From contig JAJHRE010000003.1 in NCBI GenBank assembly GCA_020832985.1, forward strand, positions 1-57,276: a stretch of 57,276 nucleotides of DNA, in the 5' to 3' direction. Positions 1 to 57,276 of the stretch are shown piece by piece. Made by a program: the position numbers and the translations under genes. Origin of the DNA: Desulfurococcaceae archaeon. Lineage in GTDB: Archaea > Thermoproteota > Thermoprotei_A > Sulfolobales > NBVN01. Numbering within the stretch: the stretch's first letter is position 1; each line of letters opens with the position of its first letter. The notes under the pieces were generated by a model that worked only from the letters and a program-made list of their open reading frames with translations, ran no database searches and was not told the DNA's origin.

Positions 1-447
1 TGCTAGGACTAGTAAGTCACCTAAGTTAAAACCAGTAGTAGGTGTTGTTAGTAGGTATAGTCCTGAAATAGATAGTATGAGGGCTAAGAACAACTTAATA
101 CTATACCTCCTCATGACTGTAGCTGAGTATATGTGTACGTAGATGACGCTTAAACCTGTAATGAATGCTGAGTTAGAGGCTGTAGTGTATTTAGTACCCC
201 ACCCCTGTAGCCATAAGCCTAAGGCGTAAGCTATACCTGCTAGTAAACCACCCCTAGCAGTACTGACTGAGAACCTACCTCTGTAGTAGGTGTATAGTAG
301 GTATGGTGTTAAGCCTAGAATAGCTATTAAACTCCTAACCCATGTGTAGGTATACTCGTTAACGTAGTACATGACAGTCTTAATGACTGGGAATGAAGTA
401 CCCCAAAGAACTGATGTAAGTATCAGAGCTACTAAACCCTTAAGCAT
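1..447 (-). CDS. EamA/DMT-family transporter; only the N-terminal 149 aa are present because the C-terminus runs off the window edge
   Basis: My own translation from ATG at 445-447 gives MLKGLVALILTSVLWGTSFPVIKTVMYYV... It is TM-rich, has an LWGxSF EamA-like signature, and stays open to position 1. It is absent from the ORF track because it has no stop in the window. Confidence 0.5.
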   Translation of the reverse strand, partial: MLKGLVALILTSVLWGTSFPVIKTVMYYVNEYTYTWVRSLIAILGLTPYLLYTYYRGRFSVSTARGGLLAGIAYALGLWLQGWGTKYTTASNSAFITGLSVIYVHIYSATVMRRYSIKLFLALILSISGLYLLTTPTTGFNLGDLLVLA

Positions 448-546
448 CGAGCTACTCAATACACCACACCATTAACTACCACTACTCACTTAAGACTTAA
501 GATAGTTATATTAAACATTTTTAACTTAATACTACATTAGTTTAAG

Positions 547-2136
547 GTGTTTGAAATAATACGTAAGGGTTACGTAGTAGATGTAGCTATAGTAGGTAGT
601 GGCTTAGCCGGTCTATCAACTACATACTTCCTAGACACACTCATGAGTGAGAGGGTTAGAGTAGCTATAATCTCTAAATCATCTCTAGGCTACGGTACAT
701 CAACCTACTACTCAGCAGGAGCTTTTAGATGTCCTGTTAATGGGTACTCCGTAGATGATTATATAAGGGATGTAGTTGAGGGTGGTAGGTATATTAATAA
801 GAGGTCTTTAGTTGAGTTAATAGCTTTGAAGTCTGTTAACACTATAAGGTCTTTAGAACGATTAGGTATTAGGTTTAAAGCTTCTAGAGGTACTTTAAGA
901 GTTGTTAGTGATGACCCGTTATTCCAGGGTAGGGAGTTAGTACTAGCTCTTAAGGATTACGTTGTTAAGAGACCTAACACAGTAGTTTTAGAGAATACGC
1001 ATATGTTAGACATAGTTAAATGTGGTGACGGTACGTTCAACACTGTATGTATCACTACTAACGGTGATTACGTAGTAATCACTAGTAAGGTAGTTGTCTT
1101 AGCTACTGGAGGTGCTGCTAACGTATACGTAAGGAGTGATAACCCTCAACAACTATCATGTGATGGTCATGGAGTATGTCTTAGGTTAGGACTACCTCTA
1201 ATTGATATGGAGTTCATACAGTTCTTCCCGTTAGGTATTGCAGAACCTGGGAGACCTACATTTATGATCCCATTCACTAAGGGTAGGTTAGTTAATAAGT
1301 TAGGTGAGGACATCATAGTTAAGTATGGGTTGGGGAGTCTAGGTAAGGCGATAATAGTTAACAGGGATAGACTGTCTAGGTATATGATGTTGGAGGTCAT
1401 GAAGGGGGACGGTGTTGACGGTACATTACTAATATATCCTGAGGAGAGTGATGAGGAGTTATCATCATTTGCTAATGAGTTGAGGAGGAGGTTAGGGTTA
1501 AGACCACCTATAAAGGTGTTACCAACAGCTCACTTCTCCATGGGTGGTGTTGAGGTAAGTGATGATTTAGAAACATCGATTAACGGACTCTACGTAGTTG
1601 GTGAGTTGGTAGGCGGTATCCACGGAGCTAATAGGTTAGGAGGTAATGCGTTAACCTCATGCATAGTTACTGCTGAGGTAGTAGCTAGGAGTATAACGGA
1701 CTACATAGAGAATAGGTTTAGAGGGAGTATTAGATTAAGTGATGAAGGTGTTAACCAAGTAGTTAATGAGTATAGACTTAGAGAAGGTAAGTACATACCC
1801 TCTGAAGTCAGGTCTAGAATCAGGAACTTAATGTGGTCTAAAGCAGGTGTTATAAGGAGTAATGACTCACTGAAGGAATGTATTGATGAGTTACTGAGTA
1901 TTCATGAAGAATTAGGTAAGGTCAGGATAGGGGGTCATGAAGAAGTTATTAAGTATTCAGAAATGCTAAACACACTACTCACATCAATAACTACTACATA
2001 CTCAGCACTACTAAGACGTGAGAGTAGGGGTGCACACTTCAGACTAGACTATCCAGAAGAAGACAGTAGTTGGGTTAAGAGTATAAGGATAACGTATTCA
2101 AACGGTAAATTCAATTATGAAATCTGTGAAAAATAG
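547..2136 (+). CDS. FAD-dependent oxidoreductase of the succinate dehydrogenase/fumarate reductase flavoprotein family, most like L-aspartate oxidase
   Basis: N-terminal dinucleotide-binding motif DVAIVGSGLAGLS. Also HFSMGGV and RESRGAHFRLDYPE, typical of the NadB/SdhA family. 529 aa. Confidence 0.7.
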   Translation: MFEIIRKGYVVDVAIVGSGLAGLSTTYFLDTLMSERVRVAIISKSSLGYGTSTYYSAGAFRCPVNGYSVDDYIRDVVEGGRYINKRSLVELIALKSVNTIRSLERLGIRFKASRGTLRVVSDDPLFQGRELVLALKDYVVKRPNTVVLENTHMLDIVKCGDGTFNTVCITTNGDYVVITSKVVVLATGGAANVYVRSDNPQQLSCDGHGVCLRLGLPLIDMEFIQFFPLGIAEPGRPTFMIPFTKGRLVNKLGEDIIVKYGLGSLGKAIIVNRDRLSRYMMLEVMKGDGVDGTLLIYPEESDEELSSFANELRRRLGLRPPIKVLPTAHFSMGGVEVSDDLETSINGLYVVGELVGGIHGANRLGGNALTSCIVTAEVVARSITDYIENRFRGSIRLSDEGVNQVVNEYRLREGKYIPSEVRSRIRNLMWSKAGVIRSNDSLKECIDELLSIHEELGKVRIGGHEEVIKYSEMLNTLLTSITTTYSALLRRESRGAHFRLDYPEEDSSWVKSIRITYSNGKFNYEICEK

Positions 2137-2148
2137 TATTTTAAACAT

Positions 2149-3533
2149 TTAATTGACGCTCTCAACAACTTTATCAGCAAGTACTAAACCACTACCTAAG
2201 GCATCATCATCCCAACTATACATTACATAACCTCTAACGACTGGATCGTAAACTGTAGCGTTATACCAAGTTATCTTGAAAGCTTTATCCTTAAGTAATC
2301 CCTCTATAACTGATTGGTTAAGGTCTAACCTACCATCACTTAAGTCCTTCTGAAGTGCTAGAGCTACTACACCGCTAACATGCGGTGCAGCGAATGAGGT
2401 ACCGCTTAAGTAGTAGTACTGACTTGGTACTGCCTTAATAGCTTGTAGTGGTGGATGTGCTGCTCCGTAAGGTGTGTACGGTAGTACTATATATGCTCCT
2501 GGAGCTAACACATCTAATCCCTGACCTTCAAGAGCTCTACTACTGAAGTTAGGTATGTATAATTGACCTTCAAGGTCTTCAGGAACATCAGCTAAACGCC
2601 ACCAACCATCAGTACTGAACTGACCTACCCAACCAACAGCACCTACAGATATCACTTCAGGATATGCTGCTGGGTAAACCATACCTTCAGTACCTTCATT
2701 ACCTGCAGCAGCTACTATGAAGACACCAACCTCTATAGCATAATCTATAACCTCCCTAACTAAGTCTGAAGGTGGTCCACCAACACTTAAACTAATTATT
2801 ACGGGGTTTACAATACCTGGTGGGTTAAGTACGTTACCACTTAACTTCTCTAACTCGAATAACTTAGCTATGTAGTAAATACCTGCAGCTAGGTCTGAAG
2901 TCCAACCCCAACCCTGATTACCTATTACCTTAACCGGTATTACCTTAACTCCTGGAGAGACTCCATCAACTACGTATAGATTGTAGACCTTAAACCCAAG
3001 TATTACTGCAGTGACTGCCATTCCATGACCATCACTATCAGATTCCCAAGCATTCTTATTCACAGATGCTTTAGGCCCTAAAACGCTGTAGCGAATTCCT
3101 CAGCTATACTGTCCTCGTTGAAGTAGTTCCTCCAATGTGGTTCTAACCCAGTATCTAGTACGGCTATGTAGACTCCAGAACCGTTTAACCCGTATACCTC
3201 ATGAACTGTGGGTATGTTAATCATATCTAAATTCCATGTAAGTATCCTCCCATCAAAACTACAGTTAGATGGTAATGACTCACTTAAAGGTCTTACTATA
3301 CCTGCCTTACTTACAGATTTAACATTACCTAACGTCTTAACTAAATCGTTTATTAACCCCTCACTAATTAATACTACTAACCCTCTAACCTCATCAAATC
3401 TATATACTACCTCACCACCTAACCTAGAAATTAGTTTTAGGTCATCATCACTTATATTACGGTTTAGTAAGACCTCTACTAATACGTAATTACTAGAATA
3501 CCTAATGTCTTGAGTGGATTCATAATGGATCAC
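2149..3533 (-). pseudogene. Subtilisin-like (S8) serine protease split into two ORFs by a frameshift (3078-3533 N-terminal part, 2149-3063 C-terminal part)
   Basis: The N-terminal ORF carries the catalytic Asp motif VLDTGL. The C-terminal ORF carries the His motif DGHG and the Ser motif GTSFAAPHVSG. The ORFs are in different frames (3533 mod 3 = 2, 3063 mod 3 = 0). The second frame is open only from 3099, so the shift lies in 3078-3099 at GCGTTTTAGGG. Confidence 0.75.
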
Positions 3534-3608
3534 GTTAACATTACGTAGTAGGGTTAATATCCTTTAAGTATATTAAGTCATTACTAAATCTATTAGACGG
3601 TAGTTTAT

Positions 3609-3899
3609 ATGGACGTATGTAGTGATAATACAGTATACATAGGTAGGAAGTTCTTCATGAGGTACGTATTAGCTGTTCTAATGAAGTTCAACGTCTTTAG
3701 ATGTAGTACTACAGTTATTAAGGCTAGAGGTAGTAATATATCTAGGGCTGTCTTAGTAGCTGAGGTGTCTAAGGACTTGATAGGCAGTATTAACTACTCC
3801 TCAGTAGATATAGGTAGTGTGAGTATAGAGTCTAGCGGTATTAGGAGGAGGGTATCAACTATTAAGATAGTTTTGTCTAGAGTTGGTAAGACTACCTAA
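3609..3899 (+). CDS. albA: Chromatin protein Alba (Sso10b family DNA/RNA-binding protein)
   Basis: VYIGRKFFMRYVLAV...VIKARGSNISRAVLVAEV...RRVSTIKIVL matches the Alba fold signature and is ~96 aa. Its 3' end overlaps the convergent AAA-Lon gene by 45 nt. Confidence 0.8.
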   Translation: MDVCSDNTVYIGRKFFMRYVLAVLMKFNVFRCSTTVIKARGSNISRAVLVAEVSKDLIGSINYSSVDIGSVSIESSGIRRRVSTIKIVLSRVGKTT

Positions 3900-6581
3900 C
3901 CTATCTCTTAAAATGTTGATTAACTCAGACTCACTCCTTAGGTTTAGAGCTACTAACCAAGCATCTAATTGCTTCTCAACAGGTATCACAACTATGTCGT
4001 TCTCCTCTAAGACTTTAATCTCATCACGAGACCTTAAGTAGTTCCACTTAGGCATTAAGAACTTCCTAACCCTAACCCTCTTAGTCCTTATAGCAGCTAA
4101 TATCTTACCAGAACCACGCCAGTCTAAACCACCTACAGGCCCTACACCACCCTTAATATCACACTTACCAGTCATAACTACCTCAGGACTTACAGGGATT
4201 TTAGATAGTTCTGATATTGCGGCTACGCTTAAGGCTAGACCTAAGCTAGGGCCGCTTACACCAGCCCCAGGAACACCTTCTAAAGGACTTATCACTTGAT
4301 ATCTGAAGTCGAAGTTCCTTATATCTAAGCCTATATTCATCATCACGTAATTCCTTATGTAGTCAACAACGTTTGAAGCACTCTCAACAACGCTTAAATC
4401 CTCAACAGATGTTCCAGGACCTAAAACTACGTTCTTAGCAACCCCTGTAATACTTACCTTACCGTTACCGAAGGGGTTAACACTACACTCAACTATTAAC
4501 GGTATCCCCTTCCTACCCTGAGTATCAGTACCTAAACCTACAACTACACCTGGTTCTAACCTATCCACGATTAAACTCTCCTGAATATCTATTAACTCCT
4601 TATCAATCTCCTGTTCAAGTGACTCAGCAGCCTTCTCGAAGTGGTAGAGTCTTAACTTATATTCCTCAACCCTCACATTAACCACATCTCTAATATCTGA
4701 GAGGTTTAATACCTCCTTAACCCTCATTAACTCATCCTCGTAGAACTTAAGGAGTTCCTCAAACCTAACACTGTTTAAGGAGTTCTTCAAGTCGTTAATA
4801 GCTGTTATCTCCTGAACCCTCAACCTATTAGCCTCCCTAATAACCTCAGCTATCACTCTAGGGGATACAACCCTAAACCTCTTCAAAACACTTAACACCT
4901 TCTCAGGAGTTACTTCAGGGTGTAGGTGTGGTAGGTACTGTCTTAAATGTACTTTAATAACGTCTAACCTCTCCATATCATTCCTAGGTAGTGGGATCTC
5001 AATAACGTATGGTTCAAACCTATTAATCACTGCCTCATCGATAGCGTCAATCCTATTAGTAGCGGCTATAACTATAACACCTTCTAGGGGTTGGAGACCG
5101 TCTAACTCAGTAAGTATTTGAGCTGTTAATCTATCACCTACTGGGTCACCCCTCCTCTTAGCAGCTATAACGTCGAATTCATCGAAGAACACAATACTTG
5201 GTGCGTGTCTCCTAGCAAGTGTGAATAAGTCTTTAATGTTTTTCTCAGGCTCACCAACCCACTTAGCATTAATTAGTAGTTGAGATGCTGGTACGTAGAA
5301 GAACGTTGCGTTAGCTTCCTTAGCTATAGCCTTAGTTAAGTAGGTCTTACCACAGCCAGGCTCACCATAGAGTAGTATACCTTTAGGTGGGACCCAACCA
5401 AGCTTACCTGCTAACTCAGGTCTTAAGCTAAGCATTACCAACTTAAACAGCTTATCCTTAATACCGAATAAACCGCCGATGTCTGAGTAGTTAACTGCAG
5501 GTTTGATCTGTAGTATAGTGCTTAAAACCTCAACACTCTTCTCCTGCTCTACATAACCTCTTAACTCCCTAGAAACTAGTTTAAAGTCTTCTAAAGTGAC
5601 GTTACTCCTGATTATCTCCTCAACCTTAGATGCTTTGAAGAACCTACTCAGTAACTTACCTCTTAGAGGTTCTATCTTCTTCAGATATACCTTAGTACAA
5701 GCATCTATTATATCGAATGGTGTGAGTTGGGTCTGCCTGTAAGCACTTACTGATTTCTCTAAGACGTTCATGACGTCTTCAGCCTTCAGATGAGTCCAGC
5801 CATACCTCTTAAGTTGTGAGTCAAGTACTGCTAATAACATCTCCCTAGTTATGTTTTGGTCTAAGTCTATGATGTAAGCCCTCCTCCTAATATCCTCCCT
5901 AATACTCTCAAACTTATTAGTAGCTGCTATTATGACTATCCTCTTATTAGTATCTACGATCTTATTTATATGTTCTATGAAGAGGTCCTGAACCTTAACA
6001 TCCTCCCTCTCAGCACCGTACATAGGCCTCTCAACCTTCATACCTATAGAGTGGAACTCATCTAAGAACATAACAGTAGGTGTTTCCTCAGCCCTCCTAA
6101 ATATAGCTGTTAAGTTCTTAAGTGATTGACCGTATAGTGGGTGGAAAATCTCATCACATTGTATGACCATGGGCTGGACGTTAACCCCATGTTTAAGACC
6201 GTAGATAACTGCCTCCCTCAAACACACCTCAGCAAGTAATGTCTTACCAGTCCCTGTAGCACCCTTAAGTATGAAGAACTTAGGTGGTTCCATACCCTTA
6301 AGTAAGTTTATTATTGCTTCATCCTTAATGACGTGGTAGGCTATTGCAGACATAATCATCTCGAACTCCTTATCCCTACCGACTAAGTCCTCCTTCTTCT
6401 TAGGGAATAACTTATCGAGCTCACGTAACTTCTTCTTAATCTTAGCCGGTGTTAACCTAGCATTCCTCCACTTCCTAAACTCCTTATTAGCTAGTAGTAA
6501 CGGTATGTAGAGTAAGTTCCTAAGTAACGGCCTCCTCAACCACCAGTAAGTACCTTCCTCACTCTTCATCGACGACATCAT
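3855..6581 (-). CDS. Tandem AAA+ ATPase fused to a C-terminal Lon (S16) protease domain
   Basis: Walker A 1 is GATGTGKT with Walker B MFLDEFH. Walker A 2 is GEPGCGKT with Walker B VFFDEFD and an SRH-like ATNRIDAIDEAVINRF. The C-terminus GVSGPSLGLALSVAAIS...MTGKCDIKGGVGPVGGL...GKILAA matches the Lon Ser-Lys dyad region. Confidence 0.8.
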   Translation of the reverse strand: MMSSMKSEEGTYWWLRRPLLRNLLYIPLLLANKEFRKWRNARLTPAKIKKKLRELDKLFPKKKEDLVGRDKEFEMIMSAIAYHVIKDEAIINLLKGMEPPKFFILKGATGTGKTLLAEVCLREAVIYGLKHGVNVQPMVIQCDEIFHPLYGQSLKNLTAIFRRAEETPTVMFLDEFHSIGMKVERPMYGAEREDVKVQDLFIEHINKIVDTNKRIVIIAATNKFESIREDIRRRAYIIDLDQNITREMLLAVLDSQLKRYGWTHLKAEDVMNVLEKSVSAYRQTQLTPFDIIDACTKVYLKKIEPLRGKLLSRFFKASKVEEIIRSNVTLEDFKLVSRELRGYVEQEKSVEVLSTILQIKPAVNYSDIGGLFGIKDKLFKLVMLSLRPELAGKLGWVPPKGILLYGEPGCGKTYLTKAIAKEANATFFYVPASQLLINAKWVGEPEKNIKDLFTLARRHAPSIVFFDEFDVIAAKRRGDPVGDRLTAQILTELDGLQPLEGVIVIAATNRIDAIDEAVINRFEPYVIEIPLPRNDMERLDVIKVHLRQYLPHLHPEVTPEKVLSVLKRFRVVSPRVIAEVIREANRLRVQEITAINDLKNSLNSVRFEELLKFYEDELMRVKEVLNLSDIRDVVNVRVEEYKLRLYHFEKAAESLEQEIDKELIDIQESLIVDRLEPGVVVGLGTDTQGRKGIPLIVECSVNPFGNGKVSITGVAKNVVLGPGTSVEDLSVVESASNVVDYIRNYVMMNIGLDIRNFDFRYQVISPLEGVPGAGVSGPSLGLALSVAAISELSKIPVSPEVVMTGKCDIKGGVGPVGGLDWRGSGKILAAIRTKRVRVRKFLMPKWNYLRSRDEIKVLEENDIVVIPVEKQLDAWLVALNLRSESELINILRDRLGSLTNSRQNYLNS

Positions 6582-7365
6582 ACCACCCCTTCCACTTACA
6601 TATCTGGTAGGCTAAGGCACTAACTAACAACGCTATAAACGGTGTTAACAACCATGAGAACTCAAACGATGTTGTCTTATAAGTAATACTCATGTATATG
6701 GATGTACCTATAGTTAGTATAGTTGATAATATAAACGATATTAATGAGCTGTAGAGTAGGTACCTAACAATAACAGCTATAGATTCTTGAACCCCCCACC
6801 TATCCCTCTTAATCCTTGAGTAATCCCTAACATCAAGTACTGCTGAAGTTATGAATAAACTAGTAGTCAGTGCTAGAACTGCTAAACTCCATATAGGGGT
6901 ACTTAAGTATATAGGTACTTGAGGTAAGGTCCTCACACTACCTGTAAAGTTATTTAATAAGTTGAATGTTAGCTGTATAGTGACGTTAGGTGGGCAGTTA
7001 ATAGTTTCTGTAGAGTACCTACCCCCACTAACTATAGTTATGTTAGCTGTGAAGGGGCTTACAGAGTATAGAGCTACTAAGTACTTATACGTACTATCTA
7101 TTAATTGCTTAGTCACTCTAACGTAAACAACACCGCTGTAGACACCCTCCTTAGAGGTATTACCTACCCTAACGTCGAAGCTCTCAGGTGGTAGTTGAGA
7201 TGTTAGTACGTAGACCTCCTCACTCCCGAAGTAATTTAATACAATACCATCACCTACAGATGATAGGTAAACATCTTTTTGAATCACCATAACATTAGCT
7301 ACGTTTGCAATGGCTAACACATATATTATTAGGGTTAATACCTTCAACGTTGTTGAGGGTATCAT
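6559..7365 (-). CDS. Membrane protein of unknown function (N-terminal signal/anchor, beta-rich exo-domain, ~4 C-terminal TM helices), upstream of and overlapping the AAA-Lon gene
   Basis: Hydrophobic N-terminus LKVLTLIIYVLAIANV and C-terminal TM segments. Its 3' end overlaps the AAA-Lon start by 23 nt on the same strand. Confidence 0.55.
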   Translation of the reverse strand: MIPSTTLKVLTLIIYVLAIANVANVMVIQKDVYLSSVGDGIVLNYFGSEEVYVLTSQLPPESFDVRVGNTSKEGVYSGVVYVRVTKQLIDSTYKYLVALYSVSPFTANITIVSGGRYSTETINCPPNVTIQLTFNLLNNFTGSVRTLPQVPIYLSTPIWSLAVLALTTSLFITSAVLDVRDYSRIKRDRWGVQESIAVIVRYLLYSSLISFILSTILTIGTSIYMSITYKTTSFEFSWLLTPFIALLVSALAYQICKWKGWYDVVDEE

Positions 7366-7436
7366 TCCCTTTACTACACACCAAGTATTACTAGGTAACC
7401 CACAATTTAAACTATATTAAGTGATGACTTAAATCA

Positions 7437-8879
7437 CTAATCTGTTTGAGGTGTAGCTACTGCTAAGCCTAGGATTACATGCGGTACTAACCACGTAATC
7501 ACTAATAACACTATAATTATGATTAGGCTTAAACTCATAGTTAGGGGTAGTTCAAACCCACTAACTTCAGGTTTTGGAGTTCCGAAGACTACATACTTAA
7601 TTACTCTAACACCGTAAGCTAAGGAGAAGACCGTAGTTATCGACGCCACAATCGATAATATGTAGAACTCCGTCCCTAAGTACGTAGCACTTCTTAGAAT
7701 TGATGATATTATTAAGAGTTTAGATATGAATCCTGCGAATGGTGGTAGACCAGCTAAGCTTAAGAACCCGACTATGAAGGCTATACCGCATAACTTACAA
7801 GTACGTAGGACACCACTAACTAATTTAATATTCCTGATGTTCAACACGTAAATAAGTACTCCTGAAGCTAGGAAGAGTAGTGCTTTAGAGTAAGCATGTG
7901 CTAGGTAATGGTATGAGAATGCAGCATTACTTAATACGTAGTCATGTATTGATAACGCTAACGTTAAGTAACCCATATGACTAATGCTTGAGTACGCTAA
8001 GATCCTCTTAATATCATCCTCAACTAACGCCCCAATACCTCCGTAAACTATAGATGCTATACCCCATATCAAGATAATCATTAAGAACTCATTAGTAGGT
8101 ATTAAAGGTTTTAAAATCCTTAAAACTCCATAACCACCTAAACCTATAATCAATGGACTTAAGACAGCACTGAAAGGTGTTGGGGCTTCAGCATGTGTTA
8201 GTGGTAGCCATAGATGTACTCCAGCAAGACCCATCTTAATAGCGAATCCTATAAGTAATGTGTAGAGTATCCATGACGGTATATCCTGAGTTAAGCTTAG
8301 GTTGAATGAGAGTGTGTCTAGATGTACGTAAACACCTACTAAACCAACTATTATTAGTAGAGAACCTACTAAAGACCATACTAAGTAAGTAAGTGATATG
8401 TTGATACGGTTACCGTAACCGTAGAAGTAGACTAAAGCCCATGAAGTCAGTACTAGTAATTCGTAGAACACTATAAACGTTATCATGTTATACGATAGTA
8501 ACACACCTAATATACTAGCAGTGTTGAGTAGTAGTAATCCGTAGTAGAGGTTTAACGGTGTACCTACCTCCTCAACCCTATGCCTCATATACGTTGATGA
8601 GTATAGGTATATAGAGGGTAGAAGAGTTAACGTAGTTATCAGTAAGACTACGTTAACATTATCAATATGTAGTGAGAAGGAATACTCTACATGTTCGTGG
8701 ACGCTTACCTCCACATAATTCTCAACTATTGGTAAATCCCTAAACAGTAGAATTGTGAGTAAGTATGTAAGTGTTAGTATTATTGATGAAGTACTTAAGT
8801 AATGGATTAACCTATCATTACGTACGTTGAAAACTATGAATGCAGTGATTGCGGGTATGAGTATTAACTCTATGACCAT
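7437..8879 (-). CDS. Proton-conducting antiporter-like subunit (NuoN/NuoM / MrpD family)
   Basis: 480 aa polytopic membrane protein with the WLPxxHAEAPTP motif (LWLPLTHAEAPTPFSAVLS) typical of complex I antiporter-like subunits. Confidence 0.75.
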   Translation of the reverse strand: MVIELILIPAITAFIVFNVRNDRLIHYLSTSSIILTLTYLLTILLFRDLPIVENYVEVSVHEHVEYSFSLHIDNVNVVLLITTLTLLPSIYLYSSTYMRHRVEEVGTPLNLYYGLLLLNTASILGVLLSYNMITFIVFYELLVLTSWALVYFYGYGNRINISLTYLVWSLVGSLLIIVGLVGVYVHLDTLSFNLSLTQDIPSWILYTLLIGFAIKMGLAGVHLWLPLTHAEAPTPFSAVLSPLIIGLGGYGVLRILKPLIPTNEFLMIILIWGIASIVYGGIGALVEDDIKRILAYSSISHMGYLTLALSIHDYVLSNAAFSYHYLAHAYSKALLFLASGVLIYVLNIRNIKLVSGVLRTCKLCGIAFIVGFLSLAGLPPFAGFISKLLIISSILRSATYLGTEFYILSIVASITTVFSLAYGVRVIKYVVFGTPKPEVSGFELPLTMSLSLIIIIVLLVITWLVPHVILGLAVATPQTD

Positions 8880-8882
8880 GGA

Positions 8883-10904
8883 CTAACCCGTAATCAGTAG
8901 GTGTAGGTTATACATTATCATGACGTAAGTTAATATCATGGCTAACGTTATTATGTATAGTGTTAAGAAGGAATCCATATCTGCGTAGTTAATCATCTTA
9001 AATAAAATACTTAAATATCTGGAGATGACCATCCCTACATACCTCACAGTAGTATTTAACGTATGTTCTAACCCGTTAAATACTTCCTCAACCCCCCTTA
9101 CAATACTACCCCCTACAGTATATATCAGTAACGTAACCCTCCTCACGAATGAAACACCTAACATTGAAGTACTGTGGATCAAGTAGTTAATCGTATGTGA
9201 GATTAGATTAGCTATATTGGTCGGGCTTACTAAGTGTAACACCCTAAACTCATATCTTATTAAAGCTAGTACAACACCTAAAACAGTTGCCGGTATTGTT
9301 GACCAAGTAATTAATGGGTTAGTAGAGATGTATTCAACCTCTTCCTCAGTAATTGTTAAGATATCTATTAACGTATGTTTAAACCAGTATCCGATAACAC
9401 CTAGATACACCATCGTGATTATTAGGGGTATTATCGGGTATATCAATAACTTACTCATCATATGGACATCACAGAGCTTATGTTGTTTTTCATGGTTTAG
9501 GAATATAAGTGTTATCATTCGTGTAGCGTAGAAAGCTGTTAGGAATGTTGTTATGATAACTATGGATAACGGTATGTATAGCTCCTTAAAATGTATTATC
9601 TCTATTATGAACTCCTTACTCCAAAAACCTATTAATGGTGGTATTCCTAACAGGTTTAAACAAGAGATTAAAGTTATTAGGAAGAGTATGAGGTTATTAC
9701 GGTTCTTAAGAGGGAACCTCATCTCAGTTATGTATATAGTCCCGCTCAGATGTATTAGAATACCTGCTATTAAGAATAGTGCTGATTTAAATACTGCATG
9801 ACTTATCATATGGTATACACTTGCTACGATACCGTTAGTAATTGTTTCTGTAAGGCCTGCAATACCTAATATTAAGAACATATAACCTATCTGACTTATC
9901 GTCGAGTATGCTAAAACCTTCTTCAACTCTAAAGCCCTACCAGCATTTACAGCACCGTCAACCATAGATAACACTCCAGCTACAGCCAATACTGTGAATA
10001 TTATTGAGGCATTATCAACGACCTCACTAATACCTACTAACTCAGGTAGTAATCTAATGATTAGGTAAACACCTGCTTTAACCATAGTTGCTGAGTGAAG
10101 TAGTGCTGATACTGGTGTAGGTCCTGCCATAGCGTACGGTAACCATATATGTAGGGGGAATTGAGCTGACTTAGCTAGAGGGCCTGTAAGGAATAGTATT
10201 AAAGGTGTTAGGACTGACCATACAGGTAATCCGTTACTTACTAATGATTTAATAATACCTAAGTCTTCATAGTATGGTGAACCGGTGAGGACAACTAATG
10301 TAAGGATACCTACCAACATTACCGAATCTGCAGAACCTACAGTTATGAATGTCCTGGAGGAGCAGTATGATGGTGGGTGTAGAGGTGCTTTACCTGACGG
10401 CCCTCCAATCCAGTACTCCCTCTCATCACCGTAGTAATACCCTATCAGTAAGTAACTACATAGACTTACACCCTCCCAACCGATGAAGAGTAGGATGAAG
10501 TTATCAGCATTAACCACTACTAACATACTTGCGATGAAGACTAGCATTAAGAACCAATAACGTCTACTATCGTAGTGTTCATCACTTAAGTACCCTATAG
10601 AGTAGATTAGAATTATAGTTGATAGACTACATAAGAGAATACTTACTAAAGTACTTAGGGGATCTATAAGGAATGAAATACTTACTGGTTTAACACCTGG
10701 TATGACTAACCAATCACTAATTAATTCAATTCTTTGAGGTCCTGAGTAAACCACATCAACGTAGAGTATCGATGCTGTTATCAGAGATATTATCGACGCT
10801 AGTACTGAGAGTACGCCAGCATATAACCTACTCTTAACTATAGTCACTAATAACGCTACTACTATAGGCGTCACTAACTCCGTAATTACTAGGTAATACA
10901 TCAA
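8883..10904 (-). CDS. Proton-conducting antiporter-like subunit (NuoL / MrpA family)
   Basis: 673 aa polytopic protein with GWEGVSLCSYLLIGYY and HIWLPYAMAGPTPVSALLHSATMVKAGVY, the hallmark NuoL/ND5 motifs. It is adjacent to the NuoN-like gene. Confidence 0.8.
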   Translation of the reverse strand: MMYYLVITELVTPIVVALLVTIVKSRLYAGVLSVLASIISLITASILYVDVVYSGPQRIELISDWLVIPGVKPVSISFLIDPLSTLVSILLCSLSTIILIYSIGYLSDEHYDSRRYWFLMLVFIASMLVVVNADNFILLFIGWEGVSLCSYLLIGYYYGDEREYWIGGPSGKAPLHPPSYCSSRTFITVGSADSVMLVGILTLVVLTGSPYYEDLGIIKSLVSNGLPVWSVLTPLILFLTGPLAKSAQFPLHIWLPYAMAGPTPVSALLHSATMVKAGVYLIIRLLPELVGISEVVDNASIIFTVLAVAGVLSMVDGAVNAGRALELKKVLAYSTISQIGYMFLILGIAGLTETITNGIVASVYHMISHAVFKSALFLIAGILIHLSGTIYITEMRFPLKNRNNLILFLITLISCLNLLGIPPLIGFWSKEFIIEIIHFKELYIPLSIVIITTFLTAFYATRMITLIFLNHEKQHKLCDVHMMSKLLIYPIIPLIITMVYLGVIGYWFKHTLIDILTITEEEVEYISTNPLITWSTIPATVLGVVLALIRYEFRVLHLVSPTNIANLISHTINYLIHSTSMLGVSFVRRVTLLIYTVGGSIVRGVEEVFNGLEHTLNTTVRYVGMVISRYLSILFKMINYADMDSFLTLYIITLAMILTYVMIMYNLHLLITG

Positions 10905-10955
10905 ACTCCAAGGATTTCTAGAAGGGGAGGTTATTAACTAATATGTTTAAGTCGG

Positions 10956-12008
10956 TCATAACTTCATTAAGTAATCAGCTATAGCTCTAGCAACTTTAAA
11001 ACCATCCTTCATTGCAGGACCTATCTTAGATGGTCCTGTAACTACATCACCAGCTGCGAAGACACCCTCCCTACTAGTACGTCCCTCCTCATTAACTAAT
11101 ATCCTCCCATCCCTACCTAACCTAATACCGAACTCACCATCAGCTATAGGAGGTGTTGGTAACTCACCAATACTGTTAATAACTACATCAACTTCTAACT
11201 CAAACTCACTACCCTCTATAGGTACTGGTTTAGGCCTACCACTCTCATCAGGCTCACCTAACCTACACCTCAACAACTCTACAGCCCTTACAGAACCTCC
11301 AGAACCTAATATCTTAGTAGGTATTACTAACTCAACCCACTCAATACCTAACTCAATCAACTTCCTAATCTCACCCTCCCCAGCAGGGGCTTCCTTAATA
11401 CTCCTCCTATAGAGTATGTAGACCTTCGAAGCATTCATCCTTAAAGCTTCTGAAGCAGCATCTACAGCTGATAACCCAGCACCTATGACGGCAACCCTCT
11501 TACCGCTTATGTTAGGTACTTCCTCATGACTTAGATAACCTAGTCTCCAGGACTTAACCCTAAATAGGAAGTCTAAAGCCTTAAACACATTACTTAAGTC
11601 CTCTCCAGGTATCCCTAAACTCCTAGACCTCCAAGTACCTGTAGCTATGAGTACTGCATGATACTTATCAATTATATCACCTAAGTATACCTTAGACTTT
11701 ACGAATTCATCACCTTCCTCACGAACCTCCCTCCCACCGACGACTTTAGCCCTACCTAAGAAGTTAACGTTATATGATTGTAAAACATCCTTAACACCAC
11801 CTCTAATCCTCTCAGGACTTAACCTATCACTAGGTATTGCGAATATGAGTAGTCCTCCAGGCTCAGGTAATTTATCATATACGTCTACCTCAGCACCACT
11901 ACAGCCTAAGAAGCCTGCAGCAACTAACCCAGCAGGTCCTGAACCTATCACAGCAACTTTCTTACCTCTTAACCTCTCACCAGGTATACAGCCTAGGACA
12001 AACCTCAT
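10956..12008 (-). CDS. FAD/NAD(P)-dependent oxidoreductase, glutamate synthase small subunit (GltD)/SudA-like
   Basis: Two Rossmann motifs, VAVIGSGPAGLVAAG and VAVIGAGLSAVDAA, plus a C-terminal VFAAGDV. This architecture is typical of the GltD family. Confidence 0.7.
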   Translation of the reverse strand: MRFVLGCIPGERLRGKKVAVIGSGPAGLVAAGFLGCSGAEVDVYDKLPEPGGLLIFAIPSDRLSPERIRGGVKDVLQSYNVNFLGRAKVVGGREVREEGDEFVKSKVYLGDIIDKYHAVLIATGTWRSRSLGIPGEDLSNVFKALDFLFRVKSWRLGYLSHEEVPNISGKRVAVIGAGLSAVDAASEALRMNASKVYILYRRSIKEAPAGEGEIRKLIELGIEWVELVIPTKILGSGGSVRAVELLRCRLGEPDESGRPKPVPIEGSEFELEVDVVINSIGELPTPPIADGEFGIRLGRDGRILVNEEGRTSREGVFAAGDVVTGPSKIGPAMKDGFKVARAIADYLMKL

Positions 12009-12059
12009 GAGAATTCCCTTTAAATTTATTTTTGAGGGGTTTAAATATAGTAAATCTAG

Positions 12060-12887
12060 TTGGGTTGTATGTGGTCAGGGATATATGTAGTGGTAGCGTC
12101 GATGTTATGGTCTACTATAGGTGTAGCTACCTTATTAAGTAGTGATGTTGTTTTAATGTTACTGGTACGTTCTACTATAGTAGCCCTTATAGGATTACTG
12201 ATGTGTAGGTCTAGGTCTAAAGCATCATTAGTAGTAGGTCTAATACTAGGTATTCTATTCACCTCATACGTAGTATCTATAACGTTAGCTGGTGTAGGGC
12301 CTGCAGCATACCTCCTATACACAGCACCTATATGGAGTTCGGTAATGGCTTTAAGATATGGTGAGAGGGTCGGCAAGTATGATTTCTTAGGTATGGTGTT
12401 GGTAGTGGTTGCTGTTGTTTTAATGACTTACGATAGCGTTGTTAACCATACCGTAAGTCTTTACGGTATAGTCTCCGGACTTACATCAGGGTTTATCTAC
12501 GGTCTCTACATATCAGTTGTTAGGTATTACTCATCTAGAGGTCTTGATAAGGAGGTATCTATAGGTGCTATGCCTTACATACCATTAACTGTCTACCCAC
12601 TAACACTTTACTACGTATTCAGGGGTTTCACACCAGGTAATATATACTCGTCAGTAATTGCTGGTACGTACTTAGCTATATTCTGTACGTTAATACCTTA
12701 CAGGTTGTTTACTATGGGGACTAGAAGACTGAGTGCGTCAACAGCTTCAGTAATAGCGACTATAGAACCTGTATTCGCATCTATATGGGATTACCTAATA
12801 TTTAGTAAGGTCCCTACAACAACCCTACTTACTGCATACGTCTTAATGGTGGTTGCCTTAATCACCGTCTCTGTGAAGAGTCGTTAA
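12060..12887 (+). CDS. EamA/DMT-family transporter
   Basis: 275 aa with about 10 TM segments and an EamA-like N-terminus VVASMLWSTIGV. Confidence 0.6.
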   Translation: MGCMWSGIYVVVASMLWSTIGVATLLSSDVVLMLLVRSTIVALIGLLMCRSRSKASLVVGLILGILFTSYVVSITLAGVGPAAYLLYTAPIWSSVMALRYGERVGKYDFLGMVLVVVAVVLMTYDSVVNHTVSLYGIVSGLTSGFIYGLYISVVRYYSSRGLDKEVSIGAMPYIPLTVYPLTLYYVFRGFTPGNIYSSVIAGTYLAIFCTLIPYRLFTMGTRRLSASTASVIATIEPVFASIWDYLIFSKVPTTTLLTAYVLMVVALITVSVKSR

Positions 12888-13233
12888 CACTACCATCCCT
12901 ACTAAGTAATTCCCTCCTCTTATTAGACGCTAACTTGTAGTAATATCCGAACTCCCTCCTCTCACCGAAGGCTTCAATACCTTTAGTTCTTAAGGTCTCT
13001 CTAAGACTATCAGCTAACTCCTTACTTAACTCACCCCTCCTCTCTAAATAATCAATTACTTCTAAACCCTCCTCAACACTTCTAACCCTACCTAAGAAGT
13101 CGTAGATATTCGGTACGTAGTTATGTAGGGGGTCTTTAACGAGGCTGTTAACCTTAGCTGTATTCCTACTTAAGATTTCCTTAGATAGTTTAGGGAATAA
13201 CCTACGGAACTCCTCAACATCATACTCAATCAA
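12862..13233 (-). CDS. Hypothetical small soluble protein
   Basis: 123-aa ORF with normal charged-residue composition that fits the gap between neighbouring genes. I could not assign a family. Confidence 0.45.
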   Translation of the reverse strand: MIEYDVEEFRRLFPKLSKEILSRNTAKVNSLVKDPLHNYVPNIYDFLGRVRSVEEGLEVIDYLERRGELSKELADSLRETLRTKGIEAFGERREFGYYYKLASNKRRELLSRDGSVNDSSQRR

Positions 13234-13288
13234 GTAATCACCAATGTTTAATAGGTATTAAAGTTTAAATTTGGAAGTGCTGACCTAG

Positions 13289-13519
13289 TTAGACCTCAAC
13301 AACCTTACTACATTTAAGCTTACTTAACACTTCATTTAACTTATCTAGAGGGACTTTATAAGTGAATAAGTACTTCTTAGTCCTTAACTTAATCTTAGCG
13401 ATCTTCTCCTTCTCTAACTTCTTAACCCTACACTCTATAGCTACCTCACTTAACTTAATCGCGTGTTCCTCATCTTTAATCTCTATAGGCATTAACCTAC
13501 ACCGTATAAACGGTATCAC
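13289..13519 (-). CDS. rpl38e: Ribosomal protein eL38 (L38e); the real start is probably the internal Met at 13492
   Basis: MPIEIKDEEHAIKLSE...CRVKK...KIKLRTKKYLFTYKV...KL follows the eukaryotic/crenarchaeal L38e pattern MPxxIxD...K.K.R..RYLYTL. Confidence 0.6.
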   Translation of the reverse strand: MIPFIRCRLMPIEIKDEEHAIKLSEVAIECRVKKLEKEKIAKIKLRTKKYLFTYKVPLDKLNEVLSKLKCSKVVEV

Positions 13520-13539
13520 ACAGTTTTAAAAGTTATTGA

Positions 13540-14094
13540 TCAGTGATTCCTGAGGTTGTAGAGTTCAGAGTTCAACCTAGGTATTAACGCCATGACCACA
13601 GCATTAAATGTGAGGTCCTCCCTAAGTACCTTACCGTTGGATAAGATCTTTATGAATCCTCCATACTCACCTATATCCTTAGTCTTGAAGTACTTATCAA
13701 CAACTACTTCTAACTCCCCAGCACTACCTCTAAGTATTTCATCAACGAATACGTACGGGACCTCAAATGCTGGGCTTAAACCGTAGGTTATATGACCGTA
13801 CCTATCAGCAATCACAGCTACGTGTACGTCAAACCACCTATCACCTACCCTGAATAAACCTGCCTCAACACCTACCCCATGGTCTGCAGAACCTACAACC
13901 TCTAAAGACTTTAAAGCCCTGTTTAAAGACCCCTTAAATATGGTCTCCATACCTAACGGTTGTGGCGGTACTTGAGAAGGTACTTCAACACCTACTACCT
14001 CAACATCTAACGAGAAGAACTTATACGCCCTCTCAACACCGACGACTTTAGACTTATTCCTACTACCAACTACTACTAACATCTCTGCCCTCAA
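13540..14094 (-). CDS. Inosine/xanthosine triphosphatase (non-canonical purine NTP phosphatase, YjjX/DUF84 family)
   Basis: N-terminal VVVGSRNKSKVVGVERAY, a length of ~180 aa, and GVGVEAG match this NTPase family. Confidence 0.65.
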   Translation of the reverse strand: MRAEMLVVVGSRNKSKVVGVERAYKFFSLDVEVVGVEVPSQVPPQPLGMETIFKGSLNRALKSLEVVGSADHGVGVEAGLFRVGDRWFDVHVAVIADRYGHITYGLSPAFEVPYVFVDEILRGSAGELEVVVDKYFKTKDIGEYGGFIKILSNGKVLREDLTFNAVVMALIPRLNSELYNLRNH

Positions 14095-14159
14095 AACAAT
14101 CTAAAACCCTTTAAATAAGATTTATTATGTGATGAACAGAGTATTTCAGAGGTGTTGAG

Positions 14160-14414
14160 ATGTCTGTAGGGAGTGTTTTAGAGGGTGTTAAGGATCTCTA
14201 CGGTATAGTACTCTTCTTCAGGGATAACTGCGTAGATGATGACCTCTACGAAGCTTTAGATAAGGTTTTACGTATGATTGAGGAATTCCTAATGAGTAGT
14301 GATGTTAGTGAGGAAAAAGCTAAGGACTTTATGAATGAGTTATACAGCTTCGTTAGGTCTAACCCACTCACTAAGTTCTTAAGCATATATATTAGGGATT
14401 ACATCACTTCTTAA
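14160..14414 (+). CDS. Hypothetical small acidic protein
   Basis: 84-aa ORF in an otherwise empty gap, downstream of an AT-rich promoter-like region. No family recognised. Confidence 0.3.
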   Translation: MSVGSVLEGVKDLYGIVLFFRDNCVDDDLYEALDKVLRMIEEFLMSSDVSEEKAKDFMNELYSFVRSNPLTKFLSIYIRDYITS

Positions 14415-15393
14415 GTACTTGAGGGTTAACAGGGTTTAACGGGGGTAACCCCTTAAACCTACGTACGACTTCCTCAGCAGCCATTAACGCAACCCTCCTC
14501 ATACTCTCATATGTTGAACCACCTACATGAGGTGTTATCACTACGTTCGGTAGCTTATACAGTGGGTGTTCTGGAGGTAGTGGTTCAGGGTCTGTAACAT
14601 CTAATGCAGCACCAGCTATCCAACCCTCCTTTAAAGCTTTGTAAAGTGCTTCAGTATCTATTAAACCACCACGTGCTGTGTTAACTATAACAGCTGTAGG
14701 CTTCATCACCCTCAACCTACCCTCATTAATTATATGGTGCGTCTCCTTAGTTAGTGGTGCGTGGATTGAGACTATATCAGCCTGCTTCAGTAATGTCTCT
14801 AAATCAACTAACTTAACACCTAATTCCCTAGCCTTCTCCTCAGTTACGTATGGGTCGTAAGCAATTACCTCAGCACCCATAGCCTTAACGATCTTAGCAA
14901 CTCTAGAACCTATATTACCAATACCTACTAAACCTACAACCTTACCGTAAACCTCATTACCTGTACCGTAAACCCTAGCATCATCCCACCTACCCTCAAG
15001 CATCTTATCAATAATTAGATGTAACTTCCTTAAGATAGTTATCATAAGCCCTACAGTGAGTTCAGCAACTGCTGGGGCGTTAGCACCTGGTGTGTAGGTT
15101 ACTAGTATACCCCTCCTAGTAGCTTCCTCAACATCAACTCTATCATAACCTACGCCGTGGATTGAAATTATCTTTAAGTTAGGGCATACATCCATTACAG
15201 ACTTATCAACCCTACCAATCCTAACTAATATAGCGTCAGAACCTTCAACACCCCTCAACACATCCTCATCAACTACCCAACCCTTAGTAGTTACGAACCT
15301 CACGTTAAAGTACTCTAACAACATCTTAACAGCGTCTTCATGGAGTGGAGCATCCTTAGTTGAGAGTACAGATACTACAGGCTTACCTGACAT
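14404..15393 (-). CDS. D-isomer-specific 2-hydroxyacid dehydrogenase (glyoxylate reductase / phosphoglycerate dehydrogenase-like)
   Basis: NAD-binding motif GLVGIGNIGSRVA, then NTARGGLID and the catalytic region ITPHVGGST, typical of this family. Confidence 0.8.
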   Translation of the reverse strand: MSGKPVVSVLSTKDAPLHEDAVKMLLEYFNVRFVTTKGWVVDEDVLRGVEGSDAILVRIGRVDKSVMDVCPNLKIISIHGVGYDRVDVEEATRRGILVTYTPGANAPAVAELTVGLMITILRKLHLIIDKMLEGRWDDARVYGTGNEVYGKVVGLVGIGNIGSRVAKIVKAMGAEVIAYDPYVTEEKARELGVKLVDLETLLKQADIVSIHAPLTKETHHIINEGRLRVMKPTAVIVNTARGGLIDTEALYKALKEGWIAGAALDVTDPEPLPPEHPLYKLPNVVITPHVGGSTYESMRRVALMAAEEVVRRFKGLPPLNPVNPQVLKK

Positions 15394-15438
15394 TCAAACT
15401 CACCGGTAGTAACTTAACATACGTAATAAATTCTTTAG

Positions 15439-15540
15439 TGGTAGCCGGGCGGGGATTCGAACCCCGGTCACGGGGGCCAAACTCGGGGGTAAGTTAATGG
15501 CTTACCTGCCCCGCATCCTTGACCGCTAGACGACCCGGCT
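15439..15540 (-). tRNA. tRNA-Gln(UUG) with a 26-nt intron (15482-15507) at non-canonical position 32/33, and an encoded CCA
   Basis: Manual fold of the minus strand. Acceptor AGCCGGG/CCCGGCT, D arm GTCT-AGCGGTCAA-GGAT, anticodon stem CGGGG/CCCCG, T arm CGGGG-TTCGAAT-CCCCG, discriminator A then CCA. Only removing AGGTAAGCCATTAACTTACCCCCGAG after C32 gives a 7-nt loop with U33 (CTTTGGC). The mature length is 73 nt. Confidence 0.8.
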
Positions 15541-15686
15541 TCATAATAACTAATTATAATGAAGACTTAAATACTTTATGTTGATTGGTTAATCCTTAAG
15601 GTAATACCTATAAAAAACTATCTATCTAGAGTCTTAAACAGTATCTCTTATAACTTACTGAGGATAATGTAGTCTTAGGTGTCTGA

Positions 15687-16142
15687 ATGAGTAGGGCTTG
15701 CTGTGTAGTTAAGATGTTGAGGGAGTTAGGGATACGTTCAGACTTCAACTCATTTAAGGATAGGTTACTAGCTCAGAAGATAGTCTACATAGCCCAAACG
15801 GTATTCGGTATTGACTTCGGGTATAAGTTCATATGGCATATAAGGGGTCCTTACTCTAAAATCCTCAGTAGAGATCTTAGGGTTTCTGTAGACCCTACAT
15901 GTAGGTGTCCTGAATTAAGTAGTGAGTCTTTAGGTAAGCTTAAATCATTAATTAATGATTTAAGGAGTTTAGGTAATGACTTAAGCATGTCTGCCGAGGT
16001 ATTAGCTAGTTACTTAATGCTTTCTAGGGATGTCTACCCAAGACCTGAAGACCCTATCAAGGAATTAATAAGTAGGAAACCATACATCAGTTATGACGAC
16101 GTTCAAAACATATTAAAAATTTATAGTAAGTATGTTGTTTAA
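15687..16142 (+). CDS. Hypothetical protein with resemblance to the Panacea/DUF4065 (SocA-like antitoxin) domain
   Basis: LAQKIVYIAQTVFGIDFGYKFIWHIRGPYSKILSRDL resembles the DUF4065 core pattern (KL.Y.aq...G......f.a..yGPv...v). This is recognised by eye only. Confidence 0.35.
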   Translation: MSRACCVVKMLRELGIRSDFNSFKDRLLAQKIVYIAQTVFGIDFGYKFIWHIRGPYSKILSRDLRVSVDPTCRCPELSSESLGKLKSLINDLRSLGNDLSMSAEVLASYLMLSRDVYPRPEDPIKELISRKPYISYDDVQNILKIYSKYVV

Positions 16143-17365
16143 CCACTCATCACTAACTTCTCAATAGTTTTTACAGCTGCTTCAGCATCAGCTACCACTA
16201 CACGGTCTACCTCATAGCTTAACATCACGTCAGGGTCCTTCAACGCATGTCCGGTAGCAATAGCTACTACCACCTCATCACCTCTGATAATACCTAAATC
16301 TACAGCCTTCCTAACACCAGCTATAGATGCTGCACTAGCTGGTTCAACACCTAAACCTTCTAACCTAGCTAGGTCTTTCTGAGCGTTTAAGATCTCTAAA
16401 TCACTAACGCTTAAGGCGTACCCCCTACTCTCATTAAGTACTCTTAAAGCCCTCTCCCAATGGACTGGATTACCGATCCTGATGGCTGAGGCTATAGTCT
16501 CTACCTTAGTCTCAGGTACGTACTTACCGTTATGGAAAGCCTTAACTATAGGTGATGCTCCCTCAGCTTGTACAGCTAATACCTTAGGTAACCTCTTAAT
16601 CAACCCTAAAGCCCTTAACTCCTTAAGCCCCTTCCACAACGACGTTATATTACCTGCATTACCTACAGGTAATACTACCCAGTCAGGAACTCCTAACTCA
16701 TCAACTATTTCATAACCTACTGTCTTCTGACCCTCAATCCTCCAAGGATTGACTGAGTTGAGTGGGTATACTTTAAGGTCGTTAGCTAACTCCATAATCA
16801 CCTTCATAGCTGTGTCGAAACCACCTTCAACCTCAATTACCGTAGCACCGTAGAGTAAGCCCTGCCCCATCTTACCCTTAGCAATACCGTTCTTAGGGAC
16901 TACTAAGATTGGTTTAAGCCCTGCCCTCCTAGCGTATGCAGCCATACTAGATGATGTATTACCTGTTGATGCACAGACAACAGCTCTAACTCCTAAGTAC
17001 TTAGCTATAGTGATCGCTACAGTCATACCTCTATCCTTGAAACTACCTGTTGGGTTAGCACCTTCAAACTTAACGTAGAGGTTAGTAAGTCTTAAAGACC
17101 TACCTAAATTACTAGCACGTATTAATGGTGTCCCACCCTCATAAAGTGTTACTACCTCTGCATCCTTAGGTACAGGTATTAACTCCCTATACCTCCACAC
17201 ATAGAATTTCCTACTCCTGAATAACTCCCAACTAACTTCAGCATCTACAGACCTTAACTCAACCCTGAGAAGACCTCCACAATCGCAGAAGATCCTACGA
17301 CTTAATAACTCGTACTCCCTACCACATTTCTCACAAATTAATAGGTTTGGGGCATCTAAAACCAC
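16139..17365 (-). CDS. thrC: Threonine synthase
   Basis: N-terminal zinc-ribbon-like CEKCGREY...CDCGG, PLP-lysine motif GSFKDRG, ASTGNTS and VGNAGN. Confidence 0.85.
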   Translation of the reverse strand: MVLDAPNLLICEKCGREYELLSRRIFCDCGGLLRVELRSVDAEVSWELFRSRKFYVWRYRELIPVPKDAEVVTLYEGGTPLIRASNLGRSLRLTNLYVKFEGANPTGSFKDRGMTVAITIAKYLGVRAVVCASTGNTSSSMAAYARRAGLKPILVVPKNGIAKGKMGQGLLYGATVIEVEGGFDTAMKVIMELANDLKVYPLNSVNPWRIEGQKTVGYEIVDELGVPDWVVLPVGNAGNITSLWKGLKELRALGLIKRLPKVLAVQAEGASPIVKAFHNGKYVPETKVETIASAIRIGNPVHWERALRVLNESRGYALSVSDLEILNAQKDLARLEGLGVEPASAASIAGVRKAVDLGIIRGDEVVVAIATGHALKDPDVMLSYEVDRVVVADAEAAVKTIEKLVMSG

Positions 17366-17448
17366 CGTAACTCCTATACCTAAGGACTTAAATACTTATC
17401 GTTTACTTGGTAAAGACTATAAATTATCTGTAGTTAATGTGTTATTAG

Positions 17449-18753
17449 GTGGGCCTCACGGTTAAGGTTAAGACATCTTTAGATAGTGGTAAAGGTGTTA
17501 AGAGTATTTATGATGAGGTCTACGGCTACATACCGGTATCTGAGGTTGAGCTTAAGGTAATTGAGACACCGACTGTTCAGAGGTTAAGGAGGATTAAGCA
17601 GTTAGCACTTGCTTGGTATGTATACCCTGGAGCACTACATACTAGATTCTCACATTCTTTAGGGGTTATGCATGTAATAGGTATCCTGGCTAGGAAGTTC
17701 ATCGATGAAGGCTACGTAAGACGTGATGATTATGAGTTATTAAGGGTTGCTGGGATATTACATGATGTAGGTCATACACCCTTCAGTCATGCTATCGAGT
17801 CATACATGACTCAAGCCTTCAGGATTAGGCATGAGGAGTTAACCACCTACATAATAGAGACTGACCCATACTTAAACGAGGTCTTCTCAGAATACGGTAT
17901 AAATCCTAAGGAGGTAGCATCAGTTATTAGGGGGAATCATAAGGAACCACTGTATAATATGTTATTATCTAGTGATTTAGATGCTGACCGTATAGACTAC
18001 CTACTTAGGGACTCACTACATACTGGGGTAGCTTACGGTATGATAGATATTGACAGGATATTACATACGATAACTGTGGATAAAGATGGTGAGTTAGCAG
18101 TTCCTTCAAAGTCTATACAGGCAGTTGAGAACTTCTACATAGCTAGGATGCATATGTACAGAGCTGTTTACCACCATAAAACCATAGCTGCATTTCAAGT
18201 TATGATGAGGACTATATATGAGATGATACTGAATGAGTTAGGTGATTACCTAGAACCATTCACTACTTTACCGAAGATCTTATCAAGTATTAGGAAGGGT
18301 GAGTTCTACTTATGGGATGATAACCTCATAGCAGGCACTATAAACTTAGTGTTAGTTAGGGGTTTAGGGAGTGAAGTACTTAGAGAGTTAATCAGGTTAT
18401 TACTGAATAGGGTTGGTTATAAGGCAGTATACGATGTCGTTAAACTCTCTCAAGAGCCTTTATCTACGGATAGGGATGAAGTAGTTAAGAGGTTAAACGA
18501 TGTTGTTAAGGACTTAAGTAGTTATGTAGGGTTTAGAGATTATATGACGATACCCTATATAGAGGAGTTAAACTTAGTTGATGAGGACTTATGTGTTAAG
18601 GTATTAGATAGAAACACATCTGTGAGGATTACCGAGTATAACTCCTCAATAATTAACTCTATACCGAGGTTCATAGGTATAATTAGGCTGTACGTACATC
18701 CGAACATATATGATAAAGCTAAGGAAGTATTACTAAGTAAGGGTATTATATGA
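17449..18753 (+). CDS. HD-domain phosphohydrolase (dNTP triphosphohydrolase/SAMHD1-like family)
   Basis: RFSHSLGVMHV...ILHDVGHTPFSHA...DADRIDYLLRD is the classical HD superfamily dGTPase-like signature. Confidence 0.75.
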   Translation: MGLTVKVKTSLDSGKGVKSIYDEVYGYIPVSEVELKVIETPTVQRLRRIKQLALAWYVYPGALHTRFSHSLGVMHVIGILARKFIDEGYVRRDDYELLRVAGILHDVGHTPFSHAIESYMTQAFRIRHEELTTYIIETDPYLNEVFSEYGINPKEVASVIRGNHKEPLYNMLLSSDLDADRIDYLLRDSLHTGVAYGMIDIDRILHTITVDKDGELAVPSKSIQAVENFYIARMHMYRAVYHHKTIAAFQVMMRTIYEMILNELGDYLEPFTTLPKILSSIRKGEFYLWDDNLIAGTINLVLVRGLGSEVLRELIRLLLNRVGYKAVYDVVKLSQEPLSTDRDEVVKRLNDVVKDLSSYVGFRDYMTIPYIEELNLVDEDLCVKVLDRNTSVRITEYNSSIINSIPRFIGIIRLYVHPNIYDKAKEVLLSKGII

Positions 18754-19242
18754 GGTTCGGTAAGGTTTTTCAGGTCTTAAACCGTTAGCTGAGGTGTTCT
18801 TAACCATTAAGTACGCATCCTCACCATCTGGATAGTAGTTCTTCAACACCTTAACTACCTCATAACCTAATGATTTATACATGTTAATAGCTACGTAGTT
18901 ACTAACAGCTACCTCCAACTTAAACTTAATGATACCGTCATCACGTAGTCTCGACTCTACAGCATTCATCAGTAACTTACCGATGCCTAAACCCCTATAG
19001 TTAGGGTCTACAGCTATCGAGACTATATGTCCTGAGGAGTCCCTATCAACAACAGCTACTACATAACCGACAACATCACCACAATACTCACAAACTAGGA
19101 AATACTCAGGGTATAGGTTTAACAACGTAGTGAGTACGAGTATTGAGTATGGATACCTAAAAGACCTACCCTCTATCTCAACTATACGTCTAAGGTCTTC
19201 ATTCCTAGCCCTCCTAACAACAACACCACACTTACTACTCAA
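18733..19242 (-). CDS. GNAT N-acetyltransferase (RimI / archaeal Ard1-type N-alpha-acetyltransferase)
   Basis: VSIAVDPNYRGLGIGKLLM is acetyl-CoA-binding motif A. The size (169 aa) is typical of RimI/Ard1. Confidence 0.7.
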   Translation of the reverse strand: MSSKCGVVVRRARNEDLRRIVEIEGRSFRYPYSILVLTTLLNLYPEYFLVCEYCGDVVGYVVAVVDRDSSGHIVSIAVDPNYRGLGIGKLLMNAVESRLRDDGIIKFKLEVAVSNYVAINMYKSLGYEVVKVLKNYYPDGEDAYLMVKNTSANGLRPEKPYRTSYNTLT

Positions 19243-19382
19243 ACATAAACACCTCTAAGTAATGGATGTGGTTACTTCCACCACAGTAAGGTACTTCAAA
19301 CTTATAAAGCAATACATACATTGACTTCAGTATTGAAGACTTATTATATGTGTTTAATGAGTAATTACCTAGGTTAGACACT

Positions 19383-19721
19383 ATGGATTTTAAGAGTAAG
19401 GAGACAGCTATTTATCAAGAACCCCGTAGCGGTACTAGGAGATGGATCTATATCGTTGGTGAGAAGGTCATGTTAATTATGGTTGAGTTAGACCCTAACG
19501 CAGTAGTTCCCTGGCATACACACCCTCAAGAACAGATAAGCTTCGTATTGAGTGGTAAAGCTGAGGTCAGGACTTCAGAAGGTACTTACGTATTTAGTGA
19601 AGGTACAGCATACCACTTCAGACCTAACGAACCTCACGAAACCCGTAATCCAGGACCTGAGAAACTAGTTGTGTTGGAGGTCTTCGCACCACCGCGTGAG
19701 GACTTACTGAAGGGTAAGTAA
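19383..19721 (+). CDS. Cupin-domain protein
   Basis: WHTHPQEQISFVLSG...HFRPNEPHE matches cupin motifs G(X)5HxH and PxxxxH. 112 aa. Confidence 0.65.
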   Translation: MDFKSKETAIYQEPRSGTRRWIYIVGEKVMLIMVELDPNAVVPWHTHPQEQISFVLSGKAEVRTSEGTYVFSEGTAYHFRPNEPHETRNPGPEKLVVLEVFAPPREDLLKGK

Positions 19722-19755
19722 AATCTTTAAAAATAACATATATTTTATATTTAAG

Positions 19756-20235
19756 TTATGCTTGTTCAGGCTCTAATGGTGAGAAATCTATCTCAGCATC
19801 ATACTTCCTAACTATCTTAACTCCCTTCAACTCCATGATGATTACGTCTGATGTTACTAGTATTGGGTTCCCACCCTTAACTAGGTGTCCTCCATGTACG
19901 TGGCCCCACTGATCGCATACTGCCCCATGTATATGTGTTAATCTATTACCTTTCTCATCCCTACCAATAACACCTGAACCACCTAGGAATGATAGTGGTC
20001 CTACAATCTCTTTAGGTGGGCAGTAACTAGCACCTACTTTAACGTTAGGGTTTGGTATGAAGTACATTAAGGTTGCTTTAGCTAAAGTCCCAGTACCTAC
20101 ATCAACATATGCATAATCGATACCTAAATCATCACAAACCTTCTCAACACCCTCAATAATATCAGTACCTGGTTGAAGCCTAACGACTACAACCCTACCG
20201 ACAGAACCAACAGCAAACTTAAACCTAACGACCAA
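19756..20235 (-). CDS. PPC-domain (DUF296) protein
   Basis: ~159 aa with a VVVRLQPGTDIIEGVEKVC... layout and a C-terminal HIHGAV...GGHL motif typical of PPC/DUF296 proteins. Confidence 0.5.
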   Translation of the reverse strand: MVVRFKFAVGSVGRVVVVRLQPGTDIIEGVEKVCDDLGIDYAYVDVGTGTLAKATLMYFIPNPNVKVGASYCPPKEIVGPLSFLGGSGVIGRDEKGNRLTHIHGAVCDQWGHVHGGHLVKGGNPILVTSDVIIMELKGVKIVRKYDAEIDFSPLEPEQA

Positions 20236-21568
20236 CTACATCACCACTAAATCATTAAGCTAGAGTTTAAAACTTTACTACGTGTTATGCTGTGAGGTCA
20301 TTTAGTCATACCTAAGTTTATAACCTTACTAACTACTCTATCTATGGGTGGATATGCTAGCAAGTATAAAGAGAAGGCTTCAGTCATTATTCATAAGGTC
20401 ATACATAGAGTGTTCAGCATCTACTATCTCTAAAGCAGTCTCAAGGCTTCAGACATCTGTTACTGCGATGGGTGTTAACTCAGCGTTCTGTATGTTTAAG
20501 ATCTTGAAGAGTTTTAGAAAGGGTGGTAAACATAGTGTTGTGGGTGGAGGTAGGGATGGTGATAAGGTTTAAACTACTGAATAAAATTTAAAAGTTATGT
20601 TTTAGAATGTTAAGACTGCTCTCCCTCTAACCTCCCCCCTCTTAAGTTTCTCGATGGCTGTGTTAACCTCCTCAAATTTGAATAACTCTACACGTGGTTT
20701 TACCTTACCATCAGATACTAGTTTTAAACTCTGAAGTATGTCATTCCTTGTGAATCCTATATTACCTACTACCTTAATATCCTTTAATATCCAGTCTATC
20801 ACTGGTAGTGATAACTCACCTACTGGCAACCCTATAAGTACTAAAGTCCCTCCAGGCCTTAAGGATTCGTAGGCCTGCCTCATAGCTTTAAGGGATTCTA
20901 CCGTAGGTAATGCTACGTCAGCACCTCCTAAGTCCTTAATATATTTGACAGGGTCTTCCTTAGAAGCATTTACTACGTAGTCAGCACCTAACTCCTTAGC
21001 GAATTCTAACTTACTCTCAAGTACATCTACAGCAACTACCTTAGCACCTAACACCTTCGCTATCTGAACAGCGTTATGTCCTAAACCACCTATACCGAAG
21101 ACAGCGACTAAATCCCCGGGATATACCCTAGAAGCGAATGTAAGTGCTCTATAAGGTGTTGCTACAGCATCCGTAGCTGAAGTAGCTTCTGGGAACGGTA
21201 CGTTATCAGGGATTTTAAGTACGTGGGATGCTGGAGCTCTAACAAACTCAGCATAACCACCATCAACACTATAACCAGTATTTAACTGATTCTCACATAT
21301 ATTCTCACGACCTACTAAGCAATACCTACACCTACCGCAAGTCCACCAAAGCCATGATAACGCAACCCTATCACCAGGCTTTAAATGAGTAACACCATCA
21401 CCAACAACCTCAACAACACCTGCAACTTCATGACCAAGTATATGAGGTAGTGGTTTAGGTAATGGAATCTTACCCTCAATAATCTCAAGATCTGAATGAC
21501 ATATACCTACAGCCTTAACCCTAATGACGACCTCACCGAATCCAAGCTGTTACAGAATTGACGGTAGG

Positions 21569-21576
21569 TTTAAATA
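21569..21576 (+). promoter_or_regulatory. TATA box (TTTAAATA) of element A, about 25 nt upstream of the GC-rich RNA core
   Basis: ACAGAATTGACGGTAGGTTTAAATATC is conserved in copy B (ACAGATCTGATGGTAAGTTTAAATAGC) and copy C (ACAGTATTGATGGTTAAATAATGC). Confidence 0.55.
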
Positions 21577-21597
21577 TCTAAAATTATACAATTATTT

Positions 21598-21776
21598 AGA
21601 TCCTATGATCCGCACTGCGGTGAGGTGTACTGAGTAGTGATGAACCTATACCCTCAGATGGGAGCCTCATGGCGTTAGGCTCTACTGGGGCCCATGGAGT
21701 GTGGGTGAAGCTAATGAACCCACACCAAGGCCCAACCCCGTTAACGGAAATACAAGTACCGTTAGCGGGGAACGCT
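21598..21776 (+). ncRNA. Unclassified GC-rich structured RNA (core of element A) with a K-loop-like CUGA-GUA-GUGAUGA motif
   Basis: It is a GC island in an AT-rich genome. Proposed hairpins are CGCACTGCG, GAGGTGTA/TATACCCTC flanking the K-loop, GAGCCT/AGGCTC, GTGTGGGT/ACCCACAC and CCCCG...CGGGG. Differences from copy B preserve pairing (G-U versus G-C). Confidence 0.55.
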
Positions 21777-21998
21777 TAGGATCTGGGACCTCCTCAATAA
21801 CTAAAGGTTTACCGATTTCACGAAGTAATGCAGCTCTCATATAATCACAAGTAATTCTACACTAGAAAAATTATAAATTTTACAAATACTTAAGCATTTA
21901 TTAATAATAATTAAATTATAAATAACTTACATACTTACTTAAGTTTTAAGTTGAGAAACTATTTAAGGAGTCTTTAAATTACTTTAAGGGGTGTTGAT

Positions 21999-22880
21999 GT
22001 GGTTGATGTTAGGTATCACTATAAGTACTTACTTATCCTACTACTCCTCCTAACTACTGTTGTAAGTGCTCAGACGATTAATGTGGAGGTTGATGAGTCT
22101 GGTGTTTGTTTAGTGAGTATTAAGGTAGAGGTTGGTGATGGTTTACAATCGGTTAGACTACCTATAGAGCCTATAGCAGCATCTATAGTGGCTTTAGCTG
22201 ATGGTAAAGCCTTACCTGTAATATATGAGAATAATACGTTGTATTTAATACTTGATAAGCCCTCAACTGTTGATATTTCATATGTAGCTAACGTATCATT
22301 AGTAGGTAATGTATTCCATCTAAGCATTAATACTGACGATAACTTAACCTTAAAGATACCGACGTCAAGTGTTATCCTACTAACACTACCTAAGAATATA
22401 ATTAGTTTTAAGGAGGAGGGTGGGGTACTCACCCTAGTGGTTAGAGGTCCTCAGGAAATTACGTACTCATTACGTGTACCGAGTATAACTCAAACAGTAA
22501 TACCTACACCCACCAACACTGCTACGACACAACCTACCGTAACGCAACCTACGGTAGTAACTCCGAAACCTGACTACACATCACTACTAATTACCGGTAT
22601 AGTAGTGGTTGCTGTAGCTTCAGGTGTTACCTACGTAGTACTACGTAGGAGGAGGGTCGGAGATATAGATAAGTTACTTGATGATGTTGATAGGAGTATT
22701 ATAAGGGAGTTGAAGGCTAGGGGAGGTTCTGCATTACAGTCAGAGCTTCAGGTCTCTATAAACGTTCCTAAGACTACGTTATGGAGGCATGTTAAGAGGC
22801 TTGAGAGGTTAGGGGTTGTTAGGGTTGAGAAGGTAGGGCTTCAGAATAGAGTAACGTTGGTGAGGGATGTTAAGGTATGA
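21999..22880 (+). CDS. Single-pass membrane protein with an extracellular domain, Thr/Pro-rich linker, TM helix and cytoplasmic winged-helix DNA-binding domain
   Basis: Signal-like YLLILLLLLTTVVSAQ, linker PTPTNTATTQPTVTQPTVVTPKP, TM LLITGIVVVAVASGVTYVVL followed by RRRR. The C-terminal SIIRELKARGGSALQSELQVSINVPKTTLWRHVKRLERLGVVRVEK is MarR/TrmB-like wHTH. Confidence 0.65.
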   Translation: MVDVRYHYKYLLILLLLLTTVVSAQTINVEVDESGVCLVSIKVEVGDGLQSVRLPIEPIAASIVALADGKALPVIYENNTLYLILDKPSTVDISYVANVSLVGNVFHLSINTDDNLTLKIPTSSVILLTLPKNIISFKEEGGVLTLVVRGPQEITYSLRVPSITQTVIPTPTNTATTQPTVTQPTVVTPKPDYTSLLITGIVVVAVASGVTYVVLRRRRVGDIDKLLDDVDRSIIRELKARGGSALQSELQVSINVPKTTLWRHVKRLERLGVVRVEKVGLQNRVTLVRDVKV

Positions 22881-24637
22881 GGGTGGAACAGGTGGGAAGA
22901 GTGTTTCACGACTACCCTAAAATATATTGTAGTAGGATGTTTTTAGTGGGGGTAGGTATGGATGTACGTAAGGTAATGGCTTTAACGTTGATGATGTTGA
23001 TGTTAATACCTATGACTGCAGTAATAACATCATCACAGCAGACTGTAGGGGTTAGGGATAGAGCTTTACTCCTACAGAACATGCTGAAGAACGCATTAAC
23101 ACTTAATATCTCATCAGAACTCAAGTCTGAGATTGAGGGATTAGTAAGTACTAATACCTCAGCGTTAAGTGATAAAGAACTTGAAGGATTTATAGAGAGA
23201 TGTGAGGAGGTCTTAAGTAGGGTTAGGGAGGAGGTTAGGGTTAGAGCTGGTGAAGGTGTTAGTGATAGGTATAATGAAGGGTTGAAGAAGTCGTTGGAGG
23301 TTAGGGTAAGGACTATGGAGAGGTTATACGGTGTACCAATTGAGGAGGTCGGTAATATATCTAAGGCTAAGAACCTCGGTGAGTTGATGAACACCTTAAA
23401 AGTAGTTAATAGTAAGTTAGATGGTGTTAGGGCTAAGAACTTCTCTGAAGCTATGGAGAGGAGGGTTGAGGACACCTTAAGAAAACCTGACGTAGTAGGT
23501 GTTGAGAGGTCTGTACAGGAACTCGATAAGGTTGTTGGGGTTTTAAATAGAGTGGTTAGTAGGTTGGAAGGGTTAGGAGTCCCTACAGTACCTATTGAGG
23601 CTTTAAAGAACGCTACAGTCAGGATATCAATCACTAAGGAACTCCTCGGAAACTTAAGTAAGGAGTTGAGAGGTGTTCCCCAACCTAAGCCTGAAGTAGT
23701 TAGAGAGTTTATTAATAAGTCAGTAGGTAAGTACGGCATCGATGTTGAGGAGCTTAAGGAGGAGGTTGAGGAGTTAAGGAATGTAGCGTTAGAGCATAAC
23801 TTAACTCAAGTACTTGATAAGATAGAGGGTATATTAGAAAGACTTGATAACTTAACAACTGCTTTACAGAGTGTTAATTACTCAAGTATTAAGGATATCG
23901 TGAATGTCTTAGCTAGTGTAAGGGCTGAGATCCCTAAGATACGTGATGAGATCAGTAAGTCGTTAGGTGAGGTCCCTGTTAGGAATATAGATAAGGCCTT
24001 CAACACAACCTTAGAGAGGGATAGGGAGTTATTAAGGGAGGTTAACGAGACATTAAAGTATATTAAGGATAGGTTAGGCAGCATCTGCCCGCAAACTACG
24101 AACGTAACCATATGTAAGTTCGTGAACTTAACAACTATCCAACATTACGAGGAGATCATAAAATCACTAAATAAGAGTTTAGAAGAGGCTGTTAATACCT
24201 ACGGGACTGGAGACCGTATTAAAGCATTACATATGGTTTTAAGTGTAGGTGCTAACTTATCGAGGATTAAAGCATGGTTAGAACCAATATACAATATACT
24301 TAAGCATTTAGAGGTTAAGGGTGTAGGTGTTAGTAACGCTATTAAGTCGTTAACGGATAACCTAACTACTAGGTTAGAAAAGATTGTGAAGTATGTAGGA
24401 GATATTACGAAGAAGGTAGATGAGATGAGGGAAGGTCCTAAGAAGAGTATGGCTAAGAAGTTATTAGATGATGTGGTTAGAGATGTTAATGAGTCTAAGA
24501 ACCTATTAACACTTACACAGAAATCACTATCTGAGGGTAGGGAGGCTGAAGCTACCTCATACCTGAGTAAGTTACAAGGGTTGGTGACGTCTTTAGAGGC
24601 TAGGATAGCAGTACTTGAAAAACTAATATCTTCGTAG
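22877..24637 (+). CDS. Secreted/anchored long coiled-coil protein rich in N-glycosylation sequons; the likely true start is Met at 22958
   Basis: Signal-like MDVRKVMALTLMMLMLIPMTAVITS, then ~550 aa of heptad-like E/K/L/V-rich sequence with many NxS/T sites (NIS, NTS, NFS, NLS, NLT, NYS, NVT). A 4-nt overlap (ATGA) links it to the upstream wHTH gene. Confidence 0.6.
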   Translation: MRVEQVGRVFHDYPKIYCSRMFLVGVGMDVRKVMALTLMMLMLIPMTAVITSSQQTVGVRDRALLLQNMLKNALTLNISSELKSEIEGLVSTNTSALSDKELEGFIERCEEVLSRVREEVRVRAGEGVSDRYNEGLKKSLEVRVRTMERLYGVPIEEVGNISKAKNLGELMNTLKVVNSKLDGVRAKNFSEAMERRVEDTLRKPDVVGVERSVQELDKVVGVLNRVVSRLEGLGVPTVPIEALKNATVRISITKELLGNLSKELRGVPQPKPEVVREFINKSVGKYGIDVEELKEEVEELRNVALEHNLTQVLDKIEGILERLDNLTTALQSVNYSSIKDIVNVLASVRAEIPKIRDEISKSLGEVPVRNIDKAFNTTLERDRELLREVNETLKYIKDRLGSICPQTTNVTICKFVNLTTIQHYEEIIKSLNKSLEEAVNTYGTGDRIKALHMVLSVGANLSRIKAWLEPIYNILKHLEVKGVGVSNAIKSLTDNLTTRLEKIVKYVGDITKKVDEMREGPKKSMAKKLLDDVVRDVNESKNLLTLTQKSLSEGREAEATSYLSKLQGLVTSLEARIAVLEKLISS

Positions 24638-24656
24638 TCCTTAAATCAAATCTTTT

Positions 24657-25361
24657 TTACTTGAAAGTGAATTCCTCACCAGGTCTTAATACCACTACTT
24701 CAGTACCTATACCTAACCTCTCAACACCTCTCTTAAACTCCTCCGGGTCAGTCATTATCACATCGAATGTATTGTAGTGTATCGGTATTACGTACTTAGG
24801 TCTTAACAACTCAGTAGCTTTAACAGCTTCTTTAACACCCATAGTGAAGTGACCTCCGATTGGTAGTAGAGCTACAGTTATATTATATAACTCCTTAAGT
24901 AGTGTTAACTCTGCAACTAATCCAGTATCACCTGCGTGGTAGACACTACCTTCAGAACCTATCAACACAACACCTGTAGGGTGACCTCTACTTGATGAGT
25001 GGTGAGCAGGTGTTAGTACTGCAGTTACCCTACCTAGCCTTATAGGTCCGCCGATATTAGCACCTACAACTCTATCACTACCTACCCTACTACCTAACTC
25101 ATTAGCTAATTCGTAAATACCTACTAATTTAGAGTTCTTAAACATCTGAAGTAGCTCTACAGTATTACCTACATGGTCTCCATGGTCATGAGTTACTACT
25201 ACATAATCAACACTAACTACATCCTTAACGAAGTCCTCAACAGACTTATAAGGTGATGATGGGTTAGTAACCCAAGGATCTACTAATACCTTAACACCAT
25301 CTAACTCTACTAAAGTACATGCGTGACCATACCAAGTAATCCTACCCATATAGAAACCCAA
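24657..25361 (-). CDS. Metallo-beta-lactamase-fold hydrolase (UPF0173 family)
   Basis: ITWYGHACTLVELDGVKVLVDPW and VVVTHDHGDH (HxHxDH) are characteristic of this family. Confidence 0.75.
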   Translation of the reverse strand: MGFYMGRITWYGHACTLVELDGVKVLVDPWVTNPSSPYKSVEDFVKDVVSVDYVVVTHDHGDHVGNTVELLQMFKNSKLVGIYELANELGSRVGSDRVVGANIGGPIRLGRVTAVLTPAHHSSSRGHPTGVVLIGSEGSVYHAGDTGLVAELTLLKELYNITVALLPIGGHFTMGVKEAVKATELLRPKYVIPIHYNTFDVIMTDPEEFKRGVERLGIGTEVVVLRPGEEFTFK

Positions 25362-25427
25362 TTAATACCTCATAACTAGAGTTTAAAGTTTTAAGGTGTT
25401 TCCCCCACTTTAGAGTAGGTAGTTGAA

Positions 25428-26696
25428 GTGGTTGTAGATATAGTTGTAGTACCACTCGCATCTAAGGTCCACGGCCCTCAATACTATGAAGAACTCCTTA
25501 AGTCTGTTGAGGATGTCTTCATCAGTAATAATGTTAAGGTCTTAAACATCATAGACTCTGATGAAGGGTTAAGTAAGGATGTTTTAGATATGGTCGGTAA
25601 CTCACTACCCATACTCCTAATACTTACTGGAGGTACTAGTAGACTAGCTACTAAGTTATTAAGTATGTGTGGTGTTAAGAGGGCTTTAATAATAGCTCAT
25701 GAAGGACATAACAGCCTACCATCAGCGATATCTATTAGAGGTAGGGTTGAGAGGGAGGGGATCTCTGCATACATATTCTTATGTAGTGATCTGAGGAGTA
25801 GTGATTGTTTGAGGACTATAGATACTGTCTTAAGGGTTGGTAAGGCAGTAGCACAGATAGTTAATCTGAAGGTAGGGGTTGTAGGTAGTGTAGATGATGA
25901 GGAACGTGAGTTATTTGAGGAGGTCTTAAACTCTAAGGTGGTCTCAATAAGTTATGAGGAGTTAGAACGTAGGGTTAGTGAGGTTAGGGATGAGGAGGTC
26001 TTAGAAGTTCTGAGGAGGTTTGAAGGAAGTGTAGGTGTGTCAGACCTCAATACTGATTACTTGAGGAAGGCCCTTAAAATCTACGTAGCTTTGAGATGGT
26101 TTGTAGAGGGTGGAGGTCTTAACGCATTAGCAATTAACTGCTTCCCATACCTGATTAAATATGGTGTTACACCATGTATTGCTGTATCCCTACTTAATGA
26201 TGATGGTGTAGTTACTGCGTGTGAGGCTGATTTAAGGTCATTAACACTTATGCTTATGTCTAAGGCTTTAGGGAGGTATTCATGGATAGCTAATCTCGTA
26301 GGGGTTAGTAGTAAGCAGTTGAAACTAGCTCACTGTACCATAGCTACTAAACTAACCACTAAATGTGGTGTAGTAACTCACTTCGAGTCAGGATACCCGT
26401 ACTCACTAACATGTAAGTTACCTGAGGGTACATACACTTTAGTAGGTATTGATAGGGACTTCTCAACCATAGCCACCCTTAAGGTGAGGTTATTAAGTAG
26501 TGGGTTGATGTCTGACGAGATGTGTAGGACTCAAGCAGTTGTTGAAGCTGATGTAGACTTAAGTAACTTCCCGAACATAGCATTAAGTAACCACCACATC
26601 CTAATACCTGGTGATGTAGTTAATGATTTAATGATTATAAGTTATTTATTAGGTGTTGAGTCTATTAAGTATGAGTTGGTGGTGAGTTATGGTTAG
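25428..26696 (+). CDS. Sugar isomerase-like protein (L-fucose/L-arabinose isomerase superfamily)
   Basis: The 422-aa length, the INCFPYL...TACEADL segment, and an operon with RpiB (8-nt overlap) suggest this. The assignment is by eye and tentative. Confidence 0.4.
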   Translation: MVVDIVVVPLASKVHGPQYYEELLKSVEDVFISNNVKVLNIIDSDEGLSKDVLDMVGNSLPILLILTGGTSRLATKLLSMCGVKRALIIAHEGHNSLPSAISIRGRVEREGISAYIFLCSDLRSSDCLRTIDTVLRVGKAVAQIVNLKVGVVGSVDDEERELFEEVLNSKVVSISYEELERRVSEVRDEEVLEVLRRFEGSVGVSDLNTDYLRKALKIYVALRWFVEGGGLNALAINCFPYLIKYGVTPCIAVSLLNDDGVVTACEADLRSLTLMLMSKALGRYSWIANLVGVSSKQLKLAHCTIATKLTTKCGVVTHFESGYPYSLTCKLPEGTYTLVGIDRDFSTIATLKVRLLSSGLMSDEMCRTQAVVEADVDLSNFPNIALSNHHILIPGDVVNDLMIISYLLGVESIKYELVVSYG

Positions 26697-27141
26697 AGTT
26701 GCTGTTGGGTCTGACGATAATTACCGTATATGTGGTTTCGTAGTTGATTACTTAAGGTCTAAGGGTTTTGAAGTAGTGTTAGTAGGTAGTGTTAAGAGTG
26801 GTAAGCCTGAGCCATGGCCTGAAGTAGGTTTCGAGGTAGGTAGGTTAGTAGCTTCTAAAGTTGTTGATTACGGAGTAGTCATATGTTATACAGGTACTGG
26901 AGTATCCATAGCTGCTAATAAAGTTAGAGGTGTTAGGGCTGCATTATGTGTTGATGCTAAGACTGCTCAAGGAGCTAGACTATGGAATGATGCTAACGTC
27001 TTAGCCTTAAGTGCTAGACTCCTCTCTGAGGAGTTAGCTAAGGAGATAATAGATGCTTGGTTCTCAGTTAAAGAACCAGACCCAACAGAAGTTAATAATA
27101 TAAGGAAGATTACAGAATTCGAAGGTACTAACCCTGAGTGA
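26689..27141 (+). CDS. rpiB: Ribose-5-phosphate isomerase B (RpiB/LacAB family)
   Basis: VVICYTGTGVSIAANKVRGVRAALCVD...ARLWNDANVLALSAR matches the RpiB signature. 150 aa. Confidence 0.8.
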   Translation: MVRVAVGSDDNYRICGFVVDYLRSKGFEVVLVGSVKSGKPEPWPEVGFEVGRLVASKVVDYGVVICYTGTGVSIAANKVRGVRAALCVDAKTAQGARLWNDANVLALSARLLSEELAKEIIDAWFSVKEPDPTEVNNIRKITEFEGTNPE

Positions 27142-28312
27142 GTTCCTTCCTAATCATATATAGTAATGGTATACCAGTAGCTGAAGCTATGGTTAAGATA
27201 GTTAAGCTTAAGTCGTAATTACCTGTTAGGTCGTGGGATAAACCACCTATTATAGGGCCTGCAAGCATTGACATAGTAGCTGAGGTCAGTAGTAAGCCGT
27301 AATTACTTCCTAAGTACTTAGTACCCCACATCCTAGCAGCTATTAAAGGTATTAAAGCTACGTTAGTACCGTGGATCACACCTATAAGTGATGACCCTAA
27401 ATACGTTAGAGGTAGGAACCTATAAGTTGGGAGTAACGCTATATTTAACGTTGATATGATGTATACAATCATTAATATCCTGTAGATACCTATACGTTCA
27501 GCTACCTCACCAATAACTACCCTAGTTAGGAAATTCACTAACGAATACACACTAACAGCTGTTGAAGCTATTAAAACACCTACACCTACATACTCCATAA
27601 CAAACGGTGTTAGGTGTGAGGCTGCGAAACCATCTATCAAGCTTGTGAGGAATATCATAGACCAAGCCATGTAGAAGGTCTTAGTCTTAAGGATATCTAA
27701 TGGAGTGTACGTCCTAGAACTAACTACCTCATCCTGTGGTTCGGTAAGGACTACAGTTGCTACAGACATAACGATGACTGATGCAGTAGCTATTGCTAAG
27801 GTTGTTAACCTCCACCCGAAACAACTTACTAAGTAGGAGGTTATCGGAGCTAGTACTAGAGTACCTAAGCTATAACCTCCTGAGGTTAGACCTGCGGCTA
27901 ACCCCTTACGAGTCCTGTAGAACCACTTAACACCTAAGGTAACTGCTAATACGTAACCTAAGGCTTGACCGATACCGTAGATGAATGCGTAGGAGATAGT
28001 AAGCATCACTATATCCTGAGATATTGACGTCAGTATTAAGCCTAGACCTGTCGAGACTGTTGTTAAAGTCAGTGTTAGTTTTAGACCTAATCTAGACTTG
28101 ACGTAGTCTATCATCGAGAATCCTACGACGTTCACTATAGACATTAAACTAAACGGTAGTACGACGAGAGCTCTAGATATCTTAAGGTCTACCTCAACAT
28201 AAGGTACTAATACTGACCAGACATGCTTAAAACCTAACATAAAGTTTATTAAGAAGCATAATGTAAGGATTAACCATGGATTAACCCTAAGCTTAGTTGA
28301 CGTCCTCGGCAT
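27128..28312 (-). CDS. MFS transporter (oxalate/formate antiporter-like)
   Basis: 394 aa, ~12 TM helices, 6+6 organisation with a central loop. It directly abuts the aldolase gene (28313). Confidence 0.65.
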   Translation of the reverse strand: MPRTSTKLRVNPWLILTLCFLINFMLGFKHVWSVLVPYVEVDLKISRALVVLPFSLMSIVNVVGFSMIDYVKSRLGLKLTLTLTTVSTGLGLILTSISQDIVMLTISYAFIYGIGQALGYVLAVTLGVKWFYRTRKGLAAGLTSGGYSLGTLVLAPITSYLVSCFGWRLTTLAIATASVIVMSVATVVLTEPQDEVVSSRTYTPLDILKTKTFYMAWSMIFLTSLIDGFAASHLTPFVMEYVGVGVLIASTAVSVYSLVNFLTRVVIGEVAERIGIYRILMIVYIISTLNIALLPTYRFLPLTYLGSSLIGVIHGTNVALIPLIAARMWGTKYLGSNYGLLLTSATMSMLAGPIIGGLSHDLTGNYDLSLTILTIASATGIPLLYMIRKELTQG

Positions 28313-29215
28313 TTAACCTACCGTGAATCCTAGATTAACTAATACGTTCTTGAGTTCCTCAACTTCTTGAGGTGTTAGTGATGGTAATGGCTTACGTACA
28401 GGGCCTGCTGGGAGTCCAAGTAATTTAAGTGCTACTTTACATGGTGCTACATACCCTGGCTCATACTCGAAGAACCTGAAGAGTTCTTGGAGTTTAAGAT
28501 GGAGTTCGAAGGCTTCTTTATAATTACCTTTAACAAATTCGTTATATAGTCTCACCATTTGCTTAGGTACTACACATGCAGCTGTTGAGAATATCCCACG
28601 ACCACCAACACATAATGTTGGGTAGAACTGACTATCAATACCTGTAAGGACTGAGATTTTATGACCTACAAGTCTTATAATCTCTATAGTCTGACCTAAA
28701 TCACTATTACTCTGCTTCATACCTACAACATTACCTAACTCAGCAATCTTACCCATTAACTTAGGATCTATATTATGGCCTGTATATACTGGGTTATTAT
28801 ATACGACTACAGGTATTTCAGATTTCTCAGCTAATTCCTTAAAGAACTCATAAATGGATTCCCTAGGCAGTTTATAATAGTATGGAGGTGTTGCTATAAC
28901 ACCATCAGCACCTACATCCACTGCATGTTTAACATAAGTTAAAACCTCCTTCAAACCACATGCAGATACACAAGCAATTAATAACGTATTTGATGGGACA
29001 ACCTCCCTAACAACCTCAAGAACTTTAAACCTCTCATGAGGTAGTAGGTGTGGGAACTCACCATTACCACCAGTAGTCATAATACCGTGAACACCACACT
29101 CAACTAAATACTGAGTTAATACCTTCAAACCCTCAACATCTAACTCATAATCATCTCTAAAAGGAGTAACTATAGCAACTATAACACCTCTTAAAGATTC
29201 CTTAGTCAGCTTCAT
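28313..29215 (-). CDS. DapA-family class I aldolase (dihydrodipicolinate synthase / 2-keto-3-deoxy-sugar-acid aldolase-like)
   Basis: GVIVAIVTPF, MTTGGNGEF, PPYYYK and the Schiff-base lysine context VVGMKQSN are typical of the DapA/KDG-aldolase family. Confidence 0.75.
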   Translation of the reverse strand: MKLTKESLRGVIVAIVTPFRDDYELDVEGLKVLTQYLVECGVHGIMTTGGNGEFPHLLPHERFKVLEVVREVVPSNTLLIACVSACGLKEVLTYVKHAVDVGADGVIATPPYYYKLPRESIYEFFKELAEKSEIPVVVYNNPVYTGHNIDPKLMGKIAELGNVVGMKQSNSDLGQTIEIIRLVGHKISVLTGIDSQFYPTLCVGGRGIFSTAACVVPKQMVRLYNEFVKGNYKEAFELHLKLQELFRFFEYEPGYVAPCKVALKLLGLPAGPVRKPLPSLTPQEVEELKNVLVNLGFTVG

Positions 29216-29295
29216 AACATAGACCCTAGATTAAATTTTAAGTAAAGCTAAAATACTTTAGCTCTACTAATGGAATGCTTTTTATAGCATTTCCG

Positions 29296-29545
29296 GGTTG
29301 CTGACGGCTCCCGCCATGAATGGCGAGGGTTCTAACCCTCTAGGGCTTTCCCTCATTGATCAGAGCCCCTCACGGGTGCGGCATCACTACTCAGGCCCCG
29401 CCGTCAGCTCCGGAGAGGTGTGAGCTCATAGCCTGTTAAGCTCGCCCACACCCAACACCAGGAAGAGGTACTGGAGCAAAACCTTATAATCTTTTCGATA
29501 GAACACCTCCCCGCCCTAAAGGACTGAGCCTCCAACAAAAAGCGA
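29296..29545 (-). ncRNA. Unclassified GC-rich structured RNA (copy C), a divergent and larger relative of the element A/B RNA
   Basis: A ~250-nt GC island with a long-range helix GCTGACGGC (29300-29308) / GCCGTCAGC (29400-29408). The identical K-loop-like motif CTGAGTAGTGATG lies on the minus strand at 29382-29394. The hairpin GTGTGGGCGAGCTTAA... resembles A's GTGTGGGTGAAGCTAA. Confidence 0.5.
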
Positions 29546-29775
29546 ATATTCATACATGTTATATAATTATAGCATTATTTAACCATCAATACTGTTCCAC
29601 CACCATTATTCAGTAGGTGGTAGTTCATAGTCCTTTACTTTCTCAGACTCATCCTATCTACTTTTCAACGGCTGTATTACCCTACCACTCTATAGGAGTT
29701 GTTCACCTCTAGTTACCTGAAGGTACACCCATCCCCATCAGGTAATCAGAGTTCATAAAAAGCTTCGTAAACCTC
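29530..29775. repeat. Direct repeat unit, copy 1 (partner at 30402-30680)
   Basis: Collinear shared blocks, copy 1 versus copy 2. CAGTAGGTGGTAGTTCAT vs CAGTAAGTGGTACTTCAT. TATCTACTTTTCAA vs TATCTACTTCTCAA. TTCACCTCTAG vs TTCACCTCTCTAG. GTTCATAAAAAGCTTC vs TTTCATAATAAGCTTC. The adjoining TATA/leader block is also shared. Confidence 0.6.
29559..29597 (-). promoter_or_regulatory. Promoter module of RNA copy C (ACAGTATTGATGG-TTAAATAA plus ATAATTATATAA)
   Basis: The same ACAG-NN-TGAYGG...TTAAATA...AATTATAYAA arrangement is found upstream of copies A and B. Confidence 0.45.
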
Positions 29776-29913
29776 AAGACCTCATCATCACGTTTAGGAA
29801 ATGTTTAAAATTTTTATGAATGTTGAAAGAGCTTATACAGTCTACAGAAAGTCTACCTCTACGAGGACTTATACTTTGACAATTGTTATAATGTCTTTAG
29901 CTATTGGGAATCC

Positions 29914-30342
29914 CTACCTCCAATACTTCGGAGGTTCACTTTTCCTAATGCTTTCTTTCGGTTCCCATGTAAATCTCCAATACCCTCTACCAACATCTTC
30001 AAGTGCTATGTTAAGCTCACTTATCATCTTATCACTTAGTAAGACTTCATCAGCTAGGGGTGAGATGACGACGTCTGCCTCAACATACTGGGTATCTATG
30101 TTGGGTACTATGACTTTTACTTTAACAGCTTTTGACGCTACCCAAACTCTTAAGGGACCTCCAGCTGTCTCAAAAACACTCTCATCAATACCCCTTACTG
30201 GAGGCCAGAGTGTAAGGGATTCCGCAACTTTAACCGGTATTAAAACTTGCGGAGTTTCAGACTCATAACCACTATTTGCAAGTGCTGATGTCTCAACCCT
30301 CGCCCCCTCTTTAACTAACTCTATCCTCACTCTTACAACCAA
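29914..30342 (-). CDS. Retropepsin-like (clan AA aspartic protease, archaeal DTGF-type family) homologue with the Asp-Thr-Gly replaced by Asn-Ser-Gly
   Basis: The 142-aa layout VETSALANSGYESETPQVLIPVKVAESL...VEADVVISPLADEVLLSDKMISELNIAL fits the small archaeal retropepsin-like family. The start is TTG at 30342 (or GTG four codons later). Confidence 0.5.
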   Translation of the reverse strand: MVVRVRIELVKEGARVETSALANSGYESETPQVLIPVKVAESLTLWPPVRGIDESVFETAGGPLRVWVASKAVKVKVIVPNIDTQYVEADVVISPLADEVLLSDKMISELNIALEDVGRGYWRFTWEPKESIRKSEPPKYWR

Positions 30343-30401
30343 TTAAATCACCTTTAACAGCTCTAATCCTACCAATCCTTGTTCTATGATCTCTAATCAG
30401 A

Positions 30402-30680
30402 CCTATAAAAACAGTCTCTCTCCTACACATACACGTCATAATATACTTAAAGATATTTAAACCTTCATTAAAACGTTTGGAAGCACACTTTCAGCATTTA
30501 AAGAAATTATTTCTCAGTAAGTGGTACTTCATCCCTTTCATATTCGTTAATTTTAATCTTACTATCTACTTCTCAATAACTCCCTTACCCACTACAGTCC
30601 TGACTATGAAAGCTCACTTACCGTCTAGGGTTATGACTTCTTTCACCTCTCTAGCTAGTTTCATAATAAGCTTCTCTTAA
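30402..30680. repeat. Direct repeat unit, copy 2 (partner at 29530-29775)
   Basis: See copy 1. It includes AATGAAGGTTTAAATATC (minus strand), homologous to the promoter module of RNA copies A, B and C. Confidence 0.6.
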
Positions 30681-30728
30681 GGTTTAAGGGGCTTAAAAAT
30701 ATTTTAGCTTTCTAATGAGTTATCTTAG

Positions 30729-31463
30729 GTGGTGTTTTCGCGTATTACTGAGGTACTCACACATGTTGGGATTATAGCGTTACTCGTATTACTAGCTGTC
30801 ACACTTGTTTATTATCCTGAATTCAGGTTATTAGTGTTTATAACGTTTATAGTGGTTATAACGTTGGTAGTGTTTATAAGTCGTAGAGCTGCTAGGAAAC
30901 CACCGAAGTTATTTGATGTTATAGCTGATGAGGTTAGACGTGGTAGTATGTTATTTGAAGTTGATGATGATGAGGTATCTAGGTTGCTTGAGAAGGACTT
31001 CATATTATATGATGAGTTCAGAAAACAGAGTTTTAAGGCGTTGATGGAGTCTATGATCATAATACCTATATTCTTATGGTACTTCATATACTTCTACTTA
31101 ATCCTGCCTAGATTCGTAATCACTGACTTAAACTTAAAATTAATAGCGTATATCGTAGGCTTCGTAGTACCCTACATACTTTACGTAGCTTCAGAGTTTG
31201 TGTTTAGGGTTAAGACTTTAACCTACGTATTAAGAGGTTATGAGGTTTATGATAGAGGTATAGTATCGATTAGTCAGTACATAGTTATTAAATTCCCGTT
31301 GAGTAAGGACTACATAGTGAGGGAGTATAGTAAGAGGAAGTGTATTGAGCTGTCCAGAAAGCATGGTGGATACACAGTAAGGTTCTTACTCTACACTAAG
31401 AACACGCCTAAACTCGTAGAGGTATTAAGTAGCTATGGTAAGGCTGAGGTAATATCCGATTAA
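30729..31463 (+). CDS. Membrane protein, paralogue of 42961-43695 (DUF2208-like)
   Basis: Both are 244 aa with the same topology. They share a C-terminal block, YEVYDRGIVS...KFPL.K......RK.IEL here versus YTIYDRGIVG...KFPIPK......RKFVEL. Confidence 0.6.
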   Translation: MVFSRITEVLTHVGIIALLVLLAVTLVYYPEFRLLVFITFIVVITLVVFISRRAARKPPKLFDVIADEVRRGSMLFEVDDDEVSRLLEKDFILYDEFRKQSFKALMESMIIIPIFLWYFIYFYLILPRFVITDLNLKLIAYIVGFVVPYILYVASEFVFRVKTLTYVLRGYEVYDRGIVSISQYIVIKFPLSKDYIVREYSKRKCIELSRKHGGYTVRFLLYTKNTPKLVEVLSSYGKAEVISD

Positions 31464-31626
31464 CCGATTTGATGTAACTAATAAATTAAATTTTAGTAGT
31501 TAGAAGAGAATGCTGACTCTCGGTAAGGAATTCATAAGCTATCACAGTCTTACCTAATTCAAAAGTTGTGAATGTTTCAAGAAAGTATTTTTTAGTTTAC
31601 AGTATTACATTATTTGAGGGTTCTGT

Positions 31627-32028
31627 ATGAAGGTGATTAGGTTTTCAGATACTGCTGAATTCCACCACCCTGAAACACTCTTACGTAGGGTTAGGATCTA
31701 CGGTAACCCTCAGTTAATAGGTATTAAGAACATGAGTATTGGGTTAGCTGTTATGGGACCTGGTGTTAGGGTACCACTACATAAACACGACCATTCTGAG
31801 GAGATAATGTTTATAATCCATGGTGAGGGTAAGTTCTTCACTAAAGATAAGGAGTACCCTGTAGGTCCTTACACATTAGTTTACGCACCAGCTGGTGAGG
31901 AACACGGATTTGAGAATACATCGACTTGTCAGACCCTTGAATTCCTATTCGTATACTCACCACCTGGTGGTGAAGAACCTATATTTAAGAACTTCGTAAA
32001 AGTTAAGGAGTTTACGTATAAGGAGTGA
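31627..32028 (+). CDS. Cupin-domain protein
   Basis: LHKHDHSEEIMFIIHGEG...APAGEEHGFEN matches the two cupin motifs. 133 aa. Confidence 0.65.
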   Translation: MKVIRFSDTAEFHHPETLLRRVRIYGNPQLIGIKNMSIGLAVMGPGVRVPLHKHDHSEEIMFIIHGEGKFFTKDKEYPVGPYTLVYAPAGEEHGFENTSTCQTLEFLFVYSPPGGEEPIFKNFVKVKEFTYKE

Positions 32029-32147
32029 TTAGTTAGGAATTTAAACTTAAGTAATTTTTAAACTAATTTAACTACTGTAGCAGTAGACCTTACAACTTTT
32101 ATCAGTGTTTATTAATTTTAGGGTATAGGAGTGTAGGATGTGGCTAT

Positions 32148-33617
32148 ATGTTGATGAAGCTTAAATTAGTTGTTAAGGGTTATCACTCATTGATTTCTTC
32201 ATTACTTAGGATTCTAACAGCTTCAGGTGTTGTATTACTCCTGCCTGTACTTGTAGGCTTACTCTACGGTGAGGTTATGAACGCCCTAGTCTTCACACTC
32301 TTAGGTATATCCTTGATAGTCCCTACATACATACTATCACGTTATATACCTACCACACACTTAAGCCTTAGCTGTGCGTTATTAGTAGCTGGTATTAGCT
32401 GGTTATTAATACCGTTAGTAGGTGCTATCCCGTATATAGTGATATGTGGTATACCATTCATTGACGCCTACTTCGAGAGTATGTCAGGCTTCACAACTAC
32501 TGGTATGACACTACTTACTAATCTTGAATCACTACCTAAGACCATACTATTCTGGAGAGCACTTACTCAATGGGTTGGTGGTATGGGTATAGTACTCCTA
32601 ACTATAGTGATAGTAGGTATCCCAAGTACTGCTGAACTCTTTAAACTGTATTTAGCTGAGGCTAGGGAGGTTAAGATTAGAGCTTCGACGTGGGTGACTG
32701 TTAGAGATTTATGGATAATCTACACATTCTACACGTTGTTATGTACTGCAATACTGATTATACTCGGTATGAATCCCTTCGAAGCCATCACCCACTCACT
32801 CACAGCAATAGCTACTGGAGGGTTCTCAACTAGAGATGCTAGTATAGCTGCTTTTAATAATCCATATATTGAGGGAGTCCTCACAGTATTTGAGTTCTTA
32901 GGAGCTACTAGTTTCGTAGCACATTACATACTCTTTAATTATGGGGTTAAAGCATTCTTTAAATACTATGAGGTGAGGTACTACATATTCTTAATCTCAA
33001 TAGCGTCGATAGCTGTAACATTAGATTTGATGTTAAACTTAGGTTTAGACGTATTACAAGCAATTCGATACGGGGTCTTTCAGGTAGTATCGATAATAAC
33101 AACAACAGGTTACTTAACAGCAGATATTAGTTCCTGGCCTCCATTCACTAAATCACTACTTTTAATTCTGATGTTTATAGGGGGTAATATCTGCTCAACT
33201 GCTGGTGCTATCAAGATTGGTAGGTTAGTAATAGCTTTTAAAGCTATAGTTAATGAGTTACAACGTCTATACCTACCCCCAGCTATTGTAAAACCTATTA
33301 AGGTAGATACTCATGTGGTGGAGGAAGGGTTAGTGTTGAGGGTACTCTTACTCATATTATTATATATCATAACTGTAGTCATGGGTACGTTAATACTGAC
33401 ATTCTTAGGTTATGACCCATTCTCAGCACTCTCAGCGATAGCATCAGCTCAAGGTAATGTAGGGCCTGCATACATATCATTCCAAAGCCTAAATACCTTA
33501 AGTAAGGTGGTGTTGATAATGTATATGTGGTTAGGTAGGCTTGAATTAACACCAGCATTATCAGTATTAATACCAGGTATGTGGAGTCAAGCTAGGAGTA
33601 AGGAAGTAGAAATGTAA
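32148..33617 (+). CDS. trkH: TrkH/KtrB-family cation (K+) transporter
   Basis: 489 aa polytopic protein with repeated pore-loop motifs (SGFTTTGMT, ATGGFSTRD, TTTGY, STAGAIK) typical of Trk/Ktr/HKT transporters. Confidence 0.8.
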   Translation: MLMKLKLVVKGYHSLISSLLRILTASGVVLLLPVLVGLLYGEVMNALVFTLLGISLIVPTYILSRYIPTTHLSLSCALLVAGISWLLIPLVGAIPYIVICGIPFIDAYFESMSGFTTTGMTLLTNLESLPKTILFWRALTQWVGGMGIVLLTIVIVGIPSTAELFKLYLAEAREVKIRASTWVTVRDLWIIYTFYTLLCTAILIILGMNPFEAITHSLTAIATGGFSTRDASIAAFNNPYIEGVLTVFEFLGATSFVAHYILFNYGVKAFFKYYEVRYYIFLISIASIAVTLDLMLNLGLDVLQAIRYGVFQVVSIITTTGYLTADISSWPPFTKSLLLILMFIGGNICSTAGAIKIGRLVIAFKAIVNELQRLYLPPAIVKPIKVDTHVVEEGLVLRVLLLILLYIITVVMGTLILTFLGYDPFSALSAIASAQGNVGPAYISFQSLNTLSKVVLIMYMWLGRLELTPALSVLIPGMWSQARSKEVEM

Positions 33618-33777
33618 GTTAATACTTAAAGTAACAACTCATGAAATCAGAAGGTAATACTTAATAACACATACATAATAAAATTTATTAACGTCTTAAC
33701 TATACACAATAAAAAACCCCACGTATTATAATGCTAAGGTTAATTAGATCCGTAACACCGATATTATCAGGCGCCAA

Positions 33778-33869
33778 CCCACTACATGAAGACCTAATCG
33801 GTAGGTATAGGCTTACAGGGTTAAAGCCCTGTAGGCTTATGCTTACAGGTTAGGTCTTCATGTAGTGGG
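33778..33869. repeat. Perfect 20-bp inverted repeat enclosing a 52-nt interior with an X-X'-X arrangement (large hairpin, possibly an ncRNA)
   Basis: CCCACTACATGAAGACCTAA (33778-33797) is the exact reverse complement of TTAGGTCTTCATGTAGTGGG (33850-33869). In the interior, GCTTACAGGG-TTAAAG-CCCTGTAGGC-TTAT-GCTTACAGG allows two mutually exclusive hairpins. Confidence 0.7.
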
Positions 33870-33987
33870 GCGAGGCCTTCTCTAAAGTTCTCTAACTATT
33901 AAGTGGTAATACTAGTTGATGGTGTTGAGTTTTTGAATTATTTAGAGGTAGTTATTTTTAGAAGTCTTCAACTCATATTGTCGGGCT

Positions 33988-34380
33988 TTGAAGATATTTA
34001 AAGATGAGGGTGAGTTAATTGATGCTTGTTTGAAGTTATTCGATAGTATAGCTATTCATATGGGGAGGAACGTATATGTTGGGGGTTTAGAGATAGATTT
34101 AATTGCTGTAGTCCCGGATATTCTCAGACCTTCAGTTCATGTGTTTGAGGTTAAGAGGAGGCCTAAGCTTAAGCTACTTAAGCAGTTGAGTACTAGGGTT
34201 TTAATTTCTGATTACGTCTACGTAGTCCTCCCATATACTGCGTATTCTTGGGCTTTCACATACGTACCGGATTACGTCGGGGTAGTTATAGTGGATAGAT
34301 TCTTAAACCCACACATCATTAGGTTACCTAAATGGTTAGGTAACGGTAGTGTACTGCTTGACCTAATACTTAAGCATTAG
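33988..34380 (+). CDS. Small PD-(D/E)xK-fold nuclease-like protein (NucS C-terminal/DUF91-like)
   Basis: GGLEIDLIAV...VHVFEVKRR fits the D...(D/E)xK pattern seen in NucS-like (G.IDLLAV...V.EVKR) proteins. Recognised by eye only. Confidence 0.4.
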   Translation: MKIFKDEGELIDACLKLFDSIAIHMGRNVYVGGLEIDLIAVVPDILRPSVHVFEVKRRPKLKLLKQLSTRVLISDYVYVVLPYTAYSWAFTYVPDYVGVVIVDRFLNPHIIRLPKWLGNGSVLLDLILKH

Positions 34381-34441
34381 TTAGTGGTAAGTCTTAATAT
34401 AGGTACTTCAAGATTATGTTACGGTATTAAGTAGTGTTGAG

Positions 34442-35155
34442 GTGTTAGTAATGTTTATATGTCCTAACCGTAGTGAAGTACATTTACGTGATGCCTTAAG
34501 GAGGTCTACATACGTGTTAGATTTTGACGGTGTAATCGTTCATAGATTTACACAGTTCATAGACTTCATAAGTGCTAGGAAGGAGTTAGCTAAGGTCATG
34601 ATTGAGAGAGGTTTTAATATAGATTTAATCAGGGGTTATATAGATCCTTACGACTTAATCAAGTTATGCTACGGTGAGTGGGGTATTCATAAGGACTTCC
34701 AACTATTCTCTAAGATTCTTGAGGAGTATGAGTTAGTAGCTCTACATAGGGTAGTTACTGATTTAAGAGCTAAGGAATTCCTTGAACTATTAATCAGTAA
34801 TGGTAAGGAGGTATACATCTCATCACTCCAACCTAACACTGTAATATCATTCATAATTAGTAGGTTAGGGATACCTACTGATAAGGTACGTATATGTGGT
34901 AGGGATGCTGGGGGGAGGCCTAAACCATACACTGATCAGTTAGTCGGTGTTGAAGGTGATGATGCTGTAGTCTTAGGTGATTCCTGTACTGACGGTTACC
35001 TAGCGAGGAATTTAGGCTCATACTTCATAGGGTTAAGTACTAACGGATATACAGAGTATGAGTTATGTAGTGTTGATGCAGTAGCCGTCTTCAACGACTT
35101 AGAGGAGTTGTTAGAATTCTTACTGAAGGAAGTATTAAAGTTAGAAGAGAGTTAG
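34442..35155 (+). CDS. HAD-superfamily hydrolase
   Basis: Motif I VLDFDGVIV (DxDG) and motif IV VVLGDSCTDG. 237 aa. Confidence 0.6.
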   Translation: MLVMFICPNRSEVHLRDALRRSTYVLDFDGVIVHRFTQFIDFISARKELAKVMIERGFNIDLIRGYIDPYDLIKLCYGEWGIHKDFQLFSKILEEYELVALHRVVTDLRAKEFLELLISNGKEVYISSLQPNTVISFIISRLGIPTDKVRICGRDAGGRPKPYTDQLVGVEGDDAVVLGDSCTDGYLARNLGSYFIGLSTNGYTEYELCSVDAVAVFNDLEELLEFLLKEVLKLEES

Positions 35156-35221
35156 TTTCGTAGGGATTATAGATGAGTTGAGTTTATTAATCCCCTCACA
35201 ATGAATGTTAGGGATTTCTGA

Positions 35222-35722
35222 ATGCGTCTAGATAAGGAGTTATTGCTGAGTAGGGTTGAGTCCCTAGCTAAGGAGTTAGACCTTAAGTACCACGGATGTT
35301 CTCAAATGACTTTAAAAGCTATTCAAGAAGTCCTTAACTTAGGTGATGGTAATGTATTTAAGGCTGCCTCAGCATTAGCTGGGGGTGTAGCTAGGGGTGG
35401 TGAGGTCTGCGGCGCATTACTAGGTGCTTTAATGGCTGTTAGCTTAGTATTCGGACGTGATAAGTTAGAACCTACGACGGAATCTAAAAGTTATAAGAAG
35501 GCTATGGAGGTCGGTTACAAAGTATTTGATGAGTTTAAAGAGACCTTCGGAAGTGTTAGGTGTAGGGATATACATATAAGACTATTCGGTAGGTACTACA
35601 ACTTAAGAGACCCTAACGAACTCAACGAATTCATCAGTAGCGGAGCTATTGATAAATGCAGTGATGTTGTTAAGACAGCAGCTAAGATAGCTGTTAAGGC
35701 AATTCTAGAACATATAGAATAG
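35222..35722 (+). CDS. C_GCAxxG_C_C family (putative redox-active) protein
   Basis: YHGCSQ...GEVCGALLGALMAV...VRCRD...DKCSD reproduces the C-GCAxxG-C-C cysteine pattern. Confidence 0.7.
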   Translation: MRLDKELLLSRVESLAKELDLKYHGCSQMTLKAIQEVLNLGDGNVFKAASALAGGVARGGEVCGALLGALMAVSLVFGRDKLEPTTESKSYKKAMEVGYKVFDEFKETFGSVRCRDIHIRLFGRYYNLRDPNELNEFISSGAIDKCSDVVKTAAKIAVKAILEHIE

Positions 35723-36140
35723 ATAATGTATTTAAATAAAACTTAATTTTCTAGTCATTATAACCACTAATGTAGGAGTTTTAAATAACTTCTTAACATA
35801 GCTTCTACTTAAAAGTTCTAAACTATAAGTCAGTATGTCGTACGCGTAATCCTTTAAGTAGTTGTTGACTAGCAATATAATAACTCATACTATTCATGAG
35901 GGTTTAGGAATCGTTAGGGATTTATTGTAAGACTGATGCTATGGTTATGACCTAAGGATTACATAATGATTAGTAAGAATACTATCTAGTTATCTTCGAG
36001 TATATGTAGGCTTTGCAGGAATTACAATGATAAGACGTTAAAGAACTACTTAACGTTATGACGATATTTAGCATTACCTGATATCTAGGTATTAATTATA
36101 ATTTATAAATGTTCTAACAATTATTTGCCGGGGGTGCGTT

Positions 36141-37130
36141 TTGCTCCCTCCCGAGAAGTTATTAGATATGTATTATAAGATGGTACTAATTAGAGCGTTC
36201 GAGGATAAAGTCCACGAACTCTTCGCTCAGGGTAAGATCCCTGGATTCGTACATCTCTACGCTGGTGAGGAAGCTGTAGCAGTTGGTGTCATATCTAACT
36301 TGAAGAAAGGTGATTACATCACTAGTACTCATAGAGGCCACGGCCACTGCATAGCTATGGGAGTCGATATTAAGGGTATGATGGCTGAACTCTTCGGTAG
36401 GAAGACCGGTACGTGTAAGGGTAAGGGAGGTTCTATGCATATAGCTGATTTCGAGGTCGGTATGTTAGGTGCTAACGGTATAGTAGGTGCTGGAGGACCT
36501 CTAGCTGTAGGTGCTGCATTAGCTCTGAAGTATAAGGGTACTGATAACGTAGTTGTATGCTTCGCAGGCGATGGTGCTCAGAATCAAGGTGCTATACTTG
36601 AGTCACTTAACCTAGCTGCTATATGGAAGCTACCTGTGATATTCGTTGTTGAAGATAACCAATACGCTATATCGTTAAGGAGTTTAACACCATCTAAGCT
36701 ACAGCCTAGGACCTCAACAGCTAGGTCAGTCGCTGAGAGGGCTGTAGGTTTCGGCATCCCGAGTGTTACTGTTGATGGTCAGGACGTATTAGCTGTGTAT
36801 GAAGCAGCTAAGGCAGCTGTAGAACGTGCTAGGAGGGGTGAGGGTCCATCACTACTTGACTGTAAGACCTACAGGTATTACGGGCATTTCGAAGGTGATC
36901 CTATGGTGTATAGGAGTGTTGAGGAGATTGAGGAGTGGAGGAAGCGTGACCCGATATTACTGTTTAAGCAGAGGTTGATTAGAGATGGTATAGCTACTGA
37001 GGAATTACTTGAGGACATCCGTAGGAGGGCTGTTAAGGAGGTTGAAGATGCTGTAGAGTTTGCTGAGAGGAGTCCCTACCCAGAACCTAGTGAGGCATAT
37101 ACAGATGTATTCACAGACCCTTACTACTGA
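36141..37130 (+). CDS. 2-oxoacid/acetoin dehydrogenase E1 component, alpha subunit (TPP-dependent)
   Basis: YRGHGH-like TSTHRGHGHC and the TPP-binding GDGAQNQGAILESLNLAAIWKLPVIFVVEDNQYA motif. Confidence 0.85.
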   Translation: MLPPEKLLDMYYKMVLIRAFEDKVHELFAQGKIPGFVHLYAGEEAVAVGVISNLKKGDYITSTHRGHGHCIAMGVDIKGMMAELFGRKTGTCKGKGGSMHIADFEVGMLGANGIVGAGGPLAVGAALALKYKGTDNVVVCFAGDGAQNQGAILESLNLAAIWKLPVIFVVEDNQYAISLRSLTPSKLQPRTSTARSVAERAVGFGIPSVTVDGQDVLAVYEAAKAAVERARRGEGPSLLDCKTYRYYGHFEGDPMVYRSVEEIEEWRKRDPILLFKQRLIRDGIATEELLEDIRRRAVKEVEDAVEFAERSPYPEPSEAYTDVFTDPYY

Positions 37131-37139
37131 GGTGGTTGT

Positions 37140-38129
37140 ATGGGTGAGGTAAGGGAAATCACATTCGTAGAAGCCTTGAATGAGGCCTTAATGCAGGAGA
37201 TGGAGAGAGACCCTAATGTCATAGTCATGGGTGAGGACGTAGGTGTTTACGGAGGCATCTTCGGAGTTACTAAAGGGTTACTACAGAAGTTCGGTCCTGA
37301 CAGAGTTATAGATACACCGATATCTGAGGCAGGATTCATAGGTGCTGCTGTAGGTGCTGCAGCAGCTGGTTTAAGACCTGTAGTTGAGTTAATGTTTGTA
37401 GACTTCTTCGGAGTTTGTATGGATCAGATATATAATCAAGCAGCTAAGATGCGTTATATGTTCGGAGGTAAGATTAAGATACCTGTAACGATTAGGACTA
37501 CCATAGGTGGTGGTCTCTCAGCAGCTGCTCAACACTCTCAAGTACTGTACTCAATATTCGCGCACGTACCAGGCCTTAAGGTAGTAGTACCTTCAACACC
37601 TTACGATGCTAAAGGACTACTAATCACTGCTATCAGGGATGACAACCCTAAGATATTCTTCGAACATAAACTACTCTATGGTGTGAGAGGACCTGTACCT
37701 AAGGAGCCCTACACAATACCCTTCGGAGTTGCTGATGTTAAGATGGAGGGGAGTGACGTAACCGTAGTTGCTGTAGCCTACATGGTTCACGAAGCTCTTA
37801 AAGCTGCTAACGAGTTGAAGAAGGAAGGTATTAGTGTTGAGGTTATAGACCCTAGAACCTTAGTACCGTTTGATAAGGAGGCTGTTATTAAGTCTGTTAA
37901 GAAGACTGGTAGGTTAGTAGTTGTTGATGAAGACTACGACAGGTGTGGTTTTGCTTCCTGGGTTGCAGCTATAGTAGCTGATGAGTGTTTCGGGTACTTA
38001 GACGCACCTATAAAGAGGGTTACAACACCTACAGTACCAATACCGTTTAGCCCGGTCTTAGAGAAGGAGATACTACCTAACGCTGAGAAGATAATTAAGG
38101 CTGTTAAGGAAGTCGTTAGGAAGGCTTAA
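37140..38129 (+). CDS. 2-oxoacid/acetoin dehydrogenase E1 component, beta subunit
   Basis: VIVMGEDVGVYGGIFGVTKGL...RVIDTPISEAGFIGAAVGAA is typical of E1 beta. 329 aa. Confidence 0.85.
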   Translation: MGEVREITFVEALNEALMQEMERDPNVIVMGEDVGVYGGIFGVTKGLLQKFGPDRVIDTPISEAGFIGAAVGAAAAGLRPVVELMFVDFFGVCMDQIYNQAAKMRYMFGGKIKIPVTIRTTIGGGLSAAAQHSQVLYSIFAHVPGLKVVVPSTPYDAKGLLITAIRDDNPKIFFEHKLLYGVRGPVPKEPYTIPFGVADVKMEGSDVTVVAVAYMVHEALKAANELKKEGISVEVIDPRTLVPFDKEAVIKSVKKTGRLVVVDEDYDRCGFASWVAAIVADECFGYLDAPIKRVTTPTVPIPFSPVLEKEILPNAEKIIKAVKEVVRKA

Positions 38130-38156
38130 CCTAACCTATTTTTCCCCTTATTACCC

Positions 38157-39155
38157 ATGTTTTCGGTGTTGGTCATGGTTATTAAAGCTGGGTTAATAAT
38201 AAATCCAGATGCTGGTAAGGATATTAGGAGGTTAGTCTCATCAGCTAGTTACTTAAGTAATTTCACTAAGGTAGAGTTAGGTAAGAGGGTGGTTATGGGT
38301 TTAGATGCTGGTGGTGTTGATGAAGTACTCATAATGCATGATAATTACGGTTTAGGTGAGGATGTATTTACTACCCTATCTAAACGTGTCTCAGCTAGTT
38401 TGAAGTTAGTTGAGACTAGAGGTACGGGTACGGCTTTAGACACTATAGTAGCTGCTAAGAAGATGAAGGAGGACGGTGTTAAAGCCATAGTTGTAGTAGG
38501 TGGTGATGGTACTTTAAGAGCTGTATTTAAGGGTTGTGGAGGTGATGTACCGATGGTCTGTGTTGCAGCAGGGACTAATAACGTGACTGGAGCGTTCTAC
38601 GACGCAACATTAGTTGGTTACGCTGCAGGATTAGTAGCTACTGGTAAGGTATTAAATGATTGTTTAATTAAGGCTAAATCGTTAGAGGTATTACTTAACG
38701 GTAAGTCAGTAGATACTGCAGTCATAGATGTAGCGGTACTTAAGACCCCATATATAGGTGCTAGAGCTATAGTTGATGTGGATTACCTAGCCTATGCAGT
38801 GTTTAGTAAGGGTGAGCCAACAGATATAGGTCTAGCATCGATTCTAGGGTTCTTAAGACCTACATCGTTTGAGAGTGATTTAGGTTACTTAGTAGAGTTT
38901 GGTGAGGGAGGTCTTAAGGTCAGGTCTGTAGTGATGCCTGGTGAGTTCAGGGAAGTCAGTATTAAGAGTTTTAGACCTGTAAGTATTGGTGAGGTTGTAG
39001 AGATCCCGCAGGATAGGTATACAGTGGCTTTAGATGGTGAGAGGGAGTTAGAGGTAACTAAGGACGATGTAGTAGGTGTGAAGCTCCTACGTAACGGACC
39101 CTTACTGATAAACGTATGTAGGGTTTTAAGGAGTGTGTCTGTTATGGGTGGGTAA
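38157..39155 (+). CDS. ATP-NAD kinase/diacylglycerol-kinase-fold protein, AcoX-like
   Basis: VVVGGDGTLR is the NAD-kinase GGDGT motif. It lies between the E1 beta and E2 genes, like acoX in bacterial acetoin operons. The likely start is the internal MVIKAGLIINP. Confidence 0.6.
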   Translation: MFSVLVMVIKAGLIINPDAGKDIRRLVSSASYLSNFTKVELGKRVVMGLDAGGVDEVLIMHDNYGLGEDVFTTLSKRVSASLKLVETRGTGTALDTIVAAKKMKEDGVKAIVVVGGDGTLRAVFKGCGGDVPMVCVAAGTNNVTGAFYDATLVGYAAGLVATGKVLNDCLIKAKSLEVLLNGKSVDTAVIDVAVLKTPYIGARAIVDVDYLAYAVFSKGEPTDIGLASILGFLRPTSFESDLGYLVEFGEGGLKVRSVVMPGEFREVSIKSFRPVSIGEVVEIPQDRYTVALDGERELEVTKDDVVGVKLLRNGPLLINVCRVLRSVSVMGG

Positions 39156-39158
39156 CCC

Positions 39159-40352
39159 ATGGTCGTAGAGGTGAGGATGCCTAAACTAGGTTTAACGATG
39201 ACTAAAGGTGTAGTTAAGAAGTGGTTGAAGAATGAAGGTGATAAGGTAAGTAAGGGTGAGCCCCTACTAGTTATTGAGACTGAGAAGATCACAGCTAATG
39301 TTGAGGCCCCTACCTCCGGCTACCTCCTGAAGATAGTAGCTCCTGTAGGGACTACAGTTCCTGTAGGGGGTGTAGTCGCGTTTATAGGTGAGTTAGGTGA
39401 GGCAGTACCTGAAGTCATCACTCAACCACAACCTACTAGACCTGTAGAGAGGGTAGTACCTGAAGCCCCCACCCCACCCCCACCACCTACTAGGGTTAGA
39501 GCTACGCCTAGGGCTAGGATGATAGCTGAGAAGGAAGGTATTGACTTAAGTCTTATTAAGGGTTCAGGTCCTGGAGGGTTAATAGTTGAGGAGGACGTTA
39601 TTAAGTATTTAGAGGAGGTTAGAAAGAAGACTAAGACTGGGTTGAGGGTTAGGGAGGTTATACCGTTAACATCTTTAAGGATGACCATAGCTGAGAGGAT
39701 GACTGAGAGTTTAAGGATTATGGCTCAAGTAACTATATGTAGGGAGGAGGTAGTCGATAACGTCGTTAAGATTAGGGAGGAGTTACTACCGTTGATTGAG
39801 AAGGAGGTTGGGATTAGACTAACATACACACCAATACTGATTAAGTTAGTTGCTGAGGTGTTGAAGGAATTTCCAATAATTAACTCAACACTTGAGGATA
39901 ACATGATTAAAGTTATTGATGAGATCAATATAGGCTTTGCAGTTGCTGTAGATCATGGATTAGTAGTACCTGTAGTTAAGGAAGCTGATAAGAAGTCTTT
40001 GAAGGAGGTGGTAATTATATGTAATGAGCTTACTAGGAAGGCTAGGGAAGGGAGGTTAAGTATTGAGGATGTTAGTGGTGGTACATTCACTATAACTAAC
40101 TTAGGTATGTATGGTATCGACGCATTCACACCTATAATAAACCCACCTCAAATAGCTATATTAGGTGTTGGTAGGTTCGTACAGAAACCTGTAGTTCAGG
40201 AAGGTAGGGTAAACATAGCTACTGTATGTACCTTCAGTCTAACCTTCGACCATAGAGTTGTAGATGGGCATACAGCTGCTCAATTCCTCGACAAGCTAGT
40301 AAGTTTGATTAAGGATGAGAGTAGGTTGAGGGCTGTCTTAAGTGTCAAGTAG
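39159..40352 (+). CDS. Dihydrolipoamide acyltransferase (E2) with a single lipoyl domain
   Basis: Lipoyl-lysine motif VIETEKITANVEAP, Pro-rich linker PTPPPPPTR, subunit-binding domain ATPRARMIAEKEGIDL, and catalytic DHRVVDG. Confidence 0.9.
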   Translation: MVVEVRMPKLGLTMTKGVVKKWLKNEGDKVSKGEPLLVIETEKITANVEAPTSGYLLKIVAPVGTTVPVGGVVAFIGELGEAVPEVITQPQPTRPVERVVPEAPTPPPPPTRVRATPRARMIAEKEGIDLSLIKGSGPGGLIVEEDVIKYLEEVRKKTKTGLRVREVIPLTSLRMTIAERMTESLRIMAQVTICREEVVDNVVKIREELLPLIEKEVGIRLTYTPILIKLVAEVLKEFPIINSTLEDNMIKVIDEINIGFAVAVDHGLVVPVVKEADKKSLKEVVIICNELTRKAREGRLSIEDVSGGTFTITNLGMYGIDAFTPIINPPQIAILGVGRFVQKPVVQEGRVNIATVCTFSLTFDHRVVDGHTAAQFLDKLVSLIKDESRLRAVLSVK

Positions 40353-41688
40353 AGAGTATGATGTGTTAGTAGTAGGTGGTGGTCCAGCAGGATATTATGC
40401 TGGGTTGATAACAGCTGTTAAAGGGCTTAAGACATTACTAGTTGAAGAGGAACGTATTGGAGGTACTTGCTTAAATAGGAGTTGTGTACCGTTAGCTACA
40501 TTACTAAAATACTTATCAACTACGGATTTAATTGATAAGTTATCACGTGAGGGTGTAGGTATCTCAGTAGGTAATTTATCCATAGATGCTGGGAAACTCT
40601 TCAACTACGTAAGAAGTAATGTAGTTAATACTCTTTCAGAATCTATGAGGAAAACACTTGAGGACTTAGGTGTTGATGTACTGAACGGTAAAGCAGTCTT
40701 AGTGAATGATAGTACAGCTAAGGTAGGTGATTCCTACATTAAGTTTAAGAAGGCTATAATAGCTACAGGTCTTAAGTGGGGTTCAGGTAGTGGGGTTAGG
40801 CCATGTACAGAGTTTATAGACCTTAATGAATTACCTAGTAAGGTATTAATCATTGGATGTAATCCCTTCGGTTTATCAATAGCTAGTATCTACAGTATGT
40901 TAGGTTCTGAGGTCATAGTAGTTGATGAGGGTTCTGAGGTGTTGAAGGATTTCGATAAGGAGGTAGTTAATTACTTGATGTTAGCTTTAGCTGAGAGGGG
41001 GGTTGAGGTGATGACCGATACAGTAGTTAATAGCGTCGTAGTTAAGCAGGGGGTTAAGGAGGTACGTCTGGTGAGGGGTAATGAAGTATTAACTGTAGGT
41101 GTTGATGAGGTGTTTAACGCATCTGTGTGTAATCCTAGGTTGGATGTGTTAGGAGGCCTCAACATTAAGTTACGTGATGGTTATGTATGGGTTGATGCTA
41201 GCTTAAGGACTAGCGTAGGTAATATATACGCTGCTGGTGACGTCACCGGTCTCTCAACATATGCCCACACAGCTATAGTTCAGGGGGTAGTAGCTGGTGT
41301 GAACGTCTCTGGCGGTAATATGAACTTCACTTATAGGGTATCACCACGATATACATTCACATACCCTGAGATATTCTCAGTAGGTTTAACTGAGGATGAA
41401 GCTAAGAGTTTAGGTTATGAAGTCTTAACAGCACGTCAATCACTAACTTCTAACGCCTTAGCTAGGGCGTCTATGTCTAGCGGTATGGTTAAAGTAGTAG
41501 TTGATTCTAGGTATGGGGGTGTATTAGGCGTGCATGCTGTTGGTTACGGAATATCCGAAGTCGTGAATGAGGCATCTATAGCCGTAACTCTAGAATCTAC
41601 GTCAGACACAGTAATTAACACGTTATTAGCTCATCCGACATTAGGTGAGGTTTTAAGAGATGCATTACTTCAGGTTCTTAAGGTATGA
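40342..41688 (+). CDS. lpdA: Dihydrolipoamide dehydrogenase (E3)
   Basis: FAD motif VVGGGPAGY, redox-active disulfide GGTCLNRSCVP, and a C-terminal HPTLGE. GTG start overlapping the end of E2. Confidence 0.85.
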   Translation: MSSREYDVLVVGGGPAGYYAGLITAVKGLKTLLVEEERIGGTCLNRSCVPLATLLKYLSTTDLIDKLSREGVGISVGNLSIDAGKLFNYVRSNVVNTLSESMRKTLEDLGVDVLNGKAVLVNDSTAKVGDSYIKFKKAIIATGLKWGSGSGVRPCTEFIDLNELPSKVLIIGCNPFGLSIASIYSMLGSEVIVVDEGSEVLKDFDKEVVNYLMLALAERGVEVMTDTVVNSVVVKQGVKEVRLVRGNEVLTVGVDEVFNASVCNPRLDVLGGLNIKLRDGYVWVDASLRTSVGNIYAAGDVTGLSTYAHTAIVQGVVAGVNVSGGNMNFTYRVSPRYTFTYPEIFSVGLTEDEAKSLGYEVLTARQSLTSNALARASMSSGMVKVVVDSRYGGVLGVHAVGYGISEVVNEASIAVTLESTSDTVINTLLAHPTLGEVLRDALLQVLKV

Positions 41689-42392
41689 ATGTAAGGGTTA
41701 TAGAATCGTTAATACCTTCAGACCCCTACATGAACTTAGCTGTTGAGGAAGCTCTAAATAACGTCGAAGTTGATAAACCAGTGATGAGGTTTTGGGTTAA
41801 TAAGCCAGCAGTAGTGTTAGGTAGGTTTGAAGACGTTTTAAGTGAAGTTAATGTAGAGTACTGCTTAAGTAATGATGTAGCTATAGTTAGGAGACACTCA
41901 GGTGGTGGTACGGTATACCATGATGAAGGTAATCTAAACATAACTTTAGTGTTACCTAGAAGTTATGGAGGGAGGTTAACATTATGTTATGATATCCTGA
42001 AGGACGTACTAGTAAGTACTTTAAACTCCTTAGGACTTAAGAACATAACTACAACATCTAATGAGGTATTAGTTAATGATAGGAAGGTCTCAGGTATGGC
42101 TGGCTCACTCACCAAATACTCATTACTTTGTCACTCAACATTATTAGTAAGTAGTGACTTAACTAAGTTAAGAAGTTCTTTAAGGAGGTTGAAGAAGGAG
42201 GTGACTACGTTATCGAGTGAGGTCGGGTACTATACAACTATCGAAGAAGTCTACACATACCTAATAAAATCATTAAATGAGGTGTTCTTATGGAGGATCT
42301 TCATAGATGATCTAACCGTAGATGAGGTTAAGCTAGCAGAGGAGTTATACCTAAGTAAGTACTTACGTGACTCATGGAACTTCAAAACTTAA
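41685..42392 (+). CDS. lplA: Lipoate-protein ligase A (catalytic domain)
   Basis: VRRHSGGGTVYHDEGNLNITLV is the LplA signature. A 4-nt overlap links it to E3. Confidence 0.8.
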   Translation: MNVRVIESLIPSDPYMNLAVEEALNNVEVDKPVMRFWVNKPAVVLGRFEDVLSEVNVEYCLSNDVAIVRRHSGGGTVYHDEGNLNITLVLPRSYGGRLTLCYDILKDVLVSTLNSLGLKNITTTSNEVLVNDRKVSGMAGSLTKYSLLCHSTLLVSSDLTKLRSSLRRLKKEVTTLSSEVGYYTTIEEVYTYLIKSLNEVFLWRIFIDDLTVDEVKLAEELYLSKYLRDSWNFKT

Positions 42393-42542
42393 TATGGTGT
42401 TAGCTGATTAGTAGGTAATGATGAGTTTAGACATACGTCGTAGTGGTAATCCTAAATCAACGTCTTCAGACCGATCTACATTGTTTAAGGTGTTTATAGT
42501 TTATATACCTCGTTTAAGGTGTTATTAGTGGCAACCCCGTAA

Positions 42543-42947
42543 ATGAACATTAATAATCCTGTGTTATTATTAAGGAGGGTGAAGATCCTCTTAAGTATGG
42601 CTTCAGTAACTTTCCTCATAGTCGGTATTGCATTACTAACTACATGTGTTGTGACCTTAATAACTACGTCAGTGTTAAGTATTACTACGATCTTAAGCTA
42701 CGACTTTTCAGACCTACCTAGACTCATATACCTGATGTTATCAGGTACTATCTCAATCTACGGCTACGTAGAGTTAAATGATGTTTCCTCAGCTATTGAT
42801 AACGGTAGGTTCGATAATCTTAAGGAATCCTTACTTATCTGGGGTGTTTTAGGGTTGGTGTTCGGTTTAGTATTACCAGGTGTTATATTACTCATAATAC
42901 TGTTGAGATATTACGATATGCTTATAAAAGTAACTACAGCTATTTAG
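42543..42947 (+). CDS. Small integral membrane protein
   Basis: 134 aa with 3-4 TM helices. It is first in a three-gene same-strand cluster. Confidence 0.45.
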   Translation: MNINNPVLLLRRVKILLSMASVTFLIVGIALLTTCVVTLITTSVLSITTILSYDFSDLPRLIYLMLSGTISIYGYVELNDVSSAIDNGRFDNLKESLLIWGVLGLVFGLVLPGVILLIILLRYYDMLIKVTTAI

Positions 42948-42960
42948 ACTAGGTGTTTAA

Positions 42961-43695
42961 GTGTCATACATGTATAGTAAGAGGTTTATGGTGTTTAGCC
43001 AAGTATATGGACAGTTAATAATCCTCATACTAGCTATAGTTAATACCTACTACCCGCAATACCTCACCTACACATTCGTAATATTCATACTATCTATGTT
43101 TATAATGATGTACTTTACTTTAAGAACATCACTTAAGCATGTTGTAGGTAGTGAGGCTAAGGATATAAGAAGTGGTAGGAAGATACTTGAGGTCAGTCCT
43201 GAGGATGTCATGAGTGTAGTACAGCATGATTTAAAACTTAATGAGGAGTTAAAACCTATGGTTAAATCATCACTACTGAGTCTAGCTAATATGGTCTTAC
43301 TACTTCTTTGGTACTACCTATACTTCAACGTAGTCATACATTACTTTGAAGGAGGTGAGCTCATGATTAAATTCATAGGCTTCCTACTAGGTTATGAGAT
43401 ACCGTACATAGCTGTTACTTTACTGAACATATTTATGAGGAGGTCTTCTAAAGTCATGATTCAAGTAATTAGGAGTTACACAATATATGATAGAGGGATT
43501 GTAGGGGCTGGAATAACTGTTAAGTTCCCCATACCTAAGGAATTCACAGTTAATGTAGACCCTGCTAGGAAGTTCGTAGAACTAGTTAAAAACGATAAGG
43601 ATGTAGTGATTAAGTATAGACTCTACAGTAAGAACTATGATAGAATTGCTGATTTAATAAGTAGGTATGGTAGACCTAAAAGTGATGTTAAGTGA
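42961..43695 (+). CDS. Membrane protein, paralogue of 30729-31463 (DUF2208-like)
   Basis: Same 244-aa length and conserved C-terminal block as 30729-31463. A 4-nt overlap links it to the next gene. Confidence 0.6.
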   Translation: MSYMYSKRFMVFSQVYGQLIILILAIVNTYYPQYLTYTFVIFILSMFIMMYFTLRTSLKHVVGSEAKDIRSGRKILEVSPEDVMSVVQHDLKLNEELKPMVKSSLLSLANMVLLLLWYYLYFNVVIHYFEGGELMIKFIGFLLGYEIPYIAVTLLNIFMRRSSKVMIQVIRSYTIYDRGIVGAGITVKFPIPKEFTVNVDPARKFVELVKNDKDVVIKYRLYSKNYDRIADLISRYGRPKSDVK

Positions 43696-45047
43696 TTAAC
43701 TGTAAGGTACTGTGTTTACTTCTTATATTAACCCTAACACTATCGTTAACACCTTTAAAAGCTAGTGTTAATTGCTTAGAGCTTGAGTTAGGTTTAAGAG
43801 TAAGTAGGCTATACCAACCAGTAATTCATAACTATATGATTTTAACACCTACAGATTCAGGCGTACTTACCCTAGACTTACGTAGTGATGAGGTCTACAT
43901 GTTGTTGAGTATGGGTACTCATAGGTTAGGTTTAGTATCAGATAATTTATTAGTAGGTATTAGTAAGACTTTAAATAACACCTACATAACACTCATTAAT
44001 AACAACTCATTAGTAAGTGTTAGGTTAGACCCTACTTCAGTACTCTACGACTTACTAGGGCTTAATAATGAGGTACTGCTTACTGGGTATGTACTAGTTA
44101 ATAACTCATACAAGTTACTACTTACTAAATTTAATGTCTCTGAAGTCTCCCTCAACTCATACATAGCTAACTGTACAGCATGTTACGGTAGGAAGGTATT
44201 AAGATACGGTGACTCTATATTCGTAGTCGGTTCTACATATTCTAGAGACCCTAACTACTTATGGAGTTATAACGTATTTGTAGGTAGGTTAGATAATAAC
44301 TACTTAATCGGTAAGTATGTGGGTTTAGAAGGCGATGATGAGGTCGTAGATACGTACTTAATCAACGACTACATCTACATTATATTTAATTCGAGGATCT
44401 CAGGACTATACATAGCTGTAGTAAGCTTAGAAGGTCTTAACGTATCTACGTATAAGGTCTTAGTAAATGATAACTTAGTACGATGTACTTCAGCTTCTGT
44501 ATACGGTGATGATTTATTCATGGTTGTAAACGACTTAAACACTAACTACCTACTAATACTGACTACACCAACATTAACTACTAAGGTATTTAACATAGGT
44601 AGTTATTCAACGTTATCAGTAGTAGGTGATTATATAATATTATTGGGTTATAACGTAAGTACTTTAAGGAATTACTTCATAATATGTAACATTACGGACT
44701 TCCTCAAGGGTGTTACAGGTAGTAGCTACGCATCGTTAAAACCTACTAAAGCATACCCAACAGATTTAAAGTTAGGTATTACTGAGTATGTGGTTAAGTA
44801 TGAAGTACTTAATGAGTACTTAACACCTAAGCCAGTTGAGGCTGTGTTTAAGACTTACACACAGGGTCAGGTCAGTCTAACCACCACATCAAGTGATTAC
44901 GTACTAACTACACAGACCTCAAGCAGACCTCTATACGAGTTTAGAGGTAGGGAGGTCTTACATATCTCTGATATATTCTTAATATTAGGTATTACGTTAG
45001 TGATTTCCTCACTAATACTTAAATATTTTATGAGGGTTAGGAGTTAG
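43692..45047 (+). CDS. Exported repeat-containing (beta-propeller-like) glycoprotein with a C-terminal TM anchor
   Basis: Signal peptide LCLLLILTLTLSLTPLKA, many NxS/T sequons, repeated Y/V/L-rich beta-strand units, a Thr/Ser stretch, then TM IFLILGITLVISSLIL. Confidence 0.55.
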   Translation: MINCKVLCLLLILTLTLSLTPLKASVNCLELELGLRVSRLYQPVIHNYMILTPTDSGVLTLDLRSDEVYMLLSMGTHRLGLVSDNLLVGISKTLNNTYITLINNNSLVSVRLDPTSVLYDLLGLNNEVLLTGYVLVNNSYKLLLTKFNVSEVSLNSYIANCTACYGRKVLRYGDSIFVVGSTYSRDPNYLWSYNVFVGRLDNNYLIGKYVGLEGDDEVVDTYLINDYIYIIFNSRISGLYIAVVSLEGLNVSTYKVLVNDNLVRCTSASVYGDDLFMVVNDLNTNYLLILTTPTLTTKVFNIGSYSTLSVVGDYIILLGYNVSTLRNYFIICNITDFLKGVTGSSYASLKPTKAYPTDLKLGITEYVVKYEVLNEYLTPKPVEAVFKTYTQGQVSLTTTSSDYVLTTQTSSRPLYEFRGREVLHISDIFLILGITLVISSLILKYFMRVRS

Positions 45048-45050
45048 GAG

Positions 45051-45743
45051 TTGAGTGTGGACTCACTACTACACGCTATAGAACTCTTTAAATCTGGTAA
45101 GCCAGTATTCATCCACGACTCAAGTACTCGTGAAGATGAGGTCGATATGGTTTACCACGCATCATTCATAACCTATAAGGAGGTCTACATGTTGAGGACT
45201 GTAGCAGGTGGTTTAATATGTTATGTTATGCCTTATGAAGTCGGTAGGGCCCTCGGTCTGAAATTCATGGATGAAATCCTTAGTATTACTGAGTTTAAGG
45301 ACTTAACGAGTAGGAGGTTAAGCTACGGTGATAAACCAGCTTTTAGCTTATGGGTTAACTACGTAGGTGTTAAGACCGGGATTTCAGATATGGATAGAGC
45401 TCTAACCATCTCGAAACTCTATGAAGTAACTGAGTATGTGTTTAAGGGTGCTGTAGATGTTGGTAGGAGGATGTTCTATGAGTCATTCATAAGTCCTGGC
45501 CACGTACCGATACTCCTGAGTAGGGGTGTTAACTTAAGGAGGGGTCATACAGAGTTGAGTGAGTTGTTAGCTAGGTTAGCAGGACTTACACCAGCTACGG
45601 TAATAGCTGAGGTACTTGATGAAGGTACTTCAATGTCTTTAAGTAATGCTAGGAAGCTTGCTGAGAGATTAGGTACTGTGTTAGTGGATGGTGACGCATT
45701 ACTACAGTACTACTTAAGGACTAGTAACTCACCTACTACCTGA
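45051..45743 (+). CDS. ribB: 3,4-dihydroxy-2-butanone 4-phosphate synthase
   Basis: FIHDSSTREDEVDMVYHA...AGGLICYV...SPGHVPIL...RRGHTELS closely follows the archaeal RibB pattern. Confidence 0.85.
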   Translation: MSVDSLLHAIELFKSGKPVFIHDSSTREDEVDMVYHASFITYKEVYMLRTVAGGLICYVMPYEVGRALGLKFMDEILSITEFKDLTSRRLSYGDKPAFSLWVNYVGVKTGISDMDRALTISKLYEVTEYVFKGAVDVGRRMFYESFISPGHVPILLSRGVNLRRGHTELSELLARLAGLTPATVIAEVLDEGTSMSLSNARKLAERLGTVLVDGDALLQYYLRTSNSPTT

Positions 45744-46529
45744 CCCCTTCAACCAAACAACTCTCTGTGGGTAGGGTATCTCAATACCTACAGCTTCTAA
45801 CGCCTCCTTAACCTCCCTGATGATCTCCCTCCTAACAGTCCAGAACTCCTGTGAGGGTACCCAGAATAACACCTTTATGATGATGGCGGAATCACCTAAG
45901 GAATCAACTATTAGTACTGGTTGAGGTTCTGCTAGTACTAACTCCTTACTATCTAGTAAACTCCTGATGACTTCCAACGCCTTACTAATATTTGAAGTAT
46001 ATGATATAGGTACTGATATATCTACCCTCCTAGCTATAGACCTTGAGAAGTTATAGATCTTAGATGACATTAAATCGTTATTAGGTATGGTTAGTACCTC
46101 ACCACTCCATAACCTAATCTGAGTTGACATAAGACCTATAGACTCAATAACACCCCAATCATCTCCTACCCTAACAGAATCTCCTACCCTAACCCTACCC
46201 TCTAGTAGTAGAGATATACCTGAGAAGAACTGACTTAAGACTTGCTGAGTTGCTAAACCAATCACTATACCTGTAAAACCTACAGCTACTAACAGACCTG
46301 ATAACTCAATACCTAATATGGATAACACTATTAAGAAGCCTAAGACTAGGATAGATACCCTAAGCGCTCTAGAAATGTTATGTATAACTTCAGGAGGTGC
46401 CTTCAACCTCAACCTCATAACGTAATTACTTAACACTATGCCTAAGTAGTAAGATACTGCTATAACGATAACCGATATTAAGATCCGAGGCAGTAGTGGT
46501 GAACCAGTAATTAATGATATGATGTCCAT
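45729..46529 (-). CDS. Small-conductance mechanosensitive channel (MscS family)
   Basis: Three N-terminal TM helices followed by LLLEGRVRVGDSVRVGDDWGVIESIGLMSTQIRLWSGEVLTIPN, the MscS beta-domain signature. Confidence 0.8.
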   Translation of the reverse strand: MDIISLITGSPLLPRILISVIVIAVSYYLGIVLSNYVMRLRLKAPPEVIHNISRALRVSILVLGFLIVLSILGIELSGLLVAVGFTGIVIGLATQQVLSQFFSGISLLLEGRVRVGDSVRVGDDWGVIESIGLMSTQIRLWSGEVLTIPNNDLMSSKIYNFSRSIARRVDISVPISYTSNISKALEVIRSLLDSKELVLAEPQPVLIVDSLGDSAIIIKVLFWVPSQEFWTVRREIIREVKEALEAVGIEIPYPQRVVWLKGSGSR

Positions 46530-46531
46530 AG

Positions 46532-47218
46532 TTAAGCACCGTACATCATCACATACGTTAACTCCTTACCACTACTTCGATACTTAAACTTCACCTCCCT
46601 ACTTACTGAGGGTTTATCCTTCGTATATACTTCAATACGGTTCTTATCAGTAGCTCTAACCTCAACTACGTTGAAGAATATCTCACCATCATATGTTAAG
46701 TATGTTATTAAGCCGTTTATGGGTATGACTACCCTACTAACACTTAATACAGTATCTAGTACTGAGTTAACGATCATATTAATACTGCCTAAGACCTTAG
46801 GACTTACTGTGTTGATTACCCCATGATCAACATATCTACAGAGGACTCCTAAATCTGGAGGTCCGTAAAGTGCGTACTTAACCTTACTTAAAGGTACTGA
46901 ATCAACTAAGGAATTACCTACGTAAACACCTAAATCCACAGGTATCTTAACCTCTAACGTCATTGAAGACTTAGGTATTAGGGTTATAGGTTCTGAGAAT
47001 TTAATGAGTATGTAGTCAACATTTATTGAGGTACCTGATGGTGGTAGAGGTCTTAAACTTAATGTAGAGTCCTCCCCAACGTTTAAGACCTTAGACGCTC
47101 TATAGCCGTTAACATCTTTAGTAATCCTCAGTAAGTCCTTACTAACTCTCTTAAATACTAACCTACCGTTAGGTAGATCTACAACCTCCTCATTTACTAC
47201 CCTATAATCATAGTACAT
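46532..47218 (-). CDS. Hypothetical soluble protein
   Basis: 228-aa ORF tightly packed (2-nt gap) upstream of the MscS gene. No family confidently recognised. Confidence 0.45.
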   Translation of the reverse strand: MYYDYRVVNEEVVDLPNGRLVFKRVSKDLLRITKDVNGYRASKVLNVGEDSTLSLRPLPPSGTSINVDYILIKFSEPITLIPKSSMTLEVKIPVDLGVYVGNSLVDSVPLSKVKYALYGPPDLGVLCRYVDHGVINTVSPKVLGSINMIVNSVLDTVLSVSRVVIPINGLITYLTYDGEIFFNVVEVRATDKNRIEVYTKDKPSVSREVKFKYRSSGKELTYVMMYGA

Positions 47219-47314
47219 GTAGTATCCCCAGCATAAGATGGTGTTGTTTAGTAAGGGCTAGTACTCCAGTAATACTTACTTAAGACTTATAAAAACTTAA
47301 TTAAATGTTATGGA

Positions 47315-48439
47315 TTAAGCTATCTTCGAAGCTATAGCACTAGCTAGTTCGTAGGTCTTAGCTGAACCTCCTAAGTCAGGTGTTAATACCTTACCCTCAC
47401 TAAGCACCCTATAAACAGCATCATTAATTGCTCTAGCAGCTCTAATACATGAGTCATCACTGTATTTAACCCCTAACCACTCAAACATTAGAGCTGCTGA
47501 TAATATCATGGATATCGGATTAGCTATACCCTTACCAGCTATATCGAATGCAGCACCATGTATAGGTTCGAATATTGCGTACTCATAACCTAAGTTACAT
47601 GACGGTGCTAAGCCTAAACTACCAGCTACTTGAGCAGCTTCATCAGATAGTATATCACCGAACATGTTTGTAGTCACTATAACGTCGAAGTTCTGAGGCT
47701 TCCTAACTAGGTTAGCTGCACATGCGTCAACGTACTGTTCCTCGTAGGTTACGTCTGGGTAGTTTCTAGCTACGTCTCTACATGCCTTAGCGAATAACCC
47801 GCATGTATGTCTAAGTACGTTTGACTTATGTACAGCTGTTACCTTCTTTCTCCTCCCACTAGCTATCTTGAAAGCTACTTCAGCAACTCTTTTAGATGCT
47901 TCGTAGGTTATCACCCTCAACGCTACAGCAGTGTTATTACTAATGTAGAATTCCAACCCCTTATACAGGTCTTCAGTATTCTCCCTAACAACTACTAAAT
48001 CAATATCACCTCTTAAAGCCTGTGTATTCGGGTAAGACTTAACAGGCCTTATATTAGCGAATAGATCAAGCATTATCCTCAACCTAACAATGACGTCAGC
48101 TGAAGTCTCACCTACAGGTGCTTTAAGACATGTATGGGATTTCCTAATGATATCTACAGATGATTGAGGTAATGCCTGACCATACTTACTTAACGCCCCA
48201 TCACCAGCCTCAACAAACCTCACATCAACTCTAATACCGTAGACATCCACAACCTTCTTAATAACCTCTAAAGTAGCTGAGGCTATCTCAGGACCTATAC
48301 CATCACCAGGGATTAAAGATATCACATACACATCAGGTCTTAAATACCTACCCCCATACAAGTCCTTAAGAGCACCTAACACAGAGTACAGGTCAACCAC
48401 CTCAAAATACCTAGAAGCAAGTTTAAAATATCTTAACAT
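47315..48439 (-). CDS. Isopropylmalate/homoisocitrate/isocitrate dehydrogenase family enzyme; the true start is probably downstream of 48439
   Basis: IPGDGIGPEI, VVVRENTEDLY and NMFGDILSDEAAQVAGSLGLAPS are family signatures. The conserved domain begins ~40 aa after the annotated Met, and in-frame GTG codons precede VISLIPGDG. Confidence 0.8.
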   Translation of the reverse strand: MLRYFKLASRYFEVVDLYSVLGALKDLYGGRYLRPDVYVISLIPGDGIGPEIASATLEVIKKVVDVYGIRVDVRFVEAGDGALSKYGQALPQSSVDIIRKSHTCLKAPVGETSADVIVRLRIMLDLFANIRPVKSYPNTQALRGDIDLVVVRENTEDLYKGLEFYISNNTAVALRVITYEASKRVAEVAFKIASGRRKKVTAVHKSNVLRHTCGLFAKACRDVARNYPDVTYEEQYVDACAANLVRKPQNFDVIVTTNMFGDILSDEAAQVAGSLGLAPSCNLGYEYAIFEPIHGAAFDIAGKGIANPISMILSAALMFEWLGVKYSDDSCIRAARAINDAVYRVLSEGKVLTPDLGGSAKTYELASAIASKIA

Positions 48440-48542
48440 GTTAGAGGTTCTGTAAACCCTTAAGTATCGGTATTTAAGCTTTATCTGATTAGTTAATGAA
48501 GGTAGGAACTACATGCCAGTAGATAAAGATTTAATTGATATG

Positions 48543-48799
48543 AGCGTTTCCCCGCTTTCAATATCTACGGGGTTGGGCCTTGGTGTGGGTTCATTAGCTT
48601 CACCCACACCTCATGGGCCCTAGTCGAGCCTAACGCCATGAGGCTCCCATCTGAGGGTGTAGGTTCATCACTACTCAGTACACCTCACCGCAGTGCGGAT
48701 CATAGGGTCCAAGTAATTATGGATTCCTAAATATTTAAACATTACTCTAAGAACCAGATATCTACAGCTATTTAAACTTACCATCAGATCTGTAGCAGC
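48543..48799 (-). mobile_element. Copy B of the promoter-plus-structured-RNA module (inverted relative to copy A), intergenic
   Basis: The reverse complement aligns end to end with 21546-21776. The ~135-nt core has about 5 substitutions. It has an extra ~40 nt with a second TATA (minus-strand GTTTAAATAT, 48731-48740) and a shorter terminal hairpin loop. The K-loop motif is at 48665-48678. Confidence 0.75.
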
Positions 48800-48872
48800 C
48801 TTTCACCCCTCTTATACAATCATCTTAGTAAGGATTAATAATAAATATTTAATTACTTAGCAGGAGGGATAT

Positions 48873-49274
48873 GTGAGGTTAATGGTTAGGGAAGAAGCTT
48901 TACTATGGTTTAAACAGGGTGAGCATGATTTAAGGAAAGCATATAATGATTTAATCACTCAGGATTGGGATTCAGCTGCTTTTTGGTCTCAACAAGCTGC
49001 TGAGAAGGTGTTAAAGGCATTATTATTAAATGCTGGTATTACATTTAGAGGGCATAACCTCCTCGAAATAGCTGAGGTTATTGAGAAGGAATTAAGGTTA
49101 GAGGTTAAGGAGTTAATGAATGACCTTAGAGAACTTACCACACACTACATAATATCCAGGTACCCTAATGCGGCTAATGCATTACCCTACCAGCTCTATA
49201 CTTATGATAAAGCTAAAGATCTTGTTGAGAGGGCTAGGAGGGTGGTGGAGTGGGTAAGGCAGTATCTGCGTTAA
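48873..49274 (+). CDS. HEPN-domain protein (toxin-like partner of a HEPN-MNT pair)
   Basis: WFKQGEHDLRKA...SQQAAEKVLKALL...HNL...THYIISRYP is the classic archaeal HEPN (PF05168-type) pattern. Confidence 0.75.
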   Translation: MRLMVREEALLWFKQGEHDLRKAYNDLITQDWDSAAFWSQQAAEKVLKALLLNAGITFRGHNLLEIAEVIEKELRLEVKELMNDLRELTTHYIISRYPNAANALPYQLYTYDKAKDLVERARRVVEWVRQYLR

Positions 49275-49594
49275 GGTCTCAGGTTGAGGCTTTAGAGAGG
49301 GCTAGGAGGTTCGCAGCTAAGGTTAGGGAGAAGTGTAGGGTGCTCGGACTCGAAGTTATCGGTATTTACTTAGTAGGTAGTAGGGCTCGTGGGGATTACT
49401 TAATTGACAGTGATATCGATATAGTTGTAGTAGTTAGAGGTGTGAAGCATTTAAACATTATTGAGAGGTTAGAGTTATTTAAGGACTTACTAGAACCTCG
49501 TATAGATTTAAGGGTATATGATGTTGAGGAATGGGTCTGTAGTGAGAGTTCCTGGATAAGACAGTTAAGGAGTGAAGCTGTAGATATAGGTTAG
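49250..49594 (+). CDS. Minimal nucleotidyltransferase (MNT, antitoxin-like partner)
   Basis: IYLVGSRARGDYLIDSDIDIVVV is the GS-X9-DxD polymerase-beta-type NTase motif. It overlaps the HEPN gene by 25 nt. Confidence 0.75.
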   Translation: MGKAVSALRSQVEALERARRFAAKVREKCRVLGLEVIGIYLVGSRARGDYLIDSDIDIVVVVRGVKHLNIIERLELFKDLLEPRIDLRVYDVEEWVCSESSWIRQLRSEAVDIG

Positions 49595-49600
49595 TCCTCA

Positions 49601-51163
49601 TCAAGGGTATTCAATACTGAGTGCTAACCCATCACCTCTAATGTCTGAAGCCCCGACCTTAATACTACCTAGGAACTCAACTACTGCAGCTACACCCAAC
49701 CTACTTGGGTAATTAACCCTACGTACCTTCACACCACCCACCCCTACCGTGTCAACACCCTCCTCAACTATTAACTCATCAGTGCTTAAGTCCCATAAGA
49801 ACCTAGGTAATTCTACAGCTTTCTGTACATCTAATCCGTAATCTACTAAACTAGTAATTAACTCTACATGTATTTGAGGTCTGTAATGACCTCCTGAAGT
49901 ACCTAAAACCCACTTTAAACTACCTCTAGAGTCGAATATGATGGTCGTGGATAGTGTGTGTAGTGGGTATTTCCTAGGTGCTAATTCATTAACATCACCA
50001 TGAATTAACGTAAATGATGACCCCCTACAATTCAGTGTTATCCCGTACTTAGGCTCCGTAATACCTGATCCGAAGGCGTAGAATATACTCTGTATCCCGG
50101 AAACTACATTACCTTCCCTATCAACTACTACATAGTATGTGGTATCACCTAATGATGTGTTAAGCCTCCGTCCTACATTAGCTGAAGTACCTTCAAACTC
50201 TGTGAGTAACTCATTAATTACTTCAGGACCTAGTAAGTCCTTACTAACATACCTAGGATCACATACGTACTTATCTCTAACCTTGTAAGCAGCTTTAAAA
50301 CACTTAAGGAATAACTTAACCTCATCACTACTTAATAACTTAACATTACTTAAGTCAGTAGTAGATAGTAGTTTAAGTATGTGTAGTGTGGTGATTCCTT
50401 GAGTATTCGGTGGTGTCTCAAATACTTGATAACCCCTATAATCAGTTCTTAAAGGCTCACCCCAAAACGACCTATAATCCCTAAAATCATCTAACTCTAT
50501 AAAACCACCCTTACTCCTTAAGTAATTAACTATGGATTCAGCTATATCACCCTCATAGAAGTTCCTGTAGTCCTCAGCTACTAGTCTTAACGCCCTACCT
50601 AAGTTAGGGTATTTAACCCACTTACCGATACCTACATCATATGTTAAGTAAGTATTTTTAGACCCTTCATCCCTAGCCAACAACTCGTAATTCTCCTTAA
50701 CAGCCTTAACTAATGATGGGTATTGAGGGAATCCATCCTCAGCAAGTCTTATGGAAGGACTCACCAACTCACCCCACTCAATACTCCCGAACCTCCTCCA
50801 CATATTATGTAGTGCATCAACCATCCCCGGAATAGTTACGGAATATGGGGAATGTGGGGGTATTTCCTTAAGACCTAACATTCTTAAGTAGTCTGGGTTT
50901 AAGGACCTCGGTGAGTAACCACTACCGTTTATGAAGTATACCTTCCCCTCACTAGCTATGTATATTAATGCGAAGTAATCACCACCTAAACCACTTAACT
51001 GTGGTTGAAGTACGCTTAACGCGAATGAAGTTGCTACAGCAGCGTCTACAGCATTACCACCACTACTTAATACCTTAGCACCTACTACAGAAGCTAGTGG
51101 GTGTTCAGAGACTACTAAACCTGTACTACTTATGAATGGTGTCTTAAACATAGTGTCAACCAT
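49601..51163 (-). CDS. ggt: Gamma-glutamyltranspeptidase
   Basis: GGNAVDAAVA near the N-terminus, autoprocessing/nucleophile site GDTTYYVVVD, and a C-terminal GASDIRGDG. Confidence 0.85.
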   Translation of the reverse strand: MVDTMFKTPFISSTGLVVSEHPLASVVGAKVLSSGGNAVDAAVATSFALSVLQPQLSGLGGDYFALIYIASEGKVYFINGSGYSPRSLNPDYLRMLGLKEIPPHSPYSVTIPGMVDALHNMWRRFGSIEWGELVSPSIRLAEDGFPQYPSLVKAVKENYELLARDEGSKNTYLTYDVGIGKWVKYPNLGRALRLVAEDYRNFYEGDIAESIVNYLRSKGGFIELDDFRDYRSFWGEPLRTDYRGYQVFETPPNTQGITTLHILKLLSTTDLSNVKLLSSDEVKLFLKCFKAAYKVRDKYVCDPRYVSKDLLGPEVINELLTEFEGTSANVGRRLNTSLGDTTYYVVVDREGNVVSGIQSIFYAFGSGITEPKYGITLNCRGSSFTLIHGDVNELAPRKYPLHTLSTTIIFDSRGSLKWVLGTSGGHYRPQIHVELITSLVDYGLDVQKAVELPRFLWDLSTDELIVEEGVDTVGVGGVKVRRVNYPSRLGVAAVVEFLGSIKVGASDIRGDGLALSIEYP

Positions 51164-51209
51164 ATAATCACTACCATATAATTTTTAAACCTAGAATAAG
51201 TGAATTATT

Positions 51210-52424
51210 TTGTCGCGGGGATCGACAATAATACTTAACCCTATCTACGCTACCGTAGTAGCTATAGTAACGCTCTTCACATTACTCTACTTTAGGGTGA
51301 ATCTAGCGGTAGCGTTACTAATGTCATCACTTACGTTAGCGGTACTTACTTTAAACCCATACCAGATACTAACAGCTCACTATATGACAGGTATCAGACC
51401 TATAAACATTGACGTCATAGTCTCCAGTGCTGTCATAGCCATCATGGCTAACATCTATAAGGAGTCCAACGTCATCACTAAGTTAAGTAATGCGTTACTG
51501 ACAGTGCTTAAGAAGGTATGGTTAACGATATCCTTAATCCCAGCACTCTTCGGACTCTTACCAGTACCTGGAGGTGCTCTAATGTCAGCACCTTTAGTTT
51601 CTGAAATCTCTAGAAATATTAATTTAGATTCTAATAAAGCAGCATATGTTAATATATGGTTTAGACATTTAATAGCACCTATATACCCACTGACACAGGT
51701 AATAATATTGACTGCAGCACTCTCAGGTTTTAACGCTGCTCAAATAGCACTGTATAACATACCGTTAGCTCTGGTGATGTATGTTGTTGGGTTTATACCG
51801 GTACGTAGGGAGTTAAGGAATACCTCAGTAAGTATTGTGAGGGAGTCAGTAAGTAACTTACTCTATATAATACCCCTACTAGTAGCTGTATTCATAGTTG
51901 TGTTAGGGGTCAACATAATCACAGCTGTGTTGTTAGGACTGATATCCTTGATCATCTTAGTAAGACCTAGTAAGTCATTACTACTTAAATCGACATTAAG
52001 TAAGGACGTACTCATGGTTGTATTAACGAGTTATGCAGCGTTATCGATTCGTGAGGTGTTGATGATGAGTGGATTTCCTGAGTTATTCACATCATTATTT
52101 ACTGACTTACCATCAACATTCCTTACAGTATCTATAATAGCTATATCAATGCTTTTAGGGTTTGTGTTAGGTGTTCCTACAGGTGCGTTAGCAATTACAG
52201 TACCGCTCATTACTAACGTAACACATAGTATTGAATTTGTAAGTCTTACCTTAATACTTACCTACCTCAGCTATATGGTATCCCCATCACATCTATGTCT
52301 AGTACTTACGCTTAAGTTCTTTAAGGTAGACCTACACAGCATTTACAAGTACTTACTACCAACTACTTTCTTAACCTTCATCTTGATGGTAATTACACAT
52401 CTACTAATATCCACCTTCCTCTAA
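51210..52424 (+). CDS. Polytopic membrane protein (DUF401-like permease)
   Basis: 404 aa with ~11 TM helices and an LPVPGGALMSAP motif. The family assignment is tentative. Confidence 0.5.
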   Translation: MSRGSTIILNPIYATVVAIVTLFTLLYFRVNLAVALLMSSLTLAVLTLNPYQILTAHYMTGIRPINIDVIVSSAVIAIMANIYKESNVITKLSNALLTVLKKVWLTISLIPALFGLLPVPGGALMSAPLVSEISRNINLDSNKAAYVNIWFRHLIAPIYPLTQVIILTAALSGFNAAQIALYNIPLALVMYVVGFIPVRRELRNTSVSIVRESVSNLLYIIPLLVAVFIVVLGVNIITAVLLGLISLIILVRPSKSLLLKSTLSKDVLMVVLTSYAALSIREVLMMSGFPELFTSLFTDLPSTFLTVSIIAISMLLGFVLGVPTGALAITVPLITNVTHSIEFVSLTLILTYLSYMVSPSHLCLVLTLKFFKVDLHSIYKYLLPTTFLTFILMVITHLLISTFL

Positions 52425-52482
52425 ATAGAATTAACTTTATATTTCAGGTATAGTTAAATTACGTGGAGGTTATGTAGGTTAT

Positions 52483-53574
52483 ATGAGGGCTGTGATACTA
52501 GCCGGTGGGTTTGCAACACGTTTAAGACCTCTAACACTTACTAAGCCTAAACCCCTACTCCCTATACTGGATAGGCCTTTACTTGATTGGATAATTACGT
52601 CATTAGTTGATAGTGGGTTTAAGGAGATCATAATATCTGTGAAGTACTTAGCAGACGCTATTAAGAACTTCTGTAATAGTAAGTACTCCAGTGATAACAT
52701 ATTATTTACTGAGGAACGAATACCTTTAGGTGATGCTGGGCCGTTAAGACTCATCAATAATGTCTACGGACTTAACTCTACATTCTTAGTAGTTTACGGT
52801 GATGTATTCTCTAACGTAGATTATGGGAAGGTCCTAGAATTCCATAAAAAGCATTCTGGGTTAGCAACTATGGTCGTAACTAGAGTTGATGATCCGTCAA
52901 GATATGGTGTAGTAGTTCTTGATGATTCAGGTAAGGTTGTTAACTTCGTTGAGAAACCACATAAGAAGGAAGCGTTATCAAATATAGTTAATGCAGGTAT
53001 ATATGTGTTCGAGCCTGAAGTGATTAAGTACGTACCTGAGAAACCGTCGAAACTAGCTAGGGATGTAATACCTAAACTAGTTAGTGAGGGTTTACTCTAC
53101 GCATACGTTCATGAGGGTATATGGTCGGATATTGGACTACCTTCAGACTACCTTAAAGCTAATTTCGAAGCGTTAAGGTATTACTACCCTAACGGCTACA
53201 TATCAAGTGAATCTCTAGTAGATGGTGCTGAGGTGATACAGCCGACGTACATATCAGCGAATGTGAGGTTAGGTAATCTATGTAGGGTGGGTCCCTACGT
53301 AGTCATAGGTAGGGACTCAGTAATAGGTCCTGCCGTCAGGATCAGGAATAGCCTACTATTCAATAACGTAGTAGTTGATGAGGGTTCAATGATAAGTTAT
53401 GCGTTAATCGGTGAGAGGAGTTTAATAGGTAAGTGGGTTAGGATTGAACCTGAGTCAGTGATAGGTGATGAAGTGGTTATCAGGGATGAGGTCTTAATAC
53501 CTAAGAAGACTGTAATACTACCTTATAAAGAGGTTGACTCAAGCATTGAGAATGAAGGCTCAGTAATACTATGA
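52483..53574 (+). CDS. Sugar-1-phosphate nucleotidyltransferase with a C-terminal left-handed beta-helix domain
   Basis: N-terminal AVILAGGFATRLRPLT (GxGxRLxPLT), a VEKP motif, and C-terminal hexapeptide repeats. Confidence 0.8.
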   Translation: MRAVILAGGFATRLRPLTLTKPKPLLPILDRPLLDWIITSLVDSGFKEIIISVKYLADAIKNFCNSKYSSDNILFTEERIPLGDAGPLRLINNVYGLNSTFLVVYGDVFSNVDYGKVLEFHKKHSGLATMVVTRVDDPSRYGVVVLDDSGKVVNFVEKPHKKEALSNIVNAGIYVFEPEVIKYVPEKPSKLARDVIPKLVSEGLLYAYVHEGIWSDIGLPSDYLKANFEALRYYYPNGYISSESLVDGAEVIQPTYISANVRLGNLCRVGPYVVIGRDSVIGPAVRIRNSLLFNNVVVDEGSMISYALIGERSLIGKWVRIEPESVIGDEVVIRDEVLIPKKTVILPYKEVDSSIENEGSVIL

Positions 53575-54309
53575 CCAACTACCTAACCACTCACTACATA
53601 ATGGTAAGTCAGTATCCTCTAAATACACATTACCCTGACCATCCATAAACATAGATACAGCCCTAACACTCACACCAACCCTAACACACTCCCTAACCAA
53701 CTCATCAATTACAGCATCACCATCCCTATAAGGCTTAAAACATCGAGGGTTCGGGAATGCAGCTATGAATATCAGGTAGGTCTTCATACCTGAAGTACTT
53801 AACTCTATCAACTTCATTAACTGCTTACGACCTCTTAATGTAGGGCAGTCAGGATACATAGCTTCATTATTACTACCTCTAAACTCAGCACTCTTAATCT
53901 CTACTACAGCATATCCATCATCACATCTAATTAGGTAGTCGAATACTACTGAATCATACTTAGGATTCCTCCTAACTATGAAGCAGTCACTGAGGTAGTT
54001 AATGAGTTTTAACTTTAAAGCCTCCTCAAACGCTTTACTCTGTGTTAAGGTATCAACTATACCGTATTGATTGTCGTAGAACTCAATACCTACTAACCTA
54101 TACTTAAGCTTCCTACCACTTATAGGTTTTAGTAAAGCTCTATAACCACTAACTAATACGTCTTTAAGTCTACCGGTATTGGTGTTATGGACTACCTCTA
54201 ACCTACCCCCTAAATCCACTAAGACTTCAAACCTACTTAACCTACGAACTATATAACCTTTAACTAATCCATCAATACTCATTACCTTCCTATACATAGC
54301 TGACTTCAA
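53569..54309 (-). CDS. sfsA: SfsA (sugar fermentation stimulation protein homologue, nuclease-fold)
   Basis: GYIVRRLSRFEVLVDLGG..EVVHNTNTGRL at the N-terminus and VVEIKS in the C-terminal PD-(D/E)xK-like domain. Confidence 0.75.
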   Translation of the reverse strand: MKSAMYRKVMSIDGLVKGYIVRRLSRFEVLVDLGGRLEVVHNTNTGRLKDVLVSGYRALLKPISGRKLKYRLVGIEFYDNQYGIVDTLTQSKAFEEALKLKLINYLSDCFIVRRNPKYDSVVFDYLIRCDDGYAVVEIKSAEFRGSNNEAMYPDCPTLRGRKQLMKLIELSTSGMKTYLIFIAAFPNPRCFKPYRDGDAVIDELVRECVRVGVSVRAVSMFMDGQGNVYLEDTDLPLCSEWLGSWS

Positions 54310-54321
54310 CTAAGTCTAACT

Positions 54322-55011
54322 TCATGTGGTTTCCTCAGTAAATCTCCACTTCTTATTAACTGAGTCGTAATATATTACACCACCCTCCCATAGAGTCTTA
54401 AGTAGGTTGTAACCAGCCTTACCTAACTTCTCCCTAACTTCAGATTCATTATTAGTTGTTAAACCCTCTAACTTCTCCTTAAACTCATTCCAGAAGTTAG
54501 GTTCTACAGCTATTCTCTGACCTTTAGCCTCAAGTACTACAGCCCCCTCCCTCCTTAACTTATCGAAGAATGCATCCCTATTCCTAATCTTCGAAGCTAT
54601 ATCCTTCTCAAACATAACCTTCTGATCCCTAAGTACATCAATAGCTGACTTCTTAACCTCCTTAACCTGCTGAGTAGTTACTTGAGCTTCAGGCCTCACC
54701 TTAAGAGACCTAACCTCCTCCTCTAAAGTCTTAACCCTCTCAGACAAACTATCTAAAGTCTCAACAACATCACTTAACCTCCTAGCAACTTCATCAACCT
54801 TAGCTGTGAATGGGTTAACCATATCCTGAAGCAACCTCTGAACCCTACTTAAGTCTTGCTGAGTCTGAATTACCTGAACCTCACCACCAACTACATCTAG
54901 GATAAACTGCCTAACAGCATCCTCTACAGTAGATCCTGGATACTTCTTAATTATCTTCTCAATCACACTATACGGTAGGTCAACAACTACCTTAGGCACT
55001 CTAACCCACAC
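54322..55011 (-). CDS. Hypothetical coiled-coil protein
   Basis: 229-aa ORF with central heptad-like region VDEVARRLSDVVETLDSLSERVKTLEEEVRSLK. No family recognised. Confidence 0.45.
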   Translation of the reverse strand: MWVRVPKVVVDLPYSVIEKIIKKYPGSTVEDAVRQFILDVVGGEVQVIQTQQDLSRVQRLLQDMVNPFTAKVDEVARRLSDVVETLDSLSERVKTLEEEVRSLKVRPEAQVTTQQVKEVKKSAIDVLRDQKVMFEKDIASKIRNRDAFFDKLRREGAVVLEAKGQRIAVEPNFWNEFKEKLEGLTTNNESEVREKLGKAGYNLLKTLWEGGVIYYDSVNKKWRFTEETT

Positions 55012-55246
55012 TAAAACCTAAACTTCAATAATAATAAAGCTGACTCTCTAATCCTATAGGGAAGTTTAAAAATACGAAATCTTTAATAGGTGCTTAAGAC
55101 TTTTAATGTTGTGAGTATGCCAGTGCTGTATATTTATGAATACAATCCTAACGACTTATACGTTTCCTAAGTGACTTCAAATTCCGAAATTCGCAGGGTC
55201 AATCATGTTCAGTTGGTGGTGAATACCTACCCTAGAAGTCATCTAG

Positions 55247-56491
55247 TTACTTAAGTATCGACTTCGCCTTACTTAGTAGTTCCTCCATGAGTTTAGACAT
55301 TAGGAATTTCTTAGCTTTTTCACGAGCGTTAGTAGACATTAAATCCCTCTTACTTGGGTTCTTAACTAATTCTTCAATAGCTCTAGCTGCTCCTTCAACA
55401 TCGTCAGGACCTCTCACGATTACTCCATCAACGTTATTAGTTATTAACCATTTCTGGCCGTAGGTACCGCTACTTATTACTGGTACTCCACCATACATGA
55501 ACTCGATCTGTGTTAGTCCTAATGCCTCCATCTTAGACATTATGATGTTTAGGTATGATGCCTTAATTAAGGATGCTTTATACTCCTCACTTAACTCACC
55601 AGTAATTACGACGTTCTTTAAGTCTTTAGCCTCCCTAACTACATCATCCCACTGATCTCCGGGTTTACCAGCTATTACGAAGACTACATCCTTTAAGTTC
55701 TTCAACCTCTTAGCAATTCTAACAACTGCTAACGGGTTCTTCCTCTCCTCTACAGTTCCTAAGTAGGAAATTACTAACTTATCCCTACTAATCCTATACC
55801 TCTCTAAGAATTCATCAGGTTTAGCATTATCTATAAGTGTTGCTAGGTCATCATCTAAACCACCTGGGAACAAGTGTATTTGGTCTGGTCTCGCACCATG
55901 AGTTATCATATCCTCAGCTTCAACATTAGTAACGCATATTACTAAATCAGCTACTCTGAAGATCATTGGGAATGTTGTTGAGTTCCAAGCCATCCTGTAG
56001 GCCCTCTCTATAGGTTCGTATCTTGTAGGGTCTGGTGGTTGGTAATGTGACATATGTCCGTAGACTGTAGTGTTTACCGACTCACCTAAACTCCTCATGA
56101 GCTTCTTCCACATAATCCACCTAGAAACCTCTTCAGGACCGTTCCAGAGTGTTGAGTGTGTTACTATGAAGTCTATACCTACTTTATCATCTATATTCTT
56201 AAGTATTGTTATGAAGTCTCTGAAAGTTATCCTCCTAGGAGGCCAGAAAGTCTTACTACTATCAACTCTAATTACTGGGAGTCCTACCTTAGGGTCATCC
56301 TCAAACATTATATAGCCGTCAATACTCTTCAATACCTCAGTTAGAGGTACTACAGGTTCACCGTCATGGTATATACTAGTTATTAACCATGCATCATAAC
56401 CTAACCTCCTAGCCCACTTAACCATCCTCTGAGCAACTAATTCCTGCCCCTTACTATTAGATGTCTGATACATTACTGAGAAGAACTTCAT
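55247..56491 (-). CDS. Glycosyltransferase, GT4 (GT-B fold) family
   Basis: C-terminal EALGLTQIEFMYGGVPVISS matches the GT4 E-x7-E region. 414 aa. Confidence 0.7.
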   Translation of the reverse strand: MKFFSVMYQTSNSKGQELVAQRMVKWARRLGYDAWLITSIYHDGEPVVPLTEVLKSIDGYIMFEDDPKVGLPVIRVDSSKTFWPPRRITFRDFITILKNIDDKVGIDFIVTHSTLWNGPEEVSRWIMWKKLMRSLGESVNTTVYGHMSHYQPPDPTRYEPIERAYRMAWNSTTFPMIFRVADLVICVTNVEAEDMITHGARPDQIHLFPGGLDDDLATLIDNAKPDEFLERYRISRDKLVISYLGTVEERKNPLAVVRIAKRLKNLKDVVFVIAGKPGDQWDDVVREAKDLKNVVITGELSEEYKASLIKASYLNIIMSKMEALGLTQIEFMYGGVPVISSGTYGQKWLITNNVDGVIVRGPDDVEGAARAIEELVKNPSKRDLMSTNAREKAKKFLMSKLMEELLSKAKSILK

Positions 56492-57108
56492 TTCCTAGCT
56501 ACCTGCTGTATTACCTGTGATATTATTATGATGATCATAGCTATTGTTAAACCCCAGATAATAGGTACTAACAACATGTTTAGTGAGTAGACGTTTAAGC
56601 CTCCCTGCTCTAAAGCAAATACAATTACTGCTAAGTAAATCATTATCCTTAAGTACTCAGCAACAGGTGTTAATAACCTGACCTCACTCCTTAACTCAGA
56701 ACTCTTGTATATGTAACCTATGAATGCGTCTGTAAGTATGAAGCCTGTTATTATTATTAGGAATGCCTTGATGAAACCTACTACATATACTGAAACTATA
56801 GTGTATAACGTATCAGATAGTGATGTTAGGTTTAGACTTGATGTGAGTATAGCTAATGCTAGTAAGAATGAGGTTAAGTATATTACCCATGACGTAATCA
56901 ACCCGAAGAACTCACTAGCTGAGTAACCACTCCTTAATATAGCCTTACCAACAGCAAACTTCTTAAACCACTCATCAAACCCTACCTTAGTGAGTATGTA
57001 GAGTATTAAACGTCTAGCTAGTATACCTAATACATAACCTACTAAGACTATAGCTACTGTTAAGCCTATAGCGATTACTAAGTTAAAGTAGTCTACCTGT
57101 AAGAACAT
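56488..57108 (-). CDS. Integral membrane protein of unknown function
   Basis: 206 aa with ~5 TM helices. A 4-nt overlap links it to the downstream glycosyltransferase gene. Confidence 0.5.
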   Translation of the reverse strand: MFLQVDYFNLVIAIGLTVAIVLVGYVLGILARRLILYILTKVGFDEWFKKFAVGKAILRSGYSASEFFGLITSWVIYLTSFLLALAILTSSLNLTSLSDTLYTIVSVYVVGFIKAFLIIITGFILTDAFIGYIYKSSELRSEVRLLTPVAEYLRIMIYLAVIVFALEQGGLNVYSLNMLLVPIIWGLTIAMIIIIISQVIQQVARK

Positions 57109-57276
57109 GATTAACCAACCACCTACTCAACTCTTCAAACCTAACTTCAAAGTTAACACCTACTTTAAGTTCTTGGTTAAATTCATGACGTACTAATACG
57201 GATATATCAGCTAGTTTGAAGGCAGGTATGTCGTTCTCACCATCACCTACGTATATGAGTTTACCTAGGTTAAGCA
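57083..57276 (-). CDS. HAD-superfamily phosphatase; only the C-terminal fragment is in the window (N-terminus lies outside)
   Basis: My own translation gives ...LNLGKLIYVGDGENDIPAFKLADISVLVRHEF...RWLVNHVLTGRLL*. GDGxND is HAD motif III. The stop TAA is at 57083-57085. Confidence 0.5.
   Translation of the reverse strand, partial: LNLGKLIYVGDGENDIPAFKLADISVLVRHEFNQELKVGVNFEVRFEELSRWLVNHVLTGRLL

What the first reader, a model, noticed from the sequence alone, without database searches (positions are those of the whole stretch)
21546..21776. Apparently mobile module carrying its own TATA promoter and a GC-rich structured RNA with a K-loop-like motif
The element encodes no protein. It has a conserved promoter block (ACAGAATTGACGGTAGGTTTAAATA), and ~25 nt downstream a ~175-nt GC-rich island that folds by eye into five hairpins. 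At 21630-21643 the sequence CUGA-gua-GUGAUGA is the arrangement of box D'/C' motifs that forms L7Ae-binding K-loops in archaeal sRNAs. It is flanked by a stem, GAGGTGTA/TATACCCTC. Weak outer C-like (AUGAUCC, 21604-21610) and D-like (CAGA, 12 nt after C') boxes give a degenerate C/D sRNA-like 5' domain, fused to a larger 3' domain. In AT-rich hyperthermophile genomes GC islands are established predictors of structural RNA genes. I see no convincing terminal inverted repeats and no transposase in the window, so the mobility mechanism is unknown. I cannot match it to any RNA family I know (not tRNA, SRP, RNase P or a standard C/D or H/ACA sRNA).
Basis: partly seen in the sequence, partly recalled or inferred. 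Interest (0 to 1): 0.8.

Follow-up and report, generated by a model that had tools for sequence, protein, structure and literature searches.

The report
Miniature IS607 transposon carrying TnpB guide-RNA scaffold
The 228-base insert is a protein-less miniature derivative of an archaeal IS607-family transposon that keeps only the transposon ends, a promoter and the structured RNA that normally guides the transposon's TnpB nuclease; this is a known kind of element, so it is a solved puzzle, not a new RNA class.

Summary
A 228-nt element (window 21548-21775, +) sits precisely inside a Zn-alcohol-dehydrogenase gene; four metagenome contigs carry the uninterrupted allele. A second copy lies at 48544-48797 (-). 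No third copy was found. Translating the element in six frames and searching proteins showed that its GC-rich part is the 3' end of a tnpB gene. Full-length relatives (L023, L019, others) have the same left and right ends and encode an IS607-type serine transposase plus a 432-aa TnpB. The element is therefore a miniature non-autonomous IS607 derivative. It retains the left end, a BRE/TATA promoter, a 25-nt block from inside tnpB, the last ~155 nt of tnpB and the right end. That is the region which supplies the TnpB guide RNA (omega/reRNA) in this superfamily. All 13 independent insertions lie immediately 3' of AGGC, a TAM-like motif. Helices H3, H4 and H5 show compensatory changes, and G·U pairs outnumber A·C, which favours a plus-strand RNA. 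The K-loop-like motif is real, but it occurs only in this mini-element lineage, at an internal deletion junction. It is absent from all parents and from two other mini-derivatives. Expression, TnpB binding and L7Ae binding are untested. This is a new member of a known kind.

The parts
21548..21775 (+). Copy A: a 228-nt miniature IS607-derived element inserted in the Zn-ADH gene. It is a deletion variant with a single TATA box.
   Evidence: Empty-site alignment; boundary regexes.
21544..21547 (+). Left-flank target / TAM-like motif. It reads AAGC here and AGGC in the uninterrupted allele.
   Evidence: AGGC lies 5' of the left end at 13 of 13 independent sites.
21548..21576 (+). Left end (TGTTACAGAATTGACGGTAGGTTTAAATA) with the TATA box at 21569-21576. 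It is homologous to the left end and tnpA promoter of full-length elements.
21598..21775 (+). Predicted RNA (omega/reRNA scaffold). The predicted start is about 22-24 nt after the TATA box; the scaffold runs to the right end.
   Evidence: Spacing read from the sequence; fold; homology to the tnpB 3' end; covariation.
21606..21625 (+). H1 block (TGATCCGCACTGCGGTGAGG; hairpin CCGC/GCGG at 21610-21620). It equals the tnpB codons for (V)IRTAVR and is retained in all three kinds of mini-derivative.
21622..21655 (+). H2 hairpin with the K-loop-like CUGA-GUA-GUGAUGA (21630-21643). The 31-nt segment 21624-21654 inside it replaces 117-120 nt of tnpB coding sequence in the parents.
21660..21683 (+). H3 hairpin (GAGCCU/AGGCUC). 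The U-A pair is C-G in the parents.
   Evidence: pair 31-41: UA in 9 sequences, CG in 4.
21688..21733 (+). H4 two-part hairpin (GGGCC...GGCCC around GUGUGGGU...ACCCACAC).
   Evidence: three pairs with changes on both sides.
21736..21770 (+). H5, the right-end hairpin (CCCCG-UUAACGG ... CCGUUAG-CGGGG). In the parents its 3' arm holds the tnpB stop codon and its loop holds the right subterminal inverted repeat.
21771..21775 (+). Right-end terminus AACGC (AAACGC in most copies).
21776..21795 (+). Inferred guide segment (TTAGGATCTGGGACCTCCTC): flanking ADH sequence that a read-through omega RNA would carry.
   Evidence: Inferred from the TnpB/omega-RNA architecture (PMC8612924, PMC10055086). There is no T-run terminator before the right end.
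21776..21840 (-). 5' fragment of the disrupted Zn-alcohol dehydrogenase gene.
20602..21547 (-). 3' fragment of the disrupted Zn-alcohol dehydrogenase gene.
48544..48797 (-). Copy B: a 254-nt element with two TATA boxes (48769-48777 and 48732-48740) and the K-loop-like motif at 48665-48678. It is intergenic, between the Iso_dh gene and the HEPN gene.

Best explanation
The element is a miniature, non-autonomous derivative (MITE/PATE-like) of an IS607-family insertion sequence of hyperthermophilic Crenarchaeota. The full-length element is about 1.97 kb. It runs left end, tnpA (serine transposase), tnpB (432 aa), right end. Internal deletions have removed tnpA and nearly all of tnpB. What remains is (i) the left end with its TATA box, (ii) in most copies a second BRE/TATA box, (iii) a 25-nt block from inside tnpB, and (iv) the last ~155 nt of tnpB plus the right end.

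Parts (iii) and (iv) are the region that in TnpB transposons is transcribed as the omega/reRNA scaffold. The RNA reads through the right end, so its 3' tail is the flanking DNA and acts as the guide.

Proposed working:
- An IS607 serine transposase made elsewhere in the genome excises and integrates the element via a circular intermediate, next to the motif AGGC.
- The element's own promoter makes a roughly 175-200-nt RNA.
- A TnpB made elsewhere binds this RNA and is guided to the empty version of that same insertion site (AGGC followed by the flank). It cuts there, so that recombinational repair restores the element. This is selfish retention or homing.

Shown here: the precise insertion, the shared ends, the homology to tnpB, the AGGC rule, the conserved helices and the plus-strand bias. 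Inferred: transcription, read-through into a guide, use by TnpB in trans, cleavage, and transposase action in trans.
For: - Precise insertion. The ADH rejoined across the insert is 336 aa, 99% identical over 100% of its length to intact proteins. The empty site is seen in L004-L007.
- Homology to tnpB. Six-frame peptides of the element hit 16 proteins, several labelled TnpB/OrfB transposase, through the plus-frame tail ...SDGSPMALGSTGAHEVWVKL.NPH.GPTPLTEIQ.
- Full-length relatives. In L019 the gene upstream of tnpB is an IS607 transposase: NF033518 at 190 bits against a cutoff of 110, and PDB 6dgc (ISC1926 TnpA) at 7e-36. L023-L025 carry both genes intact, and L023/L024 additionally show flanking DNA on both sides.
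- TnpB identity. The TnpB-like proteins pass TIGR01766 (55-61 bits, cutoff 32). 759 relatives score E <= 1e-10, most of them about 432 aa.
- Shared ends. The parents have the same ends: AGGC|TGTT(A/G)(C/T)AG..GTTTAAATA.. and ..CCGTTAGCGGGGAAACGC|. The homology blocks are mapped.
- Target motif. All 13 independent left flanks read AGGC.
- Convergent retention. Three kinds of mini-derivative keep the H1 block plus the 3' region and delete the middle. The parents have 117-120 nt there, against 31, 11 and 17 nt in the mini forms.
- Structure. 95.5% of cells are paired. Five pairs change on both sides (2 of 500 shuffles reach this), against at most 1 in the slid controls.
- Strand. G·U occupies 23 cells and A·C 10, and the RNA has the same sense as tnpB.
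- Conservation. The RNA core is 96% identical among copies, against 79% for the left end.
- Precedents. Protein-less PATEs that encode omega RNAs used in trans (PMC10055086); about 260-nt MITEs linked to IS607-type elements in Staphylothermus marinus (PMC2678158); an IS607 TnpB with TAM AGGAG (PMC11061315).
Against: - There are no RNA data, so transcription, RNA ends and read-through are unproven.
- No tnpA or tnpB lies in the 57-kb window, and I could not show that the same genome encodes them.
- Many related tnpB genes are frameshifted or truncated (L018, L019, L021, L022).
- This TnpB family lacks the zinc finger and has glycine at the canonical RuvC-II glutamate. Activity rests on analogy with the 'rearranged' clades in PMC10691335.
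- Copy A has lost the left subterminal repeat that full-length elements pair with a right-end repeat, so it may no longer be mobile.
- IS607 transposases are described as having minimal target specificity (PMC4058570). The strict AGGC rule seen here is therefore unexpected for the transposase alone.
- Part of the RNA-core conservation comes from ascertainment, because the 20-mer used for retrieval lies inside it.
Confidence: 0.85

Rival explanations
1. It is a stand-alone L7Ae-binding small RNA gene, a degenerate box C/D sRNA fused to a 3' domain, carried as cargo by an unknown mobile element.
For: The element has perfect D'-like CUGA and C'-like GUGAUGA boxes 3 nt apart, with 0.01 matches expected in the window. 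The motif is flanked by a stem. A CCUA/UGGG terminal pairing and weak outer boxes can be read from the sequence.
Against: The motif is absent from all full-length relatives, from the L020 mini-element and from the independent L027 mini-element. It lies exactly where 117-120 nt of tnpB coding sequence were deleted, and GUGAUGAA pre-exists in a parent as the codons for V-M-K. The outer boxes are AUGAUCC and CAGA, and the spacers are 18 nt and 11 nt. Rfam C/D models reach only E = 2.6-5. The two supposed guide segments pair with each other. RNAalifold prefers a fold in which CUGAG pairs with CUCAG. The rest of the RNA is homologous to tnpB plus the right end.
Confidence: 0.05
2. It is an inert deletion remnant. 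The mini-element is still moved by the transposase, or is only a fossil, and its RNA has no function. The conserved hairpins would then simply reflect recent common ancestry and the protein or RNA constraints of the parent.
For: Copies are only 9-13% diverged. Many related tnpB genes are broken. Copy A lacks the left subterminal repeat. Most compensatory changes separate parents from mini-elements. There are no expression data.
Against: The short form itself has spread to at least 8 loci with the same internal junctions. Two or three independent derivatives keep the same two non-contiguous RNA blocks. A BRE/TATA box that has no counterpart in the parents is conserved about 25 nt upstream of the RNA in both the K-loop-type and the L020-type elements. 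The RNA core is more conserved than the ends needed for transposition.
Confidence: 0.1
3. It is a palindrome-associated element (PATE) of the IS200/IS605 type, moved as single-stranded DNA by a Y1 HUH transposase. The hairpins would then be DNA signals.
For: It inserts 3' of a fixed tetranucleotide, without duplication and without terminal inverted repeats. A GC-rich hairpin lies 5-6 nt from the right end.
Against: The transposase next to the related tnpB genes is a serine recombinase, not a Y1 enzyme. The left end forms no significant hairpin as DNA (z from +0.8 to -0.9). The dinucleotide GC occurs at both junctions, as expected for a serine-recombinase overlap. G·U exceeds A·C, which points to RNA rather than DNA pairing.
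Confidence: 0.02

Closest known systems
PATE-like minimal IS200/IS605 elements that encode omega RNAs (Geobacillus stearothermophilus, Meers et al., PMC10055086; Haloquadratum PATEs, PMC3119063)
   Same: These are protein-less derivatives that keep the transposon ends and the TnpB guide-RNA region. They are multi-copy, and both transposase and TnpB are presumed to act in trans.
   Different: Those belong to Y1 (HUH) IS200/IS605 transposons with hairpin ends. This element derives from an IS607-type (serine transposase) element in a hyperthermophilic crenarchaeon. It has its own BRE/TATA promoter, and its scaffold has lost an internal 117-120-nt segment.
~260-nt MITEs of Staphylothermus marinus that resemble DNA upstream of its IS607-family ORFs (PMC2678158)
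   Same: A crenarchaeon of the same broad group, similar element size, linkage to IS607-type elements, and disruption of genes.
   Different: I could not compare the sequences, and my loop pattern did not hit any reference genome. Those elements were described as flanked by inverted repeats, and no RNA role was proposed for them.
IS607-family insertion sequences ISC1904 / ISC1926 (Sulfolobus) and MJ0014/MJ0013 (Methanocaldococcus)
   Same: The TnpA of the full-length relatives matches their solved catalytic domains (E from 7e-36 to 1e-23). The TnpB N-terminal part hits PF27234 'MJ0013'. There are no terminal inverted repeats and no duplication, and an overlap dinucleotide sits at the junctions.
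   Different: The window element has neither gene. The junction dinucleotide is GC, not GG, and every insertion lies next to AGGC, whereas IS607 is reported to have minimal target specificity (PMC4058570).
IS607 TnpB-reRNA systems such as ISFba1 (PMC11061315) and ISDra2 TnpB-omega RNA (PMC8612924, PMC10097598)
   Same: The RNA overlaps the 3' end of tnpB and runs to the right end, and the guide is expected from the 3' flank. The TAM-like motif lies 5' of the left end and is G-rich (AGGC here, AGGAG for ISFba1).
   Different: There is no detectable sequence similarity and no Rfam family. The associated TnpB lacks the zinc finger and has a rearranged RuvC-II motif. Nothing here has been tested biochemically.
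Archaeal box C'/D' K-loops bound by L7Ae
   Same: The CUGA-N3-GUGAUGA sequence matches the D'/C' consensus arrangement.
   Different: It is not conserved in the wider family, the terminal C and D boxes are degenerate, and the flanking 'guides' pair with each other. Binding has not been tested.

Membership tests
IS607-family insertion sequence (as a non-autonomous derivative) | Full-length members encode a serine transposase with an N-terminal HTH domain and a resolvase catalytic domain. | tested here: met
   L019 3385-4029: NF033518 at 190 bits (cutoff 110); Pfam HTH_17 plus Resolvase; PDB 6dgc at 7e-36. The same gene is present in L023-L025. It is present in relatives, not in the window.
IS607-family insertion sequence (as a non-autonomous derivative) | The derivative shares both ends with the autonomous element. 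| tested here: met
   Left end of about 50-60 nt and right end plus tnpB tail of about 155 nt, 72-86% identical to L018/L019 (left end) and 75-84% identical to L018/L019/L021/L022 (3' block). The same termini, TGTTACAG... and ...GGGGAAACGC, are seen in L023.
IS607-family insertion sequence (as a non-autonomous derivative) | No terminal inverted repeats, no target duplication, and the same overlap dinucleotide at both junctions. | tested here: met
   The empty and filled sites differ by exactly the element. GC precedes the left end and ends the right end in nearly all copies. One filled copy reads GT on the left (L017).
IS607-family insertion sequence (as a non-autonomous derivative) | Minimal target-sequence specificity (PMC4058570). 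| tested here: not met
   AGGC lies 5' of the left end at 13 of 13 independent sites. This is a difference from the type element. It may reflect TnpB TAM-linked retention.
IS607-family insertion sequence (as a non-autonomous derivative) | Transposition through a circular intermediate. | not testable with these tools
   This needs PCR or sequencing across a right-end/left-end junction.
TnpB omega RNA / reRNA | Encoded on the tnpB strand, overlapping the 3' end of the tnpB ORF and extending to the right end. | tested here: met
   The plus-frame translation of 21655-21750 aligns with the TnpB C-terminal tail. In the parents the tnpB stop codon lies in the 3' arm of H5.
TnpB omega RNA / reRNA | Conserved secondary structure supported by covariation. 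| tested here: met
   13 sequences, 95.5% of cells paired, 5 pairs with changes on both sides (2 of 500 shuffles reach this), at most 1 in the slid controls. G·U 23 cells against A·C 10. The set is small and its members are related, so the support is moderate.
TnpB omega RNA / reRNA | The 3' guide is transcribed from DNA flanking the right end. | not testable with these tools
   There are no RNA data. The sequence shows only that no oligo-T terminator precedes the right end.
TnpB omega RNA / reRNA | A fixed transposon-adjacent motif (TAM) 5' of the left end. | tested here: met
   AGGC at 13 of 13 sites. The pattern is shown; TAM function itself is not tested.
TnpB omega RNA / reRNA | Binds TnpB and directs DNA cleavage. 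| not testable with these tools
   This is a biochemical question.
MITE sensu stricto | Terminal inverted repeats and a target-site duplication. | tested here: not met
   There are no terminal repeats. Only a 19-nt subterminal inverted repeat is found in full-length L023, and its left arm is missing from copy A. There is no duplication. 'MITE' is used here only in the loose sense of a miniature non-autonomous element.
Archaeal box C/D sRNA | Terminal box C (RUGAUGA) and box D (CUGA) able to form a K-turn. | tested here: not met
   The boxes read AUGAUCC and CAGA.
Archaeal box C/D sRNA | Internal D'/C' boxes, two guides of about 12 nt, and a match to the family models. | tested here: not met
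   D' and C' are present, but the spacers are 18 nt and 11 nt and pair with each other. Rfam sR3 and sR14 score E = 2.6 and 5, at 10-11 bits against gathering scores of 38-41. The motif is absent from relatives.
IS200/IS605 PATE (Y1 HUH transposase) | Subterminal hairpins at both ends and an associated Y1 tnpA. | tested here: not met
   The left end has no significant DNA hairpin. The associated transposase is a serine recombinase.
IS110 bridge RNA | RNA loops complementary to a conserved target of about 11-14 nt and to the donor ends. | tested here: not met
   Flanks share only AGGC. No IS110-type recombinase is associated.

The most novel reading that the evidence does not exclude
The mini-element may be more than a passive remnant. 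It could be a streamlined, self-promoted 'guide cassette'. In it the roughly 120-nt protein-coding stretch inside the omega RNA scaffold has been replaced by a hairpin capped with a consensus D'/C' K-loop. Such a K-loop would recruit the archaeal K-turn protein L7Ae into a TnpB-omega RNP, or would stabilise the RNA at high temperature. Dispersed copies would then give one trans-acting TnpB many different guides, a natural CRISPR-like multi-guide state, and would link K-turn RNP biology to a transposon guide RNA.
Probability: 0.12. Interest if true: 0.65.

Novelty: new member of a known kind. Interest (0 to 1): 0.35.

Why it matters
This result removes an apparent 'new structured RNA class' from the list: the RNA is the guide-RNA scaffold of a TnpB transposon.

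Three points are of modest value to specialists.
1. It documents IS607-derived, protein-less guide-RNA elements in hyperthermophilic Crenarchaeota, with a strict AGGC adjacent motif.
2. Nature has made two or three independent 'mini-omega RNAs' that delete the same internal 117-120 nt. That is a ready-made map of which scaffold parts are dispensable for a compact (432-aa), presumably thermostable, zinc-finger-less TnpB.
3. It shows presence/absence polymorphism of an insertion that inactivates a metabolic gene. If the model is right, the inferred guide of that insertion targets the intact allele.

Tried and rejected
- Rfam. The gathering-threshold scan of the whole window gave no hit. The permissive scan of 21400-21900 gave only chance-level hits.
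- blastn of the element against phage and plasmid collections gave nothing.
- Viral-contig scans with the loop pattern, with the left-end pattern and with TnpB peptides gave nothing.
- Exact look-ups of three window proteins found them not on record.
- A regex screen for TnpB in the fetched loci found nothing, because this family has DVVGAINI rather than the usual motif.
- Pfam on genes near copies in L015 and L008 showed defence-type and ABC genes but no transposase.
- IS200/IS605 HUH model: rejected, because the left end has no hairpin and the transposase is a serine recombinase.
- IS110 bridge-RNA idea (prompted by PMC11213020): rejected, because the flanks share only 4 nt.
- Bulge-helix-bulge intron in the ADH mRNA: considered because the insert is 228 nt, a multiple of 3. 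Rejected, because the same element lies in intergenic DNA elsewhere and carries in-frame stops.
- A short ORF across the promoter/H1 region (35 aa in L011) is not conserved between copies.
- An alternative long-range fold of the 5' domain is not maintained in the parents, whereas H3 covaries.
- phmmer of the TnpB fragment against the PDB found no TnpB structure, because the family is too divergent.
Full report
**1. What is in the window**

- An AT-rich block ends in GTTTAAATA (21568-21576).
- About 22-24 nt further on begins a 178-nt GC-rich stretch: 54.5% GC, against 39.4% for the window.
- That stretch folds into five hairpins at -71.6 kcal/mol, z = -3.5. The opposite strand folds almost as well.
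- CTGAGTAGTGATGA lies at 21630-21643, between GAGGTGTA and TATACCCTC.
- The pattern CTGANNNRTGATGA occurs only in the two element copies, against 0.01 expected.

A second copy lies at 48544-48797 on the minus strand, 91% identical over 174 nt. Profile searches found no third copy. Rfam reports nothing at gathering thresholds and only chance-level hits otherwise.

**2. It is a precise insertion**

On the minus strand the element interrupts a Zn-dependent alcohol dehydrogenase gene.
- Joining the two gene fragments gives a 336-aa protein. It is 99% identical over its full length to intact proteins from hot-spring metagenomes.
- Four contigs with the intact gene (L004-L007; L004 is syntenic over 18 kb) read CCAGGC|TTAGG where the window reads CCAAGC[TGTTACAG...GGGGAACGC]TTAGG.
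- The insert is therefore 21548-21775, 228 nt. It has no target duplication and no terminal inverted repeat.

**3. More copies**

A 20-mer from the conserved core recovered 10 metagenome loci. Together with the two window copies these represent 7 independent insertion sites. The elements are 228-286 nt long and mostly intergenic. Many lie at contig ends, as expected for a repeat.
- Every copy starts TG(T/C)T(A/G)CAG and ends GGGGAA(A)(C/G)GC.
- Every copy is preceded by AGGC. The two exceptions among filled sites are AAGC in copy A and AGGT in L017.
- Most copies have two GTTTAAATA boxes. Copy A lacks the ~50 nt between them.

**4. Identity**

No transposase is present in the window. Because DNA-collection scans were exhausted, I translated the element in several frames and used the peptides as a protein query. 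Sixteen proteins matched. Several are labelled 'IS605 OrfB' or 'TnpB-related'. All matched through one plus-strand frame, which corresponds to their C-terminal tail ...ERDVVGAINIGLKYLSSDGSPMALGSTGAHEVWVKLVNPHQGPTPLTEIQVF....

Fetching their DNA gave the following.
- L018, L021 and L022 carry frameshifted or internally deleted tnpB genes.
- L019 carries a tnpA plus a truncated tnpB.
- L023-L025 carry both genes intact; in L023 the element, with DNA on both sides, spans 1842-3810, about 1.97 kb.

The upstream gene is an IS607-family serine transposase: NF033518 at 190 bits against a cutoff of 110, Pfam HTH_17 plus Resolvase, and PDB ISC1926 TnpA at 7e-36. The TnpB-like protein passes TIGR01766, and its N-terminal part hits Pfam 'MJ0013'.

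These elements have the same left end (AGGC|TGTTACAGAACTGAAGATAAGTTTAAATACCTGTGAATAC...) and the same right end (...CCGTTAGCGGGGAAACGC|) as the window element.

A blastn comparison defines three homology blocks between mini-element and parent:
- about 50-60 nt of the left end;
- a 25-nt block, TGATCCGCACTGCGGTGAGG, which is the codons for IRTAVR inside tnpB;
- the last ~155 nt, which is the tnpB tail plus the right end.

Between the last two blocks the parents have 117-120 nt that encode the RuvC-III motif. The window-type elements have 31 nt there instead.

**5. Why the RNA reading is still right, but as an omega RNA**

In TnpB transposons the guide RNA (omega/reRNA) is transcribed from the 3' end of tnpB through the right end. 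Its 3' tail, copied from the flank, is the guide (PMC8612924, PMC10055086). The retained blocks are exactly this region.

Two further mini-derivatives keep the same two blocks and delete the middle.
- L020 has an 11-nt linker and sits inside a HEPN gene. It may itself derive from the window type, since it shares the second TATA box.
- L027 has a 17-nt linker, a different left-end junction and no second TATA box, so it arose independently.

I aligned 9 mini-elements and 4 parents, with the variable middle segment excised from every sequence, and tested the hairpin model H1/H3/H4/H5.
- 95.5% of cells are paired.
- Five pairs have changes on both sides; only 2 of 500 shuffles reach that, and slid controls give at most 1.
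- Examples: H3 U-A to C-G; the H4 outer stem G-C to C-G and G-C to A-U in L021 (also seen in intact L023); H5 G-C to U-A.
- These changes occur inside coding sequence and alter amino acids (AH to TY, GP to GA). That argues for selection on the RNA.

G·U pairs (23 cells) outnumber A·C (10 cells), which favours the plus strand, the sense of tnpB.

The RNA core is 96% identical among independent copies, against 79% for the left end and promoters. Part of this is ascertainment from the 20-mer used for retrieval.

The sample is small and its members are related, so I rate the structural evidence as moderate, not strong.

**6. Promoter**

The first TATA box belongs to the left end, where in the parents it precedes tnpA. 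The second box (AGAGTAATGTTTAAATA) has a BRE-like AGTAAT upstream. It lies about 22-25 nt before GGACCCUAUGAUCC. It has no counterpart in the parents I fetched, but it is conserved in both the window-type and the L020-type elements. In copy A the two boxes have merged. A dedicated promoter for the scaffold is therefore plausible, but it is inferred from sequence only.

**7. The K-loop-like motif**

It matches the D'/C' consensus. However, it is absent from every parent, from L020 and from L027. It lies at the internal deletion junction, and part of it (GUGAUGAA) already exists in L023 as the codons for V-M-K. The outer boxes are degenerate, and the flanking 'guides' pair with each other. RNAalifold even prefers a fold in which CUGAG pairs with CUCAG, although that long-range fold is not kept in the parents. 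I conclude that the motif is a lineage-specific cap on the truncated helix. L7Ae binding is possible but untested, and it is not needed to explain the element.

**8. Mobility**

IS607 elements move through a circular intermediate, by serine-recombinase exchange at an overlap dinucleotide. They have no terminal inverted repeats and make no duplication (PMC4058570). Here GC is found at both junctions.

The full-length element has a 19-nt subterminal inverted repeat, TACCTGTGAATACTTGTAA / TTACAAATATTCACAGATA, 89% complementary. This is probably where the transposase binds. Its right arm lies in the H5 loop, which would explain why that loop varies by whole modules among copies. Copy A has lost the left arm and may be immobile.

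The invariant AGGC (13 of 13 sites) is stricter than the 'minimal specificity' reported for IS607. It fits a TAM: an IS607 TnpB with TAM AGGAG is known (PMC11061315). Whether the transposase or TnpB-driven retention imposes the AGGC rule cannot be decided here.

**9. The partner TnpB**

The family is large: 759 proteins at E <= 1e-10, most about 432 aa, from Ignisphaera and Desulfurococcaceae-type archaea. It has no zinc-finger cysteines and an invariant glycine at the canonical RuvC-II glutamate, while the RuvC-I and RuvC-III aspartates are invariant. This corresponds to the 'rearranged RuvC-II' TnpBs that Altae-Tran et al. predict to be active through a relocated glutamate (PMC10691335). Activity in this family is an inference.

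**10. Comparison and novelty**

Protein-less PATEs that encode omega RNAs for use in trans have been described in bacteria (PMC10055086). MITEs of about 260 nt linked to IS607-type elements were noted in Staphylothermus marinus in 2009 (PMC2678158). The present element is a new member of that kind. Its particular features are IS607 ancestry, its own TATA promoter, an internally shortened scaffold, a K-loop-like cap and an AGGC motif.

Confidence that it is an IS607-derived mini-element retaining the omega-RNA region is about 0.95. Confidence that the RNA is made and used by TnpB in trans is about 0.6. The overall figure of 0.85 refers to the explanation as stated, with its inferred steps marked as such.

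Noticed in passing
window 20602-21840 (-): The Zn-alcohol dehydrogenase gene is inactivated only by this insertion. Rejoined, it is 99% identical to intact alleles in several hot-spring metagenomes, so the population is polymorphic for the insertion. The left-flank motif has changed from AGGC to AAGC in the filled allele, which turns codon CCT (Pro) into CTT (Leu).
   Followed up: yes
window 47315-48544 (-): The right end of copy B lies 105 nt upstream of an isocitrate/isopropylmalate dehydrogenase gene (Pfam Iso_dh, 3.9e-97) and points toward it. Read-through from the element's promoter could reach that gene.
   Followed up: partly
window 48873-49594 (+); L020 1-921: Next to copy B is a HEPN plus nucleotidyltransferase gene pair (Pfam HEPN 2.7e-30, NTP_transf_2 6.6e-12), which looks like a toxin-antitoxin pair. 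In L020 a related mini-element is inserted inside a HEPN gene, after ...ATAGGC.
   Followed up: partly
window 33769-33878: A long near-perfect palindrome: two 52-nt arms, 81% complementary, with a 6-nt spacer. It lies between a TrkH-like gene and the next ORF. It is unrelated to the element studied here.
   Followed up: no
L023 1870-1888 and 3764-3782: The full-length IS607-type element has a 19-nt subterminal inverted repeat about 28 nt from each end, probably the transposase binding sites. The right arm sits in the loop of the right-end hairpin. The left arm is deleted in window copy A.
   Followed up: partly
alignment A4 (P0154, P0155, P0166 and others): The associated TnpB family (about 432 aa) has no zinc-finger cysteines and an invariant Gly where the RuvC-II Glu is expected (VVVGNINE). 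The RuvC-I and RuvC-III Asp residues are invariant. This is a 'rearranged' catalytic site, and the family is very abundant in hot-spring data (759 hits).
   Followed up: partly
L018 2076-3125 (-): A Zn-ADH next to a tnpB-only element is called as two ORFs (ADH_N, then ADH_zinc_N). It may be another disrupted ADH gene.
   Followed up: no
L015 864-5200: One mini-element copy lies in a region with AAA_15/AbiEii-like ATPase and GmrSD restriction-endonuclease genes and long stretches without ORFs. This looks like a defence-island setting.
   Followed up: no
window 21660-21683 (H3 loop): The H3 hairpin reads GCGUU-AGGC. That is the reverse complement of the right-end terminus AACGC followed by the target motif AGGC. 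It may be a coincidence, and its significance was not assessed.
   Followed up: no

What the first reader, a model, noticed from the sequence alone, without database searches (positions are those of the whole stretch)
29296..29597. Divergent, larger relative of the A/B RNA with the shared sequence blocks in a different order
On the minus strand this locus has the same promoter module (ACAGTATTGATGG-TTAAATAA...AATTATATAA). It has a similar 5' segment (GCGGGGAGGTGTTC versus A's GCGGTGAGGTGTAC) and the identical CTGAGTAGTGATG K-loop motif. It also has a hairpin, GTGTGGGCGAGCTTAA..., very like A's GTGTGGGTGAAGCTAA.... That hairpin lies 5' of the K-loop here but 3' of it in A and B. Such a difference in block order between homologues could reflect domain insertion or rearrangement, or passage through a circular intermediate. 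The RNA also has a 9-bp long-range helix (29300-29308 / 29400-29408) closing a multi-hairpin domain. It ends ~80 nt upstream of the aldolase-MFS operon on the same strand.
Basis: partly seen in the sequence, partly recalled or inferred. Interest (0 to 1): 0.65.

Follow-up and report, generated by a model that had tools for sequence, protein, structure and literature searches.

The report
Solo transposon guide-RNA gene with K-turns
The locus is a protein-less miniature copy of an archaeal TnpB transposon that keeps only the transposon ends, its own promoter and a 161-nt structured RNA, most likely the nuclease's guide-RNA scaffold. It is not a rearranged or circularly permuted version of the neighbouring A/B RNAs.

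Summary
The 9-bp long-range helix is real and is supported by covariation.

The functional unit is smaller than proposed: a 161-nt RNA core on the minus strand (29460→29300), driven by an internal TATA box (29490-29484). It sits inside a ~242-bp element (29541-29300) bounded by two similar subterminal hairpins.

I recovered more than 40 homologues from hot-spring metagenomes, a Methanomethylicota MAG and Vulcanisaeta genomes. All have the same block order. The structure pairs in 98.9% of cells, with 8 compensatory pairs. It contains a K-turn and a K-loop, both motifs of the L7Ae-binding type.

Full-length elements carry a 370-400 aa protein with a Cas12f/TnpB fold between the left hairpin and the RNA promoter. 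This gene lies on the opposite strand to the RNA. All 5 homologues looked up through the protein alone show this arrangement.

Left flanks share TCAC. Right flanks are unrelated from locus to locus.

C is therefore a PATE-like solo ωRNA element. The unusual features belong to the family: the guide gene is transcribed divergently from its own promoter and carries two K-turn motifs.

Similarity to A/B is weak (p≈0.005). A/B's K-loop is lineage-specific, so no permutation is needed. Transcription and guide function could not be tested.

The parts
29300..29460 (-). Conserved RNA core (161 nt), read 5' to 3' as 29460 to 29300. This is the predicted ωRNA-like scaffold.
   Evidence: Covariance model R1, built from 31 homologues, scores it at 167.5 bits (E 1.8e-35, full length). 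Structure: 98.9% of cells paired, 8 pairs with compensatory changes, 0/500 shuffles reach this. About 12% of cells are G-U pairs, which fixes the minus strand as the folded strand.
29416..29453 (-). Hairpin H1, with a K-turn made of GA (29443-29442), a C-stem GCTT/AGGC and the bulge-plus-GA segment TATGA (29430-29426).
   Evidence: 10+4 base pairs, 6 of them with compensatory changes. The GA...NNN-GA residues are invariant or nearly so. They are also kept in RNAs found through the protein, where the C-stem covaries.
29400..29408 (-). 5' strand of the long-range helix (GCTGACGGC).
   Evidence: Pairs with 29308-29300. 98.2% of cells are paired in 31 sequences, with GU/AU/GC alternation at column 57/173.
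29380..29397 (-). K-loop hairpin GGC-CUGA-GUAG-UGAUG-CC.
   Evidence: Exact motif located. CUGA-N4-7-UGAUG is kept in all homologues, including 6 RNAs found through the protein and not through this motif.
29334..29379 (-). Nested helices P-a (GCACC/GGT-T) and P-b (GGGG/CCCT), with a conserved internal loop ..UGA-N4-UGAG...
   Evidence: AU↔GC covariation occurs in P-a in 9 sequences. The same domain is recognisable downstream of the Thermofilum tnpB. The window copy has a 1-nt deletion that unpairs one P-a base pair.
29300..29328 (-). 3' subterminal hairpin (CCTCGCC-ATTCAT-GGCGG) followed by the 3' strand of the long-range helix, GCCGTCAGC. This is the right end of the element.
   Evidence: Homology among loci stops right after GTCAG(C/A), and the flanks beyond are unrelated. 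Loose ends of metagenome contigs fall at 29296-29298.
29280..29299 (-). Predicted guide segment (AACCCGGAAATGCTATAAAA). This is host flank transcribed from the element.
   Evidence: Inference from ωRNA architecture. The first T4 run lies 46 nt downstream, so read-through is expected. There is no second copy of this sequence in the window.
29481..29496 (-). The family's own promoter, aaaagATTATAAgg, about 25 nt upstream of the RNA core.
   Evidence: The block AAGCTTATAA(G/A) followed by ~25 nt sits at the same place in all miniature and full-length copies. Activity was not tested.
29504..29541 (-). Left end of the element: spacer TTTTTGTT plus the subterminal hairpin GGAGGCTCAGTCC-TTTA-GGGCGGGGAGGTG.
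   Evidence: Aligned left ends of 23 loci. In full-length copies the antisense of this hairpin encodes the C-terminus (LPALKGEAS) of the TnpB-like protein. It gives a weak HgcC match of 19.7 bits against a gathering score of 50.
29542..29546 (-). Transposon-adjacent motif. It reads TTCGC here and TTCAC in sister strains.
   Evidence: TCAC lies directly left of the element in 21 of 23 loci, and sequence further left is unrelated. The change 29543 C>T on the plus strand, which restores TTCAC, is present in the same-locus contigs of runs X3, X8, X9 and X10.
29560..29597 (-). It lies in the flank, outside the C-type element.
   Evidence: It is shared only with A and B in this window. It is absent from the left flanks of C-type copies elsewhere. 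Whether it is homologous to the A/B left end is unresolved.

Best explanation
C is a miniature, protein-less (PATE/MITE-like) derivative of an IS200/IS605-like, tnpB-only transposon family of Thermoproteota. The element spans 29541-29300 on the minus strand.

Layout of the element:
- It was inserted just after a TTCAC motif.
- It starts with a subterminal hairpin.
- It carries its own BRE/TATA promoter.
- It encodes a 161-nt RNA whose last helix ends exactly at the right transposon end, so transcription runs on into host DNA.

Full-length relatives carry a Cas12f/TnpB-fold nuclease gene between the left hairpin and the RNA promoter, on the opposite strand.

Proposed mechanism, by analogy with TnpB-ωRNA systems. 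The RNA folds into a scaffold made of H1 with a K-turn, a K-loop hairpin and nested helices, closed by the 9-bp long-range helix. L7Ae probably stabilises it at the two K-turn-type motifs. A TnpB made elsewhere in the genome binds it. The ~16-20 nt of flank at its 3' end then act as the guide. The complex would cut the TTCAC-plus-flank joint that reappears if the element is excised, so that recombination restores the element.

What is shown:
- family membership
- structure and covariation
- strand
- conserved ends and TCAC flank
- multi-copy, mobile distribution
- linkage to the TnpB-fold gene

What is inferred:
- transcription
- L7Ae binding
- TnpB binding
- guide function

The window copy is fixed in its population and slightly decayed: the flank motif is mutated to TCGC and one P-a pair is lost.
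For: 1. Family. 41 homologous loci were found in metagenomes, plus one in a Methanomethylicota MAG and others in Vulcanisaeta. All are collinear.
2. Structure. 40 pairs, 98.9% of cells paired, 8 compensatory pairs, 0/500 shuffles reach this, and slid controls pair at ~44%. G-U pairs make up ~12% of cells, which fixes the strand.
3. Copy number. Depth rises from ~200 to ~19,800 over 29297-29509 in run X1 and from ~130 to ~5,460 in X8, with many different flanks. One 190-kb contig holds two copies, and L019 holds two copies ~1.6 kb apart with a tnpB-like gene between them.
4. Ends. Left and right hairpins are similar, TCAC lies left of the element, and the right flanks are unrelated. The sister-strain variant restores TTCAC at C.
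5. The protein:
- Pfam Cas12f1-like_TNB match
- weak NCBIfam guided_TnpB match
- AlphaFold model with pLDDT 82.7
- all top Foldseek hits are Cas12f/TnpB, best E 5.7e-12
- invariant D...D...D residues and a CxxC...CxxC zinc finger
6. Linkage tested from the protein side. All 5 distinct homologues looked up (57-80% identity) have the RNA 180-350 nt upstream of the start codon on the opposite strand, at 94-150 bits. One of them sits in three different genomic contexts.
7. A 38%-identical Thermofilum homologue has the related P-a/P-b/CAGAA/terminal-hairpin domain directly downstream on the same strand, which is the canonical ωRNA position.
8. PATE-like elements that encode ωRNAs used in trans are documented (PMC10055086).
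Against: - No RNA-seq could be found for this organism or the family, so transcription, RNA ends and strand rest on promoter position and G-U bias.
- In this clade the RNA is not where ωRNAs normally lie (3' end of tnpB, same strand). A different cognate RNA at the 3' end of tnpB cannot be excluded.
- The Thermofilum matches are weak (11 bits) and rest partly on my reading of the alignment.
None lies in the window.
- No empty site or excision joint for C was seen in eight metagenome runs.
- The K-loop and part of its flank were fixed by my metagenome search pattern, although RNAs found through the protein also have it.
- The window copy carries two small lesions and may be inactive.
Confidence: 0.7

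Rival explanations
1. The RNA is linked to the transposon but is not the guide. It could be, for example, a regulator of tnpB or of transposition, or a scaffold for another factor. The TnpB-like protein would then use a conventional RNA from its own 3' end, which overlaps the left hairpin.
For: In this clade the RNA is divergent from tnpB rather than at its 3' end. The 3' end of tnpB also carries a conserved hairpin that ends at a transposon boundary.
Against: The RNA does not overlap the tnpB mRNA, so it is not an antisense regulator. Its conserved 3' helix abuts the transposon end, with variable flank behind it and usually no early terminator, which is the ωRNA layout. A related RNA domain sits in the canonical downstream position in Thermofilum. 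The left-end hairpin alone (~30 nt) is small for a TnpB scaffold.
Confidence: 0.12
2. C has been domesticated as a cellular L7Ae-binding small RNA. Alternatively, it acts as an outward-reading promoter or leader that influences the aldolase-MFS operon 84 nt downstream.
For: C is fixed at this site in all sister strains sampled. Its flank motif is mutated in the window strain, so it may no longer move. It is transcribed towards the operon, with no T4 run for 46 nt.
Against: Other family members lie next to unrelated genes. The aldolase has its own TATA-like box about 27 nt before its ATG. The guide segment has no second match in the window. The copy shows decay rather than new constraint.
Confidence: 0.08
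3. C is a divergent homologue of the A/B RNA whose shared blocks were reordered by domain rearrangement or passage through a circular intermediate.
For: Shared blocks are above chance (p≈0.005), and their apparent order differs. Circular isoforms of archaeal ωRNAs have been reported (PMC12558985).
Against: C's order is the invariant order of its own family. A-type homologues lack the K-loop block. A collinear alignment of B to the C model scores at least as well as the permuted one. The blocks are generic K-turn or K-loop hairpins. A/B queries do not find C-type loci.
Confidence: 0.04
4. The conserved pairing reflects single-stranded DNA structure needed for transposition (recognition of the ends by TnpA), not an RNA.
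For: IS200/IS605 elements move as single-stranded DNA and need subterminal hairpins. G·T wobble pairs are tolerated in DNA, so the strand bias alone does not prove an RNA.
Against: A conserved BRE/TATA box sits at a fixed ~25 nt before the core. Two RNA-specific K-turn-type motifs have invariant G·A positions. A seven-helix, 161-nt fold is far more than TnpA needs.
Confidence: 0.04

Closest known systems
PATE-like minimal IS200/IS605 elements that encode ωRNAs (Geobacillus stearothermophilus; Meers et al., PMC10055086)
   Same: Both are protein-less. Both are bounded by the two similar subterminal hairpins of the parent transposon, with a conserved short motif left of the left end and no inverted repeats. 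Both carry the guide-RNA scaffold at the right end, to be used in trans by a TnpB encoded elsewhere.
   Different: This one is archaeal. Its RNA has its own BRE/TATA promoter and two K-turn-type motifs. In the parent element tnpB lies on the opposite strand. No activity data exist.
TnpB ωRNA/reRNA of IS200/IS605 elements (ISDra2; archaeal sotRNAs, Rfam RF02656/RF02657; Sulfolobus TnpB)
   Same: In both, a structured scaffold ends at the transposon right end, the guide comes from the flank, and the partner is a RuvC/zinc-finger TnpB-fold protein.
   Different: Canonical ωRNAs overlap the 3' end of tnpB on the same strand and are processed from its transcript. Here the gene is separate, divergent and driven by its own promoter. 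There is no significant Rfam match (sot0042 10.7 bits, E 6.8).
IscB ωRNA and Cas12 tracrRNA genes encoded apart from the nuclease ORF
   Same: In both, the guide or scaffold RNA gene lies outside the nuclease ORF and upstream of it.
   Different: IscB ωRNA is on the same strand as iscB and belongs to a different protein family. tracrRNAs work together with CRISPR arrays, and none is present here.
The A/B RNA elements of the same window (21546-21776 and 48543-48799), read by an earlier agent as a miniature IS607 with a TnpB guide scaffold
   Same: Both are small mobile elements with their own promoter, a GC-rich structured RNA, K-loop motifs and a terminal CCCCG...CGGGG hairpin. A-type and C-type elements occur together in the same contigs elsewhere (L010, L009).
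   Different: They are different families (15.6 and 10.8 bits against the C model). Their ends and insertion sites differ: A has no TCAC at its left flank. A/B's CUGAGUAGUGAUG hairpin is absent from A-type relatives.
Archaeal box C/D sRNAs (C'/D' K-loop)
   Same: CUGA-N4-UGAUGA is the D'/C' K-loop arrangement that L7Ae binds.
   Different: C has no terminal C and D boxes, no 10-12-nt guide spacers and a size of 161 nt. It is not a C/D sRNA.

Membership tests
TnpB ωRNA / PATE-like IS200/IS605 mini-element | The conserved RNA scaffold ends at the transposon right end, and the 3' flank (guide) is unrelated between copies. | tested here: met
   Homology stops after GTCAG(C/A). 29 right flanks are unrelated, and only 1 has a T-run at once.
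TnpB ωRNA / PATE-like IS200/IS605 mini-element | Full-length relatives carry a TnpB (RuvC plus zinc-finger, Cas12f-like fold) gene within the same ends. | tested here: met
   Pfam TNB domain. AlphaFold model with pLDDT 82.7. Foldseek top hits are Cas12f/TnpB, E 5.7e-12. The RNA is present next to 5 of 5 homologues found through the protein.
TnpB ωRNA / PATE-like IS200/IS605 mini-element | The ωRNA overlaps or follows the 3' end of tnpB on the same strand. | tested here: not met
   In the Vulcanisaeta-like clade the RNA lies 180-350 nt upstream of the tnpB start on the opposite strand. The feature is met only, and weakly, in a 38%-identical Thermofilum relative.
TnpB ωRNA / PATE-like IS200/IS605 mini-element | IS200/IS605-type ends: similar subterminal hairpins at both ends, a conserved 4-5-nt motif left of the left end, no terminal inverted repeats and no target duplication. 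| tested here: met
   Left and right hairpins are CCNCGCC-loop-GGCGGGG. TCAC is present in 21 of 23 left flanks. TTCAC is present at C in sister strains. The right end reads (T/C)CAG.
TnpB ωRNA / PATE-like IS200/IS605 mini-element | The RNA is transcribed, bound by TnpB and directs TAM-dependent DNA cleavage. | not testable with these tools
   No RNA runs hold the sequence. Biochemistry is needed.
TnpB ωRNA / PATE-like IS200/IS605 mini-element | A Y1 TnpA and a partner tnpB are present in the same genome to act in trans. | not tested
Neither gene is in the window.
A/B RNA family of this window | Significant collinear sequence and structure match to A/B. | tested here: not met
   Model R1 scores B at 15.6 bits and A at 10.8 bits, against 167.5 for C. 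nhmmer with A/B finds A-type copies but no C-type locus.
Circularly permuted RNA gene | Block order differs from that of orthologues in other genomes. | tested here: not met
   The order is identical in all 38 aligned homologues.
Box C/D sRNA | Terminal C (RUGAUGA) and D (CUGA) boxes, with 10-12-nt guides on both sides of a C'/D' motif. | tested here: not met
   Only the internal CUGA-GUAG-UGAUG is present. Only chance-level snoRNA matches appeared in the Rfam E-value scan.
HgcC RNA (Rfam RF00062) | Score at or above the Rfam gathering threshold (50 bits). | tested here: not met
   19.7 bits, E 0.066, and only over the left-end hairpin region 29486-29577.
L7Ae-binding RNA (K-turn / K-loop) | Tandem sheared G·A pairs beside a 3-nt bulge and a canonical stem (K-turn), or a loop in place of that stem (K-loop). 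| tested here: inconclusive
   Both sequence patterns are present and invariant, and the C-stem covaries. Binding itself was not tested.

The most novel reading that the evidence does not exclude
The C family reveals an undescribed OMEGA layout in Thermoproteota with three features:
- A compact TnpB/Cas12f-fold nuclease has its guide-RNA gene on the opposite strand, with its own BRE/TATA promoter, reading outward across the transposon end.
- The guide scaffold is built around a K-turn and a K-loop, so the host protein L7Ae would be a third component of the nuclease complex.
- Solo copies such as C are trans-acting guide genes scattered through the genome.
Probability: 0.45. Interest if true: 0.72.

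Novelty: new variant of a known kind. Interest (0 to 1): 0.55.

Why it matters
For this window, the result settles what the 'C RNA' is. It is a transposon relic, not a new cellular RNA class or a permuted gene, and the A/B/C resemblance comes from shared K-turn modules.

Beyond the window, TnpB guide RNAs are described as lying at the 3' end of tnpB on the same strand. A clade whose guide gene is separate, divergent and driven by its own promoter would change how such RNAs are searched for, because annotation pipelines look downstream of tnpB. It would also explain why public annotation calls a spurious 49-aa ORF over this RNA.

If L7Ae is part of the complex, this would be a natural case of a host RNA chaperone built into an RNA-guided nuclease. 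It would also be a hyperthermophilic, roughly 375-aa candidate for heat-stable genome-editing tools.

Tried and rejected
Searches that found nothing:
- Rfam at gathering thresholds over the whole window gave no hit.
- The Rfam E-value scan gave only sub-threshold matches: HgcC 19.7 bits, sot0042 10.7 bits and chance snoRNA hits.
- BLAST against plasmid records gave no match.
- A viral-contig pattern scan gave 0 hits.
- Searches for RNA-seq runs for C and for a metagenome homologue gave none.
- No precise empty site was seen in eight metagenome runs. The joints listed there come from other copies.
- The predicted guide has no second target in the window.

Ideas considered and dropped:
- RNase P RNA (GAGGGAAAGCCC and CAGAACCC resemble CR-I and CR-V) and SRP RNA. 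The two 'P4 strands' are only 8 nt apart, the RNA is multi-copy, and Rfam gives no match.
- An H/ACA sRNA. There is no ACA box and no pseudouridylation pocket.
- A box C/D sRNA. There are no terminal boxes.
- A pseudoknot between the CCUCCCC linker and the P-b loop. I inspected the alignment and saw no complementarity or covariation.

Inconclusive: MAFFT alignment of C's left flank with the A/B left ends could not show whether the 'promoter module' is a remnant of an A-type element.

19 of the 60 metagenome pattern hits were unrelated sequences, most of them copies of one high-GC region; I discarded them.

The copy number of C-type elements and the presence of tnpB and tnpA in the window's own genome are therefore unknown.
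Full report
**Observation.**
- ACAGTATTGATGG-TTAAATAA at 29595 and onwards
- GGCGGGGAGGTGTTC at 29515-29501
- the hairpin GGGTGTGGGC...GCTCACACC at 29453-29416
- CTGAGTAGTGATG at 29394-29382, which is identical in A and B
- the 9-bp helix 29408-29400 / 29308-29300

The RNA core ends 84 nt before the ATG of a DHDPS-family aldolase, which is followed by an MFS transporter gene.

Against dinucleotide shuffles, the best block shared by C and A is reached by 6 of 1000 shuffles. The three best order-free blocks together are reached by 1 of 300. The resemblance is real but weak. Rfam has no family for the locus.

**Relatives.** Laying hot-spring metagenome contigs on the region showed that depth jumps from ~200 to ~19,800 exactly over 29297-29509. 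Dozens of contigs there are 85-95% alike and carry different flanks (the same pattern appears in four further runs).

One pattern scan of species-representative genomes found a single locus, in a Methanomethylicota MAG. One scan of metagenome contigs found 60 loci, of which 41 are true homologues.

All homologues share one architecture:
- TCAC in the left flank
- a left hairpin, GGAAGCCTCGCC-TTTTAA-GGCGGGGAGGTG
- an A-rich stretch and a TATA box (AAGCTTATAA)
- about 25 nt of spacer
- a ~160-165-nt core ending in ...GGCGGGGAGCCGTCAGC
- unrelated sequence beyond that end

**Structure.** An alignment of 31 distinct cores gives a consensus of seven helices. 98.9% of cells are paired and 8 pairs show compensatory changes. 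None of 500 shuffles reaches this, and slid controls pair at ~44%. About 12% of cells are G-U pairs, which would be A·C on the other strand. The folded strand is therefore the window's minus strand.

It is 98% paired, with GU/AU/GC alternation at one pair.

Two motifs of the L7Ae-binding type are present:
- H1 holds a K-turn: GA, then a covarying 4-bp stem, then a 3-nt bulge and GA.
- The second hairpin is a K-loop, CUGA-N4-7-UGAUG.

My search pattern had fixed the K-loop. However, RNAs later found through the protein alone also have both motifs.

**The element and its protein.** In about a third of the loci, a 370-400-aa ORF lies between the left hairpin and the RNA promoter, on the opposite strand to the RNA. 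Its C-terminus (LPALKGEAS) is encoded by the antisense of the left hairpin.

The evidence that this protein is a TnpB relative:
- It has the Cas12f1-like TNB domain.
- It gives a weak guided_TnpB match.
- It has invariant D...D...D residues and a CxxC...CxxC zinc finger.
- Its AlphaFold model (pLDDT 82.7) has only Cas12f, TnpB and Fanzor structures as best matches, from E 5.7e-12.

Homologues occur in Vulcanisaeta and Thermofilum.

I then tested the linkage from the protein side. All 5 distinct homologues that I looked up (57-80% identity) have the C-type RNA 180-350 nt upstream of their start codon on the opposite strand, at 94-150 bits. One homologue sits in three different genomic contexts.

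A 38%-identical Thermofilum homologue instead has a related RNA domain directly downstream on the same strand, which is the canonical ωRNA position. That domain has compensated P-a and P-b helices, the GAAC-AUGA loop, CAGAA and a terminal hairpin. This match is weak (11 bits) and rests partly on inspection.

Element ends:
- Left flanks share TCAC immediately before sub-family-specific element sequence, and are unrelated further out.
- Right flanks are unrelated and usually lack an early T-run.

These are the marks of an IS200/IS605-type element with a transposon-adjacent motif and a guide-reading RNA. The protein-less copies are PATE-like derivatives, as described for Geobacillus (PMC10055086).

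**Anatomy of C in the window.**

| Feature | Coordinates (minus strand) | Sequence or note |
|---|---|---|
| Flank motif | 29546-29542 | TTCGC; same-locus contigs of sister strains read TTCAC (29543 C>T) |
| Spacer and left hairpin | 29541-29504 | |
| BRE/TATA | 29496-29481 | |
| RNA core | 29460-29300 | 167.5 bits |
| Predicted guide | 29299-29280 | |

The copy is fixed in all sampled strains. It carries a 1-nt deletion that unpairs one base pair of helix P-a. In this window the combination of that motif and a TATA box occurs only at A, B and C. It is absent from the flanks of C-type copies elsewhere, and its relation to the A/B left end stayed unresolved.

**Relation to A/B and the 'different order'.** The C model scores B at 15.6 bits (E 0.035) and A at 10.8 bits (E 0.39).

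The alignment to B is collinear. B's K-loop hairpin aligns with H1. B's GGGCC...GUGUGGG-UGA-AGCUAA-UGA-ACCCACAC...GGCCC aligns with P-a and P-b. The terminal hairpins align with each other.

A/B-type copies exist in two of the fetched contigs (L010, L009), and there they lack the CUGAGUAGUGAUG hairpin. That block was therefore gained within the A/B lineage.

C's block order is the same in every homologue. The apparent permutation arises from matching generic K-turn or K-loop hairpins at non-equivalent positions. No circular intermediate is needed.

**Mechanism, and what is shown versus inferred.**

Shown:
- a conserved, strand-specific RNA fold
- a promoter-like element at a fixed distance
- a mobile, multi-copy distribution
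- IS200/IS605-like ends with a TCAC flank motif
- strict linkage to a TnpB-fold gene

Inferred:
- transcription from the internal promoter into the flank
- L7Ae binding at the two K-turn-type motifs
- loading into a TnpB supplied in trans
- cutting of the TTCAC-plus-flank joint after excision, so that the element is restored by recombination

**Comparison and novelty.** As an object, C is a PATE-like solo ωRNA element, which is a known kind. Two features depart from described TnpB systems. The guide gene is separate, has its own promoter and lies divergent to tnpB. The scaffold also contains two K-turn-type motifs. Full-text searches for TnpB with L7Ae, kink-turn or Vulcanisaeta found no description of either feature. 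I read two earlier notes of this scan after forming this view. They reach similar readings for A and for a third RNA family elsewhere in the same genome. They are leads, not independent evidence.

**Limits.**
- No RNA-seq was available.
- E-values from the shortened model calibration are rough.
- The metagenome set was selected through the K-loop pattern.

Noticed in passing
window 29919-30084: A second stretch with raised summed depth (about 2-4.5 times in run X8, and raised by varying amounts in X9, X10 and X12) and many 80-90%-alike contigs. It lies inside the 'retropepsin-like' ORF region just upstream of C, so that ORF may itself sit in or overlap a repeated element.
   Followed up: no
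window 29600-29775 and 30402-30680: Two ~250-bp units share collinear blocks (GGGTAA..TTGA.AAGTAGATAG..ATGAA.TACCAC.TACTGA). Its nature is unknown.
   Followed up: partly
L010:1057-1318 and L009:3037-3196: A/B-type elements occur in the same metagenome contigs as C-type elements, but they lack the CUGAGUAGUGAUG K-loop hairpin present in A and B. That hairpin is a variable expansion segment of the A-type RNA.
   Followed up: yes
L064:131-215 (Thermofilum MAG): A textbook box C/D sRNA with its own TATA box lies just upstream of the Thermofilum tnpB homologue. Read by eye, it runs GAUGAGG - 10 nt - CUGA - GCAG - UGAUGA - 12 nt - CUGA.
   Followed up: no
L066-L075, about 130 nt upstream of and overlapping the start of each tnpB homologue: Public gene calls place a 49-aa ORF just upstream of, and overlapping the start of, every tnpB homologue, in the short gap between the RNA gene and tnpB. 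It has no Pfam hit and is probably a spurious call.
   Followed up: partly
window 29486-29577 (minus strand): There is a weak match to Rfam HgcC (19.7 bits, E 0.066) over the left-end hairpin, CCUUUAGGGCGGGGAGG. HgcC is a high-GC RNA of unknown function from AT-rich hyperthermophiles and might itself be a transposon-end or ωRNA-related sequence.
   Followed up: no
L019:1-290 and L019:10-179; L025 and L032 on contig Ga0080004_1059295: L019 holds two C-type RNA copies ~1.6 kb apart, one on each side of a tnpB-like gene. One 190-kb contig holds two copies.
   Followed up: partly
L020, L024 and L026 flanks: In L026 the 12 nt just left of the left hairpin (TTGGCAGTAAGT) equal the first 12 nt of the right flank of the related copies L020 and L024. 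This could be the trace of a right-end/left-end joint or of tandem insertion.
   Followed up: no
window 29272-29294 (minus strand): A perfect 8-bp hairpin, GGAATGCT-ATAAAA-AGCATTCC read on the minus strand as GGAAATGCTATAAAAAGCATTCC, lies in the host flank directly after the element's right end, inside the predicted guide and read-through region.
   Followed up: no

Follow-up and report, generated by a model that had tools for sequence, protein, structure and literature searches.

A non-autonomous transposon carrying a structured K-loop RNA in a Desulfurococcaceae archaeon, with a putative role for the RNA as a TnpB-type guide

The stretch of archaeal DNA analysed here (57,276 nt; hereafter the window) holds, at 48543-48799, a GC-rich sequence that recurs in the opposite orientation inside a gene elsewhere in the same stretch. 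A preliminary description, made from the letters alone, had taken the two copies for a functional RNA unit that had recently transposed. The locus raises three questions: whether the sequence is mobile, what kind of element carries it, and what its RNA might do.

Extent, copies and mobility of the element

The bounds of the copy at this locus (copy B) are the positions where homology to the other copy in the window (copy A) and to 12 metagenome copies begins and ends. The features on which the analysis rests are listed below, with coordinates in the window.

48546-48796, minus strand: element copy B, 251 nt, with left end GCTACAG... and right end ...CGGGGAAAC
48797-48801, minus strand: left-flank motif AAGGCT/AGGCT, a candidate TAM, the last three bases of which are the left GCT
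48543-48545, minus strand: right GCT, either the element's last bases (ACGCT, TEM) or common junction bases
48760-48796, minus strand: left-end block GCTACAGATCTGATGGTAAG with a distal TATA-like box (TTTAAATA at 48769-48776), kept in all copies
48732-48739, minus strand: RNA-proximal TATA box TTTAAATA, with AGTAAT (BRE-like) before the box, kept in all copies
48546-48713, minus strand: structured RNA, ~168 nt to the element end and probably continuing into the flank
48665-48678, minus strand: K-loop motif CUGA-GUAG-UGAUGA, box D'/C'-like, in the 5' half of the RNA, invariant in all copies and present also in the diverged relative at 29287-29602
48626-48646, minus strand: hairpin GAGCCU-CAUGGCGUU-AGGCUC, 6/6 pairs invariant, within the module abundant in RNA runs
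48575-48620, minus strand: hairpin GGGCC...GGCCC with upper stem GUGUGGGU/ACCCACAC, with two compensatory pairs and the depth peak in RNA runs
48591-48601, minus strand: K-loop GAAGCUAAUGA, GA-closed, of the GGGCC/GGCCC hairpin
48550-48572, minus strand: subterminal right-end hairpin CCCCG-13 nt-CGGGG, stem conserved and apical part variable
21546-21773, plus strand: copy A, 228 nt including one GCT, inside a Zn-dependent alcohol dehydrogenase (ADH) gene
29287-29602, minus strand: diverged relative of the element, with a left-end-like GGAACAGTATTGATGGTTAAATA, the same CUGAGUAGUGAUG motif, a K-loop hairpin and a right end CCGGAAATGC

Pairwise alignment of the two copies (minus strand of 48800-48540 against 21545-21778) bore out most of what had been described of them. 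The arms of the inverted repeat, 21568-21741 and 48567-48740, are 174 nt long and 91% identical, and the substitutions that had been counted as "about five" come to six in a core of ~142 nt. One of them is the T/C change already noted, TATACC in A and TACACC in B, by which a G-U pair becomes a G-C pair in the hairpin GGUGUA...UAYACC. GCT stands at both borders of both copies, and the terminal CCCCG/CGGGG hairpin closes on a 13-nt loop in B, where A has an additional sub-stem; among the copies as a whole the apex of this hairpin takes three forms. The ~40 extra nucleotides of B had been placed between the promoter and the RNA start. They number 38 and actually lie upstream of the RNA-proximal TATA box, between it and the left end. 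Because every copy other than A has them, A is a deletion derivative, the deletion falling between two GTTTAAATA repeats. The apical loop of B's right-end hairpin (48561-48568) holds GTAGATAT, identical to the left-end stretch at 48761-48768, and the left-end stretch GAATAGCTGTAGATA recurs, reverse-complemented, in the right-end hairpin of a metagenome copy (L007). Exchange of modules between copies seems to have taken place. A second copy with few differences is ordinary for a transposon family.

Further copies came from two sources. JGI metagenome contigs were scanned for the two K-loop motifs, which gave 11 loci; eight of these are true copies (L003, L004, L006, L007, L008, L010, L011 and L012), with L004, L010, L011 and L012 representing one locus in related strains, and the remaining three are chance matches. 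Members of the HEPN protein cluster led to four orthologous copies of B (L066, L070, L071 and L072), for a total of 14 copies: A, B and 12 from metagenome contigs. A covariance model built from nine copies scored 197-220 bits on each complete copy (208 bits on 48545-48712 of copy B) and found nothing else in 75 loci and the window, and the pattern of the left-end block occurs twice in the window, against 0.02 occurrences expected by chance. No copy has a protein gene of its own beside it; the copies sit between or inside ordinary genes. A pattern scan of 185,579 reference genomes, a collection without the window's genome, gave one chance match. Pattern scans of viral contigs gave no true copy (the 16-mer matches covered the seed only), blastn against plasmids and phages gave no match to the element, and a protein query with a spurious antisense ORF that overlaps the RNA returned a single match, which was the L006 locus again.

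Relatives at greater distance were also seen. The one at 29287-29602 was missed by the covariance model; its K-loop hairpin has a compensated closing pair and sits 5' of the CUGAGUAGUGAUG motif. Others appear as loose ends and have GGGUGC/GCACCC as lower stem instead of GGGCC/GGCCC. At 48772, some contigs of metagenome runs X1 and X2 match the element as far as the distal TATA region, and CACAG(A/T)TAATG(A/C)AGACCCAGCTACGGCTCT follows. The ATG in these loose ends (ATG AAG/CAG ACC CAG..., 30 nt visible) reads away from the RNA and is possibly the start of a divergent gene in a longer form of the element; a scan for this sequence returned nothing.

Recent transposition is strongly supported by related populations, which hold ADH alleles without A and sites with and without B. 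At the site of copy A, the stretch 21546-21773 (228 nt) is exactly what main-strain contigs of metagenome runs X2, X3 and X4 lack. These contigs are as deep as the flanks and reach 62-126 nt to the sides of the joint, where three letters fit either side. The empty site is scarless, has a single GCT and reads CCAAGCTTAGG, and the ADH is intact across it (...VPDPK followed directly by LGFGEV...). In run X1 insert A is present and the window is matched without a mismatch. The ADH gene (20602-21840, minus strand) is interrupted only in the window's population, and since three other populations keep the gene intact, its knockout by copy A is very recent. Copy B is present in X1, X3 and X4, where flank contigs run into the element ends, and in L066, L070, L071 and L072; it is absent from X2, L067, L068, L069 and L074, which have a different insert of 422 nt at exactly the same position. 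A joint in X2 that skips 251 nt was considered as an empty site for B and rejected, being really the allele with the 422-nt insert. As B is present or absent among populations and A interrupts the gene of a single one, A is the younger of the two and the B site is polymorphic. Independent insertions were seen at seven sites in contigs, with one more seen as loose ends.

These data establish the element as a non-autonomous DNA transposon that carries a promoter and an RNA gene, and we infer that a transposase encoded elsewhere moves it in trans. Retrotransposition is ruled out by the extent of the mobile unit, which includes ~85 nt upstream of the predicted RNA start.

Copy B also lies, as had been described, 74 nt from a HEPN-MNT gene pair (left end at 48799, HEPN start at 48873). 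The HEPN gene belongs to PF05168, and the nucleotidyltransferase gene (PF01909) comes next. The link to this pair is coincidental, because orthologous loci with the different insert carry the same two genes. At one of the orthologous loci (L071:2220-3393) the gamma-glutamyltranspeptidase gene adjoining HEPN-MNT is split into several short frames, while the window and other contigs have an intact gene (520 aa); the broken gene is either a pseudogene or an assembly error.

Element ends, target motif and a shared insertion site

The element has no terminal inverted repeats: the left end GCTGTTACAG matches the reverse-complemented right end GCGTTTCCCC at 5 of 10 positions, and no inverted match of at least 7 nt was found between the ends. 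The left flank of all eight independent insertions has A, then G (seven insertions) or A (one), then GCT, before GTTACAG; at copy B, family-level contig depth extends into 48800-48804. The right end GGGGAAACGC is followed by T at four loci, by A at two and by a mutated GT at one, so that it reads ACGC(T), and GC is common to both junctions at six of seven loci. At the right end the hairpin CCCCG...CGGGG lies 4-7 nt from the terminus, and the left end has the mini-hairpins CTG-TTA-CAG and CAG-NN-CTG only. Taken by themselves, the GCT junctions fit a TAM/TEM pair, a 2-3-bp duplication or a serine-recombinase (IS607) crossover at GC alike. The GCT at both sides probably represents a target motif and a transposon-end motif, of the IS200/IS605-like or IS607-like kind, rather than an ordinary duplication. 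A TAM in the left flank, a similar TEM inside the right end and a scarless donor joint are hallmarks of IS200/IS605 elements (PMC10055086).

The alternative insert at the site of copy B bears on the same question.

L067:1494-1939, also in L068, L069 and L074 (window site 48545/48797): insert of 422 nt

The junctions of this insert are of the same GCT type (...GAAGGGC/TTAGAC...CCTTAGGC/TCATATC, with slashes at the joints). In the same orientation it holds an open frame that includes ...NYTSQICTICGE... and ends in ...DVKIMSENYTSQICTICGEIRKHP and a stop, and the sole Pfam match of this frame is PF07282 (TNB/zinc-ribbon of TnpB, Cas12f1-like; E = 4.6e-4). The insert has no similarity to the RNA element except for an 11-mer, ATCTGATGGTA. 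Judging from its sequence, it is a decayed tnpB transposon that used the same target and junction as the RNA element, which would place the RNA element among TnpB-bearing transposon families. A search for a full-length gene with the TnpB-remnant peptide as a padded query gave no candidate. A single intergenic site was hit independently by two different elements.

Three known systems resemble the element described here. The PATE-like minimal IS200/IS605 elements of Geobacillus stearothermophilus (Meers et al. 2023, PMC10055086) are likewise protein-less and multi-copy and have no inverted ends; they share a conserved left-flank motif, a similar motif at the right end, the scarless empty site and a structured RNA directed to and ending at the right end, and their proteins, encoded elsewhere, are likewise presumed to act in trans. 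Protein-less PATE derivatives "often encode omega RNAs", which act with TnpB made elsewhere (PMC10055086). In contrast to these elements, the host here is a hyperthermophilic archaeon, and the RNA has its own BRE/TATA promoter, contains K-loops and has no similarity to described omega RNAs; the cognate TnpB, TnpA or full-length element was not found here among 14 copies, 75 loci and 20 window ORFs. A thermophilic crenarchaeal system with a motif adjoining the left end is known in SisTnpB1 of Sulfolobus islandicus, the omega RNA of which overlaps the 3' end of tnpB; its TAM, adjacent to the left end, is AT-rich (TTTAA), and its right end is conserved except for the 3' guide (PMC10640517). The present element instead has AGGCT as its motif, no attached gene and an RNA that stands alone behind a promoter of its own. 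IS607-family elements with TnpB share with it the lack of inverted repeats, the identical GC/GCT at both junctions, the single copy of these bases in the empty site and a TnpB guide RNA at the right end, a role that is putative here. The target preference of IS607 is reportedly weak beyond the dinucleotide, whereas the left flank here is fixed at positions -5 and -4 as well (A, G). Two elements at one site suit a motif-directed (IS200/IS605-like) insertion better than IS607.

Promoter, fold and abundance of the RNA

The promoter is shared by the whole family, since all copies have AGTAAT-TTTAAATA (BRE/TATA) at a fixed distance from the core. With the usual archaeal spacing of ~26 nt after the TATA box, the RNA is predicted to start near 48713. 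Conservation of the RNA ceases at the right end, with no T-run terminator anywhere in the element. The fold has a minimum free energy of -62.9 kcal/mol (z = -2.95 against shuffles). In the consensus of nine copies the 3' half is well defined and consists of the GAGCCU/AGGCUC hairpin, the K-loop hairpin and the right-end hairpin; the 5' half, with CUGA-GUAG-UGAUGA, has two possible folds, local hairpins or a long helix formed with the hairpin that follows.

The change from G-U to G-C between A and B had been offered as a sign of preserved structure. It is a weak one: only two pairs change on both sides across nine copies, both in L006 and both in the GGGCC...GGCCC hairpin, and the covariation score was reached by 19 of 500 and 66 of 500 shuffles for two alternative structures. 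Among one-sided changes, ~9 pairs give G-U on the RNA strand, against 4 that give A-C. The change unique to B, at 48621, breaks a pair, and two of B's differences break pairs. Against the orthologous copies in L066 and L071, the RNA core of B shows differences at 5 and 6 of 168 positions (3.0-3.6%), compared with 5 of 176 (2.8%) in adjacent spacers and 1.4%, within a range of 1.0-1.5%, in flanking genes. Copy B diverges as fast as the neighbouring spacers, and the evidence for selection on it is weak.

Abundance was assessed from the summed depths of assembled contigs, a measure that is free of strand and end information. Depths in DNA runs were 24-240 for the unique flanks, ~170-4,800 for the 5' half and promoter (170-900 for the promoter part in X2), up to 23,000 for the left end, and up to 130,000 in X1 and 430,000 in X2 for the 3' module; the left-end block is more abundant than the internal part. 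The abundant 3' module corresponds to 48562-48657 and 21655-21765 in the window. This module (at an identity of at least 90%) and the ends are shared with a far larger family, carried by hot-spring organisms of greater abundance. In metatranscriptomes the 3' module reaches depths of 552,000-647,000 (X29), 129,000 (X30), 20,000 (X28) and ~350 (X26), and the left end and promoter 0-28, with a single contig at 28; for the 5' half and flanks there was nothing in X29, and in X27 a single 20-nt stretch at a depth of 5-10. The family's 3' module exists as an abundant RNA, and this RNA comes from relatives, as the window organism is absent from those runs. Raw reads of two other RNA runs, sampled at 3%, included none on the copy B locus.

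The earlier characterization as a functional RNA unit is therefore borne out in part. A consensus archaeal promoter, a GC-rich fold and a 3' module that is abundant in four metatranscriptomes speak for it; however, the core of B diverges at a spacer-like rate and covariation within the family is weak.

A guide scaffold and the alternatives

On balance, and with some reserve, we favour the reading that copy B is a protein-less element derived from IS200/IS605 or IS607 (PATE- or MITE-like), the RNA of which is a putative TnpB-type guide. The most likely role of the RNA would be that of a guide scaffold for a TnpB-like nuclease supplied in trans. The element presents, in order, the left end, a predicted TATA/BRE promoter, the ~170-nt GC-rich K-loop RNA and the subterminal hairpin of the right end. 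Transcription would run from the internal promoter through the right end, and the 3' tail of the RNA would be copied from flanking DNA because the RNA points at the right end and stops there; such a layout is that of a TnpB (OMEGA) guide RNA. With this RNA, a nuclease encoded elsewhere would find the empty donor site, recognised as motif plus right flank, and the action of the nuclease at that site would favour retention of the element. L7Ae, to go by the motifs only, would bind the K-loops and stabilise the RNA at high temperature. The partner was sought near the element, and the outcome counts against this reading: one metagenome pattern scan and 75 loci gave no nuclease or transposase gene beside any of the 14 copies, the left-end motif always directly adjoins the RNA, and the 20 window ORFs scanned with Pfam included no TnpA or TnpB; a serine recombinase was not seen either. 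Also against it stand the spacer-like divergence of copy B, the weak covariation, the lack of an Rfam match for the RNA and of similarity between the RNA and the TnpB-remnant insert, and the K-loops, which are not known as a feature of omega RNAs.

A different view of the same RNA, which we regard as unlikely but deserving of serious weight, is that the element is a mobile small-RNA gene that works without a nuclease, its product being an L7Ae-binding, box C/D-derived RNA that acts as a methylation guide, an antisense regulator, an L7Ae sponge or a selfish, highly expressed passenger. Such a gene would account for the perfect D'/C'-like CUGA-N4-UGAUGA and the second, GA-closed K-loop, for the great abundance in metatranscriptomes of the K-loop module, which would fit a stable RNP, and for the finding of no nuclease gene near any copy. 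Archaeal box C/D sRNAs also have a CUGA-loop-UGAUGA K-loop, are GC-rich in an AT-rich genome, have their own promoter and are small. The Rfam C/D families sR3 and sR14 do align over the 5' half, but weakly (E 2-4, 10-11 bits, against gathering thresholds of 38-41), and the element RNA falls below every Rfam threshold. Its terminal C/D boxes are degenerate (AUGAUCC and CAGA, with CGGA in one copy), only the C'/D'-like motif being canonical. Unlike box C/D sRNAs, it is three times longer, is carried inside a transposable unit and offers no unpaired 12-nt guides, the putative guide segments pairing with each other. Also left unexplained would be the coincidence of the RNA end with the transposon end and the presence of a TnpB-remnant element at the same site and junction. 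Other known RNA classes fared no better in Rfam. At the gathering threshold the window had no match, including to RNase P (type T too), SRP and H/ACA, and at E ≤ 10 neither copy matched RNase P, SRP or an H/ACA sRNA; one snoRNA model matched the opposite strand with E = 0.017, at less than half its threshold.

It is also conceivable, though we think it improbable, that the GC-rich hairpins are signals in the DNA only, ssDNA hairpins for a Y1 transposase, and that the transcripts are incidental read-through from the carried promoter. The weak covariation and the neutral rate at which copy B evolves would then need no further explanation, and ends that are far more abundant than the interior in DNA runs are what would be expected if they were needed for transposition. 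However, the module of ~100 nt, with three helices and K-loops, goes well beyond the single subterminal hairpin used by IS200/IS605 transposases, and all copies keep a consensus BRE/TATA at a fixed distance. Moreover, the module is strong in four RNA data sets without the left end or promoter beyond one contig of depth 28, and among one-sided changes G-U on the RNA strand outnumbers A-C.

We consider it very improbable that the RNA is a bridge-RNA- or seekRNA-like guide of an IS110/IS1111-type recombinase, pairing with ends and target around a core of GC or CT: the lack of inverted ends, the same short core at both junctions, the structured RNA of 150-200 nt at one element end, and the tie that a preprint reportedly draws between IS110 recombinases and archaeal Nop5 and K-turn guide RNAs (PMC11213020) would all suit it, but the RNA could pair with the left end or the end-to-end junction only over stretches of 7-9 nt that include G-U pairs and do not exceed scattered matches, the single 8-mer that it has in common with the left end is same-sense, the internal loops of the RNA (2-5 nt) are too small for bridge-RNA guide loops, and the alternative insert carries a TnpB remnant rather than a DEDD recombinase remnant; no recombinase was seen with the element either.

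Returning to the TnpB-type guide, a wider extension of that reading is possible but much more speculative: a large, undescribed family of OMEGA-type guide RNAs in hot-spring hyperthermophilic archaea, built on an L7Ae-type K-loop scaffold, expressed from their own promoters, carried by protein-less mini-transposons and serving a TnpB-like nuclease in trans, with the K-loop module among the more abundant small RNAs of metatranscriptomes. Our search of the literature found no report of K-turn-containing omega RNAs, and the nearest work concerns IS110 and Nop5. Regardless of the guide role, the element gives a clear view, in nature, of transposition still under way in an uncultured archaeon. If the RNA does guide a TnpB-like nuclease, it would be the first guide scaffold to borrow the archaeal K-turn/L7Ae system, and a thermostable, separately encoded guide would be of interest for genome-editing tools. 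It would also mean that guide-only satellites can make up the majority of copies of such a system in a genome.
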